Shown in pieces: positions 1 to 64,000 of a DNA stretch of 64,000 nt. The notes beneath the pieces are model-generated. The model did not search any database. It was not told the origin of the DNA and worked only from the letters and a program-made list of their open reading frames with translations. The stretch comes from a virus. The stretch is taken from IMG/VR virus record IMGVR_UViG_3300043811_000226, one strand, 5' to 3'. How positions within the stretch are numbered: position 1 is the first letter of the stretch; the number at the start of each line of letters is the position of its first letter. The translations under genes were made by a program, and so were the position numbers.

Positions 1-17
1 CAGTGCCTCCACGTTTC

Positions 18-290
18 TTATACCCGCCGGGTACGTACAACCTGCGGTCGGCGCTTGCCGGCCGAGTCGTACCACTTGCCCTTGAGCAGGCCTAGCTTCT
101 TCGCTTCGTTGTGCCGCCAGCCGTGGCACCACTTCACCTCACGGCGCCAGCCCTGCCCACTACGCCGCGCCGTGCAGTTCTCCTTGGGCTTGGCTCCACA
201 GACAGGGCACTGCACGCGGCGCACGCGCTCTAGCAGCTCCACCCTGTACTCGGCGAGCTTCAAGCAAAGCCAGCGGGACATGAGAGCCAT
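18..290 (-). CDS. small Zn-ribbon-like hypothetical protein
   Basis: CPVC..C..CH..RH cluster; start moved to the ATG at 290; stop codon overlaps a promoter-like motif. Confidence 0.45.
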   Translation of the reverse strand: MALMSRWLCLKLAEYRVELLERVRRVQCPVCGAKPKENCTARRSGQGWRREVKWCHGWRHNEAKKLGLLKGKWYDSAGKRRPQVVRTRRV

Positions 291-458
291 CAGCGGTAGT
301 GTCTGCGGCCACACCCACAGACGATGACGCGGTCCGCTTCGCAGAGGCGTTTGCGCAGACGGCCCTTGCCAGTCGGCGGACCCCACGAGTGCAGCCGCCT
401 GCACTTGCCGCAGAGAAAGCGTCTGGAGCCACGAGGGTCGTGGTTCTCGTAGTTCAAC

Positions 459-719
459 TCACCAGGTCTTTGCACGGATGGTCCAGCCCTTCTTCTTGAG
501 CCAGGCATCGAGCTCTTGCCAGCTCGCCGTTGTGCCCCGGTCAGAGGCCTCAGGGTTATCCCGGAAGTACAGGTCGTAGACCTCGAAGAACTTCATCACG
601 CCCGGCGAGGAGCGGCCGCGTACCGAAGGCGGCTGCTCGCCCTTGAGGTTGAGCGTCCCATCAGAGTGACGGGCCTCGAGGATGACCGTCTGATTGCTCT
701 GATACGGCTGCATGCTCAT
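459..719 (-). CDS. hypothetical phage protein
   Basis: Coupled to neighbours by ATGA-type overlap. Confidence 0.5.
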   Translation of the reverse strand: MSMQPYQSNQTVILEARHSDGTLNLKGEQPPSVRGRSSPGVMKFFEVYDLYFRDNPEASDRGTTASWQELDAWLKKKGWTIRAKTW

Positions 720-907
720 GCAGCCTTCTCCGGCTTCACGCACTCCGGGCACTGCACCATCCCATAGAGGCCGTGCCCGAAGGCGTCGACCTCGATGGCG
801 AGCGCGGTGCCGTCGGTGAAGTAGAAGCGCGTGACGTTGATGGCGTCCGCCACCACGCGCTTGATGGTTTTGCCTTCCCAGTCCTTCGGGTTGATCTCGA
901 CGTGCAT
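716..907 (-). CDS. hypothetical phage protein
   Basis: Tightly packed in operon; C-terminal CPEC. Confidence 0.55.
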   Translation of the reverse strand: MHVEINPKDWEGKTIKRVVADAINVTRFYFTDGTALAIEVDAFGHGLYGMVQCPECVKPEKAA

Positions 908-1273
908 CTACTTCTTCCTCGCCTTGACCTTCTTGCCGTACTCGTGGCGAAGCCGCCGCTTCAGGAGCGCGACCTCCTGCTCCAGACGGAAGTTGTCCTC
1001 CATCACCTTCATGTTCCGCTTGCCCGCTTCGTCGGCGCGTTCCTTCTCACCGTCGAAAGCGCGTCGTAGTTCGCGCTTCTCTGCCTCGGCCACCTCGGCG
1101 CGCAGCTCGGCAGCAATCTCCTTCGCCTTCGAGATGGAGATCTTTGTCCCCTTCCGAAGTCCGCCGTACTCGAACGGGATGCACCAGATGCTTTCGGGTG
1201 GCTCCTTCGGCTCATGCAGCGGGCTCCTGAAGTCGAGCCGCGCTGCCATCTCGTCTGACGTCAACACTTCCAT
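908..1273 (-). CDS. hypothetical coiled-coil protein
   Basis: RBS GAGGAG upstream of the ATG at 1273. Confidence 0.55.
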   Translation of the reverse strand: MEVLTSDEMAARLDFRSPLHEPKEPPESIWCIPFEYGGLRKGTKISISKAKEIAAELRAEVAEAEKRELRRAFDGEKERADEAGKRNMKVMEDNFRLEQEVALLKRRLRHEYGKKVKARKK

Positions 1274-1335
1274 GTTAGTTCTCCTCGAAGTACCCCGAAG
1301 GCGCTCCACCGCGAGTACCAGGTCTATGGCCCTCC

Positions 1336-2166
1336 TCAAAAGAGCTTCCAGGGCGGGAGGTCCGAGAGGAACCCCGCCGCCTTCTTGTGCCCACCACCAC
1401 CGTAGATCTTGGCGATGTCCGAGACGTCGACCGCGCTCGACTCACTCGCGCGGAGCGAGTAGACGAACTTGCCGTCGGCGCGGTGGTACCAGCCCACCGA
1501 GAAGGCCTGGTTCTGGGCGAGGTGCTGAAGCAGCTCGCTGATGTTGATGTACGGCGCATTGACGATGGGCATGTGCGAGCCGCAGATGGTGACCTTCTGC
1601 ACGATGGCGGACATCTCCTCGACGTAGCGGTCGAGGGCGGTGAGCACGGCGCGTCCACTCTCGATAGCGCGCTGTAGGCCGTCACTATCGAGGCGGTCCC
1701 AGTCCTCGAAGCTCGTGCGCTTCTGCACGCCGATCCAGGCGTTGGCTTCCTTGGAGCCTGGGAGTAAGAACTTCCAGAGGTCCCGGTCTTCGACGTAGTT
1801 GACGAGCCACGGTCGGTGCGTCCGTGCGATAGGGAACGTGTGGTACTGGTCCCATGCGAGACCGGCGCCTGAACGGCCCATGTCAAAGTGCGCGAAGTCG
1901 AGGCCATAGAGCTCCTTCTCGGCCGTCTTGTGATGATCGAGGACGATGATGTGCTCGGCCTTGCGGTGCATCTCCTCGAGCACAGACCGCTTGTACGAGA
2001 AGTCGACGATGATGACGTCCTTGTGGGTTACATCGGGAGGTGCGTCACCGTAGCGCGCCGGGATGTACTCGGCCTGGTTGCCAAACTTGCGCCACACAGC
2101 CCACGCTGCCGTGAAGCCGTCGATGCAATCACCGTGGTAGATGCAGACGATGTTCTTGTCGGTCAT
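1336..2166 (-). CDS. DHH/DHHA1 phosphoesterase (NrnB-like oligoribonuclease family)
   Basis: YHGDCIDG, VDFSY, LDHHKTA, VEDRDLW, YSLR and GGGGHKKAAGF motifs; start at MTDKNIV. Confidence 0.9.
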   Translation of the reverse strand: MTDKNIVCIYHGDCIDGFTAAWAVWRKFGNQAEYIPARYGDAPPDVTHKDVIIVDFSYKRSVLEEMHRKAEHIIVLDHHKTAEKELYGLDFAHFDMGRSGAGLAWDQYHTFPIARTHRPWLVNYVEDRDLWKFLLPGSKEANAWIGVQKRTSFEDWDRLDSDGLQRAIESGRAVLTALDRYVEEMSAIVQKVTICGSHMPIVNAPYINISELLQHLAQNQAFSVGWYHRADGKFVYSLRASESSAVDVSDIAKIYGGGGHKKAAGFLSDLPPWKLF

Positions 2167-2170
2167 GTGG

Positions 2171-2467
2171 TCACCTCTGAGTTTTGTCTCCGCGGCCGGC
2201 AGGGCAGATTGTGCACGTCGCACGGCCTTCGATCACATCCACTTCACGCGCCGTCTTGGCGACCTGGTCGCAGTTCGCGCACTGCCCGACGGTACCCCAA
2301 GACTGCTCGCGCAGTTGATTGGGTCCCATCTTGTGCCCAAGCAAGGTTGCTACGTACATCACGCCGCGCCTGCGCGCCTGATAGTTTGCCCCTCGTAGCT
2401 CCAAGAGCGTACTGCGCGCAGCGTCGAGTAGGTTCTTCTCCTGCTGTTCTACCGGTACTGGCATCAC
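2171..2467 (-). CDS. hypothetical protein with CxxC motifs
   Basis: ORF track, operon packing. Confidence 0.45.
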   Translation of the reverse strand: MMPVPVEQQEKNLLDAARSTLLELRGANYQARRRGVMYVATLLGHKMGPNQLREQSWGTVGQCANCDQVAKTAREVDVIEGRATCTICPAGRGDKTQR

Positions 2468-2880
2468 AACGCTTGCCCGGCCATCAGCTTCGCGCGGTTC
2501 GTGATGGTCTCGTTGCTCGGCAGCGGGCCAACGAACGCGAAGCGGTACACCTTCGATTCGCCGCCGGCGGCTCCCTCGTTGGGGATCGTCAGGATGTCGA
2601 GCCAGCCGTCCTGGTCGCCTTCCCAGCCCAGAAGCGGGCGTACGTTCGGGCCGCCGTAGGTATGGCTGATGTAGACGACCATCGGCCGGCGCGCGTCGTG
2701 GTGCGTCGCAAGGAAGAGCGCCGTGTAAAGTCCCCCCTTGTAGTGCCTCCAGAGACCAGGCTTGAAGTTCGCCACGGCTCTTCCTACTTCGTCCATGTAG
2801 TCCTCCTTCTCGCGCACCTTGCGCTGTTGTTCACACTCGTCTTCACAGCTGCACGGAAACCCGGTCACAGGGCAACGCAT
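2464..2880 (-). CDS. DUF1653-like protein
   Basis: WRHYKGGLY...MVVY...VRP motif. Confidence 0.75.
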   Translation of the reverse strand: MRCPVTGFPCSCEDECEQQRKVREKEDYMDEVGRAVANFKPGLWRHYKGGLYTALFLATHHDARRPMVVYISHTYGGPNVRPLLGWEGDQDGWLDILTIPNEGAAGGESKVYRFAFVGPLPSNETITNRAKLMAGQAL

Positions 2881-3123
2881 CTACTTGCCTCCCTTCTTCT
2901 TATTCCGCGCTAGCGGCACATCTACGAAGCGCGTCTCCTTCTTCACGAGGCGCATCGGCTTGCCGCAGTGCATGAACACGTGGTCCTTGGGCCGGTCCCA
3001 GTAGTCGCCGGCGTGCGCCGAGTTCTGCTCGAAGCACTCGTCGCAGAGCAGCATGATCTGCGAGTTGATGCCCAGTAGGTCGGGCAGGTCCTGCACACGT
3101 ACGCCCTTGTCATTTTCCGCCAC
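2881..3123 (-). CDS. small Zn-binding hypothetical protein
   Basis: CDEC...HCGKPM. Confidence 0.55.
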   Translation of the reverse strand: MAENDKGVRVQDLPDLLGINSQIMLLCDECFEQNSAHAGDYWDRPKDHVFMHCGKPMRLVKKETRFVDVPLARNKKKGGK

Positions 3124-3340
3124 GGACCTCCACCCTTTCTGGTTTCTCTAGTTCCGTGCGTTTCGCTTGCACGCAGTTCGGGCAGCGCCACCCGTGCTCC
3201 TTGCTGAAAGACCAGCCGCTTCTCCTTGCAAGCTTGGCCATGTGCGCCTTATCTCGCGCATTGTCGCGCTGGTCCCATTGCCCGCAGACGCCGCACCAGA
3301 CGGTGTACTGCCTCGAGATGTAGCCCTTGTACTCGCTCAC
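3110..3340 (-). CDS. small Zn-finger hypothetical protein
   Basis: CGVC...GW...CPNC. Confidence 0.6.
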   Translation of the reverse strand: MSEYKGYISRQYTVWCGVCGQWDQRDNARDKAHMAKLARRSGWSFSKEHGWRCPNCVQAKRTELEKPERVEVRGGK

Positions 3341-3822
3341 GCGAGCACCTTGCCCAGGTACTGCACTGCGTCCTGCATCGACTGGAAGATGCGCACAGGC
3401 ACCGTGAGCATCAAGTTGTCGATGAGGCCGAAGTCCTCGACCTCGTGCAAGTCATTCATGTTCAAGGCAGTGAAGCGTTCTTTGTACGTGCTCGTATCCG
3501 AGCAGTAGCCGGCTATGGGCATACCACGCGCGTACCCGTAGCCCATCTCCCACGCTGTGCCGACGTCCATAGAAGGTCCTCGAAAGGCCTCCATGTTCGC
3601 AAGCATGCCGTGACAGCTGTTGATGAACCGAACATTGGCCATGAAGATCTGCGCGGCCATCAGGTGTGGCACCTTGATGTTGTCGAGGACCGCGTCGAGA
3701 GGGAACACGCCCTCCAGGCCGCGAGTAGTACACTCGTCCTTGATGGTCTTCGCGTGCTCCTTCGCGTTCCTGAAGAAGACGTCCGGTCCTGCTAGGTAGA
3801 TGCGCTTCATTGTCTTGTCCAT
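3337..3822 (-). CDS. nucleoside 2-deoxyribosyltransferase family protein
   Basis: IYLAGPDVF, FPLD, D-x-GTAWEMGYGYARGMP motifs; AGGAG RBS before 3822. Confidence 0.9.
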   Translation of the reverse strand: MDKTMKRIYLAGPDVFFRNAKEHAKTIKDECTTRGLEGVFPLDAVLDNIKVPHLMAAQIFMANVRFINSCHGMLANMEAFRGPSMDVGTAWEMGYGYARGMPIAGYCSDTSTYKERFTALNMNDLHEVEDFGLIDNLMLTVPVRIFQSMQDAVQYLGKVLA

Positions 3823-3845
3823 CGCTCTGCTCCTGTCACTGCGGC

Positions 3846-3854
3846 TGGTATCAT
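3846..3854 (+). promoter_or_regulatory. extended -10 (TGgTATCAT), probably leaderless
   Basis: 8 nt upstream of the ATG at 3863; no SD. Confidence 0.45.
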
Positions 3855-3862
3855 CAGCGCCC

Positions 3863-4291
3863 ATGAAGATTCTTCTCGTGGAGGACGACGCCAACTTCCG
3901 GCGCGCCTTGGTACGCCTGCTTGAAGAAGCGGGCCACACGGTGTGCTACGCGCCGCGATTCTCGGACGCGATGCTGCATCTGGTCAACGAGAAGGACCTC
4001 GACATCGTCCTTCTCGACATCATCCTCGGGGAGAACGAGCTCACGGGGCTCGATGTCGCCCGCGCGATGCGTGAGCACGAGGCGTGGCGTCGCATCCCCG
4101 TCATCGTCACGAGCACGCTCCGGCCCACCGTCGTACGCACGCGCGCCAGTACGTACGCCTTCGATGGGCTGAAGTGCGTCATGCTCGAGAAGACCGACTT
4201 CGCCGGCAACTTCGAGCTGCTGCTTGAGACCATGACGAAGATGGTCAGTCCACCGTCTGAACCACAAGCTCCTCCGGACTCGGATCCTTAG
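3863..4291 (+). CDS. stand-alone CheY-like response regulator receiver domain
   Basis: MKILLVEDD, DIVLLDIIL (phospho-Asp), GLDVA, IPVIVTS, terminal K motif; opposite strand to neighbours. Confidence 0.88.
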   Translation: MKILLVEDDANFRRALVRLLEEAGHTVCYAPRFSDAMLHLVNEKDLDIVLLDIILGENELTGLDVARAMREHEAWRRIPVIVTSTLRPTVVRTRASTYAFDGLKCVMLEKTDFAGNFELLLETMTKMVSPPSEPQAPPDSDP

Positions 4292-5113
4292 CCCCGCTCG
4301 ACCTTCACCCGCACCTTCGCACCGAGCGGGTAGAAGCCGAGCTCGTCACGCGGAATGAAGAGTGAGACTCCGCGGTGCATCTTGCCTCCCAACTTCTCGC
4401 CTACGAGGTCGATGCGACTCGTGCCGCGCGCCGCTTCATCGAAGGCAACGCCACCAGCCACCTTGTACTCCCCCAGTGAGGTCACAACGAACGGCGTCTC
4501 GGGCGCCGGCTTCTTCTTGGTCTTCTTAGCTTGCTTGCCCATCACTTCTCCTTTGGCTTGCGCGCTCGGCGCACCAGCATGACCTCGTCGCCGTAGATGT
4601 GCACGACGTAGTCCGCCTTCTCGTGCTGCGCCTCGTACACCTCATTACCGATGAGAAAGCCTCGCAGGTTCTTGACGATCTTGTACTTGCCGCCACGCAG
4701 CCCAGTCTTTCTTGGAATGCCGGGGCGCGTCTTGACGATGTCGCCATGCCTGAACGACTGCTTCTTCACTCGCTTGGTGGCCATCACCCCTCCTTTCGCA
4801 GCAGTGGCTTGCCGAAAATGAGATCCTCGCGCGTCATCCCGAGCTCCTTACACACCCGGTCTAGTGCCTTCTGCTGGTTCTCTCCCACCTTGATGGCAGC
4901 TTCCAGCGCACCCCGGTTGATGGCACGGCTCTGTGCGAGCTCCTCACGCAACGCAGCCAGCTCCGCCTCAAGCTGCTTCGAGTAGGCGTAGTAGGACTGC
5001 ACGTCGAGGCAGACGTCGCAGTAGCGCTGCATGGCACCGTCCTTCCAGACGTGCTTCCCAGGCTCACACTGCTTTACTCGTTCGGTGGCCATCGCCAGGT
5101 GTTCTCCTTCCAC
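4288..5113 (-). other. three small hypothetical CDSs (4288-4545, 4542-4787, 4784-5113)
   Basis: 4-nt overlaps typical of translational coupling. Confidence 0.55.
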
Positions 5114-5778
5114 TCGTTCTCCGGAGCCTCATACAATTCGAGTGTCTTGAGCTGCATGGGATGGTCCTCTGGCGCGAAGAAGACCTGCACAGCAATCTGC
5201 CCCTCATCCTTCTGGATCACGCGCGCTGGTCCGACGCGCGTCACGATAGCCGGGCGGATGCTGAGCGCACTACGGCCTGTTAGCACCATCACATGGACGA
5301 TGTTGCCGATCCTAGGCTTTCGCGACTTCGCGAAGGTGTAGCTTCCTACCCACGGCTTCTTTGTCACCAGGTCTGCCGGTGGAGCGTCTGCGCGCACGTG
5401 GGCTGCGAAGTCACGGACGTCCTTGATGAAGGCCTTCTCGGACGCGAGGTCGTCCTCGTCGTGGTCGCAGTCGGCCACGATGACCGACATCGCGTCCTCG
5501 AGGCGAGAGGCACACTGCTCAAGGAACAGAGCGATGTCCTCCTTCAGAGGACCGGGCATTTTGTTCTCTGGCTCGTCGCGCTTCAACTCCCTGATGTCGC
5601 CAGCCAAGCAGTGCCCGGCCACAATGTCCCGCCGCTCAACAAGCTGCGCCGCCTTCTCGATCGCGTCGTTCCAAGTGTCGTCCACAAGCTGCGAGAAGAG
5701 TCTGGCAGTCTGTCGTCGAGCTTCCTCATTAGGTATGAACCCGAGCCAGTGCATGTACACTTTTTCTACGTCATTCAT
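5074..5778 (-). CDS. hypothetical multi-domain phage protein
   Basis: Start moved to MNDVEKVY; C-terminal PRIGNIVH...RPAIVT...W-R-W-P segment. Confidence 0.55.
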   Translation of the reverse strand: MNDVEKVYMHWLGFIPNEEARRQTARLFSQLVDDTWNDAIEKAAQLVERRDIVAGHCLAGDIRELKRDEPENKMPGPLKEDIALFLEQCASRLEDAMSVIVADCDHDEDDLASEKAFIKDVRDFAAHVRADAPPADLVTKKPWVGSYTFAKSRKPRIGNIVHVMVLTGRSALSIRPAIVTRVGPARVIQKDEGQIAVQVFFAPEDHPMQLKTLELYEAPENEWKENTWRWPPNE

Positions 5779-6170
5779 GGTGTCAGGTCCTTCAGGTCGT
5801 ACCCGCAGAACGGGCAGTAGTTGATAGTGAGGTAGCTGTTGCCACCGTCTTTGATGGGCATGCCGTAACCAATGCGGCGGTCGAGGTCGTAGCGCGGCAC
5901 GATGAGGATATCCGGGCACTGGCTGCGAGCTGAATACATGTGGTGCCTACAGTCCGGCATCTTGAGCTGCTTCTCCATCTGGTCGCAGCAGTACTTCTTC
6001 GCAGAGCCAACCTCGCGCACTTTGCAAATGCAGGCCGTGAAGCGCCCACCACCGTCTTCCCGGTAGAACGAGTACTCGCCGAGTGGCTCGCCCTTGGTGA
6101 TGCGGAACTCGACTGCTGCCTTCACCCACACGCCGCCTACTTCTACTTCAACGACGACGCCCTTCTTCAT
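5775..6170 (-). CDS. hypothetical Cys-rich protein
   Basis: YCCDQM...INYCPFCG. Confidence 0.6.
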   Translation of the reverse strand: MKKGVVVEVEVGGVWVKAAVEFRITKGEPLGEYSFYREDGGGRFTACICKVREVGSAKKYCCDQMEKQLKMPDCRHHMYSARSQCPDILIVPRYDLDRRIGYGMPIKDGGNSYLTINYCPFCGYDLKDLTP

Positions 6171-6181
6171 GTTGTTCTCCT

Positions 6182-6571
6182 TCAGCCGTACGTCCGGTAG
6201 CCGTGGATGAACATCGGCTTCTCGTCAGCGCGTGCGATCATCGTGTCCGAGAACGTCACGCGCCAGATGCGCTCCACGGGAAGACCTGTCTCGATGTTCC
6301 AGAGGATGGCGATGCTCTGGACAGGCAGGTCGTACGCATGCAGCGCAGCGAGCGCACGAAAGCCCTCGGCATCGCTCCATCCTCTCGGCGGGATGTCTAC
6401 CGTCGGTTCTGCGTAGGAGTGCCCCTTGCCACCCTCACACGACTGGCAGGTGTAGATGCCTGCTGCGTGCAGCACCCTCACCGCGAAGCGAATGCCCTTG
6501 TCGAGCCCCTTGTAGAAGTTCTCCGGCTCCATGATGTCACGCATCACGGTCTTCACCGCTTTGGTCGCCAT
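6182..6571 (-). CDS. conserved hypothetical phage protein
   Basis: LDKGI..AVRVL..AGIYTCQSCEG; GGAGG RBS; preceded by the promoter motif. Confidence 0.65.
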   Translation of the reverse strand: MATKAVKTVMRDIMEPENFYKGLDKGIRFAVRVLHAAGIYTCQSCEGGKGHSYAEPTVDIPPRGWSDAEGFRALAALHAYDLPVQSIAILWNIETGLPVERIWRVTFSDTMIARADEKPMFIHGYRTYG

Positions 6572-6587
6572 GTTGTTCCTCCGTGGT

Positions 6588-6617
6588 TCTTATGCCGCGG
6601 AGGCTACGACTACTTGT
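6588..6617 (-). promoter_or_regulatory. phage bipartite promoter-like motif
   Basis: ACAAG-N-CGCGGCATAAGA on the minus strand. Confidence 0.6.
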
Positions 6618-7137
6618 CTTCGCGCATGGCGTCCAGGCAGCGCTCGACCTCTTTCATCTGCGCGACGTTGCCCTCGAAGATGGCGCGCAGCGCCTGAACG
6701 GGAGGCCCTGCCACATCACCGCCGCGGTCATGCAATTCGCACCCTTTTCGAATGACCGGAGGCTTGTCCCACAAGCGGCAGCCGCACGGCAGGTCGGGTG
6801 GTAGAGGCCGCGGCCCCAAGCCCTCGCGCCCAGGCCCAGAGACCAGCGCCTCAGGGTTCTTCTTGATCTCCTCGAGCTCCTTCTTGGACTGCGTGAGGAG
6901 CTTGTTCTTGCTCACCGTCACGTGAGGCACACCATCGGGGCCGACCGAGACGTTGACTGGCCCTAGCTCCGACATCTCGCTCAGCTTGCGATTGAGCAGA
7001 CGGTTGAATGCCTTCTGCTTGCGTCGCCCGTGACGGTTGCCGTTGGGCTGCGTCTGCGTCGAGAGCTTCGCTTCTTCCTGTGCGTTCGCCGTGGTCTCAG
7101 TGAGGTATGTGAGCGCGCGAACACTACGAGTCTTCAT
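6610..7137 (-). CDS. hypothetical protein
   Basis: ORF track, RBS GGAG. Confidence 0.55.
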   Translation of the reverse strand: MKTRSVRALTYLTETTANAQEEAKLSTQTQPNGNRHGRRKQKAFNRLLNRKLSEMSELGPVNVSVGPDGVPHVTVSKNKLLTQSKKELEEIKKNPEALVSGPGREGLGPRPLPPDLPCGCRLWDKPPVIRKGCELHDRGGDVAGPPVQALRAIFEGNVAQMKEVERCLDAMREDK

Positions 7138-7376
7138 GGGGTCGACTCCTTCACTGCGGGCTTTAGCCAGACCACCCGCGAGGCTTCAGTCTCAGGGATC
7201 ACGTAGTACCCGAAGGAACCGCACTCCCTGCACCAGAAAGCACACCCACCATCGTTGATCGTCCTCACCCCCTCCGTGATGACCATGCTGTAACCCTCGA
7301 TGTGGAGGATGCCCGGCCTGTCCGTAGGCTCTCCTTCAACGCCGCGGTTGTTCTCTTTCTCATGGGCGCATGCCAT
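7134..7376 (-). CDS. small hypothetical protein
   Basis: AGGAG RBS, CREC motif. Confidence 0.55.
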   Translation of the reverse strand: MACAHEKENNRGVEGEPTDRPGILHIEGYSMVITEGVRTINDGGCAFWCRECGSFGYYVIPETEASRVVWLKPAVKESTP

Positions 7377-7385
7377 GTTCTTCTC

Positions 7386-10300
7386 CTACTGCTTGCCCGA
7401 CCCTGTCGAGCCAGTGGTTGTTCCAAAGGTGCTCGGCTCCCCGAAGTCCGTCGGTGGATCGACAGGAGCCCCAGGGATGGCCTCGTTCAAGTCCGAGCCC
7501 GTGAACTCGAAGTCCGGCGAGGCTGCGGACGTGAGGAGCTGGCTGTTCTGCGTCTCCGGCCTGTTGATCTTGCGCACCGGCAGGTCGTTCATCGCCACCG
7601 CGCGCGTGGCCGACTGGAAGGCGCCGGCGTAGCTCGCCTCCTCAGCCGTGAGGTTGAAGAACGTGGAGAACTGCCCTTGCAAGAGCAGGTCGTTCGCGCG
7701 GTCGCTGCCCTTCTGGGCGAAGCTCTGGATGAGGGTATCGACAGCGGGGATGGGTTCCACGGTGTACGTCTGCACGATGCTGTCGAGCGCTTGGCTCGGG
7801 TCCTGGCTCTGCGCAGTAGCCGCTGCCGCCGTCAGGAACACGAAGAGCGACTGCAGCATGTTGTACGCCGCGGCGACCTGCAGCGCCGTCGGGTTCTGGT
7901 TGGCCAGAAGAGGGTTCACGACGCGACTGAAGTTCTCGAAGAAGAGCGGCTGGTTCACGCTGCGCGAGAGCCAGAGCTCGAAGGACGTCTGCACCGCCGT
8001 GAAGTCGTTCTTGATGCCGTGGCGCAGGCGCGCGAAGGGCACGGGCTGCACAGAGAACTGCCAGCTCGCATTGCTCGGGATGCCGAGGCCCGTGTTCTTG
8101 TCGACGCCCACCTGGATGATGTTCAGGCCGGCCACAACGTTCACGAGCTCGAAGGACAGGGTCGGCAGTGCATAGTCGGTCGGGTAGTACTCGAGGATGT
8201 CGCCAGCCTGCAGGCCTCGAGGGAGGCTTGGCAGCTGCATCCAGGGCGTCGAGCCGACCACGGTCGTGGGCCCCGAGAAGAACAAGGTCACGGCGTTGCC
8301 GGCGATGACCAGCGCGCTCGCCGTGGTTGTGTTGAGCGACGACAAGGTTAGGTACATGTCCCCCAGGCTGGCCGTGATGGTCACGGGCTGCAGCGTCGTG
8401 CCCTGCTGCGTCTGGGGCAGGTTCTGAAGGAGGATGGCATCGATGGCCGTGTCCCCCTGGCCGCTCACGAAGTAATCGCCTGCGTTGGGCCCACCCGTGA
8501 TGGTGACCACGCGGTACTTGGTCAGGACAAGCGTGGGGCCGAACTCCGCAGACACACCAGTGCCTGCCACACCCACGAACGTGCCGTTGGCATCAATGCT
8601 GTCGCCCACCGCCAGCGTGTGCCCTGTCGCCGTCACGCCGTTGATGGTCGCGATGGTGTAGCCATTACCTGGGCTTGGCCCGCCTCGCAATGCGATGGTG
8701 TCACCCGTCGAGATGGTCCCACCCATCGTTACCGAAGTCACAACGAAGGTTACTTGCGGTCCCACGAAGGACGTCGTGCCCGTAGCTGCCGCCGTCGAGA
8801 AGGCCACATGCGTCGGTACAGTGGCATCAGTGTGCGCCGTCGCAACGGGGCCGACAGAAGGGACGGTCACAGTCCCCGCTGACACCACCTGCGTCTTGGA
8901 GTTGATGTCGTTGGCCACGACGTCGGGCGTGGTCCTTCGGCAGTTGACCACGGCGCCATTGACGAAACCCAGCGTGCTGCAAGCGTTGGTGCTCGGTGTG
9001 TCGTCACCGAAGACGCTGAGCGAGGTCTCGGGCCCGAGCTGGGTCGAGGGGCTGTCCAAGCGTACTCGCACCTTGCGATGAACGGCGCCGATCTCCACCT
9101 CCGCCCCCGGTTGGACCACCACCGTGCCCGTCACGGTGATGGAAGTAGGGGTCACCGCCGAGATGGGCAGCGGTCCGAGGGCAGCGTTGGCCCCTGACTG
9201 CACGGTCACTGTGTCCTCAGGCGCCACGCCGAGCTGCGTGAGGTCGGTCACCGGGCCACCTGTGACCGTCCACGTTGTGTTGGTGCCCGCAGGGATGTCC
9301 ATCGCCCCGGAGAACTTGAGCGGGGAGTAGTAGGCCTCGGCAACCGCACCTGCCGGAAGAACGGCCTGGATGTCCGCTGCCACCTGGTCTGCCGTACGCG
9401 TACTGTCGCCCCCTGCCGCCGACTCCTGGTTGGTGAAGCCGAGGATGCTGTTGGCCGTGCCTGGAAGAACCGTGACCGTCGTCGTAGAGCTTACGCCGAT
9501 GGTTGTAATGACCACGCGGTTGCCCACAATCGAGGCCGTACCGAACAAGGAGATGGCGGCATTGAGCTGAGCAAGCAGCGCCGTCGAGTCGGCAGGCGCC
9601 GTGAAGGAGCCCGACTCCACCGTGAGCCCATTGAAGAGGAAGCTGAAGGTCTTGCCATTGAGGGTGCCCCCTCCTCCGTACCACCCTGCCGTCGTTGTAT
9701 CGCCCGTGCCTGTCAGTACTGCGTGCGTCGGGGCGCCTGAGAGCGTGAGGGTGGCGACGTAAGTAGTACCCCCCACGTTCACCTTGACCTTGTTGTTGTT
9801 CGGGTAGGAGCCGCCAGGGCCTACTTGATGTGCCCCATCGCCGATGACGAAGGTCGAGTCGTCGCGTGAGCCATCGAGCTCCGCCATGATGGAGGGGTTC
9901 AGAACAAGGTCGAAGGGCGCCGCGCCATCCACAGTCAGATGAAGGGTGTCGCTCACGCCCGCAATGATGGCTGCGCCGCCACCGATGGTCGCTTCGGCTA
10001 GAGCCGGCACCGCCAGATGGTTCACGTCCGAGTAGGCGGTGCCGAGGCCATCGAGCGAGTAGAAGTCGCTCGGCCCGGACACCACACCGAACGTATTGAC
10101 CACCGCCTGCGTCGTCAGAAGGTTCAGTACTACTTGCCGGATGTCCGCGAGCCGCTGCGTGGGCGTCAGGCTGTTCAAGGCTGCCGCGTCTTTGCCGACG
10201 AGAGCTGCGCTGTTTGACAGGATGCTGCCCGCGACCACGCTCGGCAGGTTCATGCTGTTGTAGTCGTCGATGCCAGCAGCCAGCCCTTGTACGGTCGCCA

Positions 10301-10850
10301 CGAGCTGGGCGTGGGCTTGTTGTACTTGCGTCAGCAGTCCTGGGATGGAGGCCCTTGCTCCTTGTGGCGTCTGCACGATGGCGCCGTTCTCCTTGACCGC
10401 CTGACCCGGCCCTCCCAGAAACTGGCCCACGTTCGAGGTGAACTGCTGGTAGGCGGGCGCCTTGGTCACGTCGACGATGGTGGAAGAACGACTGGCCGCT
10501 GCCGAGGCGAGGGCTTGCAGCGAGGCTTGCACTCCGAAGAGGGGCGAGACGTCATCGACCGGCAGTACCTTCCTCCCGAGGGCCTGGATGTCCGACAGGA
10601 GCTGGCTGATGAGCGCAGACTCTGCGGTGATCTGGTCGTTCAGCCGCTGGCACCCTAGGAACAGAACGTAAAAAGGCGCGTTCGGGTAGAGCAAGAACAC
10701 GCCCGCAGCAGCTTGTTGTACATCACTGAATGAAACATCCGTGCGGAGTACACCTAAAGTATCAACCGGCCTCCGGATGGTTGACAGTACAAGCGACGTG
10801 ACCGCGCTCTGGATCTCGTCGTCGGTGTAGCCGGTGGTGTTCTGGGTCAT
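7386..10850 (-). CDS. large virion structural protein (tail/baseplate-associated, beta-rich repeats)
   Basis: 1154 aa, Thr/Gly/Val-rich with few charged residues, GTANSILGF-like segments. Confidence 0.6.
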   Translation of the reverse strand: MTQNTTGYTDDEIQSAVTSLVLSTIRRPVDTLGVLRTDVSFSDVQQAAAGVFLLYPNAPFYVLFLGCQRLNDQITAESALISQLLSDIQALGRKVLPVDDVSPLFGVQASLQALASAAASRSSTIVDVTKAPAYQQFTSNVGQFLGGPGQAVKENGAIVQTPQGARASIPGLLTQVQQAHAQLVATVQGLAAGIDDYNSMNLPSVVAGSILSNSAALVGKDAAALNSLTPTQRLADIRQVVLNLLTTQAVVNTFGVVSGPSDFYSLDGLGTAYSDVNHLAVPALAEATIGGGAAIIAGVSDTLHLTVDGAAPFDLVLNPSIMAELDGSRDDSTFVIGDGAHQVGPGGSYPNNNKVKVNVGGTTYVATLTLSGAPTHAVLTGTGDTTTAGWYGGGGTLNGKTFSFLFNGLTVESGSFTAPADSTALLAQLNAAISLFGTASIVGNRVVITTIGVSSTTTVTVLPGTANSILGFTNQESAAGGDSTRTADQVAADIQAVLPAGAVAEAYYSPLKFSGAMDIPAGTNTTWTVTGGPVTDLTQLGVAPEDTVTVQSGANAALGPLPISAVTPTSITVTGTVVVQPGAEVEIGAVHRKVRVRLDSPSTQLGPETSLSVFGDDTPSTNACSTLGFVNGAVVNCRRTTPDVVANDINSKTQVVSAGTVTVPSVGPVATAHTDATVPTHVAFSTAAATGTTSFVGPQVTFVVTSVTMGGTISTGDTIALRGGPSPGNGYTIATINGVTATGHTLAVGDSIDANGTFVGVAGTGVSAEFGPTLVLTKYRVVTITGGPNAGDYFVSGQGDTAIDAILLQNLPQTQQGTTLQPVTITASLGDMYLTLSSLNTTTASALVIAGNAVTLFFSGPTTVVGSTPWMQLPSLPRGLQAGDILEYYPTDYALPTLSFELVNVVAGLNIIQVGVDKNTGLGIPSNASWQFSVQPVPFARLRHGIKNDFTAVQTSFELWLSRSVNQPLFFENFSRVVNPLLANQNPTALQVAAAYNMLQSLFVFLTAAAATAQSQDPSQALDSIVQTYTVEPIPAVDTLIQSFAQKGSDRANDLLLQGQFSTFFNLTAEEASYAGAFQSATRAVAMNDLPVRKINRPETQNSQLLTSAASPDFEFTGSDLNEAIPGAPVDPPTDFGEPSTFGTTTGSTGSGKQ

Positions 10851-10857
10851 GTTCTTC

Positions 10858-13305
10858 CTACATGCTGAGAGTGAGGCTGTGCCCGTTAGGCAGAGTGACG
10901 GTGACCTTGGTGCCGTTCGCCTCTAGGCGCGTGTCCTGACCGAAGGCTTCCAGGAGTAGACCACGAAGGCGGTCGGCATAGTGACTGAGGTCTAGGTCGT
11001 GCGCGCTGAAGGCGTTCTTTATTGCTACCCTGGCCTTGGCCAGTTCTTCTTCTGTGGCGGGCTGGGTCATCGGTACAGTTTCTCCGGTACTACGTACGGG
11101 GGCACACCGCGCTGAATGCGGTCTTTGTAGTCTTCGCCATCCGCGTCGATGATGACCTCGCCGGCCTTGGCGCGGTAGACCTTGATGCTGCGAAAGACGC
11201 CTTCCCAGCTTGCAACTACGCGCGCATTCTTCGGCTGCTTCTGCAGGAGGGCAATGAGCTCCTCTACGGTCATGTCCTTCATGTCTTCCTCTCACGCGCT
11301 CAGCTGGTACTCGCTGATGTCGCCGTCCTTCCAGACGTTACCGCATGCGCGGCAGGTCAGCTTCCCTTGCGGCACTTCCCCGCACGACTTGCCAGGAAGA
11401 CGCCCTTGGCAGTCGGCGGGGCACTCGCTGGCCTTGTGGTAGACGGGCGCGTAGCCGGTGAAGACTACGGCGACGTTCGAGCTACTGCACTTCCAGCAGG
11501 TGGGCTGGCTCAAGGGAACCTCTCGTCGTTGGCTGCTGCTTCGTTGTCCTGCCTGCACTGCCTGTAGCCGGCGGTGAAGCCCTTCTGCCAGATGCACGCG
11601 GTACAGAGGCACGTGCATTCGGTGCCAGGTGGGTCGGGTGTGCCCGCGTTGGAGGCATCCCCGTAGCAATCCTCCCTCTCGGAGACGGAGCGTCTGCCCT
11701 GGCAGTGCCCTTGAGGCAGTACTGCCAGGTCGTCCATGTGTCGCGTTCGGGCCTCGGTCATGTTCCTGTCCTCTCAAAGCTCGGCATGCCGGCGTTCCAC
11801 CACGCGGTGAACTCGGCGCCGCTCGTATAGTCCACCTCGAGCTCCATGCTACCGAGGGGGTTGGCTCGGACGATGTGGTGGAGGCAGAGGTCCTGGTAGA
11901 AGTCGTCAGGGCGGCAGGTGCAGCCGCCGTCCATGGAGAACCCGGCGAGGGCCGAGTCTCCACAGAAGCTGCAGGTGCGGTCCTGCCAGGCGGCAGGGAT
12001 GTAGTACACGGAGACCGGCTGGCTCATGGCGAGGGAGTCTACTCCTTGGCTTGTTGGTTGCGCAGTCTGTCGTACTCCGCCTTCATGGCCTCTCTGAACT
12101 GCCTGCTGCCGTCCTCGAAGCCGCGTTCCCAGTCCTCCGGGAACTTGGGGGCGGGTGTTCCGATGGCGGCAGACTGGTGCCTTCCTGAAGCACCGAGGAG
12201 CCAGCCCTCCTTGTAGTCGAGGTACTGGGTGGTGTACTCGAAGCGGTCGATCACAGGCTTCTTACGCAGCTCGCAGAACTTACGCGTCTTGGCGATGCGC
12301 GCCGTTGTGTTGAGCTTTCTGAACGCGCGGAGCGGGTACGTCGAGCTGTCCAGGTCTTCGGTGAAGGGTATGCCTCGCATGCCTTCCACGGTCAGACCGT
12401 GAAGAAGACCTTGTGGCGTCCTGTCCTTGGCGGGCAGCAAGGCCCAACGCCACTCGAAGAGCGTGTCTAGGTTCTGCTTCATGGCCTGGGCTTGTGGTGG
12501 GTGTTGTTCTCGATGGCGTTGCACACGCACTCGAGGGTGCTCTTGCCACTCGAGAGCATCTGGTTCAGGGCGTCTTTGATGACGGGGTCGCGGCTGGCAC
12601 CCTTGAGCCAGCGCAGCCAGTCGATGATGGACTGCTTCTCCTTGTCGCGCTCTTTGACGAGCATGTCTTGGAGCTCGACGCCGTCAACGTGGATGTATTT
12701 CCTCGGAGGGCGGCCATCGAGGTGCATGTGGATGATCGTCTCGGGGTCGACGCCGTCTACCGACTCCTCCGTGACGCTGCCCTCCACAGTGGCGAGGGAG
12801 GTCTCGTCTTCGCTCATCTCCACTTCCTCGCGTTGTAAAGGCGATGTGCTGTGAAAAACGCCATCACCAGGATCACGATGCCAGCCACCGACAAGAAGAT
12901 GTGCGCCCACAAAGGCGCGGTGCAGCTGTCGAGCAGGAACACCGTAGTGGCGCTGAAGCCGCAGCCCACCAGTAACCAGTACCCTGTTCTTCTCCAGGTC
13001 TTGAGGTCCATCTAATGCTCCCGGCAGCTGTTCGGGTCGCACTGCGAACGCGGGACGTTGCAGTAGGTGCAGATGCCTGAAGGCGCAGTCGCAGCTGGCT
13101 CCAGGAGGTACACCACATCCTCCATGATGCTCTCGACAGAACGTTCGAGGTCCTCGTCCTCGAACACGACGTGCAGGAACTCGCCATCCGGCTGTGCAGC
13201 GACGAGGTTCAGTCGCCCTTCATGTACAAGCAGGGCGTGCTTGGCTCCCTTCGGAGGCGCGTACCTTGCGGTCATCGCCTCGAGTAGCTTCTTCGCGTTG
13301 CGCAT
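10858..13305 (-). other. run of about 9 small hypothetical CDSs (10858-11070, 11067-11282, 11510-11761, 11758-12027, 12039-12482, 12479-12817, 12814-13011 membrane, 13012-13305)
   Basis: Overlapping start/stop codons; several CxxC motifs. Confidence 0.5.
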
Positions 13306-13369
13306 CCTGACCTCCTCCTCTGGTTGGGCTTGGTTGTCTACGCGCGCGGATGGTGGCAGGCTCAAGTCC

Positions 13370-13564
13370 ATGCTCGAGACCCTGCTCACCATCGTCATCG
13401 CGCTGGCCTTGATCGGTACCATCCTCTGGGCGGCAGAGAAGTACCTCGTTGTCCCTGCGCCCTTCGTCTGGGCCAAAGGGCTCTTGATGTTCGTGCTCGT
13501 GGTGGCCGCGTGCTACTTCGTGTGGGACACACTGACGCCGCACGTACTTCACAGGCACCTGTAG
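13370..13564 (+). CDS. small two-TM membrane protein
   Basis: MLETLLTIVIALALIGTILWAA...LLMFVLVVAACYFVW; opposite strand; no SD. Confidence 0.65.
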   Translation: MLETLLTIVIALALIGTILWAAEKYLVVPAPFVWAKGLLMFVLVVAACYFVWDTLTPHVLHRHL

Positions 13565-13568
13565 CTAT

Positions 13569-14356
13569 TCACGGGTTGAAGCTCTCCGCGAGCTCGATGG
13601 CCGCCTGGACTCGCTCTTCTTCTCCCGACTGGACTACGAGGACAGCCTCGTAGAGGTCTTGAAGGCGCGCCGCTCCCATCACGCGGTACGTGCGGCTCGC
13701 CTTGATTAGAAGATGCAGGGTGCCTGTGCGGTCTTCGAAGAAGAGGTCCCACTGACCATCGTGCTTTCGCCACCACAGGGTGCCCTCTTCATCAAGCTCT
13801 ATGCGGGCTGCGCAGCCCAGATGCTTGTCTCGAAGACGCTTCGCAGCCTGTGTCAGCGCCTCGTTCAAGCGTTCGGTCAGCTCATCGAGACGCTTCATCC
13901 GCCGTCGAAGCCTAGTGCACGCAGGGCCGCTTCGATCTCGGCGCATGCTTCGGGGGGCATTTTGGGCAACGCGTGCGCGGCACGCAGATGGCCGATGGCA
14001 AGATCCACGCGCCTGTTCATGCTGCTCTTCTGGCTGTCTGCCGCTGGCGCTAGTACAAGCTCGGCGAGGGCATGGATGGCGACCGTCACCTCAGACGACA
14101 GCAAATAGTCAGGCAAGGGCCTGCTCGACAGCACTTCGAGCAGACGCTCCTTCGCCGGCTTCGCTATGAACGCGTGATGCTCCTCGGCACGCTTCCGCGC
14201 ATCCCTCTGAGCGTCTTCCTTCGCGGCACCTGACCCAAGCACCACCCTGCCATCTGTGCACCAAACCGCAGTGCGCCAGTACCCTGGGGTGGTTCTTCCT
14301 CCTGCATCAACGTCAGGAGCCATCCAGTGCGTATTGAACTTCAGATCTTCCGTCAT
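13569..14356 (-). other. two hypothetical CDSs (13569-13898, 13895-14356)
   Basis: ORF track, coupled overlap. Confidence 0.5.
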
Positions 14357-14826
14357 GGTCAGTCCTTCTCCCAGTCCGGGGGTGTAGTTCCATGAGCACG
14401 CAGTGCTCGTAGACGTCACCAACCGCCGTCGTGTTCTTTGCACAACGCTCGGTCCGTCTGCACACCGCACTCGCGGCACGCCTGCATCTTCCGCTTCGAT
14501 CCGAACCAGAAGATGACCGTCAAAACAACCAGCCACGCGGCCCACATCCATGTCTCGTTCATCGGTTTACCCTTTCTTTCTTGGGAGGTTATTACTATTC
14601 CGCCGCGCGCACGCGGGGTGGCATGGATCATCACTACACTAGCTCCACAACGTTCCACCCAATTTGCTGTTCGAGCAGCGCGAGGACCGCCGAATTGGTG
14701 AACGGAGCATGAGCGTTTCCCTTCCACGCAACTACAGCCGTGGCGATGGCGTCAAGCCTGCGCAGCCAGTCGACCAGTTTGGACAGCTCATGCATCTCTT
14801 CCTCCGTTGCGCGCACGGGATTGAGT

Positions 14827-15294
14827 CTAACCATCGGCTCTTTCGGTCGCTTCGGCGAGTAGGTCTTCGCCGGCCGGACGCGCGATTCCGGGTCGCATGT
14901 TGGTCTTGCCGAGGATGGCGGAGTGCCAGTTGGCGAGCGCCGCTGCCGCGGTGATGGTGTGATGTAGGGCCTTGTCGACGTCACCCTTGATGTGCGACGC
15001 GAGCGCCTTGCCGGCGAGGTACCCGATGAGCCAGAACCAGTCCGCCGGTGACTTGCCGTCGTCATGCTCCGTGCCCCACCGCTCGCGCTGGTGGGCGCCT
15101 TCGAGGCGGACCGCTTTCGCGAAGTCGTACAGCTCGGGCGTGTTGAGCTGAGCGAGCGCCTCGTCTCGCTGAACCTCTGTACGTGCCAGTTGCACTTCGA
15201 GGCACCGTTCGCGCTTGTGTGTGGCGTACCCGACGAAGGACACGTCTCCCTCGCCATAGTCGGTGCCGCATTGGTCGCAATGGTACTGGGTCAT
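14827..15294 (-). CDS. conserved phage protein, possibly MazG/NTP-pyrophosphatase-like helical fold
   Basis: EGAHQRERWG..HD..K.PADWFWLIGYLAGKA...AAAALANW. Confidence 0.5.
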   Translation of the reverse strand: MTQYHCDQCGTDYGEGDVSFVGYATHKRERCLEVQLARTEVQRDEALAQLNTPELYDFAKAVRLEGAHQRERWGTEHDDGKSPADWFWLIGYLAGKALASHIKGDVDKALHHTITAAAALANWHSAILGKTNMRPGIARPAGEDLLAEATERADG

Positions 15295-15724
15295 GTGGCT
15301 CTTTCTGGCGGCGCGCGCAGATGGTCTAGCGCGACTCTCGTAACTTCTTTTCGTGTAGGTACAGGACGACAAGCTGCTCAACTAGCCAAGCGTCGTTTTC
15401 GTGGCCGCGAGCGCGAAGGGATGTAGCGAGGTCTCTCGCTGCCTGTACAGCGCGACGGCGGTCCGCTTCACTCCAGTCTTCCGGCTTACACTCGACGGTC
15501 ATTTGCATGTCTCCGGTGAAGCGCGCAGATGGGCGAGTTTCATGCGCGCGAAAAGCGCCGGTCTCTCCCGGCTGTCACGTCCAGTTTCACCTGACGTTCG
15601 GCGTACCGTGACCCTCACGGCAAGGGCCTTGGCTTGGCGAGGGTCTCTCGCGGATCCAAGGGACGTCTTTGGGCAAGCGCGCATCTAGTTGAGTCTCACT
15701 CCCGTCGTTTCTTGACGCAGGTGT

Positions 15725-15976
15725 CTACCTAGTGAGGCCTTCATCATCTGGCGCCTCGATCATGCGCTTGCGTTTGGCGCGGTCTGTATCAGACGGTGCC
15801 GGCATCTCGAGCGAAGAGAGAAGGCGATCCTGGATACCGCGCAGCGCTCTCTCCTTGGCCAAGATGCGGCGCTTGAGTGTGCCGATGCTACTGAGCTGCT
15901 CGTAGAGCTTCTCGTAGTCGTCGTCGATCTCGCGCTTCAGTCTGCGCCCATCCTCGAGGAGCTTAGTGTCGTTCAT
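15725..15976 (-). CDS. hypothetical coiled-coil protein
   Basis: ORF track. Confidence 0.55.
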   Translation of the reverse strand: MNDTKLLEDGRRLKREIDDDYEKLYEQLSSIGTLKRRILAKERALRGIQDRLLSSLEMPAPSDTDRAKRKRMIEAPDDEGLTR

Positions 15977-17268
15977 GTCAGTGGCTTCTCCAAGTCATGC
16001 GAGCGCACCAAGATAGGCGCATCCTCGGGACCCTTGAAGTGCGGCTCGATCCAGATGACCTTGCGCAGACTTTTTTGCGGCCCGTGTGGTTGATTACGAA
16101 GGTGGCCGCGCACGAGCCATTGAAGCGATGCAGTACCGCGCCGCTTGCCGTGTACGTACTGGCGTACTTCCTCACGGCAGTCCACTGTCACGGGACGTCC
16201 GACTTGGTAGACACGACAGACGGGCTCTCGCGTCTTGCGTGCCATGGCTACTTCATCGGAGGCTGGGTGACCCAACGGCTTCACGTCCTTCTTCTCGGTC
16301 ATCAGGACGCAGGTGTTGACCAGAAGACGCGTCAGCAGGTTCAAAACGCGGTCGTCTTGCTTGGACAACTCTTGCTGGAACGCGCCCCAGGCCGCTCGCT
16401 CCATATCCTCCAACTCCTCTGGTTCTGAGAGCAGCTCCTTGTACGTCTGGCGAATACGATAGACTGTCGTGCCGTCTTCGCACCACCCAACGAACGTGCA
16501 ACCTGGTTGCACAGGCTCGTCTTCACGACGCGTGGGGTGGAAGCACGCCATGATGTAGCGCACCTCAACCTGCTCTCCGTTGATTGAACTAGCAACAGAC
16601 AGAAGACGGTCAGGCACCTCGATGAGGAATGTGGGCCATGGCGCGTGTAGCTCAATGTCCTTCGGGATGCCCGTCGACATAAGAGCAGCAGCGTACTTGT
16701 GCCCCTGGTAGCGCACCGCAGGGAAAGCGTAGTGCGTCCAGTGGGACGCCATGAACGCCAGCAAGTTGCCGTCCTCTGTACGAACCCACTGAGAGGCTAG
16801 CTCTGCCTGATCGGGTGGCATGGAATCGATGCCGCGCTGAATCCCGTTCGAGAAGCCATCGGTGTCGAAAGGGGCGCAATGTGCCAGAGTGAACTGCCAC
16901 CAGAACATGCCGATGCGCATGAGGTCTTCACGCTTCCAATGCCCCTGCGTCAGAGGTTGTCCTCTACGCTCCATATTCTTCTTGAAGAGGTAGGAATTAT
17001 AGAGCGCTTCGTAGCGCATCCTATCTACTTCCTTGAAGCTCTTCTTGTAATCTTCGAGCGCCGCTGCGGGGTTGGCTTTCGCGCGTGCGATGAGGGTCCG
17101 CAACGCCGCTACTATTCCTGGAATGTTTTCTTCTGGTAGAGGCTCTAGCAGCTGTGCGCGCGAGGCCTCTGGGCACATACGGAGCATGGCGTCGGCACCG
17201 GCCTCCGCATCTTCCACGGAGGCACCTTCTTCAAGACGCACTTTCTTTGCGAGTTCGTAGAAGTTCAT
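15973..17268 (-). CDS. conserved phage protein with C-terminal VRGH...WIEPHFKG motif
   Basis: 431 aa; promoter motif 8 nt upstream of the ATG. Confidence 0.65.
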   Translation of the reverse strand: MNFYELAKKVRLEEGASVEDAEAGADAMLRMCPEASRAQLLEPLPEENIPGIVAALRTLIARAKANPAAALEDYKKSFKEVDRMRYEALYNSYLFKKNMERRGQPLTQGHWKREDLMRIGMFWWQFTLAHCAPFDTDGFSNGIQRGIDSMPPDQAELASQWVRTEDGNLLAFMASHWTHYAFPAVRYQGHKYAAALMSTGIPKDIELHAPWPTFLIEVPDRLLSVASSINGEQVEVRYIMACFHPTRREDEPVQPGCTFVGWCEDGTTVYRIRQTYKELLSEPEELEDMERAAWGAFQQELSKQDDRVLNLLTRLLVNTCVLMTEKKDVKPLGHPASDEVAMARKTREPVCRVYQVGRPVTVDCREEVRQYVHGKRRGTASLQWLVRGHLRNQPHGPQKSLRKVIWIEPHFKGPEDAPILVRSHDLEKPLT

Positions 17269-17276
17269 GTCACTAT

Positions 17277-17305
17277 TCTTATACCCGAGCGGTCACGGTC
17301 CTTGT
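17277..17305 (-). promoter_or_regulatory. phage bipartite promoter-like motif
   Basis: ACAAGG-N-CGGGTATAAGA. Confidence 0.6.
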
Positions 17306-17622
17306 GTAGACGGACGCTCCTGCAAGTCGACGGTCTGGCCCTTCAAGTCGTGAACGCTGTCGCCGTGGAAGATGAGCTTCCCGTTGGTCAGGTTCAGGTG
17401 GCAGCGCCGCTGCTTCGGGTCGGGGTGCTTCTCACACGTGTTTAGCAGCGACGGCGTGAACGTGGGCGCCACCATGTTGCCGTTGAACTCCCACGCTGGC
17501 GTTGGACCGTTCTTGGTCTCCCAGCTCTTCGTGTAGAAGATGTGGGTGTGCTTACAGCCAGGGCAGTAGAAGACGTAGCCCACGATCACGCCGTTCTCGT
17601 CGGGCTTCGGTTGTAGCTTCAT
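17293..17622 (-). CDS. DUF6527-like Cys/His protein
   Basis: FYCPGC..H...WEFNGN..APTFTPSLL...CH..LTNGK..F..D. Confidence 0.7.
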   Translation of the reverse strand: MKLQPKPDENGVIVGYVFYCPGCKHTHIFYTKSWETKNGPTPAWEFNGNMVAPTFTPSLLNTCEKHPDPKQRRCHLNLTNGKLIFHGDSVHDLKGQTVDLQERPSTQGP

Positions 17623-17894
17623 GGCGCCTTGTACCCCTCGAGCTTGATCATCACGTGCCAGGTGCAGCCTGTGCGTGTACACACCCAGCTCGGCTTCACC
17701 GTACCGTCTGTCTCGATAGAGTGCACTCGACTCGTAAGCCGAAGAGTGTGCCCATTGGCGCAGGTCACAAGGGCCAGGTCGTGCTCAAACATGCTGCCTT
17801 TGGGCGTGTGCTTGGCGTAGTCCCACGTGCACGGCTCAGCGTGGGTTCCGTGATCAGGGATGCGCTGGTCCGCTCTTCGAAGGAGGATGGCCAT
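17619..17894 (-). CDS. DUF6527-like Cys/His protein
   Basis: C.NGH...H.I..DGTV.PSW.C..GC.WH. Confidence 0.6.
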   Translation of the reverse strand: MAILLRRADQRIPDHGTHAEPCTWDYAKHTPKGSMFEHDLALVTCANGHTLRLTSRVHSIETDGTVKPSWVCTRTGCTWHVMIKLEGYKAP

Positions 17895-17922
17895 GGCTAA
17901 AAGAAGGGGCGAGGGCCCCTTC
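17895..17922 (-). terminator. intrinsic terminator with TTTTAGCC tail
   Basis: GAAGGGGC/GCCCCTTC 8-bp stem, 4-nt loop. Confidence 0.7.
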
Positions 17923-18108
17923 AGTGTACTACGCGCCTCCACCTACCCCCAGTTCAGGGCAAGGCGACTCGAGCTCAGCCAGCATCTCCTCTTCGGTGCG
18001 TTCGTCACGCGCCGCTCGGAGTAGCCATTGAAACTCGGGGTTGCAGTCCGCGATGTCTTCGAGCGTGATGGGTTCTTGTACTTTCGGCATGGCAGGAGCC
18101 TCCATTGT

Positions 18109-18137
18109 TCTTGTTCCCGAAAGGCCCCTGGAATTGC
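18109..18137 (-). promoter_or_regulatory. phage bipartite promoter-like motif
   Basis: GCAATTC-N-CGGGAACAAGA followed by GGAGG RBS. Confidence 0.55.
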
Positions 18138-18140
18138 CCG

Positions 18141-19164
18141 CTACGCGGAGCGAACGATCATGTCCTCCTTCTTGACGGCGCACTCGAGCATGCGCTGTGT
18201 GTCATCGGGGGACGTGTTGCTGGCCACGCCGACGAAGGCGCCTTCTTCGTCGGTGACGACAACAACGATGCGTCCGCCCTTTGGCATCTGCCAAACAGTG
18301 TCATCAACCACGCCTCGCGCAAAGGAGGCCAGCTCCTTCCGTGTAGCAGGCCTTGGCGGCTTCTTTTTGGGCGGCTCCTCGGAAATAGGTCCTTGCCTGT
18401 AGCTGTTCGGCACTTGATGAAGGACCTGTCCTACGCATCCGATGTCCTTCCAGCTCGTGCCATGCACCGTAGGGGAGGACGTTACGCAGGTGACGAGGAC
18501 GTCGGCACCATCAGGTGTGGTGTACTTGCAGGAGCCTCCGACCTTGGCCTGGCTGTACGAGAACCAGCCATAGAGCTTCTCGCTGGGGTCCTTCTGCTTG
18601 CGTATCACAGTCCCAGCGCTCCCTTGGCAATCTGCTCAGCAGCCATAAAGGCTCGAGCACCCATCAGCACGAAGCGCTCTCGGTCGGCGCTGATAGCAAG
18701 GATGGCCTCGAGGGCCTTCTTCAAGTTCGCCGGTGCCTTGAAGCCCTTGCTGAAGAGAGCTGCCTTGATGTCGCCCGCGAGCTCAGGGTCGGCGTCCTTG
18801 TAGTCCTCAGCCAGCTCCCATAGGGCGCGCTGCGCATGCGGGTCCTTGAAGCTGAGTACGATCTTGCCAGCAGGCAAGTCGGGGTGCTTGTCACTCTTGA
18901 ACTCTCCCTCAATTAGATGATGGCCCATGGTGTCCTCCATGCTTCTTATGCCTTCTGCTCGTCGAGGGTTGCCTGCGCCTCTTCCTCGTCCTCTTCCCCA
19001 CCACGCCGATCACACTCTTCTACGAGTTCGTCGCGTGCACGCTCGAAGGCCAGGTACTCCTTCGAACCCTCCGCGATGTCGTCGGGGAACAGGTTGTCGC
19101 CGTTCTCCCGGAGGTAGTAGGCGAGCTCTCGAAGGAGCTTCTTCTTTGCACGGGCCTTGTTCAT
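18141..19164 (-). other. three hypothetical CDSs (18141-18608, 18605-18928, 18946-19164)
   Basis: RBSs present; 18605-18928 has an F.SDK.P...SFKDP.A..AL motif. Confidence 0.6.
18944..18972 (-). promoter_or_regulatory. phage bipartite promoter-like motif
   Basis: GCAACC-N-AGGCATAAGAAGCATGGAGG. Confidence 0.6.
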
Positions 19165-19175
19165 GTAGTTCCTCT

Positions 19176-19210
19176 GGCTAAAAGAAGAGGCGCGTATTGC
19201 GCACCCCTTC
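19176..19210 (-). terminator. intrinsic terminator with TTTTAGCC tail
   Basis: GAAGGGGTGCGC/GCGCCTCTTC imperfect stem. Confidence 0.6.
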
Positions 19211-19216
19211 CCTACT

Positions 19217-19786
19217 TCACTCCGGTGACCAGGTGGCTGACCAGAGCTGCTTCACCTGTGCTTCTCGCTCGGGAGACACGCTTCCCAAGTTGTACAGCAG
19301 CGCACGCGTATTACGCACCTCTGATGCCAGATGGTCCGCCCACGCTTTCTCCCACTGCGGGTTGTTCTTCTCTTGGAACCGACGCGCAAGAATGTGTCGG
19401 CGCATGGCGATGACCGCATCCTGTCCCAGCAACGTGTTCGTGAGAAGCGCGTTGATCTGGAGGATGCGCAGAAAGAGCTCCAGGATCTCGAGGAAAGGGT
19501 ACTCGCGCAACCTCAGTGCGAGCGCACGCGGGTCTCCCTTCGGAAGAACGTCGAGACTGAGAGGCGGTAGCGTGGACTGGCTCTTCGCGACTTGCGCGAG
19601 AGCCTGCACGACGTGCATGCGGTGCGGCTGGCACAGCCCGGAGCAGAGGGTCGTGAAGATCTTCTGATCCGAGCAGAGCGCGAGAGTAGCAGCGCAGTCT
19701 GCAGCGTCTTCCGTGTTCTTCGCGCGGCAGATGACGCATGCCTTGTTGTCTTCGGTGACGGTCGTCGGTACTTGGTGGGTGTTCAT
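19217..19786 (-). CDS. hypothetical protein with N-terminal Cys cluster
   Basis: GGAGG RBS; promoter motif at 19803-19831. Confidence 0.6.
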   Translation of the reverse strand: MNTHQVPTTVTEDNKACVICRAKNTEDAADCAATLALCSDQKIFTTLCSGLCQPHRMHVVQALAQVAKSQSTLPPLSLDVLPKGDPRALALRLREYPFLEILELFLRILQINALLTNTLLGQDAVIAMRRHILARRFQEKNNPQWEKAWADHLASEVRNTRALLYNLGSVSPEREAQVKQLWSATWSPE

Positions 19787-19802
19787 GAGGGGCCTCCAGT
19801 AC

Positions 19803-19831
19803 TCTTGTTCCCGAATCGTACCTTCTTTTGC
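19803..19831 (-). promoter_or_regulatory. phage bipartite promoter-like motif
   Basis: GCAAAAG-N11-CGGGAACAAGA. Confidence 0.6.
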
Positions 19832-19872
19832 CTAAAAAGAAGGCCCCCGCCGCCATAGCGGAGAGGGCCTTC
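19830..19872 (-). terminator. intrinsic terminator closing the RAMP/array locus
   Basis: GAAGGCCC...GGGCCTTC stem followed by TTTTTAGGC on the minus strand. Confidence 0.7.
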
Positions 19873-19874
19873 AA

Positions 19875-20449
19875 GGCAGGGCGGGACTCGAACTGGCACG
19901 TCACGCGCTACGGGTCGACGTGGCATGTCTAGCGGGCGGGCTTGTGCAGGCGCGGCTTGTCACCTCGCGTAGTAAGGGGTGGGGTGGGCTTGTCACCTAG
20001 ACGCGGTATGAGAAGATTGGGCTCGTCGCGAGGAAGGACGCGGTCGGACGGGACTTCGGCATGGTTCGTCGCCAGGGATGTTCCGACTGGGGTTGGCTTG
20101 TCACACGGCTGGCCTGGGCATGGTTTGTCATGTCGGGATGGTGGAGTACGACACGTCGCACGTGATGGAGCGACTTGGCGCAAGATGGCTCGTCACCTGG
20201 GCAGGTCCTATGAGACTAGGCATGTCGCTGGGGACGACTGGACTTGGCTCGTCGAGGGGGGGGGGGGTGTGTGGCTAGTCTTGGCACGTCACGAGGCATT
20301 GTTCGGGACGGAATGTCTCCTGGCCTGGAAGATCACGGTGTGGTCAGGGATGTCATTCTGGTGCGACTCGGAGTGGAGAGGCTTGTCTCGTGGAAGGGAT
20401 CGGGTTGGGCAGAGAAAGCTCGTCGCCGAGGCTAGTACTGGTGCGTCGC
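19875..20449. repeat. pentamer-register repeat array, downstream of the RAMP gene; candidate guide-RNA array
   Basis: 18 GTCRY-type anchors from 19900 to 20445; all 17 spacings equal 2 or 3 mod 5; filled with G[G/A]N-NN pentamers. Confidence 0.88.
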
Positions 20450-21223
20450 TCAGTTCTCGGCGGAGGCTTCGGAGGGCGCCTTCTTCTTACCGCCCTTCTC
20501 CTTCTTCTCCCCATTCGAGGCTTCGTCCTTGTCCTCATCCTTGGTCGTGACCTTCACCTTCTGCACCACGGTGAAGTCGGCGACGTCGAACTTGCCCATG
20601 CCCTGACTGCGGTCGGCGCCGATGCCGTCCTCCTGACCGAACGTGAGCATCTCGACGATGTCCTTCTCGCCGAGGTAGCGTGAGTCGCTCGGGTGGGTCT
20701 TGAGCACCCAGATCTCGAAGGTGAGCTCGACGCCCTCGCAGTAGTCGACCTTCTTCAGGGCCGTGCGCGGGCCCAGCGGCGTCTGCACGTGGATGGGACC
20801 TTCCTCGTTGCCGTCGGGCTCCTTGCGGTCGAGATAGTGGCGCTGGCCGCCATCCATGGCCTTGATCTCGAAGCCGTGCTGGAGCAGGTCTTTCGACCCG
20901 CGCTTGTTCTTGGTGAAGCGCAACATGGTCGCGCACTCCTTGAAGAGCGCCTTGATCTGCCGCGATTCGATGAACAGGCCCTTCTCCGGGTCGGCCTTGA
21001 ACGTGTTCCAGCTCTTCTCGGTGACCTTGTCGGTCAGGTCCTTGAGCGCTTCCTGGGTCTGGACCTCGGTCTGCTTGTCGTCGAAGCCGGTGCCGGCCTT
21101 GATCCAGTCCTTGATGAGGTCCGGGTTCTTCGGGAAGCCGCCGCAGATCTTCTCGCGGAAGCGGACGGTCACCTTGTAGATGTCGTAGAGAGCGCGGGAC
21201 GAGAAGTCGTGGGTCGTGGTCAT
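20450..21223 (-). CDS. solitary Cas7/Csm3-like RAMP-superfamily protein
   Basis: N-terminal strand YKVTVRFREKICGG, IESRQIKALFKECA (IPGSSLKG-like), C-terminal G-rich loop GIGADRSQGMGKFDV; AGGAG RBS. Confidence 0.8.
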   Translation of the reverse strand: MTTTHDFSSRALYDIYKVTVRFREKICGGFPKNPDLIKDWIKAGTGFDDKQTEVQTQEALKDLTDKVTEKSWNTFKADPEKGLFIESRQIKALFKECATMLRFTKNKRGSKDLLQHGFEIKAMDGGQRHYLDRKEPDGNEEGPIHVQTPLGPRTALKKVDYCEGVELTFEIWVLKTHPSDSRYLGEKDIVEMLTFGQEDGIGADRSQGMGKFDVADFTVVQKVKVTTKDEDKDEASNGEKKEKGGKKKAPSEASAEN

Positions 21224-21258
21224 GAGGTTGTTCTCCTAGGTGGGGGAAAAAGGAAGAA

Positions 21259-22037
21259 GGATAGGCAGGTATCGGCGTGGCCTGTCGCACGGAAGGGGTG
21301 CGGTTGGGCATGTCACGCAGGTGAGGCGAGCATCGGCGTAGATAGTCGCGAGGGCTTGTCCAAAGTCGACTTGTGTTGTCACAAGGGATTGGTGCAGATG
21401 GTCACGAGGCTTGGACGGACGCGGATAGTCGTGATGGCCCGTGACGGGTTGCTTCGGCATGTCGCAACGGTGTGACTAGTACTGGTCCGCGGCAGGTGTG
21501 GTCAGTCGCGGCGGCTTGAGTCGGCACGGCATGTCGCGCGGTTGGGTAAGGTGTGGTTAGTCGCCGAGACGAGGAAGGTCCTGGGTTGCGATGGGTAGTC
21601 GCCGTGGTTTGTTACGAGACGAATCGGCATGTCACCAAGGCAAAGGTTGGCGCGGCATGTCGCATCGGCGGGATATGGGAAGGCACGTCGCAACGGATAG
21701 AACAGGTTCGTCGCATGTCGAGGTGCGGTCCAGTTTGCCGCTACGGCAGGGGCGAAGTTAGAAACGGATCGTCGCGAAGACGTAGCTCAGGAAGGCAGGT
21801 CACCTAGACGAGAAAGGGATGACCAGTCGCGAAGGGGAGGACTGAAGAGACGAGGCATGTCGCGTGGTCCAGCATGCGTCGGATCGGCCCGTCGTGCAGG
21901 CGTGAATGGACTAGGTATGTCGCGAGGTCGGGATAGGGCTGGCTTGTCGCGCAGACTCGAGTGGGAATGGACTGTCGCCTGGTTCGGTAGGAAGTGGACT
22001 GTCACTACGGGACGGGTAGGGTTGGCTTGATTGTCCC
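21259..22037. repeat. pentamer-register repeat array, upstream of the RAMP gene; candidate guide-RNA array
   Basis: 25 anchors from 21284 to 22001; 22 of 24 spacings equal 2 or 3 mod 5; e.g. GGTTG GGTAA GGTGT GGTTA GTCGC at 21540-21564. Confidence 0.9.
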
Positions 22038-23277
22038 GTCAGTGAGATCGACGAACCCGACGAAGTAATACCTCCATCCCATGCCGTGCTCGGTGTCCTT
22101 GGGGTACTTCTCCGGCGGCTCCGTGAATGTGCAGCCCTCACCCACCTTCAAGAACTGCAGGTGGCCAAGGCTCGCGCTGTCCATGGCGATGTTCTGGAAT
22201 GCGGCCCATGTACCACCGCGCTCGCGCATCTGCTCGAGCGCTTCTTCTGCAGGCGTAGCGTCTCCCAGAAGAGGGTGCGGCTTGATCACGGAGAGGCCCT
22301 CAAGGCCGTGAGCAGCCGGTCGTACTTTAGGTACACCGACTCAATGCTCTCATCGGAGTTACGTAGACCTGCGTAGAAGCGAACACCTACGTCATCGATA
22401 ACGACCTGATCGATCTCTGTGCGCTCCACGTCTCCAAGGGCTTCTTCGAGCACCGAGTCACGCGACGAGTCAAGAAAGAGAAGTACCTCCTCCTGCTCGA
22501 ACGTCGCCAGCTCCGACGTGTTGAGCACATCTTCTAGATCAGCGTTCTCGTAGTAGCAACAGGCGGTGTCGTCGGCGAAGAACATGTCCCAGAGCCCGTC
22601 GTCCTTGCTCCGAACCATCTGAAAGAGCTCTTGACGTACAAGCAGCTTCTGGATGTTCTCCTTGCTGAGATCGACGACCGCGACTCCGTGCCATCCAAGA
22701 GTGGCGCCGTCCGTAGCACTCACTTCCAGAATGAACTTCATCAGAGTCTCCCTTCTGCGCGTATGCGCTGAACTTCCTTCGCGACGGCGATGAAACCCTT
22801 GGCGAGAAATGACTGTGTCCTACGCAGCTCACCCCACGAGGCAAGCCGTATGCGTATGCCGGTACCGCGCCTGTAGACCTCCCACAACTTCTTTGCGAGG
22901 CGTTCTACGCGTGCTTCCTCGAGCTTCTTGTTTGTCTTTTTGGCGGTCCTGTTCAACGGCATGATGAGCTCCTACAGGCGCCCCTCAGCGCGCAGCTTCT
23001 TCATGATGTCGGCGATGTCGAGGCACGAGTCGAGCCTGGAGAGCTCCCCGCGCTGAAAGAGCAGCTCGGTCACCTCGGCGGCGCTCGCGCCTTGCCCAGG
23101 GCCGTTGGTCTTGGACGCATCGCGCCACGCACGCAGGACCTTCTCCTCATAGGTCTCCCCGGGCCGGGTGGGAGTGAGGGTTGCCGCGGTCTTCTTTTTC
23201 ACGACCTGCGGGATGTAGTCGCGAGCACGCATAGAGCGAGGCGAGATGTCTTCGGATGGAACAGTACGAACGCGCAT
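22005..23277 (-). other. four hypothetical CDSs (22005-22289, 22286-22741, 22741-22962, 22972-23277)
   Basis: Coupled ORFs; the last two both end in RAEGRL. Confidence 0.6.
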
Positions 23278-23300
23278 GGTGGGTTGGGTCTCCTCAAAGT

Positions 23301-23329
23301 TCTTTTACCGTGCAGCATGCCAGAGTTGC
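23301..23329 (-). promoter_or_regulatory. phage bipartite promoter-like motif
   Basis: GCAACTC-N-CGGTAAAAGA followed by GAGGAG. Confidence 0.5.
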
Positions 23330-23380
23330 AGAGGCTAGTGAACAACGTACAGGGCCGAAGCCCCGACGCTGCTCAAGGTA

Positions 23381-23965
23381 CTACGTGGCCCTCTTCCCAT
23401 TCAGATGTTGTCCCGCCGTAGGTGGCTGGTACGCGCGCAACCTTCTGATGAGCGCCAGCTCTTGAAGGTCCAGCTCTAGAGACGAGGGCAGCCCTGCAAG
23501 TGCGGGTGCGTGTTCGATGATGGACTTCTTCCGCGACTTCATCCGCGGAGTGATCGACAGCTGCTCGAGCTGTCCATCCGCAATAAGAGCCTTGTACTGC
23601 GCATCTTTCTCCAACAGCTCGCGCACACGCTTGATGGTGCTTTCCGCCGCCGGTTTTCCCTCTCTGAGATGTCGCAACGTACAACGCGCAACGCCAAGCT
23701 GCTTGGCGACCATGCCCCAGCTTACCTCTTTAGTCTTCAACGAAGCGATTTGCTGCGCAAGGCTACTAGTACCGTTAGCGCGTACTTTGGTCGCCGCTTT
23801 TTGTGTAGAGGAGAAGTACTTGTTCGCGGCCAAGTACGCCGACTCTTTTTCCGCCGCAGTGAGCTCCATCTTACTAATGGCCCGCCGTGCACCGGCATTG
23901 CCACTGTACACGCCGGCCTTCAGTCGGCTCTTGAAATCATCCAGCGTCAACCTTGTGTGATTCAT
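23381..23965 (-). CDS. HTH-containing DNA-binding protein (Cro/C1-like)
   Basis: SWGMVAKQLGVARCTLRHLREGK. Confidence 0.6.
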   Translation of the reverse strand: MNHTRLTLDDFKSRLKAGVYSGNAGARRAISKMELTAAEKESAYLAANKYFSSTQKAATKVRANGTSSLAQQIASLKTKEVSWGMVAKQLGVARCTLRHLREGKPAAESTIKRVRELLEKDAQYKALIADGQLEQLSITPRMKSRKKSIIEHAPALAGLPSSLELDLQELALIRRLRAYQPPTAGQHLNGKRAT

Positions 23966-24369
23966 CGTACTCTCCTTGGTGGTTGTTGGTGCGGTGTTAC
24001 TCCTAGTCTAGTAGCGAGGTAGTCCTGCACTTTGCGCAGCTCGCTGGTGTACAACATGGTCTGTTGGCGGGATACGCACTTCCCCTTGGAGGCGGTATCT
24101 ACTACCGTCTTATCGTTGCGCAGTCCAAGTGCACTGATGGCACCAGAGACTTGCGCCACGGTTAGGGCGTCAGCAGGCCACCTCGGCCCGAACAAGGACC
24201 TACCAAGGTGGTAAGCCATCTCGGAAAGGTTCATGAACCAGCGAAGCTGGCAGCGGTTAGGCCGCACAGTTACTGGTTGTGGCGGCGCTTTTGGTGGCCT
24301 GTTGTGCTTGCAGGGACAGTGCGGCAACTTGTGCTTGCAGCACGGGCACAGTCGACGTTTCGCGGCCAT
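23962..24369 (-). CDS. hypothetical protein
   Basis: GAGGAGG RBS. Confidence 0.55.
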   Translation of the reverse strand: MAAKRRLCPCCKHKLPHCPCKHNRPPKAPPQPVTVRPNRCQLRWFMNLSEMAYHLGRSLFGPRWPADALTVAQVSGAISALGLRNDKTVVDTASKGKCVSRQQTMLYTSELRKVQDYLATRLGVTPHQQPPRRVR

Positions 24370-24437
24370 GTGGGCCTCCTCGGGAATAGTTGTGGCTGTA
24401 GTGATGGCTGTAGGGAGAAGAAGAACCTCTCCATCAC

Positions 24438-24467
24438 TCTTTTACCCGAGGAGTGTTGTATTTTTGC
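24438..24467 (-). promoter_or_regulatory. phage bipartite promoter-like motif
   Basis: GCAAAAA-N-CGGGTAAAAGA. Confidence 0.55.
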
Positions 24468-24469
24468 TG

Positions 24470-25900
24470 CTACTGCAGCACCACCAAGTACTTCGAGCAG
24501 CGCGTGATGGCCGTGTAGATCCAGCGCTTCCAGTCGTCGTACGAGATGCGGTTCGGCTTCTCGGCCACCACCACAACGTGCTCGAATTGGCTGCCTTGGG
24601 CTTTGTGGCAGGTCAAGGCATAGCCGTAATCAAGCAGCAGCCCCACCTGGCTCCAGTTGTTCGGCCGATGTCCAGTGGCCGCGTGGTACTCATTGAAGTC
24701 CTTGAAGGTGGTCGGGTGGCCGAACTGCGGCGCGCTGATGCTGCCCGACACTTCAATCTCGTCATCCTCGAAGAGAACGCGCCCTTCGTAGACGTACCGA
24801 GCGCTTTCCTCGATCTCCTGGATGGTGCCGCGCATCCCGTTGAAGATAGTGGCGTCGGTATTGCGGAGACAGATGACCTGGTCGTCGACTTGTGGAGGAT
24901 CAGCCCATGACGACTCCCAGCGCGTAACACGCGCTCGGTTGTTCAAGTCAACGCGAGTCTCATTCTTGTAGCAAAGCATCGCCACGTCGTCGTAGCGCAC
25001 GCCCGGCGCCGTGAAGAGCTTCTGCGCAACCTCGTTGACCTGGTTGTGCTCGAGCACCTGCACCTCTTCGCAGTCGGCCATCCTCGGTACCTGTCCCGTA
25101 CGCCGCACGAACTCGCTGAGCGCGAGGATGGGGCTGTCCTCAGCTTGCCTGTGGATGGTCTCGAGCTTCAGGTGCGGCTTGTCCATCAGGCTGAAGCTGC
25201 CGAAGACCGGTGGCAGCTGCCCGTGATCGCCGACCGCGAGTATGGGGATGCCGTAGCTCTGGAGGTCGGTGAAGAGCTCCTCGTTGAGCATCGAGGCCTC
25301 GTCGACGACGATGAGGTCGTAGGGCAGCCTCTGGCGCTTCTTCCATCCGCGAATGCCTCCCGTCTTCTCGTTCGGGATGGGGTAGTAGATAAGGCTGTGC
25401 AGGGTGCCGATGTCGAAGGCGCCCTTGACGATATTTGCCTCGTAGAATTTCTTTCTTAGTACCGACGTCGCCTTGCCGGTGAAGGCGCAGAAGGCGGCCT
25501 GCACATCGAGGTACTTGTTGGCGAACACCGAGAGCAGCGTGCTCTTACCCGTACCTGCGTAGCCGCCGACCTTGAGCAGGTCGCTCTCCTTTCGCTCATA
25601 CCATTTGCTCATGGTGTCGAAGACCTCCCGTTGCTCCTTCGAGAGGCTGTTCTCGGTGAGCTTGCCGCCCATCTTGCGCTCGACCTCGTTGAGCAGCTCA
25701 TGCGGCTTCTTGTCCGTCTTGGGGACGAACTTGAACCGGTAGTCGCTGGTGGGCTTGTCCTCCTTTGGAGGCGTCTCAAAATCAGGCGTGGGAGCCCCAG
25801 TGTACGGGTTTGTATACTTGCTCTTGGTAACGCTGGCAGCGTGCTGCCTGAACGAGCCAACCGCATTGAAGTTCGACTTGTCGTTCTTACCGAAACTCAT
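24470..25900 (-). CDS. SF1B helicase (Dda/RecD2-like)
   Basis: GYAGTGKST, DEASM, GDHGQLPPV, YALTCHKAQGSQF, YTAITR. Confidence 0.93.
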   Translation of the reverse strand: MSFGKNDKSNFNAVGSFRQHAASVTKSKYTNPYTGAPTPDFETPPKEDKPTSDYRFKFVPKTDKKPHELLNEVERKMGGKLTENSLSKEQREVFDTMSKWYERKESDLLKVGGYAGTGKSTLLSVFANKYLDVQAAFCAFTGKATSVLRKKFYEANIVKGAFDIGTLHSLIYYPIPNEKTGGIRGWKKRQRLPYDLIVVDEASMLNEELFTDLQSYGIPILAVGDHGQLPPVFGSFSLMDKPHLKLETIHRQAEDSPILALSEFVRRTGQVPRMADCEEVQVLEHNQVNEVAQKLFTAPGVRYDDVAMLCYKNETRVDLNNRARVTRWESSWADPPQVDDQVICLRNTDATIFNGMRGTIQEIEESARYVYEGRVLFEDDEIEVSGSISAPQFGHPTTFKDFNEYHAATGHRPNNWSQVGLLLDYGYALTCHKAQGSQFEHVVVVAEKPNRISYDDWKRWIYTAITRCSKYLVVLQ

Positions 25901-26297
25901 GCAGCCTCTCTTCCAGGAGTCCTAGCAGCCATGTGACGACGTCGTACTGTATCTTGAGGCCGATGTCGCGCGGCGTGTACCGGTTGGGCATCGTCAGCAC
26001 GGACGCCACGAGCTGCACAGGCGGTATGCGTGCCACCGTGTACACGTCCAGAACGTGCCCTCGTGGCGTGACGCACCACGAATGCTGGGCACCAACCTCG
26101 TAGATGCCGTCGACCACCTCGAGGGTCTTGCCTATCTGCTTGTGGATGCGCCTCGAGACGACACGAGCCAGCTCGTGGCAGCGAATGTACTCACCGCTCC
26201 TGTCGAGCCGAGGCATCACGCCGACGATCCGCGTTGCCTCGTGAAAGATCAGCAGGTCCTCGTGGGTGAAGACTTCGTGTTCGCTGTAGGTCTTCAT
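25887..26297 (-). CDS. hypothetical protein with possible Cys-His-Asp (transglutaminase-like) triad
   Basis: RCHELAR...QHSWC...VLDVY. Confidence 0.4.
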   Translation of the reverse strand: MKTYSEHEVFTHEDLLIFHEATRIVGVMPRLDRSGEYIRCHELARVVSRRIHKQIGKTLEVVDGIYEVGAQHSWCVTPRGHVLDVYTVARIPPVQLVASVLTMPNRYTPRDIGLKIQYDVVTWLLGLLEERLHEFR

Positions 26298-29035
26298 TCT
26301 TCGCAGGCGTGTGGGTTGGGAGACGGGTTACCGACTTTGCGCTCGTACTCGCACGCCAGGCACACCTCCGGCGCAACGAAGAGTTTCTTCAACGCCTCGT
26401 TGGTCTTGATGCGCACCTCTTCTCGAGCGGGAGTTGAATCCTCCGAGTAGAAGCTGATGTGAAACGAGTCCGGCGTGCACCAGAACTTGCCCCCGAACCC
26501 TAAGCGGCCCATGAAGCGAAACTCTGTCGTCTCGTACGGGTTCTCGCTCCAGGCTACATGCCGTTGTACAAAGTACTCTCGGTTACTCTCAGGCGCGCCT
26601 GCGTTTGCTACCAGCGCGCTGTAAACTTTGTCGAACAGCTCATGAGTCCTTGGTCGCTGAAGCGGCATGTGATCCTACTTCTCCTTGATGACGATCTTGC
26701 TCCACACGATGAGCACGTGGTCGGGGCTAGGGGGTTCGTCTTCTTTGTACTCGCCGAGCCACCACTCGGGACCGAGCATCCTGGCCTCGGTCTCGTCGAC
26801 CTTGTTCTCGAAGCGCAGACCGCCACAGTTGACGTTCCGCTTCCAGCGCTTGCCGACGGTCTTGCCTGTTGGAATCGACGTCGAGTACTCGCCAAGAGAG
26901 TCGAACTCCGCTTGCGTCAGTTCCACCAACCGTGGCGATGATGACATAGGTCTCTCCTGTTGCCGCCGTGAAAGACGCACCGACGAGGTTCATTCCATCG
27001 AACATCTTCTCGTAGATCTGCAGCGTGACACTGGCATCCTCCGGCGCGTAAAGCTGCAGCTGGTGCTGACCGTAGTTCTGTGCGAACTGCAAGAGCTTGC
27101 CTTGCTGGCGCACTTTGAACTCCACGGATGTGAAGCTGCCGATGGTCCCGTCCCAAAACCCGCTCGGGATGGAGACGGACGGGTCGATCATCTTGCGTTC
27201 GGTCTCCCGAACGAGATTCGCAAACTTATCCTCCGGCGTCAGATGAACGATGGAGCGTTCAACCATCTCCGGCGTCAGAGCGGTCATTCTTCTTGATCTG
27301 GGCAAGTTCTTCCTCCTGCTCCTTCGCCTTTCGCTTCTCGTACTCCTCGATCATGTTCTTGTAGCGTCTTAGGGTGAGGGTGCTACCGAAGCCCATCATC
27401 CTGAGCTGCGTTTCTCGGAGCAGCTTGTTCTTCTCCTTGAGGAGAGGAAGCGCGTTCTGGATGCCCTGACGACCGAGCATGTTGATAGTGTTGAGCAGGT
27501 GCCGGTCGTCCATCAACTCAATGCGCGTGATGCGGCCGTTCTTGCTGCGCCAGTAGTGCGGGTCCTTGAGTTTCGGCTTCGTCTCCTCGTCGTAGTGCTG
27601 AAGAAGCTCGGCAAGTTCGGCGCCATCGTTGTAGTAATCGCTCATCTCTCCCATTGTTTACTCCCCGTAGAGCACCTTGCGGATGGAGTCGATGCGCGAA
27701 AAGAGCTGCTCCATGATGACCATGGTACTTCCTCCCTCATGGTTGTGGGGGGAGAGCCAGTCGTAGAGCTCTTCCAGCGACCGGCAGAGAAACTCGAGGT
27801 CGCTGCGGTACGGTGGGAAGTGCGCCGGCGCGTAGAGGTTCAGACGCTTCTGCAACTCCGCCCAGGACTCCGGCGTGATCTGCCCTGCCTGACTCTCCTG
27901 CATGACCTGCCACGCGCTATTGGCCACCATGGCTGCGATGCGGTAGCTGCGGAGCAGCGTGACAATCTTCTCGGCGCTCTTCTGCGTACCAACCTGCATA
28001 ATGAAGGCGCCCATCTGGGCTTCGTCGAGCTTCTCGAGGTCCCGGATCTCGCCTTCCTTCATCCACGTCGTTCGGCTCATGGAGTCTCCTTGGATGCCTG
28101 ATACAAATCCCAGCAAGGTGTGTGGTACACCGCACCAATCTTGCTCCAGCACGAGTAGCTGCCTGGCAAGATCATGGTGCGACACAGCTGGCACTTGACC
28201 GGCTGCGATAGAAGAACCCTTCTCGGGACCTCTTTGGTTGTGGACTGCGCCGTGCGCCTCGCGCGGACCTCGGCAGCTACTTGCTCCTCACGCGCGCGCC
28301 TTGTGGCGGCAGCAAGCATGTCGTTGATAGAAGAGAGGTCCGAGAAGATGTCTGAGAAGTCTACCGATGGCGGAGGAGGCTTGGGTGAGTTCATGTCGAG
28401 CAGCTTGTGCTCGACAATGAGCTTGCAGGCGATGACGGCCATCGAACGCTGCTCCTCCCCTTCGGGCAGTCCGTTGACCATCGCGAGCAGTCGTCGGACC
28501 CGCTCTCTGTAGTCGGGCACGGCTACTGAAGCTGCGCGCGCGCGGCGACCTTCAACATCTCGGAGACGGCCTTCAGGATTTCTGGCAGGCTGCATTCGCT
28601 GTCTGCGTCATGCGTCCTGGCGTGTGCCTCCGCCTCGCGAGCGAACTCCTCTGCCGCAGTGGTCAGCTCGTCGGCGTTGAAGCCGTGCAAGAGGCCAGGC
28701 ATCTTCTTCTGCACTGCTTCCAGAAATGGCTTGGCCTCCCAGCTGTCACCCGAAGCATCCATGATCCGGTTGAACAGTGCCTTCGTTCGAGGGTTGAACT
28801 TGAGCGCCGCGGGATGAGCACCCTGAGGGCGTAGATGTCCTGGTAGCGCAGACAATGGGTTCTCTTCTCGGAGAACCCCGAAGAGGATCGATCCATCGTC
28901 CTGGTCATGCAGCTGGAAGGTGTAGCCGTCCGCATCCAGCTTGTTCGCCGCCGTCTCGATGGCCGCGGCATACGTCGGCATCTTCTTGTTGTACTGCACA
29001 CCGACGACGCGAAACTTCTTCTTCTCTGAGGTCAC
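26294..29035 (-). other. run of hypothetical CDSs (26294-26668, 26675-26947, about 26727-27287, 27259-27654, 27658-28080, 28077-28595, 28523-29035)
   Basis: RBSs and ORF packing; some starts uncertain. Confidence 0.5.
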
Positions 29036-29063
29036 TGGCTCCTCCTTGGGGGACAGAGCGCGC

Positions 29064-29747
29064 TCAGCGCTCCATGGTTCTTATCCCGCAACCCCGCAAA
29101 GAACTAGCACTGAGCATGCAGAGTACCCAACGGTTGCGCTTCTTCGAGTTGCACTTGCCGCAAGCCGGCACGATGTTCTCGGCCGTTGTTCCGCCTCCAC
29201 GAGAGACTGGGATGACGTGCTCCATTGTGCGCTTCAGACCCGTCCGCAAGCAGTACGCGCAGGTCCAGTTGAAGTACTCGAGGATCTCTAGCCACTCCTG
29301 CTGAGTGAGGGTAGAAGGCACGCCACGCAAAGCGGCGCGTCGTCGCTGTGTCAGAACAGCCCGCTTCTCTGCGTTACTCTTGTTGTACTTCTGTTGACTC
29401 GCCTTATGTGCTTCGGGGTGCAGCAAACGCCAGGCAATATGCCTCGCGTTGTCTGCTGCCCGTTCCTCTGCTGTCCACGCCTTACGTCTGGCACGGATCC
29501 TAGCTAGGTTGTTCTTTGCCCAGGCGTTGGCTCTCGCTCTGATCCGTACAGCGTTGGCTGCACCGTAGGCCCGCAAGCACTGCTTACACCAGCACTGCAG
29601 ACCATCCTTCCTACTCTTGTTCTTACCAAACGGGCCTAGACCGCCGCACTTGGTGCAGACCTTTACAGCAGGGTCAATAGAAAGGGTCTTGGTCGCTCGG
29701 ATTGTCCTCGCCGTATTCAACAAGGTTGTCCGCAATAGCATAGACAT
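29064..29747 (-). CDS. HNH endonuclease with N-terminal Zn finger
   Basis: CTKC...CWCKQC; CAYC...TMEHVIPVSRGG.T..NIVPACGKCNSKK. Confidence 0.88.
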   Translation of the reverse strand: MSMLLRTTLLNTARTIRATKTLSIDPAVKVCTKCGGLGPFGKNKSRKDGLQCWCKQCLRAYGAANAVRIRARANAWAKNNLARIRARRKAWTAEERAADNARHIAWRLLHPEAHKASQQKYNKSNAEKRAVLTQRRRAALRGVPSTLTQQEWLEILEYFNWTCAYCLRTGLKRTMEHVIPVSRGGGTTAENIVPACGKCNSKKRNRWVLCMLSASSLRGCGIRTMER

Positions 29748-30366
29748 CCTCTGAGGCTGAACTGAGCGCCTCTCGCTTCCGGTACTCGGCAGGTCGACCG
29801 ACGCTGCTCACGTTCTTCGGCGTGAGGTTTCGAATGTGGCTGCGTACTTTGTCCGGGTCGAGGTCTAGCGCTTCGCAGATGGAGACGAAGCTCGTGACGT
29901 CCTTGCCTTCACGCCGGCGCTCGTTCCACTCCGGCGTGCCAGGGTTCTCTAAGAAGAGCCACCGGTAGGCCTGCTCGGCCAGGATCTTCTGCACTAGCCG
30001 ACGACTGGATCGGTACAAGACCCAGTCAAAGGCCGTGCGCCGCACAATCTCGAGCAGGAGCATCTTGCAGCCGTTGATCTCCTGGGTGATGATCCCCTCA
30101 TCGCGCGGCTCTGGCTTGGGCGGCGCAACTACGGCGCGCTTCTGCGTGAGAGGAGGCGGTGGAGGGACTGTTGAAGGTCGCCGGAAGACAAGGAGCTTGC
30201 CGGGCTGCGGCTCCGGAAGCGCTGTCGGTGCCGGTCGTGGCACCAGGCTCTCGGCCCGCGCCAAGGCCTTACGGATGGCCGTGAAGGACGGCGGAGGCGG
30301 AGGGGCGAAGGGGACAGGCCGTGCAGCCTGTCGGAGGGCCAGGTGAAGGACGTTGGCCAGCATCAC
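29674..30366 (-). CDS. conserved hypothetical phage protein
   Basis: C-terminal AYRWLF...SFVSICEALDLDPDKVR; Pro-rich N-terminus. Confidence 0.6.
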   Translation of the reverse strand: MMLANVLHLALRQAARPVPFAPPPPPSFTAIRKALARAESLVPRPAPTALPEPQPGKLLVFRRPSTVPPPPPLTQKRAVVAPPKPEPRDEGIITQEINGCKMLLLEIVRRTAFDWVLYRSSRRLVQKILAEQAYRWLFLENPGTPEWNERRREGKDVTSFVSICEALDLDPDKVRSHIRNLTPKNVSSVGRPAEYRKREALSSASEDVYAIADNLVEYGEDNPSDQDPFY

Positions 30367-31031
30367 GCGCTCGCCAGGAGGGGTTGGCCTACCACCACTC
30401 GGATGGGCAGCTCCACCGCCTGCTCCACAGAAAGGCCGTAAGTATCGACACGTCGCTGTACGCGACAGCGAGCCCTATCCACAGGCTCATCAGGAAAATA
30501 CTTCCGCGCGAGTTGCATCAAAGTCAGCCGTTCACCGTTGTATTCGAACACACGGTTGCTTCGACGGTTGTTCGCTTGCTCTACACGCGGCGCCCATACG
30601 CAGTTGTCTTTGCAGTACGGGCCGTCGTTGTCCTTGCGCTCTAGCGAGAGGTCGGACGAAGGCCGCAGCCCCATATCCTCACGGAAGTTCTCGAAGAAGA
30701 ACCAGCGAGGGTCGACAATAATGCCGCGCCCTCCGTAGTCTTTGTAGGAAGCAGAGGACACGTTACGGCAGCGGTCCAACATACCTGCCCAGATGTGATA
30801 CTCGGCCGTCTTGGTTGCGCCGTGCGTCATCGTGCGCGCGCCAATGGTCGCCCGACTGTCCTGGCAACCACAGGACTTCCGCTGCGCCTTCAGCAAATAG
30901 CGCGCACAGATCTCGACGTGCGTGCCGCATCCACACTCACAGAACCAGAACCACTGCCCTTCACGCCGTTCTGTGCGCCACAGCACAAGAAGATGCCCGA
31001 CAATCCTACCGCGAAGGTCGATGGCCCTCAT
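30363..31031 (-). CDS. HNH-type homing endonuclease
   Basis: C.CGCG...SCGC, HG...EY.IW.GM..RC, YGGRGI, SLERKDNDGPYCKDNCVWA..EQANN. Confidence 0.88.
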   Translation of the reverse strand: MRAIDLRGRIVGHLLVLWRTERREGQWFWFCECGCGTHVEICARYLLKAQRKSCGCQDSRATIGARTMTHGATKTAEYHIWAGMLDRCRNVSSASYKDYGGRGIIVDPRWFFFENFREDMGLRPSSDLSLERKDNDGPYCKDNCVWAPRVEQANNRRSNRVFEYNGERLTLMQLARKYFPDEPVDRARCRVQRRVDTYGLSVEQAVELPIRVVVGQPLLASA

Positions 31032-31936
31032 GTGACAGTGACCTGGATGGTGCCATTGGGGTTACCGGCGATGGTGATCCCGGGATCAGGCACATGAACG
31101 ATGCTGCAGTCGGCCCTCTTGATGTTGAGCTGCGCCGTACCAGGGGCGATGCCGATGAGCACCAGCCCTCCAGGAGAGAATGTGTATCCGAGCACACTGT
31201 TGTCGCTCGTCGAGACCATGATGTCGCCGACGCCGATGCCCAAGTTCTCTCCGTCGCTGCCGTACACGGTCATCTGCACAGCGAGCTCGGTGCCATGGGG
31301 TACAGTGAAGGGGCCCGGAGGCACAAGTACGATCTGCGAGACGATGGGGAAGATGAGGTCGGGCAAGTTGACGTTCACCGCGTCGGGCACCGAGATGTGC
31401 CGCGTGATGTCTTCTTCCCCCTGGATGGTGCAGTCGTACTGCCCGTTGCGAATGAGGTTCACCTGCACGTAGCCGTTATCGTCGGTGCGTACGATGACAC
31501 GCTCTTTCAAGACGCCGGCGCCCTCGAGCCAGACGGGGTCGAACTTCGCGATGATGTGAATCTCGACGTTCGCCTGGGGGGCTCCCGTGACATCCCGGAA
31601 GAAGCCGAAGGCCGTGCACAGGCGCGCATCCGTCGGCACGGGCGGTGTGAGTAGCGTGGCCACAATGTTGAAGGAGTTGGTCTGCCCAGGCGCCAGGGGG
31701 GAAGGCAGTACGGTGAAAAGCTGCGGGTTGGTGAACCCGACGCCGAACTTGTACGTGCGCACTTGCATCGGGATGCCGGAGGGCAGAAGAAACCCCGCAT
31801 GCCCAGAAGAATCGGTCGTCGCCTGAGAGTAAGTGAGCTTGCCGTCTTGCGAGAGCACCTTTACGACGACGCCCGCCACGGGGAGCGCGGAGGGCGAGGT
31901 GTCGTTGACGAAGAAGTCGACCGTCTCAAAACTCAC
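31028..31936 (-). CDS. probable virion protein with carboxypeptidase-regulatory/Ig-like domains
   Basis: VAGVVVKV...ATTDSSG.A.F.L; TDDNGYVQVNL. Confidence 0.55.
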   Translation of the reverse strand: MSFETVDFFVNDTSPSALPVAGVVVKVLSQDGKLTYSQATTDSSGHAGFLLPSGIPMQVRTYKFGVGFTNPQLFTVLPSPLAPGQTNSFNIVATLLTPPVPTDARLCTAFGFFRDVTGAPQANVEIHIIAKFDPVWLEGAGVLKERVIVRTDDNGYVQVNLIRNGQYDCTIQGEEDITRHISVPDAVNVNLPDLIFPIVSQIVLVPPGPFTVPHGTELAVQMTVYGSDGENLGIGVGDIMVSTSDNSVLGYTFSPGGLVLIGIAPGTAQLNIKRADCSIVHVPDPGITIAGNPNGTIQVTVT

Positions 31937-32138
31937 GGAGGCGGCTCCTTCTGTGCACCGAGTCGCGCCAGGCGCCCCACGACCATGTCGTAGCAGGAAC
32001 GCCCGGGGAAGGCAGGACGCACGTCCAAGTACACCGCCAAGGCCTTCAGCACGGCGACACTGTCCTCCAAACGCCCACTGTCTTCAAGGTCCTTCGCTAC
32101 GTCGAGGCATCGACCAAACACCGTCTGGTCGGCTGTGC

Positions 32139-33164
32139 TCACAGTGTGCGCCTTACGGCGAAGGGAATGTTCGGGATCGCGACGTCGAAAAGATCGTCGG
32201 TCCCGCTCGACGAAGCCAGGAGATTCAGCGACTCGATGGTGGGGTCGGCAGGCACGGTGACGTCACGAGCGAGGGCAGTCCCGGGGATGGAGACGGTGAT
32301 GTCCGCGCCGCGTGCGAGCAGCGCCTCGGCATGCCCGTTCGAATCGGTCAGGAGCTTCAGCGAGCCGCCCGTGACGGCCTTGCTCTCGGCCTGCACTCCA
32401 TTGAACCGGTTGTAAATGAGCACTTCCTGGTTCGGCAGTACGCTGCCGGTCATGTCGACCAAGTCCACGTAGCACCTGCACAAACTGGCCGTGGACAGTC
32501 CTGCGGTGATCGTACCCTGGAAGGGGCGGGAGAACTGGCTGACGGTCTGGCTCGCGCTGCTAAAAAAGCGGGCCTGGTAGAAGAAAGACGGGGCTCCGTT
32601 GGGGTCAACGAAGCCGTACTCCTCCTGCCCCCGAACCAGCACGATGCGCGCGTCGCGCCCGAAGGCGAGCGACCCGGCACCCGAAGTGGGTAGGCCGAGG
32701 AGGGGGGCAGCATCGCCGCCGACGCAGGCGAGCGACGTCTTGACCCCCACCTCCACGGTGCGCACGACGAGCAAGGGACCGAGCACGTAGGCCACGAGCA
32801 ACCCCTGGCTCTGCGCCTGGATCTGCGTCGCGGCCTGCGCAAAGGTGAAAGGGTCGGTGCCAGAAAAGGTGATGTTGACCGGCACTTTGCCATCGAGCAG
32901 GAACTGCAGGAGCAGGCCGTTGAGCGGAATGCTCGGCCCCGTCTGGGGGCTCGCCGGCGGGGGGCCGGCACCAATGGGCAGGACGGCCGGCATGGCCCCC
33001 GTGTCGTGCAGCTGCTCGTAAGGTCCCTGGTCTGTCCCCCGCGACCGCCACACCTCGAGCCGATCGAAGTTCCCTTCCCAGGAACCCTCTGGCACGAAGA
33101 AGTCGAGCTGGAACCGCTCGTTCGTGAGCTCGGTGACGGTAACGCTGAGGATGACGAGAGACAT
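32139..33164 (-). CDS. probable virion structural protein
   Basis: Beta-rich; LTDSNGHAEALL segment similar to the neighbouring gene. Confidence 0.55.
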   Translation of the reverse strand: MSLVILSVTVTELTNERFQLDFFVPEGSWEGNFDRLEVWRSRGTDQGPYEQLHDTGAMPAVLPIGAGPPPASPQTGPSIPLNGLLLQFLLDGKVPVNITFSGTDPFTFAQAATQIQAQSQGLLVAYVLGPLLVVRTVEVGVKTSLACVGGDAAPLLGLPTSGAGSLAFGRDARIVLVRGQEEYGFVDPNGAPSFFYQARFFSSASQTVSQFSRPFQGTITAGLSTASLCRCYVDLVDMTGSVLPNQEVLIYNRFNGVQAESKAVTGGSLKLLTDSNGHAEALLARGADITVSIPGTALARDVTVPADPTIESLNLLASSSGTDDLFDVAIPNIPFAVRRTL

Positions 33165-33170
33165 GACCGC

Positions 33171-33987
33171 TCAGGCCTTGGTGCTGAGAATGTTGCCGTT
33201 GCGGTCGATGGACTTCGGGCCGAGGTCGACGCCGTACTTCTTGCTCAACTCCGCCCGCTTGGTCTCCATCATGACCTGCAGATCCTTCATGGCCATGGCC
33301 GTCTCGTTCTTCTGGTACTCGATGATCTGCAGGCGCTGCTGCAGGTTCTGCATCTGCAGATAGATGTTCTCGATGGCCAGGCGGTCGGCCTCGTCGATCT
33401 TCTTGCTCGGAGCCGTAGCAGACGGAGTTTCTGCGCCGACTGCGGGTATGGGGGGAGGCGTCAAGGCCTTCTTCGCCAGTTCCACAAGGTCGGGCGCACC
33501 ATTGACCTTGGGGGGCAGCGGTACTTCGGGCGGCTGCACGTCGTTGTTCTCCATGTTCTTCTCCTACTTCGCCACGAGGAAGTCGTTGATGCTGGACACG
33601 ACAAGGTCGGACGTCGCGCTCACGCTCGTCTGCGCGAGACGCTCCGACCCCGTTCTTCCAACCAAGATCGCCTTCAACACCGCGACCTGGTTCTGGAGCG
33701 TGTTCGTGCGGGACGTGGCCCACTGCGTCGCGGCCTGCACCAAAGCGTCGAGGCGCGCGTTGCGGTCGGCGACAGAAGCCATTGCCCCTAGTCTACCTCA
33801 AGGAAGTCTTCGGCTGAAAGACGCGTGGAACGAAGCCTCCTTTCTTTACCCACTCGTCGAGGGAAAGAACCAGCTGCGCCAGACGCTCTCCGTCATCTAG
33901 CCGGCTCGTCACATCATCGCTCTTTTCGTTCTGCAACCTGTCAGAGAGAGCGAGGGCTTCTGCCCAGCATGCGTCCGGATCCATCAC
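33171..33987 (-). other. three small CDSs (33171-33554, 33564-33782, 33793-33987)
   Basis: AGGAG/GAGG RBSs. Confidence 0.6.
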
Positions 33988-35141
33988 GCCTCCATAGCTG
34001 CAGCAAGCAGCTTGCCGGCTTCGCGCTGCAAGTCGAGTCGCCGGTCAGGGTCTTCGGTGCGTGCCGCGATGGCGCTCAAGCCGCCAGCGGCCCAGTAGAG
34101 GTTCGGTACCCGAGCGCCGTCGGGGTCGAACGAGATGGGCGGCAGGTCGATGATGGTCTCGGCCTTCTGGTCGAGGACGTTCTTCAACCACTCGAGGTCC
34201 CCCTTGCCCAGGACGTCGCGCAGGCGGTGGCTCAACTGGTGCCAGGGGATCTTCTCGTTGTGCGCTGCGCGGATGGCCTCGAGCAGGCGCTCGACGGTCT
34301 TCTCCGACAAGTAGGCCGTCACGTGGTCGCGCACTGCACCTTGCTGCGCCTCGAGCTCCTTCTTCGCGGTCTCATCGGACATCTCGATATCAGAGTCTTC
34401 GATGATGCTGCCGATGTGCGCGCGACGCAGGCCCTCGTCGATGACCGAGGCCGTGCCGGCGCCCACACGCCAGAGCGTCTGCAGGACCTTGAGCTTGCCA
34501 GAACCGAAGTCGCTGTTGCTCCATTCGACGCCAAGGCAGATGTACTCCCCAGGGAACGCCTCGAAGACCTTGGGCATGAGACATTTGAGCGCACTGCGCA
34601 CCGGCGAGTTGGCCGCCTCGATGGGGCGCGCCCCCTCCACCCTGCACTGCTCGATGAAGGTGCGAAGGAGCGGCGCACTCGCCAGGTGCCGGTTGAACCG
34701 ACGGGACAAGAAGCCTCGGAGCTCCTGTCCTACAAGTCGGTGCAAGAACCGCTGCGGCTGCCCGCCACGGTCGAGCCAGTCGGGCGTCTGAAAGAGCGCG
34801 TTCAGGTTGTCGCAGAGCAGGTCGTTCTTCCACGAAGGTCCGGACTGCAACATGTTCACGAAGTTCATGTTCATCTGGACCTTCGCGCACAGTTGGTTCA
34901 GCGCGTGGCGGTTGATGGAGAACTTGCCGTCGGTCTCCTTGTAGTGAATGAAGACCTCCTTCGACTTGTCCCCGCTACCTGTCAGAAACGTCATCGCGCG
35001 CGGAGGCACCAGGCGGTCAACGATGACGGTCGCTGTGACGATGTCTAGGAGGAACTGTTCTTGTTCTGCCCCGAGCTTGAAGCGCGCCTCCATTCGCTGG
35101 CGGGCCGCATCGAAGGCGTCGAAAAGGTTGGTCTGGTTCAT
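33984..35141 (-). CDS. DUF932-like protein
   Basis: LRGFLSRRF, G..WSNSDFGSGKL.V...LWRV; start at MNQTNLF with AAGGA RBS. Confidence 0.6.
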   Translation of the reverse strand: MNQTNLFDAFDAARQRMEARFKLGAEQEQFLLDIVTATVIVDRLVPPRAMTFLTGSGDKSKEVFIHYKETDGKFSINRHALNQLCAKVQMNMNFVNMLQSGPSWKNDLLCDNLNALFQTPDWLDRGGQPQRFLHRLVGQELRGFLSRRFNRHLASAPLLRTFIEQCRVEGARPIEAANSPVRSALKCLMPKVFEAFPGEYICLGVEWSNSDFGSGKLKVLQTLWRVGAGTASVIDEGLRRAHIGSIIEDSDIEMSDETAKKELEAQQGAVRDHVTAYLSEKTVERLLEAIRAAHNEKIPWHQLSHRLRDVLGKGDLEWLKNVLDQKAETIIDLPPISFDPDGARVPNLYWAAGGLSAIAARTEDPDRRLDLQREAGKLLAAAMEA

Positions 35142-35231
35142 GGCTTCCTTGACTTGCGCAGAGGACTCTTTTAGAGAAACAAGTACCCGTCGGGACGAGT
35201 GCGCGCTTCGTGCTGCGTCTGTCTCCCGAAC

Positions 35232-35260
35232 TCCTATACCCGCGTGTGAAGGAGAATTGG
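35232..35260 (-). promoter_or_regulatory. phage bipartite promoter-like motif (variant)
   Basis: CCAATTC-N-CGGGTATAGGA; overlaps the RBS of the divergent gene. Confidence 0.5.
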
Positions 35261-35265
35261 TCGCC

Positions 35266-35487
35266 ATGAGCTTCAGGGTCTATGTGTCCGGCGTTGCCGT
35301 CGAGTGCGACACACCAAAAGAAGCCATCGCTCTGGCCAATGAACTGAAGCCGGGCCCTTCCCCTAGGTACGAGCCCAGGCTTGTACCTCCCATCAGGGAG
35401 GTCCCCACGGCGCGGGAGCCAAAAGAAGCTGGGTCTGAAGTACCAGAGACGACGCCGGTAGCGGACGACGTAACGCGCTACGTCTGA
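35266..35487 (+). CDS. small hypothetical protein
   Basis: AAGGAG RBS; MSFRVYVSGVAVECDTPKEAIAL. Confidence 0.6.
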   Translation: MSFRVYVSGVAVECDTPKEAIALANELKPGPSPRYEPRLVPPIREVPTAREPKEAGSEVPETTPVADDVTRYV

Positions 35488-35500
35488 GAAAGGTCGAGCG

Positions 35501-36811
35501 ATGACACAGAAGGAGATGCAGGTTGTGTTTTGTACGACCTGCAAAGGTAGAACACAGCACATCGAAGAGACGTTGCCCGCGAACCTGCGAGACAACAAGC
35601 ACGCGCGCCTCGTGCTCGTGAACTACAACAGCCCCGACCACCTCGACGACTTCATCCGCAAGAACCACATGCCCGACGTCGAGAGCGGGAGGCTGTCGGT
35701 CTACCGGTTCACCGAGCCTGGACCGTTTCGGATGGCGCACGCAAAGAACTTGTCCCACCGGCTCGCGATCATGGAGGGGGCGAACGCGCTCGTGAACGTG
35801 GACGCGGACAACTTCGCTGGACTCGACTTCGACCAGTACGTGACCCGCCGGTTGGAGGCGTACGAAGGAGAAGCCTTTCTCTGGGCCAACATGCGCAAAG
35901 GGGAGATGAAACGAGGCATCTCTGGACGGATCGCCGTCACGACCCATGCCTTCCTCGAGGCGGGTGGCTACGACGAGGTGTTCTCTTCGTGGGGCCCGGA
36001 CGACAAAGACTTCAACCTCCGGCTGCGTCGCCTCGGGTTTCGCCCGCTGGAGATCGACGAGAAGTACCTCGACGCGATCAACCACAATGACAAGACCAGG
36101 TTCCGTGAGTACCCCGAGGTCAAGTACGCATCGGAAGACTTCATGCTCCCAGGGCGTGGGCACATGCGTGTCGCCAACGCAGGAGACTTTGGGTGCGGCG
36201 TCGTCTACAAAAACTTCGGTCGCGAGCCGATTGAACTCCTGTCGCTGCCCACCCGCATCTTCGGGATCGGCATGCACAAGACAGCCACGACCAGCCTGGG
36301 TCATGCGCTCGAGGAGCTCGGCTACGACGTCGGCCACTGGAAGACTGCGCACTGGGCGAAGGCCATCTGGGAGGAGATGAAGGCGCACGGTAGCTCGCGC
36401 ACGCTCGAGCGCAGCTACGCGCTCTGCGACCTGCCGATTCCGATGCTCTTCCGCCAGCTCGATGACGCATACCCAGGCTCCAAGTTCATCCTGACGACAC
36501 GGGATGAGGATGGGTGGATCGAGAGCGTTCGCACGCACTGGAGCGACAAGAACCCGTGGCGCGCGCAGTGGGACACCGACCCCTTCACGCACAAGATCCA
36601 CCGCGAGCTCTACGGCGGGGTGAAGTTCAACGAGCCGGTCATGCGCGAGCGGTTCCGCAAACACAACGCCGAGGTCCTCGAGTACTTCAAGGACCGTCCG
36701 AGGGACCTGCTGGTGATGAACATGAGCAAGGGGGCGGGCTGGTACGAACTGTGCGGCTTCCTCCGAAAGCCCCTGCCGACGGTGCCCTACCCACACGCGA
36801 ACAGGGACTAA
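35501..36811 (+). CDS. glycosyltransferase (GT-A, GT2/GT7C-like) fused to a sulfotransferase-family domain
   Basis: NVDAD (DxD), GGYDEVFSSWGPDDKDF; IFGIGMHKTATTSL, YPGSKFILTTRD..W..S, W..LCGFL. Confidence 0.85.
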   Translation: MTQKEMQVVFCTTCKGRTQHIEETLPANLRDNKHARLVLVNYNSPDHLDDFIRKNHMPDVESGRLSVYRFTEPGPFRMAHAKNLSHRLAIMEGANALVNVDADNFAGLDFDQYVTRRLEAYEGEAFLWANMRKGEMKRGISGRIAVTTHAFLEAGGYDEVFSSWGPDDKDFNLRLRRLGFRPLEIDEKYLDAINHNDKTRFREYPEVKYASEDFMLPGRGHMRVANAGDFGCGVVYKNFGREPIELLSLPTRIFGIGMHKTATTSLGHALEELGYDVGHWKTAHWAKAIWEEMKAHGSSRTLERSYALCDLPIPMLFRQLDDAYPGSKFILTTRDEDGWIESVRTHWSDKNPWRAQWDTDPFTHKIHRELYGGVKFNEPVMRERFRKHNAEVLEYFKDRPRDLLVMNMSKGAGWYELCGFLRKPLPTVPYPHANRD

Positions 36812-36881
36812 AAAGAAACGGGGATCGGCCTGCGCCGACCCCCGTGTCCCCGATAACGCGTCGCTCGTACTGCCAGAAGAG

Positions 36882-37238
36882 TGGACCCGCGGGGAATCGA
36901 ACCCCGGTCCGACAAACCGTCTGAACGTCTTCTTCACGTGCGTGGTCGGTCTAAGGCTCCCGACAGCCTCGCGGTGTTCGACACAGGCATTCCGCCGCCC
37001 GTCAACCTGTCGTGTCCCCAGCTCCCCGGTTGCGAGAGGGCTGCATGGCTCGTGTATTTACGCCTCCCGGAGTACTCGAACTCCTCCTCCGAGAGACGGA
37101 CTAGGCCGCCAGTTTGACGGCGTTGTCGTTGCTTGCGTTGTCGTTCGCAGGCAGGACGTGCTCACTTGATCAGAGCGGATTGAGCGCCGCTCGCACGCAG
37201 ACAGTTCTTCTTGTTCGCCGTCGAAACCGGTCGGGCCC
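36882..37238 (-). ncRNA. ssrA: tmRNA, tag ANDNASNDNAVKLAA*
   Basis: 5' GGGCCCGACCGGTTTCGAC; 3' GGGGTTCGATTCCCCGCGGGTCCA; G3:U wobble; tag ORF 37148-37101; 357 nt; CCA not encoded. Confidence 0.95.
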
Positions 37239-37346
37239 GTTGTTTCTGGGCGCCTACGGTTCTCACGTAGGCGGAGTGCGCTTGCCGCGCCTGGCACTCG
37301 TGCATGGCGTTCTCCCCACCAGCGGGAGGTTCTGAAAGTACTACCT

Positions 37347-38153
37347 CTACTCCTCGTCCTCTTCAAGCCCCATGTGCTTACGAAGCGTGTCGCCCATGGT
37401 CGTCTTCATGCGCGCGATCTGGGAAGGGCTCTTGCCCATCTTCTTCGCGAGGTCGTTGGTCTTGGTGATCTTGGTGTGCCCGTTGGTACCGAAGACATGG
37501 TTGAAAAGCAGGTGCATGTCGGGCTTGTTCGGGAATATCTCGGGCAGGATGTTCTGCGCGACAGCGATCTGCTGGTCTTCGAAGCCGCGGCCCGTGCCGT
37601 CGCCGGCGCCGTAATCCATCCCTTCCTCCCCGCCAGAGCGGCCCATCGGGATGTCCCGCCGGACCGCAGAGAGGATGGTGTCGATGCGCTTGGGCTTGAG
37701 GCCCGTGTGCTGCGCGAGCTCCTCGGTTGTGGGTGCACGTCCAAGGTCTTCGGTCAATGCGTCGCGCGCCTTCTGCAGCTTGCCGATCTGACCTGAGACG
37801 CCCTCAGGAATATAAAGTAGATTTTGAAAACGGTTGTTGTAGCGCATCGCCTTACGCATGTAGTTGTCAGCATGCGTATTGAGAGCTGCGCCTTTACTCG
37901 GGTCGTAGGTCTCAAAGGCCTTGATGAGGTGTGTCTGCAGCTCCGCCTTGAAAGAACTCTCCGGGACAGTCGGCGCCTTGTACTGCCTGACTTTCTGTGA
38001 GATCACGGGCTCATAAAGCTTGAGGAGTGGCTGCAAGTCTTTCGGTTTCCTACCGCCAGACTTCCACTTGTTCAGCAAGGTTATCTCGTCAGCCTTTCGT
38101 TTCGTTTGTGCCGCTTCCTTGGATTGCATGTAGTCATCAAGAGGCCCTGGCAT
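37347..38153 (-). CDS. sigma-70-family RNA polymerase sigma factor (FliA/WhiG-like)
   Basis: Region 2 AFETYDPSKGAALNTHA..YMR; region 3 LGRAPTTEELA..TG; region 4 HTH NDLAKKMGKSPSQIAR. Confidence 0.85.
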   Translation of the reverse strand: MPGPLDDYMQSKEAAQTKRKADEITLLNKWKSGGRKPKDLQPLLKLYEPVISQKVRQYKAPTVPESSFKAELQTHLIKAFETYDPSKGAALNTHADNYMRKAMRYNNRFQNLLYIPEGVSGQIGKLQKARDALTEDLGRAPTTEELAQHTGLKPKRIDTILSAVRRDIPMGRSGGEEGMDYGAGDGTGRGFEDQQIAVAQNILPEIFPNKPDMHLLFNHVFGTNGHTKITKTNDLAKKMGKSPSQIARMKTTMGDTLRKHMGLEEDEE

Positions 38154-38792
38154 CTTGTTCTCTCCTTCGACCATCTGCCATGGAGACAGCTTCTTCTGCG
38201 GACCATCCGTACTTCACGATGCGCGTCCATGTACGCAAGTAGGGCGCACCAGTAAGCTCAATCAGCTCGCCGATGGACATCTTGCGCCCGTTGTAGACGA
38301 CGAAGCGTGTACTGCGCCTGTTCCTAGACTGCTCCTTAGAAGTCGCCCACACGCAGTGTACCCAAGTTCGTTCTTCTTCCTCTCGATGGAGTAACCAGGA
38401 CCTGGCCGGCGGCCCATATCAGCTAGGAAGTTCTCGAATTTGTGCCAGCGGTGGCAGACAGTGATCCCGCGACCACCGTAGTCCTTGTAGGCCCTGACGT
38501 TCTTGTTGTAGCAACGACGCAGCATACCTGCCCAAATGCCGTACTCAAGACTCTGGTGACCCCTAGGAGCATCACCGTGTGTACGAGAGAGGTCTCCGAC
38601 AGTAAGCCGGCTACTCAAGCAACCGCACGATGTGGTGTGCCCAGACTTCAGATGTCCTGAAGGAACAATGCAGGTGTTGCCGCACAGGCACCAGCACTGC
38701 CACAAGGCACTGCCGCAAGAACTTGTGCCTGTACGTTCTTCCACCTTCAGCCTTCCGAAGGTCTGCAAGGTGAGATCTTCAAACGCTCCCAT
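38137..38792 (-). pseudogene. frameshifted HNH homing endonuclease
   Basis: Paralogue of 30363-31031 split into two frames at about 38355, where GY-xxxN-CVWA has lost its Asn segment. Confidence 0.8.
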
Positions 38793-38828
38793 GAAACCTC
38801 CGGCTTCTGTCAGCCGGTGGCTGACGGG

Positions 38829-40829
38829 TTACCTTCTTCCGAACAGGCGCATGACCCGGTCCGTCAACGACGGCCGGTCGGCCGCGGCGGTCTTGGCGGG
38901 CAGGTGGCCACGCTGAAGGAGCGGGCTGTGGGGGGTACCCTCGCCCGCGTTCACGAAGTTCTGACGCATGAGGGCCTGCTCCGCCGGCGCCGTCGTCTTG
39001 GGGCTGTCGAAGATGCGCTCGAGCAGGCTGCCGCGTCCGTCGCGCGCCTCCTGCAGGGCGGCCTGTCCGTACACGTCCGGGTAGCCGTTGTGTCCCTCGG
39101 CGGGCTTGTCACCCCAACGGGCGTCCAACGTCCCCGGAGAGCGGTCGCCCGGCGGCGTGCGCACATCGGCCACGCCCTTCTGCGTCTCGTCCTCGTTGGT
39201 CTTCGGTGCGTCCGCGCCCTTGGACATGGCCTGCTTCAATGCGTCGACGCTCATGATTCACTCCGTTTGGGTCATTCTACTACGCCGCCGCGGGTCCCGC
39301 GAAGCGCAGAGCCGAAGGCCTGCAGCGGACCCTTGTAGCCCTCGAGCTCCCTACGGGTCACGTCCAGCGCTGCCTCGGTGTCTTTCAAGGACCGCTCGAG
39401 ATCCTGCTTCTCGAGCTCGAGCTTCTTGATGCGCTGGTTCATGACCGAGAGTACTTCCACATGGAAGTCGTTCGACGAGAAGACGCGGAAGCCTTCCCGG
39501 AACCGCTTCAAGATCTCGTTCCAGAGCTCCTCGTCGACCACACCGCACGTCAGCGTGAGTTCAGCGCGGAACTTCTCCCCCTCGGCAATCGCCTGCACGG
39601 CAGCCGAGTGCTTGAACCAGAACGTGATGCCAGCGACTTGTTCTTCATGCTCGTTGCTCACTTGTCCTCCGTGGCGTAGAGCTCACCCAGCAGCTGGATG
39701 TGGTTGCTGTTGAACGCGTCCACCGTGTTGCGTGCGAGAAGCACGCTTCCAAAAGCCTTGCCGATAGAAGTGGCCCTTCTTCGGTCTCCCTTCGCGTACC
39801 GCGTAGCCTCTACAAGAAGCTTCTTGGTGGGCGTGTACACGTCCGGCGTAAGAAACCTCCCCGGCATCACGTACTCGGCATAACGGATGTTGAGGTGCTG
39901 GCGAAGTGTCTCAACTACACCGAGCAGGTCGCGTGTCGATTCTCGCGCGAGCTTCGCACTCTCACCCGCGCTGAGGAGCTTGTCTGCACGGGCCGTAGGG
40001 CCTGTGGACGACCACGATAGGAAGTGGTTCGCCAGGTCCGCCGAAGACACGACACAGAAGGCCACGCGAAGTTTCTCTGTAGCTGGCGACAGCGGGTGCG
40101 GGGGGATGGGTTCCGCCTTGGAAGCCGCCACGAGGATCTTCTTGGCCAGCTGGTCGCCGAGCTTGAACTCGAACTTCGGCGGGGGCTGGCCCCCGATAGA
40201 GCGAACTCCTGTGAGCACCTTGCAGTAGGTCACACATGCACCTCGGACATCCTTTCGGCGAACTCCACAAGCTCCTCGGTGGTCTTTCCTACATCAAGCA
40301 GGAAGTAGTAGAAGTCGTGGCCCACGATCTGAGCCCACTTCTCCTTCTGTGCAGCAACGGGGGTCTGGAAGTAGAGACGGGCGCGGCTGATGAGCTCGAG
40401 TGAACGCGACACGAGCGCCTTCATCCGAAGAGCGCGCGTGCCTTGCAGCTGCGATGCACTGCGTCCTGAGTCGGTCATCTCGTGCTCGGCGACTTCCACA
40501 TTGGATGCTTCCACAGCCGCGCGAAGGGCCGATTCGAACGCGCTGAGCTTGTGGTCGTCAAGGACGGGCCGGTCTTCCGGACTGGCCATGCCCTGCACTA
40601 AGACCGGGTCGAGTCGCTCGAGCACGAGGTTCGCCGAGACGTAGCAAGCCCACGACACCCGGTACGTCGTCATGGCAGGCGTGTTGTCCCCCTCACGGCA
40701 CTTCTCACTGGCGGCGCGCAGTCGCGCAGCAAGGTCGACGTGAAGCAGCTCCGAGCGCTTGAGGTACTCGTTGACGCTGTCGCAGTAACCCCACGCGAAA
40801 GGGTCGAACGTCCACGGTCGCTCGATCAT
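38829..40829 (-). other. four hypothetical CDSs (38829-39254, 39272-39661, 39658-40233, 40230-40829)
   Basis: Coupled overlaps, RBSs. Confidence 0.6.
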
Positions 40830-40860
40830 GAAGTCCTCCTGAGGATGTACTCCCTCAGGT

Positions 40861-40889
40861 TCTTATCCCACGTCTGCTGCTACTTTAGC
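40861..40889 (-). promoter_or_regulatory. phage bipartite promoter-like motif
   Basis: GCTAAAG-N-GTGGGATAAGA. Confidence 0.6.
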
Positions 40890-42457
40890 GCGACGCCTTT
40901 GTCTCCACCGATGGTGCTCTTGAACGCGCCGGGGATGCCAACACCGAACCTGGCGCCGCGAGGCTTGGCGATCTGGGCGATGGAGGGGCCAGGTGGCGGG
41001 GAGGCCTTGGGGGCGCCTACGCTCTGGGTCTTGGCGAGCTGGCCGGCCGGCGTGAGCCCAGCCGCCCCACCTTCCTTGCGCAGCTGCTCCACGAAACGCG
41101 CGAGCTCGGCGGTCGACATCGCGTACTTGCTGCGCTTGAAGTCGCTCTGGCTGTAGGTGAGGTTGTCGGGAAGAAACGCGTCAGCTTTCTCCTTGCCCTG
41201 CTCCTTCTGCAGGAGGTTGCCCTCGCCTTTGCTCTTGCCGTTCTCGTCGACCTCGATGACCGCATCACCCTCGAGCTTGACCAGCTTGCCAGCATACTTC
41301 GAGGTGTTCTCAGGTTGCGGGTTGTGGATGTTGTCGGTCGGACCGGTCGGCATCGAGGTCTCGCCACTGTTCTTCTGGATGGCGCGGTCCAACCGCGGCG
41401 CGCGGAAGGGCGGCAGGTCGCTCGCCATCATGAAGTTGCCGCGGGTCGGTGCACTGGCAGCAGCCTTCTGCTTCTCATCCATGGCCTTGCGTGCTGTGAG
41501 CGCGCCGTAACGACCGAGTAGTCCTGCCCCAGTAGCCACACCAGAAGTAGTTGCTGCCAGATGTCCGGCAATAGCAGGGTCTAGAGCACCGAGCAGTAGA
41601 GTGGAAGGTGCCAACGGAATGAGCATCTCTTTGCCCATACCAGCGGAGGACTTAGAGGCCTGTCGTAGTACATCCTTCGACCTCTTACCGGAGCGTGCAG
41701 CCTGTTCACCAAGACTCGTCTGGTGACTCTCCGTACCACGTAGCGCAGCCTCCCCAGCAAGTGCTCCCAGTCCAGCTCCAGCCAGACCACCAATAAGACC
41801 AGCGCGAGGACTGAAAGAGCCGACCTGGTAACCAAGCGCCCCCAAGGGAACAGTGGTCATCAGGTGCGCGCCAAGGCGACCCTTCCAGCGCTGTGGTTCT
41901 GCATTCGGGTCGTCCTTCTCATCGCTCAGCAGCATGCGCCCTGCAAGACCTGCTGCGAGCGCTCCACCGGCGAGGTTGGCCGCTCCTCCCGGAACGTGCA
42001 GTGAACCTGCCGGTGCAGGGGAAGGTCCAGCAGAGCGCGCCCTTGCACGGCCGACCGAAGCGCCTTCGTTGAAGCCTGGCTTGTACTTCTCCTTGGCCAG
42101 GTTCAGGAACTTCTCCTGGACCTTCGGGGAGAGGCCCTCGGTCTCCATCATCTTCTTGAACTCGGTGTGGCTGCCACCCTTCGCGAGGTGCGGGCCGCCG
42201 ACTTGTTCCCACCACTGCCCAACGCCCATCGCCGCGAGCTTGTCGAGGAAGTCGAACCCCTCGAGCAGCGCCGCCATCCCCGCCTTGGTCAGGTCACCAT
42301 TGCCAGGTCCCACCATCGGCGTCACCGCACCACTGTTCTTCTGGATGGCCGTGCGCAGCTGCGGCGCCTTGAAGGGCGGCAGTACACTCGCCCCGCTACG
42401 GATGTCTGGGTTGAGCGGAGTCGAGTACTGGCTGGTGGAGAAGGCGAGCTTGGCCAT
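40880..42457 (-). CDS. probable internal head/ejection protein with Gly-zipper helices and an internal duplication
   Basis: LPPF[K/R]AP.L..AIQKNSG occurs twice; GxxxG hydrophobic tracts. Confidence 0.55.
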   Translation of the reverse strand: MAKLAFSTSQYSTPLNPDIRSGASVLPPFKAPQLRTAIQKNSGAVTPMVGPGNGDLTKAGMAALLEGFDFLDKLAAMGVGQWWEQVGGPHLAKGGSHTEFKKMMETEGLSPKVQEKFLNLAKEKYKPGFNEGASVGRARARSAGPSPAPAGSLHVPGGAANLAGGALAAGLAGRMLLSDEKDDPNAEPQRWKGRLGAHLMTTVPLGALGYQVGSFSPRAGLIGGLAGAGLGALAGEAALRGTESHQTSLGEQAARSGKRSKDVLRQASKSSAGMGKEMLIPLAPSTLLLGALDPAIAGHLAATTSGVATGAGLLGRYGALTARKAMDEKQKAAASAPTRGNFMMASDLPPFRAPRLDRAIQKNSGETSMPTGPTDNIHNPQPENTSKYAGKLVKLEGDAVIEVDENGKSKGEGNLLQKEQGKEKADAFLPDNLTYSQSDFKRSKYAMSTAELARFVEQLRKEGGAAGLTPAGQLAKTQSVGAPKASPPPGPSIAQIAKPRGARFGVGIPGAFKSTIGGDKGVALK

Positions 42458-42459
42458 GC

Positions 42460-42666
42460 CTAGGTCTGCGTCAGTCCGCATCGTTCGCAGACGGGAGCAC
42501 CGGACGGGATGGTGCTCGCAGTCTGCTTCTCCGGAAACTGAAGCTCGCATAAGGCCTTCACGAGTGCGTTCTTCTGATCCGGACGCGGGATGATCTGTGC
42601 CACCTCGTGCCAGACGCCCAAGGCACCGGGGTGCTGCGAGTATTGCGGATCGGCCATCGTAGTCAC
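42460..42666 (-). CDS. small Cys-containing hypothetical protein
   Basis: ORF between structural genes. Confidence 0.5.
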   Translation of the reverse strand: MTTMADPQYSQHPGALGVWHEVAQIIPRPDQKNALVKALCELQFPEKQTASTIPSGAPVCERCGLTQT

Positions 42667-42667
42667 C

Positions 42668-44314
42668 TCAGTAGTACGTGTCGTAGTGGCTGATCGTACG
42701 CTCGATCATGAACGTCCAGACGGTGTTGTTGGAGCTGGTCGTCTGCGTGACCGTTCCGCTCAGGACGCCGCCAGACATGCTCAGCGAAAAACCGAGCCCG
42801 TTCGTCGTGGCGAGTGCGTTTAGCTTCGGGCTGTCGTCCATGTCGACGGGGTCTCCGCTGATCAGTGTCCCGTCCATCTGCACGCGCGCCCTCTTCTTGA
42901 ACCATGCGAACAGGTTTCCGCTGTAGTGAAAGCCCGTCGCCAGTGCCGTGATCGTGTACTCGACCGTGACCTCCGCCAGGGAGACGTCCACCGGCTGCAG
43001 CGCGATCGCGATCACCGGAGTAACCCCCGAGTTGGTCAGCGCGCGGCTGAACGACCTCCGGTACAGGGGTCCGTCCCCTTGATAGGGGTACAGCGCCGCC
43101 AGCTTGACGTTCCCGCTCGTCTTCGTCGCGACGTACATCGTTCCGTCGGCAGAAACCGCGATACCTCGTGACACTCCAGTGGTCGGTCCCAGACCCTGCA
43201 GGAACCGGAGGTTGTCGGGGCTGTACCTATTGAAGCCGTGGATGGCGGACACCCAGATCGAGTACCCGTCAAACTTGATCCTCGACCCAGGATTGAAGGT
43301 GTCCGTGATCGAGGCGACCAGGCTCCCGTCGCTAGCCGACAGCTTCGCTAGGACCCCCGTCGACGGGTTCAGCGTCCAGATGAAGGCGCCGTCGAAGAGC
43401 ATGTCCGTGACACCGATGGTACCGGCATTGCTGATGTCGCCGCCGACCTGCGTAAGGCTCCCGTCGGTCGTGGTCGTCGAGTACTTGCGGATCTTGCTGG
43501 TCCCCGTGAAGGACACCCAGACGTTGTCGTTGTTGTCCTTGCAGATCGCCGTAGGGTTCTCGGCGACCGTTAGTGGAGTGGAAAAGCTGCCTCCGAAGAG
43601 GAGATCCGCGTAGACCTTGCCAGCCGATGGCGCTGTCCAGAAGAACTGAATCTGTCCGTCCTGATCCACGACAACGACTCGGCCGCCCGTCCAGTCCTCA
43701 CCGCCGGCCAGGTGCTGCAGCACGCTGAAGTTGTCAGCGTTGAGGCACCCGTCGGCCCACACGTCGAGCCCGCCCTTGCCGACGGTCACGATCCCGAAGT
43801 AGCTCCCCTCAAGGATGGGACCGAAGACGACGAGGTCGTCCGGGTTGTGCGGCCCAGCCAGCGACCCGAGCTTCTCCATCCTCTGGCCGCCGATGTCGTA
43901 GGACCAAAGCTCACCTTCGCCGGCGCCCGTTCCAGCCAAGTACAGCTTGTTCGGACCCTCCTTGCTGAGGTCGAGCAGTCCGATGCCAGCTCCACAGAAC
44001 AGGCCCTCCCCACCGTCTCCGAGACCGGTGTCGATCAGCCACGGAAGGGTGTTATCCGTACCTCCCATCCAGAGGTTCGCTCCGAGCGGTCCTGCGCGCA
44101 CCGCTGAACCGTTGTCTCCAGCTGGGGCTCCGCCACCTCCACTAGGAGTCGCCCAATCTGCTGCCGACGAACTCGTCGCCGTTAGAACTTGCCCCGTCGA
44201 CGGCGTCCCGCTGACCGCAATGCCATCGAGTTTGGCGACGCCAGGATTCGGGTAGGTACCTGTCAGGTCGCCGCCTGCAGGTCCGCTCGGTGCGCCTCCG
44301 GGAATGAACGTCAT
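42668..44314 (-). CDS. tail fibre/receptor-binding-like protein with beta-propeller repeats
   Basis: GGDLTGTYPNP and GQVL..W N-terminal fibre motifs; repeated FDG..IW blades. Confidence 0.65.
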   Translation of the reverse strand: MTFIPGGAPSGPAGGDLTGTYPNPGVAKLDGIAVSGTPSTGQVLTATSSSAADWATPSGGGGAPAGDNGSAVRAGPLGANLWMGGTDNTLPWLIDTGLGDGGEGLFCGAGIGLLDLSKEGPNKLYLAGTGAGEGELWSYDIGGQRMEKLGSLAGPHNPDDLVVFGPILEGSYFGIVTVGKGGLDVWADGCLNADNFSVLQHLAGGEDWTGGRVVVVDQDGQIQFFWTAPSAGKVYADLLFGGSFSTPLTVAENPTAICKDNNDNVWVSFTGTSKIRKYSTTTTDGSLTQVGGDISNAGTIGVTDMLFDGAFIWTLNPSTGVLAKLSASDGSLVASITDTFNPGSRIKFDGYSIWVSAIHGFNRYSPDNLRFLQGLGPTTGVSRGIAVSADGTMYVATKTSGNVKLAALYPYQGDGPLYRRSFSRALTNSGVTPVIAIALQPVDVSLAEVTVEYTITALATGFHYSGNLFAWFKKRARVQMDGTLISGDPVDMDDSPKLNALATTNGLGFSLSMSGGVLSGTVTQTTSSNNTVWTFMIERTISHYDTYY

Positions 44315-44323
44315 GGTCTCTCC

Positions 44324-44890
44324 TCAATGCCCTGCGGCTGCACGCGCTGCCTGGAACGCCTTGAAGCTGCCCTTCGGGGGCGGCTGACGTGCCGTCTGCG
44401 CGAACTGCGCCACGCGCTGAAGCTTACCCGCAATGAGGTCCGGCGTACCGGGGATGGGCGTCGTCAGGGCATTCTTCGCAGCGCCGACGAAGTCTCCGAG
44501 CACGCCGGCGTGCTTGGCGATGGCCTCGAGCTCGTCGGTGAACCCGGCCAGGGCGTATTTGCCGAGCGGCGAGACATGCTGGAGCGAGTCGGGAACATGG
44601 AACGCACCGTCTCGCTTGAAGAGACCCGCGAGCCATTCGTCGTGCGTGTGAGCACCCACAGGACGGAAGTCGAGCCCGTAGTTGATGCGCATGCCTGCAG
44701 TCTTCACGTCATCACCTGGAGTCTTGTAGATGCTCTTCGCATGCGCACGACCTTCGGTGGTCCCGTAGCCTTTAGGACTCTTTCCCAAGGCATGGCTTTG
44801 ATTCGTAGCAATGCCGAACGCCTCGGACTTCGGCATGTCCGGGTTCTTTTCAAGCAGTCTCTCGGCACGAGCATGGATCCAAGCAGGCAT
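44324..44890 (-). CDS. probable virion/head protein
   Basis: MPAWIH.RA..L..KNP.M..S.AF.IAT; FTDELEAIA motif. Confidence 0.6.
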   Translation of the reverse strand: MPAWIHARAERLLEKNPDMPKSEAFGIATNQSHALGKSPKGYGTTEGRAHAKSIYKTPGDDVKTAGMRINYGLDFRPVGAHTHDEWLAGLFKRDGAFHVPDSLQHVSPLGKYALAGFTDELEAIAKHAGVLGDFVGAAKNALTTPIPGTPDLIAGKLQRVAQFAQTARQPPPKGSFKAFQAARAAAGH

Positions 44891-45651
44891 TACTTTCTGC
44901 TCCTCTTCTTCAGCAGCGAGTAGACCGTATGGTACGGCCTGCCTAAAGCATCCGCTATTTCTCGGTACGTGTGCCCTTCATTATGTAGCCGCTGCAGTTC
45001 GAGTAGCTCGTCAGACTGCACGTAGCGATTGCGCCTTGTTCTGAACGTCGGCGCCCACTTATGCGACAGCTCCGGCACCGGGCATGGACCGATCCATGAA
45101 AGCCACTTCGCGACGTCGTCAACACCTAGTTCAATACGTGGGTGCTTCTTTCTGGAGTACCGAAGCCGCGGTCTGAAGCCACATAGCTCCAGTTGCTTCA
45201 ACAGTCTACGCACAGAAAGGTCGTCGAAGCCGTCTGTGCAGAAAACAATCCTGGGGTTCTGCTTGTGTAGCGAGCCGTCACCTACATACCAGTGAAGTGC
45301 AGCCAGCGGAGAGAGTACAAAGTCAGCAGGAACGATCTTCTTCTTACCAACGTACCAGCGACTACGGACAGCACTTAGCGCCGGACAGCGCTTTGAAAAA
45401 GACTGCCACATCGTTTGTGGTTTCTTGTTGAACTTACCTGGCTTTCGTATGAAGCGTGTAGGAGTACCACCTAGCCTGTGCAGAGCAGCAAAGGCATACG
45501 CGGCCTGGCCCTGGTATGCTGTCTGTAGTTGGAAGCGCGCGTTGGTGTACCGCCTACCGATTACCAAGGAGCCGTCACCAAGGAGCTCACCCTCAAGTGT
45601 GGCAAGCTCGCAAGCTGTGAGAACTAAGCTGGTCAGTGTGGATGCAGGCAT
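44890..45651 (-). CDS. free-standing LAGLIDADG homing endonuclease
   Basis: Two motifs, LEGELLGDGSL and LHWYVGDGS; C-terminal HTH. Confidence 0.88.
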   Translation of the reverse strand: MPASTLTSLVLTACELATLEGELLGDGSLVIGRRYTNARFQLQTAYQGQAAYAFAALHRLGGTPTRFIRKPGKFNKKPQTMWQSFSKRCPALSAVRSRWYVGKKKIVPADFVLSPLAALHWYVGDGSLHKQNPRIVFCTDGFDDLSVRRLLKQLELCGFRPRLRYSRKKHPRIELGVDDVAKWLSWIGPCPVPELSHKWAPTFRTRRNRYVQSDELLELQRLHNEGHTYREIADALGRPYHTVYSLLKKRSRK

Positions 45652-45655
45652 CGCA

Positions 45656-46057
45656 TCACCTCGAGAAACCAGAAGGGGTTGGTGCGTCGGTCATGGCGCC
45701 CTGGTTCTTGTCGTACTGACCTTCGTGCACCTGGCCCATGTACTTCTTCAAGCGCCCCATCTCCGCGCGCTGGTCGAGCGAGCTGCGGAAGAGTGGCATC
45801 GCGCCCATCCCGATGGCACCCGCCGCCGCCGCGCCACCAAGACTCCGACCCACAGGCAGACGACCGTGCTCAATGCTGTGGCTGACCGCCTTGCCGACCG
45901 CGCCGGCGCCCGCACCAAGCACCCCGTAGCGCGCAACTTGCCCTCCCGTCGGCTTGTTCTTCTCGAGTGACTCGAGTCGATCAAGCGACGCACGCGCCTG
46001 CTCATCGGAGATGACTCCTAGTTTCACAAGTTCGTCGAGGAAGGCGACTTTGTTCAT
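45656..46057 (-). CDS. probable internal head protein
   Basis: AFLDELVKLG; Gly/Ala hydrophobic segments. Confidence 0.6.
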   Translation of the reverse strand: MNKVAFLDELVKLGVISDEQARASLDRLESLEKNKPTGGQVARYGVLGAGAGAVGKAVSHSIEHGRLPVGRSLGGAAAAGAIGMGAMPLFRSSLDQRAEMGRLKKYMGQVHEGQYDKNQGAMTDAPTPSGFSR

Positions 46058-46569
46058 GCCGCGTGCTTCTTGCCATTGCCGAGCAGCATCTCCGGAATAG
46101 ACCCAGCGCCGTAACCCATGGCGGCGCCAGACAGAGGGTTCTTGCCGAGGCCACCTGCCAGTGCAGCACCCGCCGTTGCGCCGATGGCAGGACCTGCTTC
46201 AGCCAGCCCGGAATGCAGCGCCTTGCCCACGTCGAACGCTGCTTCCTTGACGAAGGCAGCGGCCACCTTGAACACACCAACGTCGACGCCCGCTGCCTTC
46301 TTCTCCTTCACCATCCCCGGGAACTTGCGCGCGACGTCCTTGCGCACCTCGGAGAGGTCCTTCTTGTCGTGGTGCATGGCCGCAAGTCCAAGCGCGGCCT
46401 TGGCGTGCGCTCTGTCCTCGATGGGGTAGGCCGGCTTGCCTGTATTGGAGGCCTTCGCACTGACAGCGAAGTCTTTATTCGGAAGGTCAGCGCGCGCCGA
46501 TGGAGTCAGGTCGGCTGCGATCTTCGTGAGCTCGTCGAGAAACCCGCTCTTCACCGTAATGAGGTCCAT
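46054..46569 (-). CDS. DUF6582-like head-associated protein
   Basis: R.DLP..DFA...YPIEDRAHAKAAL; FLDELTKIAA. Confidence 0.6.
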   Translation of the reverse strand: MDLITVKSGFLDELTKIAADLTPSARADLPNKDFAVSAKASNTGKPAYPIEDRAHAKAALGLAAMHHDKKDLSEVRKDVARKFPGMVKEKKAAGVDVGVFKVAAAFVKEAAFDVGKALHSGLAEAGPAIGATAGAALAGGLGKNPLSGAAMGYGAGSIPEMLLGNGKKHAA

Positions 46570-46579
46570 CGTTGTTCTC

Positions 46580-47632
46580 CTACACTTGAACCGCTCGCCG
46601 CCCAAAGCGCGAGCTCAATGCGTCCACACCCGCTGCCCCCGCAGACCCTGCCGCACTACGCAGCATGCTACCCATCACATCAGCACCCATAGCCACACCA
46701 GGAGCGGCTGACCCAGCGACACCTGCCAGCTGCGGCAAGGCCTTGGTCAGCGCCGCGTGCGCTGTCCCTTGCGGGTTGAGCTTTGCCGCGCGAGACGCCG
46801 CGTGCCCAAGACCAGTCGCGCCCACCTCGGCGAGAGTGCCCGCCGGGTTGACCACGTGCAAGGCTGCCTTGGCCACCGACTTCAAACCACCCGCCTTGAG
46901 GTCCGCTCCCTTGCCGGCAACCGCCTGCCCCACCCCGTAACGCAGACCCCCTGCAGCCCCGGGAGCGGCGGTCTCCATCAGATGCTGGCCGGCGTGCACA
47001 AGTCCATGGCCCGCGGCTCCCGTCTCGATGGGGGCATTGAACGCGTGCACCAACTTGCTGGCGCCGACCATCCCTCCACGCTCGAGGGCACCACCGAGTG
47101 CTGAAGCACCCGAACCGATGGCCTTGCGCGCCAGGCCGATGACGGCCTCTTTGAGCAGCTCCTCGGCCGCAATCTTCTCGAACTCGTCGACGAACGCCGC
47201 CATGACGAGCTCCGCGTGTCCCACCTTGAAGCGCGGAGGAGCCACCGTGCCCGCCGTCTGCGTTACCGACGTCGCAGCAGGGCTGATGTACTTCGTCAGG
47301 CCGAAGTCCCCGGAACCGAAGATGGGGGCCTTGCCTGGCTTGGGGATGTGCAGCGACCCGAGCCCCTTCATTGCCGCCGGCGGCAAGGCGTTGGCGAAGG
47401 CCGAGTCCTTCTCGTCCGCCGCCATCTTCATAGCCGAAGGCATCATCGTGTGCGCGTACTGGTCGGCTGCGTGAAAGCCCGGCATGTGCCCCACCTGCAC
47501 GCCCTTCCACACGCCATTGATCATCGGCGCCTTGCTGGGAGTGGGCAGCCTGCCAAGCGCGCGCGCCGCACCAGACGCGCCCGGAAGCAGGGCGTTGGCG
47601 AAGGCACTGTCCTTCTCTTTGATGGGGGTCAC
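46580..47632 (-). CDS. probable internal head protein
   Basis: DSAFANAL twice; FVDEFEKIAA; Ala/Gly-rich. Confidence 0.6.
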   Translation of the reverse strand: MTPIKEKDSAFANALLPGASGAARALGRLPTPSKAPMINGVWKGVQVGHMPGFHAADQYAHTMMPSAMKMAADEKDSAFANALPPAAMKGLGSLHIPKPGKAPIFGSGDFGLTKYISPAATSVTQTAGTVAPPRFKVGHAELVMAAFVDEFEKIAAEELLKEAVIGLARKAIGSGASALGGALERGGMVGASKLVHAFNAPIETGAAGHGLVHAGQHLMETAAPGAAGGLRYGVGQAVAGKGADLKAGGLKSVAKAALHVVNPAGTLAEVGATGLGHAASRAAKLNPQGTAHAALTKALPQLAGVAGSAAPGVAMGADVMGSMLRSAAGSAGAAGVDALSSRFGRRAVQV

Positions 47633-48258
47633 GTGTGCTCCGCGGGACTGTTGAACGCACCGATGCCAGACGAGTTCTGCGCGAGACCTGTCACCGTGGT
47701 GGCATTGTCTCGTTGGTCGTATCGGTCGACCTTGTTCATGTCGCTGTCGGCCGTGGGAGTGTTGCCCTTCTTCGGCTTGCGCGCGCTCTGGTCATTGGTG
47801 ATGAGACGCCCGGGGGGCTGGGTGATGCGTCCATCAGGAGAGGCCGTATCCATGTTCGCCTGCGTCGGCACGTACCCGGGCTTGGGCGCCGTATTGTTGC
47901 CAGCGCGCATGTCTTCTCCCGTCGTCACGGGAAGCGTCTGAGTGACGGCTCCAGGAACCATGCCGGTCTTCGCCTGCATCGGAATGTTGGTCGGATCCTT
48001 GGTTGGCACCTGACCGGGGCGCTTGGGGGGTTGGGCAGCGCCCGGGTCATCGGCTCCCGAGCCGCGTACGTCCTGTGGGTTGCCTTGGCTATCCGCCTTC
48101 TTCTGCTTGTAGAGCGTCCCGGCGTTGTGCTTTTTGATGAGGTTGTCCACGGAGATGGGCCGTACGCCGGTCCGGCTCTTGGACACCTCTGTCAAACCGT
48201 GCGACGCCGAGATCTTCTCGAGCTCGTCGACCATCGCAGTGAGCTGTGCAGCGTCCAC
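47629..48258 (-). CDS. probable internal head protein
   Basis: MVDELEKISA; low complexity. Confidence 0.55.
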   Translation of the reverse strand: MDAAQLTAMVDELEKISASHGLTEVSKSRTGVRPISVDNLIKKHNAGTLYKQKKADSQGNPQDVRGSGADDPGAAQPPKRPGQVPTKDPTNIPMQAKTGMVPGAVTQTLPVTTGEDMRAGNNTAPKPGYVPTQANMDTASPDGRITQPPGRLITNDQSARKPKKGNTPTADSDMNKVDRYDQRDNATTVTGLAQNSSGIGAFNSPAEHT

Positions 48259-48315
48259 ACGGGAAGATTACCAGCCACATCGCCAGAAGGGGAGGCTGTG
48301 CTAGCCTGAAGTCCC

Positions 48316-48582
48316 ATGAAGCACGGGTGTTTGGGACTTCTGCTTCTTCTGGCCGGCTGCAGTGGTGGTGCGAACGACGTCATCGCCAAGGACGCGAAGA
48401 ACGCGGCGCTCGACGAGCTTCTCATCGAACAGATCTGCGCCCCCGAACTCGACGACGCAGGCACCTGCAAGCCAAGCCAGGTACGCGGGATGGAACGCGC
48501 CGCCTTCTGCGCGAACTCGAACATCCTCTTCAAGTTGAACCAGACGGTGCCCGACTCCGGCATCTCCTGCCCGACGCCATGA
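48316..48582 (+). CDS. small lipoprotein
   Basis: Lipobox LLLLAG-C; extended -10 TGcTAGCCT at 48299-48307. Confidence 0.7.
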   Translation: MKHGCLGLLLLLAGCSGGANDVIAKDAKNAALDELLIEQICAPELDDAGTCKPSQVRGMERAAFCANSNILFKLNQTVPDSGISCPTP

Positions 48583-48854
48583 CCACGGAAGACGAAGAGA
48601 AGGTCTCGGCCCTCATCGCGAAGGCTGCCACGCTCACCGGCATGAGCACCCAAGAGCTGCAGGACTTCCTGTCGATGACGCCGGAGATGCAGAAGCAGGC
48701 CGTACAGACCTACGTCGACGCGGACTGGGTGAAGAACCGAGACACCCTCGCCGACGTCATCTCGGTGCTACAGATCATCGGCACCATCGCAAGTGTGGTC
48801 TCAGGGGTCGCCGGCGCCGCGACGGCAGTGCAGGCCCTGCGTTCTCTTCTTTGA
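48579..48854 (+). CDS. small protein with C-terminal hydrophobic helix
   Basis: ATGA overlap with the lipoprotein gene. Confidence 0.65.
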   Translation: MTTEDEEKVSALIAKAATLTGMSTQELQDFLSMTPEMQKQAVQTYVDADWVKNRDTLADVISVLQIIGTIASVVSGVAGAATAVQALRSLL

Positions 48855-48858
48855 CCCC

Positions 48859-48886
48859 TTGACGCTCAAAGAAGAGGTCTTACGCT
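48859..48886 (+). promoter_or_regulatory. sigma70-like promoter
   Basis: TTGACG-16 nt-TACGCT, 8 nt before the ATG at 48895. Confidence 0.55.
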
Positions 48887-48894
48887 ACCCCTCC

Positions 48895-64000: not shown

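What the first reader, a model, noticed from the sequence alone, without database searches (positions are those of the whole stretch)
19830..22037. Candidate RNA-guided system: a lone Cas7-like RAMP gene between two pentamer-register arrays
Seen: a single RAMP-fold gene flanked on both sides by about 1.35 kb of non-coding DNA. On the + strand this DNA reads [G(G/A)N-NN]n then GTCRY then a 2-3-nt linker, repeated about 43 times. The first 2-3 nt of each pentamer are constrained and the last two vary. No cas1/2/5/6 gene and no identical CRISPR repeat occur in the window. Established: Cas7-family proteins polymerise along guide RNA in fixed-length steps. Inference: each subunit binds one 5-nt register and displays the variable dinucleotide, so each unit is a guide with a gapped, non-contiguous code, plausibly aimed at rival phages or at host defence loci. 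From memory (not verified here), this resembles the recently reported phage VIPR systems (Cas7-like protein plus GGY/NN RNAs). The GTCRY punctuation, the two-sided layout and the strand polarity should be compared with those.
Basis: partly seen in the sequence, partly recalled or inferred. Interest (0 to 1): 0.96.

Follow-up and report, generated by a model that had tools for sequence, protein, structure and literature searches.

The report
Phage VIPR locus with punctuated mini-guide arrays
An uncultivated soil jumbo phage carries a member of the recently described VIPR family (a lone Cas7-like protein plus 5-base-repeat guide arrays), but with about 45 very short, GTC-punctuated units whose G-rich strand lies opposite to the gene. 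It is therefore a known kind of system in an unusual layout.

Summary
A 257-aa gene (20450-21223, minus strand) sits between two non-coding arrays, 19875-20449 and 21259-22040. Both arrays have 5-nt periodicity and together hold 45 units. Each unit is a 2-3-nt linker, 2-8 pentamers G-R-N-N-N, a GGCWY pentamer and GTCRC.

The protein has a RAMP/Cas7 fold (Z 12.9 to Csm3). A profile comparison links it to the experimentally characterised SUSP1 Vipr (hhalign 94.7%, E 6e-8).

More than 100 homologous loci, mostly viral, carry the same arrays, with anchor spacings of 23/28/33/38/43 nt. The arrays turn over much faster than the gene.

VIPR was published in 2026 preprints, so this is not categorically new.

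Four features differ from the characterised type II:
- There is no accessory (vap) gene.
- There is no structured tail.
- The units are far shorter than 9-16 repeats.
- The G-rich strand is antisense to vipr in essentially all loci.

Transcription signals (stop-codon abutment, a gene-strand terminator, promoter-like motifs) favour the C-rich gene strand. The published GGY code favours the G-rich strand. Which strand is the guide is unresolved, at about 50:40. No targets were found.

The parts
19835..19872 (-). Intrinsic terminator on the gene strand (GC-rich hairpin followed by CCTTCTTTTT), closing the unit just after the downstream array
   Evidence: 8-pair stem at 19864-19844 plus a T run; the hairpin can extend to GAAGGCCC/GGGCCTTC, read
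19875..20449 (.). Downstream array of 19 units (linker, G-R-N-N-N pentamers, GGCWY, GTCRC as read on the + strand). Its last anchor GTCGC abuts the vipr stop codon, giving TGA|GCGAC on the gene strand
20450..21223 (-). vipr-like gene, 257 aa. It has a single-RRM RAMP core, a long beta-hairpin thumb (residues about 138-162), a G-loop GIGADRSQGMGKF (200-212) and a disordered Lys/Glu-rich C-terminal tail (222-257)
21224..21258 (-). 35-nt spacer between the upstream array and the vipr start codon. It holds the ribosome-binding site (AGGAGA) and a T-rich run on the gene strand. It is too short to hold separate divergent promoters
21259..22040 (.). Upstream array of 26 units with the same architecture. 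RNA-library contigs from two studies cover 21256/21261 to 21406/21498

Best explanation
This is a VIPR-family RNA-guided DNA-recognition locus of an uncultivated jumbo phage of about 170-195 kb.

Shown here:
- The gene encodes a stand-alone RAMP protein homologous to Vipr.
- The two flanking arrays have a 5-nt register: one nearly invariant G, a purine, then three free positions.
- The family-wide association of this protein with such arrays is conserved, while array content turns over rapidly.

Inferred by homology to SUSP1 VIPR:
- Array RNA is bound by a head-to-tail filament of Vipr protomers, one per pentamer.
- The filament buries the constrained G(R) and displays the variable bases, which then read double-stranded DNA of a rival element and silence it.

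Inferred from anatomy:
- GGCWY-GTCRC followed by a fixed shift of 2-3 nt marks the end of each unit. It acts either as a processing site or as a filament stop or nucleation site.
- Long precursors would therefore yield about 45 mini-guides of 2-8 pentamers each. The locus lacks the roughly 100-nt vrRNAs with a structured tail seen in type II.

I take the G-rich (+) strand as the guide because it alone reproduces the published G-G-Y/NN polarity. That requires antisense transcription, which I could not demonstrate.
For: Fold: AF2 pLDDT 83.6. Foldseek top hits are Cmr4, Csm3 and type VII Cas7 at E 2e-7. VIA-align gives Z 12.9, rmsd 3.8, 168 residues aligned to Csm3. Viral RAMP proteins match in BFVD.

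Homology: hhalign of the broad family profile A3 against the SUSP1-Vipr clade A2 gives Prob 94.7%, E 6e-8 over 135 columns. The aligned region includes helix 1 and the G-loop.

Published VIPR features come from the papers read.

Arrays.

Family:
- Nearly all of 116 related loci carry period-5 arrays beside the gene, with GTC anchors.
- Anchor spacings are congruent to 3 mod 5 in 575 of 1183 cases.
- The family has 2,613 representatives at 50% clustering with E<=1e-3.
- 34 of the loci lie on IMG/VR viral contigs.

Turnover: phages 99% identical in their flanks differ inside the arrays, and a gene 90% identical sits beside unalignable arrays. Substitutions run at 3.5% at positions 3-5 against 1.4% at G1 plus the anchor.

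Filament: the homotrimer prediction scores ipSAE 0.53 against a best control of 0.00. Runs agree in at least 61% of contacts and partner pLDDT is at least 74. The mark was reached by 20 of 30 solved pairs and 1 of 23 single chains. The interface is head-to-tail. This pass may come from likeness to solved Cas7 filaments.

G-strand choice:
- The terminal pentamer is GG(C/T)NN, with G 91%, G 93% and Y 77%.
- Locus L034 has its two arrays inverted relative to each other, each G-rich on the strand of the adjacent co-directional gene.
- RNA-library contigs of two studies both begin at the array edge, 21256-21261. This is only a weak hint.
Against: Every transcription signal found points to the other strand.
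- The arrays lie between a gene-strand promoter-like motif (23302-23309) and a gene-strand terminator (19864-19835). No such motif lies on the + strand near the arrays.
- The first anchor overlaps or abuts the vipr stop codon in 30 of 46 loci that have a downstream array.
- In L059 and L060 the array is squeezed between the vipr stop codon and the next gene's ATG, leaving no room for an antisense promoter.
- The orientation is fixed in about 77 of 78 arrays, as co-transcription would predict.

No targets were found, so guide function itself is untested. Single units specify only about 6-20 nt. The preprints' figures were not readable, so I cannot say which VIPR type this is.
Confidence: 0.5

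Rival explanations
1. Same family and same general mechanism, but the guide is the gene-strand, C-rich RNA, co-transcribed with vipr. Each unit would read 5'-GYGAC-RWGCC-(NNNYC)n-NN(N)-3'. That is a conserved 10-nt 5' tag followed by pentamers whose only fixed base is a 3' C. This clade would then use a different RNA code from GGY/NN and a crRNA-like layout of 5' handle plus guide.
For: - A gene-strand terminator lies right after the downstream array, and the next promoter-like motif follows directly behind it.
- The upstream array sits 35 nt from the start codon.
- The anchor overlaps or abuts the stop codon in 30 of 46 loci, including the cultured Microcystis phage Mae-JY09, which also has TGA|GCGAC.
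- In L059 and L060 the arrays are wedged between two co-directional genes with no spacer.
- The orientation is fixed in about 99% of arrays.
- In L096 a canonical GGC/NN VIPR sits in the same operon with its arrays embedded in the same tight way, but sense to the genes. Tight embedding therefore goes with the transcribed strand there.
- A 2026 preprint reports Vipr-like clusters with non-GGY cores such as GAC/NN.
Against: - The complementary strand reproduces the published G-G-Y/NN order, and the terminal pentamer does so exactly. That would be a coincidence of roughly 1 in 10-30 under this reading.
- The published recognition mode uses syn guanines, and pyrimidines rarely adopt syn (my own knowledge).
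- The upstream array of L034 is inverted.
- Existence of the gene-strand transcript does not show that Vipr binds it.
Confidence: 0.38
2. The arrays are not programmable guides. They could be cis-regulatory or decoy elements, for example Vipr-binding UTRs that autoregulate the operon, sponges for rival phages' vrRNAs, or DNA-level binding sites.
For: - The arrays are embedded in the UTRs of the vipr transcription unit.
- Single units are very short.
- No target matched under any skip rule in 1.4 Mb of local sequence.
- The C-rich transcript is complementary in form to canonical GGY/NN RNAs.
Against: - Unit content is hypervariable between near-identical phages while the frame and anchors are kept. 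That is the signature of guide repertoires.
- Homology to a protein shown experimentally to use such repeats as guides.
- A decoy would not need 45 different units.
Confidence: 0.08
3. A degenerate or minimal CRISPR-Cas remnant: a Cas7 gene with a decayed CRISPR array.
For: Best structural matches are Csm3, Cmr4 and Cas7. There are sub-threshold G-loop hits to Csm4 and Cas6 HMMs.
Against: - No repeat-spacer structure is present.
- The period is 5 nt.
- No other cas gene was found.
- The architecture is conserved across thousands of relatives, so it is not decaying.
- Scores are far below the curated Cas cut-offs.
Confidence: 0.01

Closest known systems
VIPR type II (Escherichia phage SUSP1, P. 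fulva prophage); bioRxiv 10.64898/2026.04.26.720920 and .720927
   Same: - The protein is a lone single-RRM RAMP with a thumb and a G-loop (GxG..R..G[KR]F), linked by profile homology.
- Long non-coding flanks on both sides of the gene have a 5-nt register with a conserved G-rich core and variable bases.
- The context is a phage, with no cas genes or CRISPR array.
   Different: - No vap gene is conserved.
- Units have 2-8 pentamers, where type II has 9-16.
- There is no structured 3' tail, promoter or terminator per RNA. Type II has all three, as seen in SUSP1. Here a GGCWY-GTCRC anchor plus 2-3 nt separates head-to-tail units.
- The core is G-R-N, not G-G-Y.
- The G-rich strand is antisense to vipr, whereas it is on the gene strand in SUSP1 and in the canonical system of L096.
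Other VIPR types in the same preprint (a vap-less type; 'staggered' head-to-tail vrRNA arrays; NNNGG / YNNNG / NNNNG repeat variants)
   Same: - The gene stands alone. The preprint names six vap genes for seven types, which implies a vap-less type. That is my inference.
- Arrays are contiguous and lack spacers.
- The consensus is relaxed in an NNNGG-like way.
   Different: The text I could read does not mention a GTC anchor, a 2-3-nt frame shift, units as short as 2-8 repeats or an antisense orientation. The figures and data tables were not available, so the preprint may already cover this clade. No hammerhead ribozyme was found in 73 related loci.
Non-canonical VIPR-like arrays found by the Evo-PIN language model; bioRxiv 10.64898/2026.10.21.760802
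   Same: Period-5 arrays lie next to Vipr-like folds and have cores other than GGY, for example GAC/NN. GAC is the gene-strand reading of the GTC anchor here.
   Different: Those clusters are described as about 10 uniform repeats. Here GAC/GTC occurs once per unit, as punctuation between variable pentamers. The strand convention of that study is not tied to the RNA.
CRISPR type III / VII Cas7 (Csm3, Cmr4)
   Same: Fold match at Z 12.9 over residues 11-225. A predicted head-to-tail oligomer. The logic of a fixed-step backbone filament on a guide RNA.
   Different: - The step is 5 nt, where Cas7 uses 6 nt.
- There is no repeat-spacer array, Cas6 or Cas5, or Cas10.
- Scores lie below all curated Cas HMM cut-offs.
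- The published VIPR target is dsDNA read through gapped pairing.

Membership tests
VIPR (Vipr + vrRNA) | Vipr protein: a single-RRM RAMP with a thumb and a glycine-rich loop, and structural Z >= 6 to a CRISPR RAMP | tested here: met
   pLDDT 83.6. A long beta-hairpin at 138-162. An invariant G-loop G200/G202/R205/G208/G210. Z 12.9 to Csm3.
VIPR (Vipr + vrRNA) | Sequence homology to recognised Vipr proteins (the preprint used PSI-BLAST from X1U2U4) | tested here: met
   hhalign of A3 against the SUSP1-Vipr clade A2: Prob 94.7%, E 6e-8, 135 columns. A comparison against the single SUSP1 sequence alone found nothing. X1U2U4 itself was not available.
VIPR (Vipr + vrRNA) | Long intergenic flanks holding tandem pentamers GGY/NN or a related consensus (at least 4 units) | tested here: met
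   There are 201 pentamers in 45 units. The consensus is G(94%)-R-N-N-N, and strict GGY appears only in the last pentamer of each unit. Runs are interrupted every 2-8 pentamers by GTCRC plus 2-3 nt.
VIPR (Vipr + vrRNA) | Repeat RNA encoded on the vipr strand and ending in a conserved structured 3' tail (type II layout) | tested here: not met
   The G-rich strand is antisense to vipr here and in about 77 of 78 family arrays. No tail, and no Rfam hit above chance level, was found. This defines type II only, not VIPR as a whole.
VIPR (Vipr + vrRNA) | Accessory vap gene in a two-gene operon | tested here: not met
   No neighbouring ORF is shared with the other loci, and no neighbour family recurs among 114 loci. 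The preprint also reports stand-alone vipr genes.
VIPR (Vipr + vrRNA) | Viral or proviral context without cas genes or a CRISPR array | tested here: met
   34 relatives lie on IMG/VR contigs. A cultured Microcystis phage carries one. The window has a Dda-like helicase and PHROG hits. No CRISPR-like repeats were found.
VIPR (Vipr + vrRNA) | Array RNA is expressed and co-purifies with Vipr | not testable with these tools
   The only data are unstranded contigs in two soil RNA libraries, covering 21256-21498 and part of the gene. Their presence in an RNA library does not show transcription.
VIPR (Vipr + vrRNA) | Variable bases match natural DNA targets under the 1-nt-skip rule | tested here: inconclusive
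   Nine reading models gave no excess over shuffled-order controls in 1.4 Mb (window plus loci, both strands). No host genome is held.
CRISPR-Cas Cas7 (type III Csm3/Cmr4) | Match to a curated Cas7-family HMM above its cut-off | tested here: not met
   No Pfam family matched. NCBIfam gave only Csm4 and Cas6 G-loop hits of 15-17 bits against cut-offs of 55-59.
CRISPR-Cas Cas7 (type III Csm3/Cmr4) | Association with a repeat-spacer array and other cas genes | tested here: not met

The most novel reading that the evidence does not exclude
In this large, vap-less Vipr clade the guide is the C-rich gene-strand RNA, co-transcribed with vipr and cut into mini-guides. Each mini-guide has a 10-nt 5' tag (GYGAC-RWGCC) followed by 2-7 pentamers in which only a 3' pyrimidine-C is fixed and three bases are free. 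That would be a second RNA code for Vipr proteins. It would also be an architecture (5' handle plus a short guide, with three readable bases per protomer) intermediate between published VIPR and CRISPR crRNAs.
Probability: 0.38. Interest if true: 0.8.

Novelty: new variant of a known kind. Interest (0 to 1): 0.55.

Why it matters
VIPR has been proposed as the ancestor of CRISPR RAMP effectors and as a new programmable DNA-binding tool. So far only type II has a worked-out RNA architecture and code.

This clade is large: 2,613 representatives at 50% clustering. It packs dozens of very short, punctuated units directly against the gene, on the opposite strand from what the published code predicts.

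Two questions would widen the known design space of RNA-guided systems:
- Which strand is used, and how are the units delimited?
- How many bases per pentamer are read? Three free positions here would fit the published 3-bp-per-protomer geometry without a skipped base.

The clade might also supply compact multiplex guide arrays. If the answer is simply 'antisense G-rich vrRNAs', this is one more VIPR subtype.

Tried and rejected
- **Single-sequence hhalign** of the family against SUSP1 Vipr found nothing. The link needed profiles on both sides.
- **PDB by sequence:** no hit.
- **Rfam:** only chance-level matches in the window. No hammerhead or other family lies in the arrays of 73 related loci, so ribozymes gave no strand information.
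- **Sigma-70 promoter scans:** none found in 18500-23500. Family-wide, 3 of 70 G-strand flanks and 3 of 74 C-strand flanks had a hit, against a background of 0.04 per flank. Two hits in L046 are not supported by the family-wide count.
- **My terminator scan across loci:** too few calls to be decisive. The apparent G-strand terminators at gene-proximal array ends lie inside the vipr ORF (with ORF coordinates).
- **Folding of either strand of the upstream array:** z -1.41 and -0.29, so no signal.
- **Target search:** nine reading models gave no excess over shuffled-order controls locally. An 18-mer of concatenated triplets hit one IMG/VR contig with no flanking support, which is chance level by my rough estimate of 1-2 random hits. 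The 4-of-5 model hit nothing.
- **RNA libraries:** the uncovered stretch 21169-21255 between the two X12 contigs cannot be interpreted. DNA runs show strain indels at 21167-21168 that may break contigs.
- **Tools and data not available:** No whole genome is held for this window. No paper mentions Mae-JY09.
- **Coding repeat reading rejected:** the arrays show period 5, not 3, and no homologous ORFs beyond shadow frames.
Full report
**What is there.**

The stretch 19830-22037 holds one clear gene, 20450-21223 on the minus strand (257 aa). Two non-coding arrays flank it. Both show lag-5 autocorrelation of 0.37-0.38 against about 0.25 elsewhere, while the gene shows the usual lag-3 signal. A sliding scan of all 64 kb flags only these two stretches strongly.

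Anchored on 38 exact GTCRY sites, G falls at -5, -10... -25 and again at +8, +13.... GTCRC is therefore a pentamer in register with what precedes it on the + strand, and a fixed shift follows it.

An HMM parse gives 19 units in 19875-20449 and 26 in 21259-22040. Each is a 2-3-nt linker, 2-8 pentamers and GTCRC. In inner pentamers only position 1 (G, 94%) and position 2 (G 61%, A 24%) are constrained, and positions 3-5 carry under 0.1 bit. The last pentamer before each anchor is a strict GG(C/T)WY.

**The protein.**

It has no Pfam family and no PDB relative by sequence. There are only sub-threshold G-loop hits to Csm4 and Cas6 models.

With a 50-sequence alignment AlphaFold2 gives pLDDT 83.6. 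The model shows an RRM core, a long beta-hairpin (138-162) and the invariant loop G200-x-G202-A-D-R205-S-Q-G208-x-G210-K-F. Foldseek ranks Cmr4, Csm3 and type VII Cas7 first (E 2e-7). VIA-align gives Z 12.9, rmsd 3.8 A, over 168 residues to Csm3. Viral RAMP proteins match in BFVD.

A three-copy prediction passes its controls, with ipSAE 0.53 against a best control of 0.00. Runs agree in at least 61% of contacts and partner pLDDT is at least 74. The mark was reached by 20 of 30 solved pairs and 1 of 23 single chains. The interface is head-to-tail. This shows likeness to Cas7 filaments and may come from the model's memory of them.

**The known system.**

VIPR is real and published. The preprints 10.64898/2026.04.26.720920 and .720927 describe:
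- Vipr, a minimal RAMP;
- vrRNAs with 9-16 YNNGG repeats and a structured 3' tail;
- one protomer per repeat;
- GGY buried and NN read against dsDNA with one skipped base;
- targets in rival phages and satellites;
- seven types, six vap genes, and variant arrays including 'staggered' ones and NNNGG / YNNNG / NNNNG repeats.

I located the SUSP1 locus in NC_028808. vipr is at 28474-29061 (minus), and the GGTNN repeats lie on the same strand as the gene, each with a hairpin-plus-T-run tail.

A single-sequence comparison with my family found nothing. A broad family profile (A3, members down to 25% identity) against a SUSP1-clade profile (A2) gives hhalign Prob 94.7%, E 6e-8 over 135 columns, covering helix 1, the thumb region and the G-loop. 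The protein is therefore a Vipr homologue.

**The family.**

I fetched 116 related loci. Nearly all carry period-5 arrays directly beside the gene, with GTC-based anchors: GTCGC is commonest, and GTCGG, GTCGT, GTCGA and GTCAC are lineage variants. Anchor spacings peak at 23/28/33/38/43 nt, and 575 of 1183 are congruent to 3 mod 5. The profile finds 2,613 representatives at E<=1e-3.

No neighbouring gene is conserved, so this clade has no vap. The preprint names six vap genes for seven types, so a vap-less type presumably exists. That is my inference.

Arrays turn over fast:
- L001 and L037 are 99% identical in their flanks but differ inside the array.
- L006 and L009 differ by an indel of about 200 nt in the array.
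- L059 and L060 have genes 90% identical beside unalignable arrays.

Where arrays do align, substitutions run at 3.5% at positions 3-5 against 1.4% at G1 plus the anchor.

The cultured Microcystis phage Mae-JY09 carries a homologue whose stop codon is followed by the same junction (TGA|GCGAC) and an array of about 400 nt.

**Context.**

Other notes of this scan describe the genome as an uncultivated soil phage of about 170-195 kb with its own RNA polymerase (I did not test this). The exact protein occurs on a 194.5-kb contig. Nearly all ORFs in the window are unknowns on the minus strand, apart from a Dda/RecD-like helicase. No CRISPR-like repeats are present.

**The unresolved point: which strand is the RNA.**

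On the + strand the arrays read G-R-N-N-N, GGY before the anchor, and GTC. That is the published polarity. But this strand is antisense to vipr here and in about 77 of 78 family arrays.

All transcription signals I found are on the gene strand:
- A strong terminator at 19864-19835 lies directly after the downstream array.
- A promoter-like GGCAAAAG at 19825-19832 follows it, and GGTAAAAG lies at 23302-23309 upstream. These are variants of a motif noted by another reader. I found the motif enriched, with 53 copies against 36 +/- 5 in shuffles. There is no copy on the + strand at either array's + strand 5' end; the only + strand match is a 1-mismatch copy inside the downstream array, 20005-20012.
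- The upstream array ends 35 nt before the start codon.
- The first anchor overlaps or abuts the stop codon in 30 of 46 loci.
- In L059 and L060 the array fills the whole space between the vipr stop and the next ATG.
- In L096 a second, canonical GGC/NN VIPR lies in the same operon with its arrays embedded just as tightly, but sense.

Against this:
- L034 has its two arrays inverted relative to each other, each G-rich on the strand of its co-directional neighbour.
- The exact GGY of the terminal pentamer would be a coincidence of roughly 1 in 10-30 if the C-rich strand were the guide.
- Two RNA-library contigs from different studies start at the array edge, 21256-21261. Contigs are unstranded, so this is a weak hint only.

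Folding z-scores, sigma-70 scans, terminator statistics and ribozyme searches did not help. I put the G-rich strand at about 50%, the gene strand at about 38%, and non-guide readings at about 10%.

**Targets.**

Target prediction does not depend on the strand. Nine reading models (2, 3 or 4 bases per pentamer, 0-3 skipped) gave no excess over shuffled-order controls in the window outside the arrays plus all loci. Two IMG/VR scans gave one chance-level hit and none. No host genome is available.

A typical unit specifies only 8-15 bases. Either the targets are small genomes, or several units act together, or three bases per pentamer are read.

**Verdict.**

This is a VIPR-family locus, so it is not categorically new.

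It differs from the characterised type II in five ways: orientation, unit size, the GGCWY-GTCRC punctuation, the relaxed core, and the lack of a tail and a vap gene. The readable text of the preprints does not describe these features, but their figures might. I therefore file it as a new variant of a known kind, with moderate interest.

Noticed in passing
L096:1-1470 and L096:1980-3750: One metagenomic phage contig carries two different VIPR systems in one co-directional gene block. The first is canonical: GGC/NN arrays on the gene strand at 1-220 and 1345-1460, with a SUSP1-like Vipr at 255-853. The second belongs to the clade studied here, and its arrays are C-rich on the gene strand.
   Followed up: partly
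L034:3430-3800 and L034:5176-5500: This is the only locus found where the upstream array is G-rich on the vipr strand. The two arrays are inverted relative to each other. The downstream array starts at the stop codon of a convergent gene (5509-7602, minus).
   Followed up: partly
L059:2690-2720; L060:2485-2510: The downstream array runs in pentamer register right up to the next gene's ATG, with no Shine-Dalgarno sequence. The ATG sits in an anchor-like ATGAC. Processing at anchors could therefore release a leaderless mRNA. This is speculation.
   Followed up: no
L119 (PP395641.1 37713-38870): The cultured Microcystis phage Mae-JY09 encodes a 29%-identical homologue. A C-rich array of about 400 nt follows it, beginning TGA|GCGAC and ending at a strong palindromic hairpin. 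This offers a laboratory handle for the clade.
   Followed up: partly
window 19825-19832 and 23302-23309 (minus strand): One-mismatch copies of the GGYATAAG promoter-like motif bracket the vipr unit. In the window the motif has 53 copies at up to 1 mismatch, against 36 +/- 5 in shuffles.
   Followed up: partly
window 20252-20263: A run of 12 G inside the downstream array breaks the unit pattern and may be a slippage-prone site.
   Followed up: no
window 21138, 21167-21168, 21299: Strain variants between soil samples: C>A at 21138 and T>G at 21299 in an RNA-library contig, and 1-2-nt insertions at 21167-21168 in a DNA run. They lie in the 5' part of vipr and in the first array units.
   Followed up: no
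window 24470-25900 (minus strand): A Dda-like / RecD-like helicase (PHROG 325, E 1e-82). It also matches helicase models of candidate defence systems in PADLOC.
   Followed up: no
window 58210-58432 and 52832-52949: Short imperfect tandem repeats of 27-54 nt period lie inside large ORFs, possibly collagen-like or fibre proteins. These are the only direct-repeat families in the window.
   Followed up: no
window 22005-22289 (minus strand): A 94-aa ORF with a GTG start overlaps the end of the preceding gene and runs 36 nt into the upstream array. Whether it codes for a protein is unclear, and it has no family hits.
   Followed up: partly

Follow-up and report, generated by a model that had tools for sequence, protein, structure and literature searches.

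A probable VIPR-type array of short guide-like units beside a lone Cas7-like RAMP gene in a phage genome

We analyzed a 64,000-nt stretch of viral DNA (IMG/VR record IMGVR_UViG_3300043811_000226, hereafter the window) and found that the non-coding region directly downstream of a lone Cas7-like RAMP gene is an array of 18 short, pentamer-phased units. With a probability of about 0.85, we consider this array to be a VIPR-type guide array, whichever of its two strands is used. VIPR was described in 2026 and has been proposed as the ancestor of the CRISPR RAMPs. It comprises a phage-borne lone RAMP of ancestral type (Vipr) and vrRNAs made of YNNGG pentamers (bioRxiv 10.64898/2026.04.26.720920). 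Each repeat is occupied by one Vipr protomer, which sequesters its GGY; the NN bases pair with double-stranded DNA, skipping one base per repeat, and rival elements are repressed in this way (10.64898/2026.04.26.720920). Seven types have been distinguished, with the related consensus motifs NNNGG, YNNNG, and NNNNG and with "staggered" contiguous arrays (10.64898/2026.04.26.720920). Structures of Vipr have also been reported (10.64898/2026.04.26.720927), and a PDB sequence entry (36pp) is named "SUSP1 Vipr protein." We inspected the SUSP1 genome (KT454805), where vipr occupies positions 28474-29061 on the minus strand, and found runs of 5 to 12 YNNGG pentamers with structured tails in the flanking gaps, on the vipr strand.

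The locus described here has the two defining parts of such a system, a lone RAMP and flanking tracts of GG(Y)NN pentamers, and we thus filed it as VIPR-type. A sequence-only reading of the window had already interpreted the stretch as an array whose guide-like units work with the neighboring RAMP gene, and this interpretation is now supported by the predicted Cas7/Csm3 fold of the protein, by the 5-nt code, and by the turnover of units between related phages. In the mechanism that we propose, the 257-aa Cas7-like protein would polymerize on RNA made of 5-nt repeats, holding the constant G-G-Y and exposing two variable bases per repeat. Together, the variable bases would recognize a double-stranded DNA target in which every third base is passed over, and a competing mobile element would thereby be silenced. 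We infer that the units are RNA guides which are processed at their anchors and bind DNA by this skip rule.

The positions of the array, of its units, and of the neighboring features are given in Table 1. All 18 anchors located by the sequence-only reading were recovered. The array adjoins the RAMP gene as that reading had described, the last anchor (GTCGC, 20445-20449) abutting the reverse-complemented TGA at 20450-20452. At the other end, the array was correctly said to finish by a hairpin, since unit 1 begins at 19873, 1 nt beyond the stem, but the stem itself spans 19839-19872 and not 19830-19872.

Table 1. Positions of the array, its units, and the neighboring features in the window
Feature	Position	Strand	Remarks
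Intrinsic terminator of the RAMP transcription unit	stem 19872-19839, TTTTT 19838-19834	-	Terminator scan; RNAfold -26.8 kcal/mol
Downstream array, 18 units	19873-20449	Read on the G-rich + strand	Non-coding; anchors, pentamer phasing
Unit ends of the downstream array (anchor pentamers)	19904, 19931, 19963, 19996, 20029, 20072, 20104, 20131, 20159	+	
Unit ends of the downstream array, continued	20196, 20228, 20255, 20292, 20319, 20356, 20389, 20426, 20449	+	
Units 4 (part), 5, and 6	19969-20077	+	Retained in L001, 74% identity (blastn, alignment)
Unit 11	20185-20227	+	Retained in L001, 86% identity
G12 homopolymer	20256-20267	+	Within unit 13; direct sequence reading
Unit 15, 3' part	20334-20354	+	100% identical to an L001 unit at a different relative position (transposed)
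Lone Cas7-like RAMP gene, 257 aa (Vipr-like, P0001)	20450-21223	-	G-rich loop GIGADRSQGMGKF; K/E-rich C-terminal tail
RAMP leader, 35 nt, with ribosome-binding site GGAGAA	21224-21258	-	Sequence
Upstream sister array, about 25 units, same architecture	21259-22037	+	Far end overlaps the stop of the minus-strand ORF 22005-22289

On the + strand, each unit consists of a linker of 2 to 3 nt, two to six variable GGYNN pentamers, a GGCWY tail pentamer, and a GTCRC anchor. The units of the downstream array thus contain four to eight pentamers in all, of which two to six are variable. The conserved element measures about 10 nt (GGCWY-GTCRC), and its pre-anchor pentamer (GGCWY) is nearly constant. Unit lengths range from 23 to 43 nt in the downstream array and in the sister array upstream of the gene, apart from one upstream unit of 61 nt. 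As had been claimed, all 17 anchor spacings are 2 or 3 mod 5 (27, 32, 33, 33, 43, 32, 27, 28, 37, 32, 27, 37, 27, 37, 33, 37, and 23), because each unit is made of the anchor (5 nt), the linker (2 to 3 nt), and a multiple of 5 nt. The chance of finding this for 17 of 17 spacings is (2/5)^17 = 1.7e-7, a value that is uncorrected for post hoc choice.

We then wrote each + strand unit in fives, right-aligned to its anchor, which defined the pentamers. Among the 89 non-anchor pentamers of the downstream array, 79 carried a G at position 1 (p = 6e-21 versus a G content of 41%). The corresponding logo has G at position 1 (0.89), G at position 2 (0.65), a pyrimidine at position 3 (0.62), and free positions 4 and 5. 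In an anchor-independent test, the autocorrelation of G at lag 5 was +0.24 in the downstream array (z = 5.8 versus shuffles), and the upstream array reached z = 8.0 versus shuffles. Nowhere else in the 64 kb is the lag-5 signal as strong as in these two arrays, and the RAMP gene that lies between them has a period of 3. Furthermore, the frequency of G is maximal at positions -5, -10, and so on to -30 before the anchors (0.80-1.00) and at +7/8, +12/13, and so on after them, and in this profile the pentamer phase is coherent from both ends of the unit. The linker moves the 5-nt phase by half a period at each unit boundary, so that one protein filament could not cross from a unit into the next. 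Each unit probably forms a separate small RNP.

Two units depart from this regular layout. Unit 13 holds, in addition to a G12 run, a 19th and degenerate anchor-like element (GGCTA GTCTT, 20273-20282), and the pentamer phase is partly lost in unit 6.

Short elements of about 10 bp that are directly repeated on both sides of a gene of about 250 aa could also be DNA-level binding sites, that is, iterons or centromere-like sites around the gene for their own binding protein. The repA gene of P1 (incC/incA), the repE gene of F, and the parS arrays are organized in this way. The anchor spacings (27, 32/33, 37, and 43) tend to be multiples of about 5.4 bp, or half a DNA turn, and a gene for a Dda-like helicase lies 3 kb away, both of which would suit such sites. 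However, the spacing of binding sites leaves unexplained the 5-nt phasing of the intervening DNA, with a G at position 1 of 79 of the 89 pentamers. Moreover, the strand asymmetry of the downstream array (41% G and 22% C on the + strand) is typical of an element acting at the RNA level. Iterons and partition sites are accompanied by a winged-helix or ParB protein and are separated by unconstrained DNA, whereas here the model of the protein points to the RNA-binding fold of a Cas7 RAMP, and not to a winged-helix initiator or to ParB, and the DNA between the repeated elements is constrained. We consider binding sites to be the least probable of all the readings weighed here.

Returning to the guide array, we examined whether its RNA would be structured. 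Neither selection for nor selection against structure was detected on either strand of either array (folding z of -0.6 to +1.0), and the 10-nt constant tail was unstructured in RNA folding. Arrays that are unstructured on either strand fit a protein-coated linear guide. Rfam searches returned no ribozyme or other known RNA at the locus (E <= 1) or at the loci of 20 relatives, apart from two tRNAs in one of them (L023). Additionally, no CRISPR-like repeats were found within the 64 kb, and the DNA of positions 19000-23000 had no match among 50,697 phage records.

The sister array upstream of the gene allowed us to reconsider the suggestion that the downstream array may be older or may serve a different guide class, which had been based on more degenerate anchors and longer units. 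Anchors of the GTCRC form account for 12 of 18 downstream and for 22 of 25 upstream, which is a trend only (p = 0.13), and the mean unit lengths (32.1 nt downstream versus 31.2 nt upstream) do not differ significantly (p = 0.35). Logo and tail are identical in the two arrays, and they have turned over equally (30% versus 28% alignable to the closest relative), so that a different age or class is not supported. We regard the downstream and upstream arrays as parts of one system.

It could still be asked whether the downstream array is a decaying or regulatory by-product, either a duplication relic kept as a sponge for the protein or an antisense tuner of the RAMP gene or of the upstream-array guides. 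We regard this as very unlikely. The somewhat lower proportion of GTCRC anchors, the G12 run and broken anchor of unit 13, the partly lost phase of unit 6, and the very short guides would all be compatible with a by-product. Metatranscriptome data come from one soil run. Its unstranded contigs, more than 99% identical to the window, cover the gene (20977-21168) and the upstream array (21261-21498, one end being no more than 2 nt from the edge of that array), which counts in favor of a guide array; none of them falls on the downstream array, an absence that is uninformative either way. On the other hand, the pentamer phasing of the downstream array is as strong as that of its sister, the NN bases of its retained units are under purifying selection (see below), and many relatives have a downstream array only, which indicates that this position is functional in the family.

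The protein, P0001, was modeled with AlphaFold (AF2) from 36 homologues (pLDDT of 81.5). The model matched Cmr4, Csm3, and type VII Cas7 in Foldseek (E of 2e-7) and aligned with Csm3 over residues 11-225 (VIA-align Z of 12.0-12.7), and its top structural matches were Cas7-type RAMPs only (Csm3, Cmr4, and type VII Cas7). As modeled, P0001 has a Cas7/Csm3 RAMP fold. At the sequence level, PADLOC gave weak Csm4/Cas6 matches at the glycine-rich loop, no Pfam or PHROG family was assigned, and a sequence search of the PDB returned no match. The family counts 128 close relatives and 1537 representatives at 50% identity, and it is mostly viral (Atlas clusters 88-100% viral). A P0001 homologue is the sole gene common to 25 related loci, and neither cas genes nor a conserved accessory (vap) gene was found beside it (Pfam/PHROG neighbors; 25 related loci).

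We also compared P0001 with the Vipr of SUSP1. The single sequence gave an hhalign probability of 0.1%, and the P0001 family against a 26-sequence profile of the SUSP1 family gave 6% (E of 0.006), which is not significant. In this low-confidence profile alignment, only helix 1 and the G-loop are aligned, in the right order, and residues D177 and W178 of SUSP1 Vipr, the readers of G1 and G2, fall on A203 and D204.

To follow the evolution of the units, we used the closest relative, the metagenomic contig L001 (192.8 kb), which encodes a protein with 91% identity to P0001. Two further contigs, L002 and L003, represent the same genome (99.95%) and give no extra comparison. The gene is 91.6% identical to that of L001 at the DNA level and the flanking genes are 74-89% identical, yet alignable sequence (blastn) makes up only about 30% of the downstream array and 28% of the upstream one. 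The sequence-only reading had pointed to the gain or loss of units between related phages, and to its polarity, as informative. Turnover was indeed found: relative to L001, the downstream array has undergone insertions or deletions of whole units, and one unit has been transposed (Table 1). No polarity is visible, as the units shared with L001 sit in the middle of the array. In L001, the homologue of unit 11 directly follows that of unit 6, so that units 7 to 10 (about 108 nt) were either gained here or lost there. In another relative, L008, tandemly duplicated units are present, which suggests that duplication is one source of new units.

The units retained in L001 have not changed evenly. 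Substitutions were found at 2 of 42 first positions, 13 of 43 second positions, 7 of 44 third positions, 4 of 47 fourth positions, and none of 47 fifth positions, as well as at 8 of 22 linker positions and at 5 of 13 fourth positions of the anchors. Thus, the NN bases (positions 4 and 5) changed in 4 of 94 cases, compared to 20 of 87 for positions 2 and 3 (p = 3e-4). That NN is conserved, whereas positions 2 and 3 and the linker drift, indicates that NN are the information-bearing bases, kept under purifying selection. Simple binding-site arrays leave this pattern unexplained. The position-dependent conservation seen in these alignments therefore lends independent support to a noncontiguous guide code and speaks against such arrays.

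Arrays with these features recur throughout the family. All 30 arrays examined at 25 loci, with protein identities down to 24%, have their G-rich strand antisense to the gene. Read on that strand, the anchors are of the GTCG type (GTCGC, GTCGAAT, and GTCGG), the median unit measures 25-41.5 nt (28-34 nt in most arrays), and unit lengths are mostly 3 mod 5. The pooled family logo (708 pentamers) gives G 0.84, G 0.61, Y 0.52, N, N, and the family-wide preference for a pyrimidine at position 3 is thus weak (0.52). The downstream array is the sole array in many relatives (L004, L011, L012, L016, L024, and Mae-JY09). The last of these, Mae-JY09 (PP395641), is a cultured Microcystis phage and a member of the family with such arrays; its array is found downstream of the gene, at the right end of the genome.

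Concerning the strand from which the RNA is made, we lean towards the G-rich + strand, antisense to the gene. The published GG(Y)NN code stands at the right positions on this strand, and its units, like the published vrRNAs, have the constant tail after the variable tract. Neither the promoter scans nor Rfam nor RNA folding favored one strand, and the picture of the terminators across 13 loci is mixed. No sigma-70 promoter was detected on either strand of the locus in a promoter scan, and L019, L020, and L017, which are AT-richer relatives, had no more sigma-70 matches than expected by chance. One antisense promoter match in L020, not above background, falls within the 5' end of the gene and is directed into the array. 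The gene-sense strand carries visible transcription signals at the present locus, yet it is C-rich and without the published code.

Alternatively, the functional RNAs could come from the C-rich minus (gene) strand, as a sub-variant of the same VIPR-type kind, a reading to which we give serious but clearly lesser credence. They would be derived from the 3' trailer of the RAMP mRNA, which ends at the terminator at 19834-19872, and from its 5' leader, which contains the upstream array. A unit would then read 5'-GYGAC + (NNRCC)n + linker, with a crRNA-like 5' handle of 7 to 8 nt, and the protein would hold C-C in place of G-G. Such a mirror code would account for the position of the array, which begins on the base after the stop, and for that of the only terminator, which is on the minus strand 1 nt past the last unit. 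This terminator hairpin (19834-19872) is kept in L001, and no T-run follows it on the + strand. Moreover, the 35-nt leader is too short for a conventional promoter, and with only 35 nt between the upstream array and the RAMP start, transcription of the gene must cross that array; a promoter-like site was found on neither strand. The identical orientation of all 30 family arrays, on both sides of the gene, would be most natural under cotranscription. The residues that read G in SUSP1 are not conserved in the low-confidence alignment, and cores other than GGY (GAC and CAC) have been given for other VIPR-like clusters (VIPR preprints, 2026).

If the gene strand were the guide, however, it would be a coincidence that its complement displays exactly G-G and a weak Y at the published positions. 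Cotranscription is also not general. Among the 13 loci mapped, strong sense terminators follow the array only in the present locus and in L001, and in L006, L011, and L016, strong sense-strand terminator hairpins separate the gene from the downstream array, so that the array of these phages is not simply the trailer of the gene. In addition, long, untranslated RNA that is C-rich and G-poor is the classic substrate of Rho-dependent termination, and a C-rich transcript of the array would be a natural target for Rho.

For either strand, we searched for the DNA that the guides might recognize. Matches to the NN bases showed no excess over controls with shuffled order in the rest of the window or in the loci of 25 relatives, with skips of 0 to 3, and the triplets formed by positions 3 to 5 (NNN) likewise showed no excess over controls in the window and in these loci with skips of 0 to 3. 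Reading NN as codon positions 1 and 2 gave no recognizable motif. With 8 to 14 specified bases, hundreds of chance matches are expected in large collections. The guide content per unit amounts to 4 to 12 variable bases, which is little for the unique recognition of DNA. Many small RNPs acting cooperatively on one rival genome could provide specificity.

The VIPR kind is already published, and the accessible portions of the text of the VIPR preprints contain neither the short-unit architecture nor the question of the strand. The published VIPR experiments have so far dealt with systems that have few long guides on the strand of the gene. The phage family to which the present locus belongs is large and mostly uncultured, and it is built differently: contiguous, punctuated arrays flank the gene on both sides and hold dozens of very short putative guides. 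The locus raises the questions of how RNAs of unit length are cut without Cas6 or ribozymes and of how specificity arises from 4 to 12 guide bases. Should the gene strand be the guide, the protein would read C-C and not G-G, and the code would be more plastic than published. NNRCC pentamers would then be cut from the leader and trailer of an mRNA in a large family (1537 clusters at 50% identity), giving dozens of mini-guides in an organization halfway between single vrRNAs and CRISPR arrays. The cultured phage Mae-JY09 makes experiments on this family possible.

Compared with known systems, the locus is closest in kind to the VIPR of SUSP1, the exemplar of type II. In both cases, a phage encodes a lone small RAMP with a G-loop and no cas genes, the gene is flanked on both sides by long intergenic regions occupied by 5-nt repeats of GG, a pyrimidine-biased third base, and NN, a variable tract precedes a constant tail, and the arrays evolve fast. 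On the basis of the model, an RRM core, a thumb, and the G-loop can be counted as RAMP traits common to SUSP1 Vipr and P0001. However, the vrRNAs of SUSP1 are on the vipr strand, while here the strand opposite the gene is the G-rich one. SUSP1 has four guides with 9 to 16 (5 to 12 in the genome that we inspected) uninterrupted pentamers, a structured tail of about 35 nt, and their own signals each, whereas the present locus has 18 plus 25 contiguous units with two to six variable pentamers, an unstructured tail of 10 nt, and a linker that breaks the phase. P0001 has 257 aa and SUSP1 Vipr 195 aa, and the similarity of their family profiles is not significant. SUSP1-like type II systems have vap1, and no conserved vap neighbor is present here. 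The locus thus differs from type II in unit length, tail, strand, and vap1, and from its sequence organization it would be a distinct, short-unit and reversed-strand branch of the VIPR-type systems. The "staggered" vrRNA arrays, which can be compared by description only, are contiguous with a 1-nt overlap (legend of fig. S18, 10.64898/2026.04.26.720920, which names neither an anchor sequence nor a unit length, strand, or type) and, in the accessible part of that preprint, are not among the architectures confirmed by small-RNA sequencing (10.64898/2026.04.26.720920).

CRISPR arrays offer a second comparison. We rejected the classification of the stretch as a CRISPR array, as its constant element measures about 10 nt, compared to about 23-50 nt for direct repeats, its variable parts are pentamer-phased, and no cas genes are present. 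Unlike in CRISPR, where the constant element has 24-40 nt and the quantum is 6 nt, the quantum here is 5 nt, the "spacers" are pentamer-coded, Cas1/Cas2, Cas6, and Cas10 are missing, and the array is borne by a phage and not by a host. Nevertheless, the closest solved folds are the backbone proteins Csm3 and Cmr4 of type III CRISPR, together with type VII Cas7 (Z of about 12), and as in type III, the unit length is quantized by what would be the footprint of a backbone subunit. As in CRISPR arrays, variable segments are separated by a short constant element, and many such units stand in tandem beside a RAMP gene. Overall, this layout, in which a short constant element and a variable segment are repeated, comes closest yet to a CRISPR-like array within VIPR.

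The position of the terminator relative to the downstream guide array differs among the related loci. In the window and in its closest relative, L001, the terminator lies beyond the array, whereas in L006, L011 and L016 terminator-like hairpins occupy the gap between the gene for the lone Cas7-like protein (RAMP) and the array (see table below). These three hairpins are strong (-25 to -32 kcal/mol) and are followed by T-rich runs. Separately, the downstream array of the window is as a whole bracketed by a 20-nt inverted repeat with 85% complementarity, whose two arms (19833-19852 and 20470-20489) fall within the terminator and within the 3' end of the RAMP gene, respectively. This repeat may represent a long-range processing stem; alternatively, runs of Lys codons and the A-tract of the terminator may have produced it by chance.

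Features located in the window and in related loci
Feature	Locus	Coordinates	Strand	Remarks
G12 homopolymer	window	20256-20267		within unit 13 of the downstream array
Degenerate tail-plus-anchor, GGCTA GTCTT	window	20273-20282		internal to unit 13
Dda-like SF1 helicase gene	window	24470-25900	-	PHROG 325, E 1e-82
Tandem 27-nt + 9-nt repeats	window	58199-58413		many GGTCC and GGAGC codons
Terminator-like hairpin	L006	3290-3345	gene's strand	between RAMP stop codon and downstream array
Terminator-like hairpin	L011	3164-3230	gene's strand	between RAMP stop codon and downstream array
Terminator-like hairpin	L016	3206-3280	gene's strand	between RAMP stop codon and downstream array

Within the downstream array, the internal motif of unit 13 looks like the remnant of a decayed or fused unit boundary. 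Several units of L008 (3300-3800) occur as near-identical tandem duplicates with only a few bases different, apparently a snapshot of unit duplication enlarging the array. In the distant relative L017 (1250-2050), perfect palindromes around ATGGCCATGGCCAT, which read identically on either strand, divide the array into sub-arrays and could serve as termination or processing hairpins.

Contigs from a 2016 soil metatranscriptome matched, at >99% identity, both the sister array upstream of the RAMP gene (21261-21498) and the gene itself (20977-21168). The end of the upstream-array contig lies 2 nt from the gene-proximal boundary of that array. Both matches are unstranded and may stem from DNA carry-over.

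Elsewhere in the window, the Dda-like helicase gene is located 3 kb upstream of the RAMP locus and is kept in L001, and in the other relatives examined it was not adjacent to the RAMP gene. The tandem repeats resemble a collagen-like Gly-X-Y tract, which probably belongs to a fibre protein.

Finally, the RAMP family has a member in a cultured cyanophage, Microcystis phage Mae-JY09 (L027, PP395641, 37713-38976), with 29% identity. The Mae-JY09 array is likewise G-phased and antisense to the gene. It continues as far as the right end of the genome as deposited, and its distal end carries a GC-rich hairpin.

Follow-up and report, generated by a model that had tools for sequence, protein, structure and literature searches.

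A candidate VIPR-class array of short guide units with reversed polarity beside a Csm3-like RAMP gene in a phage-like contig

The intergenic tract at 21260..22037 of the window (the whole 64-kb stretch of viral DNA analysed here) is, to judge from its sequence, a real array of about 25 short guide units in the VIPR class, and a variant within that class by its reversed polarity, its short 5n+3 units, its GYGAC punctuation and its Csm3-like protein. Since the class is already in print, the finding is not categorically new. The tract adjoins a lone RAMP gene whose product has a Csm3-like fold, and throughout the family such genes are linked to arrays of fixed polarity whose units turn over rapidly.

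VIPR was first described in 2026 preprints as a phage-borne lone RAMP protein (Vipr) acting with guide RNAs (vrRNAs) of tandem pentamers, in which each repeat is occupied by one protomer, the fixed letters (GGY) being sequestered and the two variable ones left to pair with double-stranded DNA with every third target base skipped, and the outcome is the silencing of competing elements (bioRxiv 10.64898/2026.04.26.720920, 10.64898/2026.04.26.720927). The type II exemplars come from Escherichia phage SUSP1, whose Vipr is PDB 36pp, and from a Pseudomonas fulva prophage (bioRxiv 10.64898/2026.04.26.720920, 10.64898/2026.04.26.720927, 10.64898/2026.10.15.759431). The first of these papers mentions seven types, along with 'staggered' arrays and NNNGG, YNNNG and NNNNG variants, and every scaffold described in its main text is G-based (bioRxiv 10.64898/2026.04.26.720920); non-GGY cores such as GAC/NN are reported in a separate preprint (bioRxiv 10.64898/2026.10.21.760802).

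Anatomy of the array and its module

Read on the minus strand, each unit of the upstream array (21260..22037, 25 units) consists of a G-Y-GAC anchor followed by three to seven pentamers of the form NNN(C)C and then by a linker of 2-3 nt. The anchors are GCGAC in 16 cases, GTGAC in six, ACGAC in two and GCGGC in one, and all 25 lie where a first-pass annotation of this DNA had placed them, with plus-strand starts running from 21284 to 22001. The spacings between them are 27, 28, 27, 28, 32, 33, 27, 28, 34, 27, 23, 28, 28, 33, 38, 27, 28, 44, 33, 27, 23, 33, 33 and 28 nt. The same annotation had proposed that spacings take the form 5n+2 or 5n+3, and 22 of the 24 do (15 are 5n+3 and seven 5n+2), the two exceptions, 34 and 44, both being 4 mod 5. 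The binomial probability of at least 22 in 24 at p = 0.4 is 1.9e-7, a figure to be read with the caveat that the anchors were chosen by eye.

The 5-nt periodicity is also evident in a measure that involves no choice of anchors. Minus-strand C has a lag-5 autocorrelation of 0.285, compared with -0.001 +/- 0.035 for dinucleotide shuffles (z 8.3; 0 of 500 shuffles as high), and the lag-10 autocorrelation of C has a z of 4.7. Elsewhere in the window the same lag-5 signal occurs only at 19875-20449. Within the 106 in-phase pentamers of the minus strand, C stands at position 5 in 92 (87%) and at position 4 in 71. The first pentamer after the anchor, which had been singled out earlier as a semi-constant edge, ends in CC in 20 of the 25 units and is ATGCC in six of them. 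The 24 complete units are all different from one another, as had been claimed, and Tandem Repeats Finder reported nothing on the upstream tract.

The first-pass annotation had also named two ways in which the pattern might dissolve, either into a periodicity no stronger than that of shuffled sequence or into a translated low-complexity protein. The periodicity lies well above the shuffles and codon periodicity is absent, the period-3 power of the tract being 0.27 as against 7.6-29 in three neighbouring coding sequences, so neither of these applies. The shuffle test and the lack of codon rhythm together support a phased, non-duplicated array of units that vary in steps of 5 nt. A further suggestion, that the pattern runs into the preceding coding sequence (22005..22289, minus strand, 94 aa), holds only at its very edge: the stop codon TAG overlaps the first anchor, GTGAC, by the shared G at 22005, but no pentamer phase is found within the coding sequence itself.

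Strand asymmetry in the tract is strong (GC skew 0.28). In folding calculations on the upstream array neither strand did better than shuffles (z -0.02 and -0.49), which is what would be expected of a protein-coated single-stranded RNA. The folding energy is -204 kcal/mol for the minus strand and -307 kcal/mol for the other, the minus-strand RNA being C-rich, G-poor and weakly structured.

The upstream array occupies the whole interval from the stop codon of the preceding coding sequence to the ribosome-binding site of the RAMP gene. The pyrimidine-rich leader that carries this site (AGGAGAA; 21224..21259, minus strand) leaves neither strand with space for a promoter between the array and the gene. 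The stand-alone RAMP gene (20450..21223, minus strand) is followed by a downstream array of the same kind (19875..20449, minus strand), which holds about 15-18 units, some of them degenerate, and which begins with an anchor that overlaps the gene's TGA stop codon; the two arrays together comprise about 40 units. Directly after the downstream array lies an intrinsic terminator, a GC-rich hairpin with a T run (19830..19872, minus strand), which is conserved in the close relative L001.

The genes neighbouring this module all lie on the minus strand. A sigma-70 promoter scan of 18800-23000 returned 0 sites on either strand, Pfam, PHROGs and NCBIfam gave no match above cut-off for the ORFs neighbouring the RAMP gene, and no Cas family scored above cut-off in the RAMP gene or in nine neighbouring ORFs. 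The 94-aa coding sequence is conserved only in L001 and thus does not represent a family-wide accessory gene. A search of the arrays in the window and in 20 related loci against Rfam yielded neither a ribozyme nor any other family, so that a hammerhead is of no use here for fixing the guide strand. The window as a whole has a phage-like gene content that includes a tmRNA, two tRNAs and a helicase of the PIF1/RecD type in a co-directional gene cluster. The tmRNA gene is full-length (36879-37238, minus strand, Rfam 82.5 bits) and sits within a phage-like gene cluster. The two tRNA genes are adjacent (49250-49406, plus strand, Rfam 36 and 56 bits); ARAGORN gave them no amino acid and four-letter anticodons (gaga, tata), and their anticodon loops may be unusual.

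The RAMP protein and its family

The best structural match of the RAMP protein (257 aa) is the Csm3/Cmr4/Cas7 fold. It has the thumb, its G-rich loop reads GIGADRSQGMGKF, and its C-terminal tail is charged. Scans of the protein against Pfam, PHROGs and NCBIfam gave nothing above cut-off, and the only sub-threshold matches were of the G-loop to Csm4 and Cas6. A first search recovered 128 close relatives, and an exhaustive profile search 1,549 representatives at E<=1e-3. When the broad family profile (A3) was compared with the canonical Vipr profile (A2, which includes SUSP1 Vipr), hhalign returned a probability of 94.7% and an E of 5.7e-8 over 132 columns, and the alignment covers helix 1, the thumb and the G-loop. 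The narrow family profile reached 4% against canonical Vipr, and single-sequence or pairwise and HMM-to-sequence tests of SUSP1 Vipr against the RAMP family detected no similarity. Judged by the profile comparison, the RAMP protein is a remote homologue of SUSP1-type Vipr, through a link that is remote but real. The residues of SUSP1 Vipr that contact G, D177 and W178, align with Ala-Asp in the RAMP family, and the base preference of SUSP1 Vipr is therefore not transferable.

To place the module in its family we fetched 28 loci with relatives at 24-91% identity, including a 192-kb NCBI contig, 22 IMG/VR viral contigs and the cultured Microcystis phage Mae-JY09. In 24 of the 28 the RAMP gene has a pentamer array directly upstream, downstream or on both sides, and in every one of these 24 the array is C-rich on the strand of the gene. 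The Cas7-like RNA-guided system suggested in a companion to the first-pass annotation finds support both in the Cas7/Csm3 fold of the neighbouring protein and in the recurrence of gene and array as a module. Conservation of the neighbouring genes extends no further than the closest relative, L001, which indicates that the module consists of the gene and its arrays.

The anatomy seen in the window recurs across these loci. A pooled logo of 508 anchors reads C/T-GAC, followed by a semi-constant first pentamer R-W-G-C-C (ATGCC being the commonest) and then by NNN-C(59%)-C(79%). Spacings peak at 23, 28, 33, 38 and 43, with 5n+3 in 236 of 433, and a 29%-identical relative has the anchor TTGCAAC instead. 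Position 3 of the pentamer carries no purine or pyrimidine bias family-wide beyond the first pentamer, so the exact complement of GGY is absent.

The arrays also sit in a consistent relation to the surrounding genes. Most (24 of 29) start no more than 17 nt from the stop codon of the preceding co-directional ORF or overlap it, upstream arrays end a few tens of nucleotides before the RAMP start codon, and in L008, L013 and L020 the ribosome-binding site of the next gene comes directly after the array. In three loci a strong, terminator-like coding-strand hairpin with a T run separates the RAMP gene from the downstream array (L010:3790-3875, L015:3665-3730 and L020:3739-3779), which means that simple read-through is not universal; the T run of L020 ends in TTGACA. 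The downstream arrays of these three loci may have a promoter of their own or may depend on read-through. A terminator scan of 24 loci gave noisy output that singled out neither strand.

Comparison with L001 indicates how fast the arrays change. This relative is 91% identical, and its flanking genes are 85-92% identical in DNA, yet the alignable parts of the arrays are only five single-unit islands upstream and three downstream. As far as these alignments tell, the change is guide-like turnover in which the unit is the inherited piece. The variable letters are hypervariable between the window and this close relative, as they are in VIPR. Local growth is seen as well: L012:3990-4200 contains several consecutive near-identical duplicate units (TCGAC GCACC ATCCC ACG...), so arrays also grow by local unit duplication.

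Two members of the survey deserve separate description. Microcystis phage Mae-JY09 (PP395641.1 37713-38930; L005:2962-4178) is a cultured cyanophage with a 29%-identical family member and a C-type array of 470 nt (38460-38930) that reaches almost to the end of the record, and the question of the guide strand might be settled with it in the laboratory. On the viral contig L007 two RAMP systems follow one another in the same orientation (784-2510 and 3001-6747). The first comprises a canonical SUSP1-like Vipr of 188 aa (33% identical to SUSP1 Vipr, E 2e-30) and then, on the coding strand, a 1.15-kb GGC/NN array in which GTCTC separates units of 5n+1. The second, two genes further on, contains a member of the present RAMP family and, after further genes, more than 1.6 kb of C-type GCGAC arrays. 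Among the loci searched, L007 is the only one in which a canonical Vipr accompanies the present family; its 153-aa neighbour has no similarity to SUSP1 vap1.

Relation to VIPR and class 1 CRISPR systems

The locus resembles VIPR in being phage-borne, with relatives both in Microcystis phage Mae-JY09 and on viral contigs of IMG/VR, and in its layout, in which a small RAMP gene stands alone between long intergenic stretches of tandem pentamers, each with some letters fixed and others variable. In the SUSP1 locus, which we fetched for comparison, GGY/NN repeats lie on the vipr strand and the RNAs consist of 9-16 repeats with a structured tail, the constant part being 3' of the repeats. Here, in contrast, the strand of the gene carries NNNCC, and GG falls on the opposite strand. 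The units are also much smaller, with 4-7 pentamers where a type II vrRNA has 9-16 repeats, and in place of the conserved, structured ~40-nt 3' tail of type II stands a GYGAC of 5 nt, at which the phase slips by +3. SUSP1 has four vrRNAs, the two arrays here about 40 units. No conserved vap accessory gene is found here, although vap is typical of VIPR rather than obligatory.

Further points of likeness come from the VIPR variants with staggered arrays or with NNNGG, NNNNG or GAC/NN scaffolds, which, in the terms in which the preprints describe them, share with the present arrays back-to-back guides without long tails, a degenerate scaffold, non-canonical fixed letters and three free letters per pentamer. 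The register differs: staggered arrays are described as having 1-nt overlaps and the canonical units of L007 are 5n+1, whereas the units here are 5n+3.

Class 1 CRISPR RNAs have a 5' tag and a length set by a Cas7 ruler, and the Csm3/Cmr4/Cas7 filaments of types III and VII provide the best structural match for the fold. If the minus strand is the RNA, the resemblance would extend to a short constant 5' handle, a protein-measured guide and length steps of one protomer footprint. In contrast to class 1 CRISPR, however, the step is 5 nt and not 6, there are no 23-50-nt repeats, spacers or other cas genes nearby, and sequence similarity amounts to weak G-loop matches.

Guide strand, proposed mechanism and alternatives

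We propose, and hold to be about as probable as its negation, that the upstream tract is a VIPR-type guide array which, jointly with the downstream array (19875-20449), serves the RAMP gene at 20450-21223, the RNA coming from the strand of the gene. Taking it as given that the tract is a guide array, we lean modestly towards a guide on the gene's (minus) strand. The polarity is fixed in all 24 array-bearing loci, for which co-transcription is the simplest explanation. Several positional features point the same way, namely the starts of arrays at preceding stop codons, their ends near the RAMP start and the ribosome-binding sites of next genes behind them. The terminator that closes the module at 19830-19872 faces the minus strand, and in L007 the G-type array and the C-type arrays belong to one co-directional cluster.

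The alternative that survives best retains the VIPR class and reverses the strand, so that the guide would be the G-rich plus strand, antisense to the RAMP gene, with units of the form 5'-(GGNNN)n-GTCRC-3'. Such a layout would be a short version of the published variable tract with its constant 3' element, and we regard it as possible, if rather doubtful. The vrRNAs presented in the main account of the class are of the GGY/NN kind or NNNGG, YNNNG and NNNNG, and the plus strand here does read GGNNN, with GGCAT as the usual last pentamer before GTCRC; the canonical punctuation in L007, GGCAAC-GTCTC, is similar to GGCAT-GTCGC, and in SUSP1 the constant part stands 3' of the repeats, in the same order. 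Because the arrays abut the RAMP ribosome-binding site and neighbouring genes, however, a G-rich guide would call for antisense promoters inside or beyond coding sequence at every locus, and its RNA would be antisense to a co-directional phage operon. The fixed polarity relative to the gene and the orientation of the terminator after the downstream array likewise tell against it, as does the family-wide lack of pyrimidine bias at position 3 beyond the first pentamer. Its appeal to G-based scaffolds is weakened by the non-G scaffolds that are already known (bioRxiv 10.64898/2026.10.21.760802).

With the guide on the strand of the gene, a mechanism can be outlined. The transcript would run array-gene-array up to the terminator at 19830-19872, and each GYGAC-delimited unit would be one short guide. 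RAMP protomers would coat the unit, one per pentamer, from the GAC anchor on, holding the fixed letters (C4 and C5 on the gene's strand) while the variable letters stay free. Cutting or trimming at the anchors, where the phase slips, would yield RNAs of 23, 28, 33 and 38 nt with a 5' GYGAC(ATGCC)-like handle. The free letters would then enter into gapped pairing with the double-stranded DNA of competing phages or mobile elements and so bring about silencing. The sequences themselves show the anatomy of the arrays, the fold, the linkage with its fixed polarity and the fast turnover of units; RNA binding, processing, the strand, DNA targeting and silencing we infer from the published systems. 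In its fullest form the proposal is of a mirror-code VIPR, in which a Csm3-like RAMP protein would bind a C-scaffold RNA (5'-GYGAC handle, NNN-CC pentamers) cut from the leader and trailer of its own mRNA; to this complete picture we assign somewhat less than an even chance.

Under the published pairing rule the three to six free pentamers of a unit give a single guide little specificity, and the guides may act cooperatively or at multiple sites. We compared 306 clean units from 22 loci with 479 kb of local phage DNA, with arrays masked and order-shuffled guides as the control, under eight rules (two or three free letters, 0-3 skipped bases). There was no excess of matches in these 479 kb under any of the eight rules; the best, NN with a 1-nt skip, gave 12 matches against 9.6 +/- 3.9, which is not significant. 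A single unit specifies at most 14 bases, so that chance matches would swamp any signal in collection-wide scans. We also considered whether the guides might spell start codons, and rejected the idea: ATG is the commonest first triplet (10%), with GAG and AAG nearly equal to it, and later pentamers show no depletion of stop triplets (0.041, against an expected 0.042).

Readings outside guide function fare considerably worse. The C-rich RNA might serve as a decoy or sponge packaged by the RAMP protein, for instance for rival GG-scaffold guide RNAs or for a host factor such as Rho. In formal terms NNNCC repeats complement GGNNN guides, L007 has both kinds of array side by side, and a minus-strand RNA that is C-rich, G-poor and weakly structured resembles a Rho-loading site. 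Nevertheless, of the loci searched only L007 has a canonical Vipr as well, whereas the arrays are universal in the family, and the turnover of units and their fixed linkage to a Vipr homologue fit guide function more simply. We therefore consider a decoy improbable.

It is a shade less probable again that the repeats act as double-stranded DNA, in the manner of an iteron-like or centromere-like field or a replication origin to which a DNA-binding protein would attach. Two repeat fields surround one small gene, a layout of two flanking repeat fields exemplified by plasmid partition loci; a 5-bp step is half a helical turn; and the plus-strand GTC of the anchors recalls primase recognition sites. 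The linked protein, however, has an RNA-binding RAMP fold rather than a DNA-binding one, the GC skew and the strict polarity with the gene are at odds with a DNA element, and the units are hypervariable, unlike conserved binding sites. Finally, chance composition or a translated low-complexity protein has a negligible likelihood, since the minus-strand ORFs of 63-74 aa that could be cited for a protein lie in differing frames, unit lengths are not multiples of 3, period-3 power is far below that of real coding sequences, the periodicity exceeds that of dinucleotide shuffles by 8.3 sd and 24 loci share the conserved architecture.

These observations bear on a class of RNA-guided DNA recognition that is only months old and of which type II alone has been dissected so far. 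The branch described here is populous, with the 1,549 matches to the family profile each representing a sequence cluster, and in all 24 array-bearing loci of the 28 fetched the polarity is opposite to that of the published exemplars, with guides that would be far shorter. If the G-rich strand proved to be the guide, the locus would simply be an inverted, compact member of the known class. An answer on the strand would tell whether the protein family reads a different fixed scaffold and how few repeats suffice for targeting. It would also tell whether a crRNA-like 5' handle and ruler exist among viral RAMPs, and so bears on the proposed transition from VIPR to CRISPR. If the mirror-code proposal is true, the Vipr/Cas7 fold is open to retuning from a G to a C scaffold, and VIPR would include an RNA architecture of the 5'-handle and ruler type that is otherwise familiar from class 1 CRISPR, with crRNA-like short guides, a 5' tag and lengths measured by protomers.
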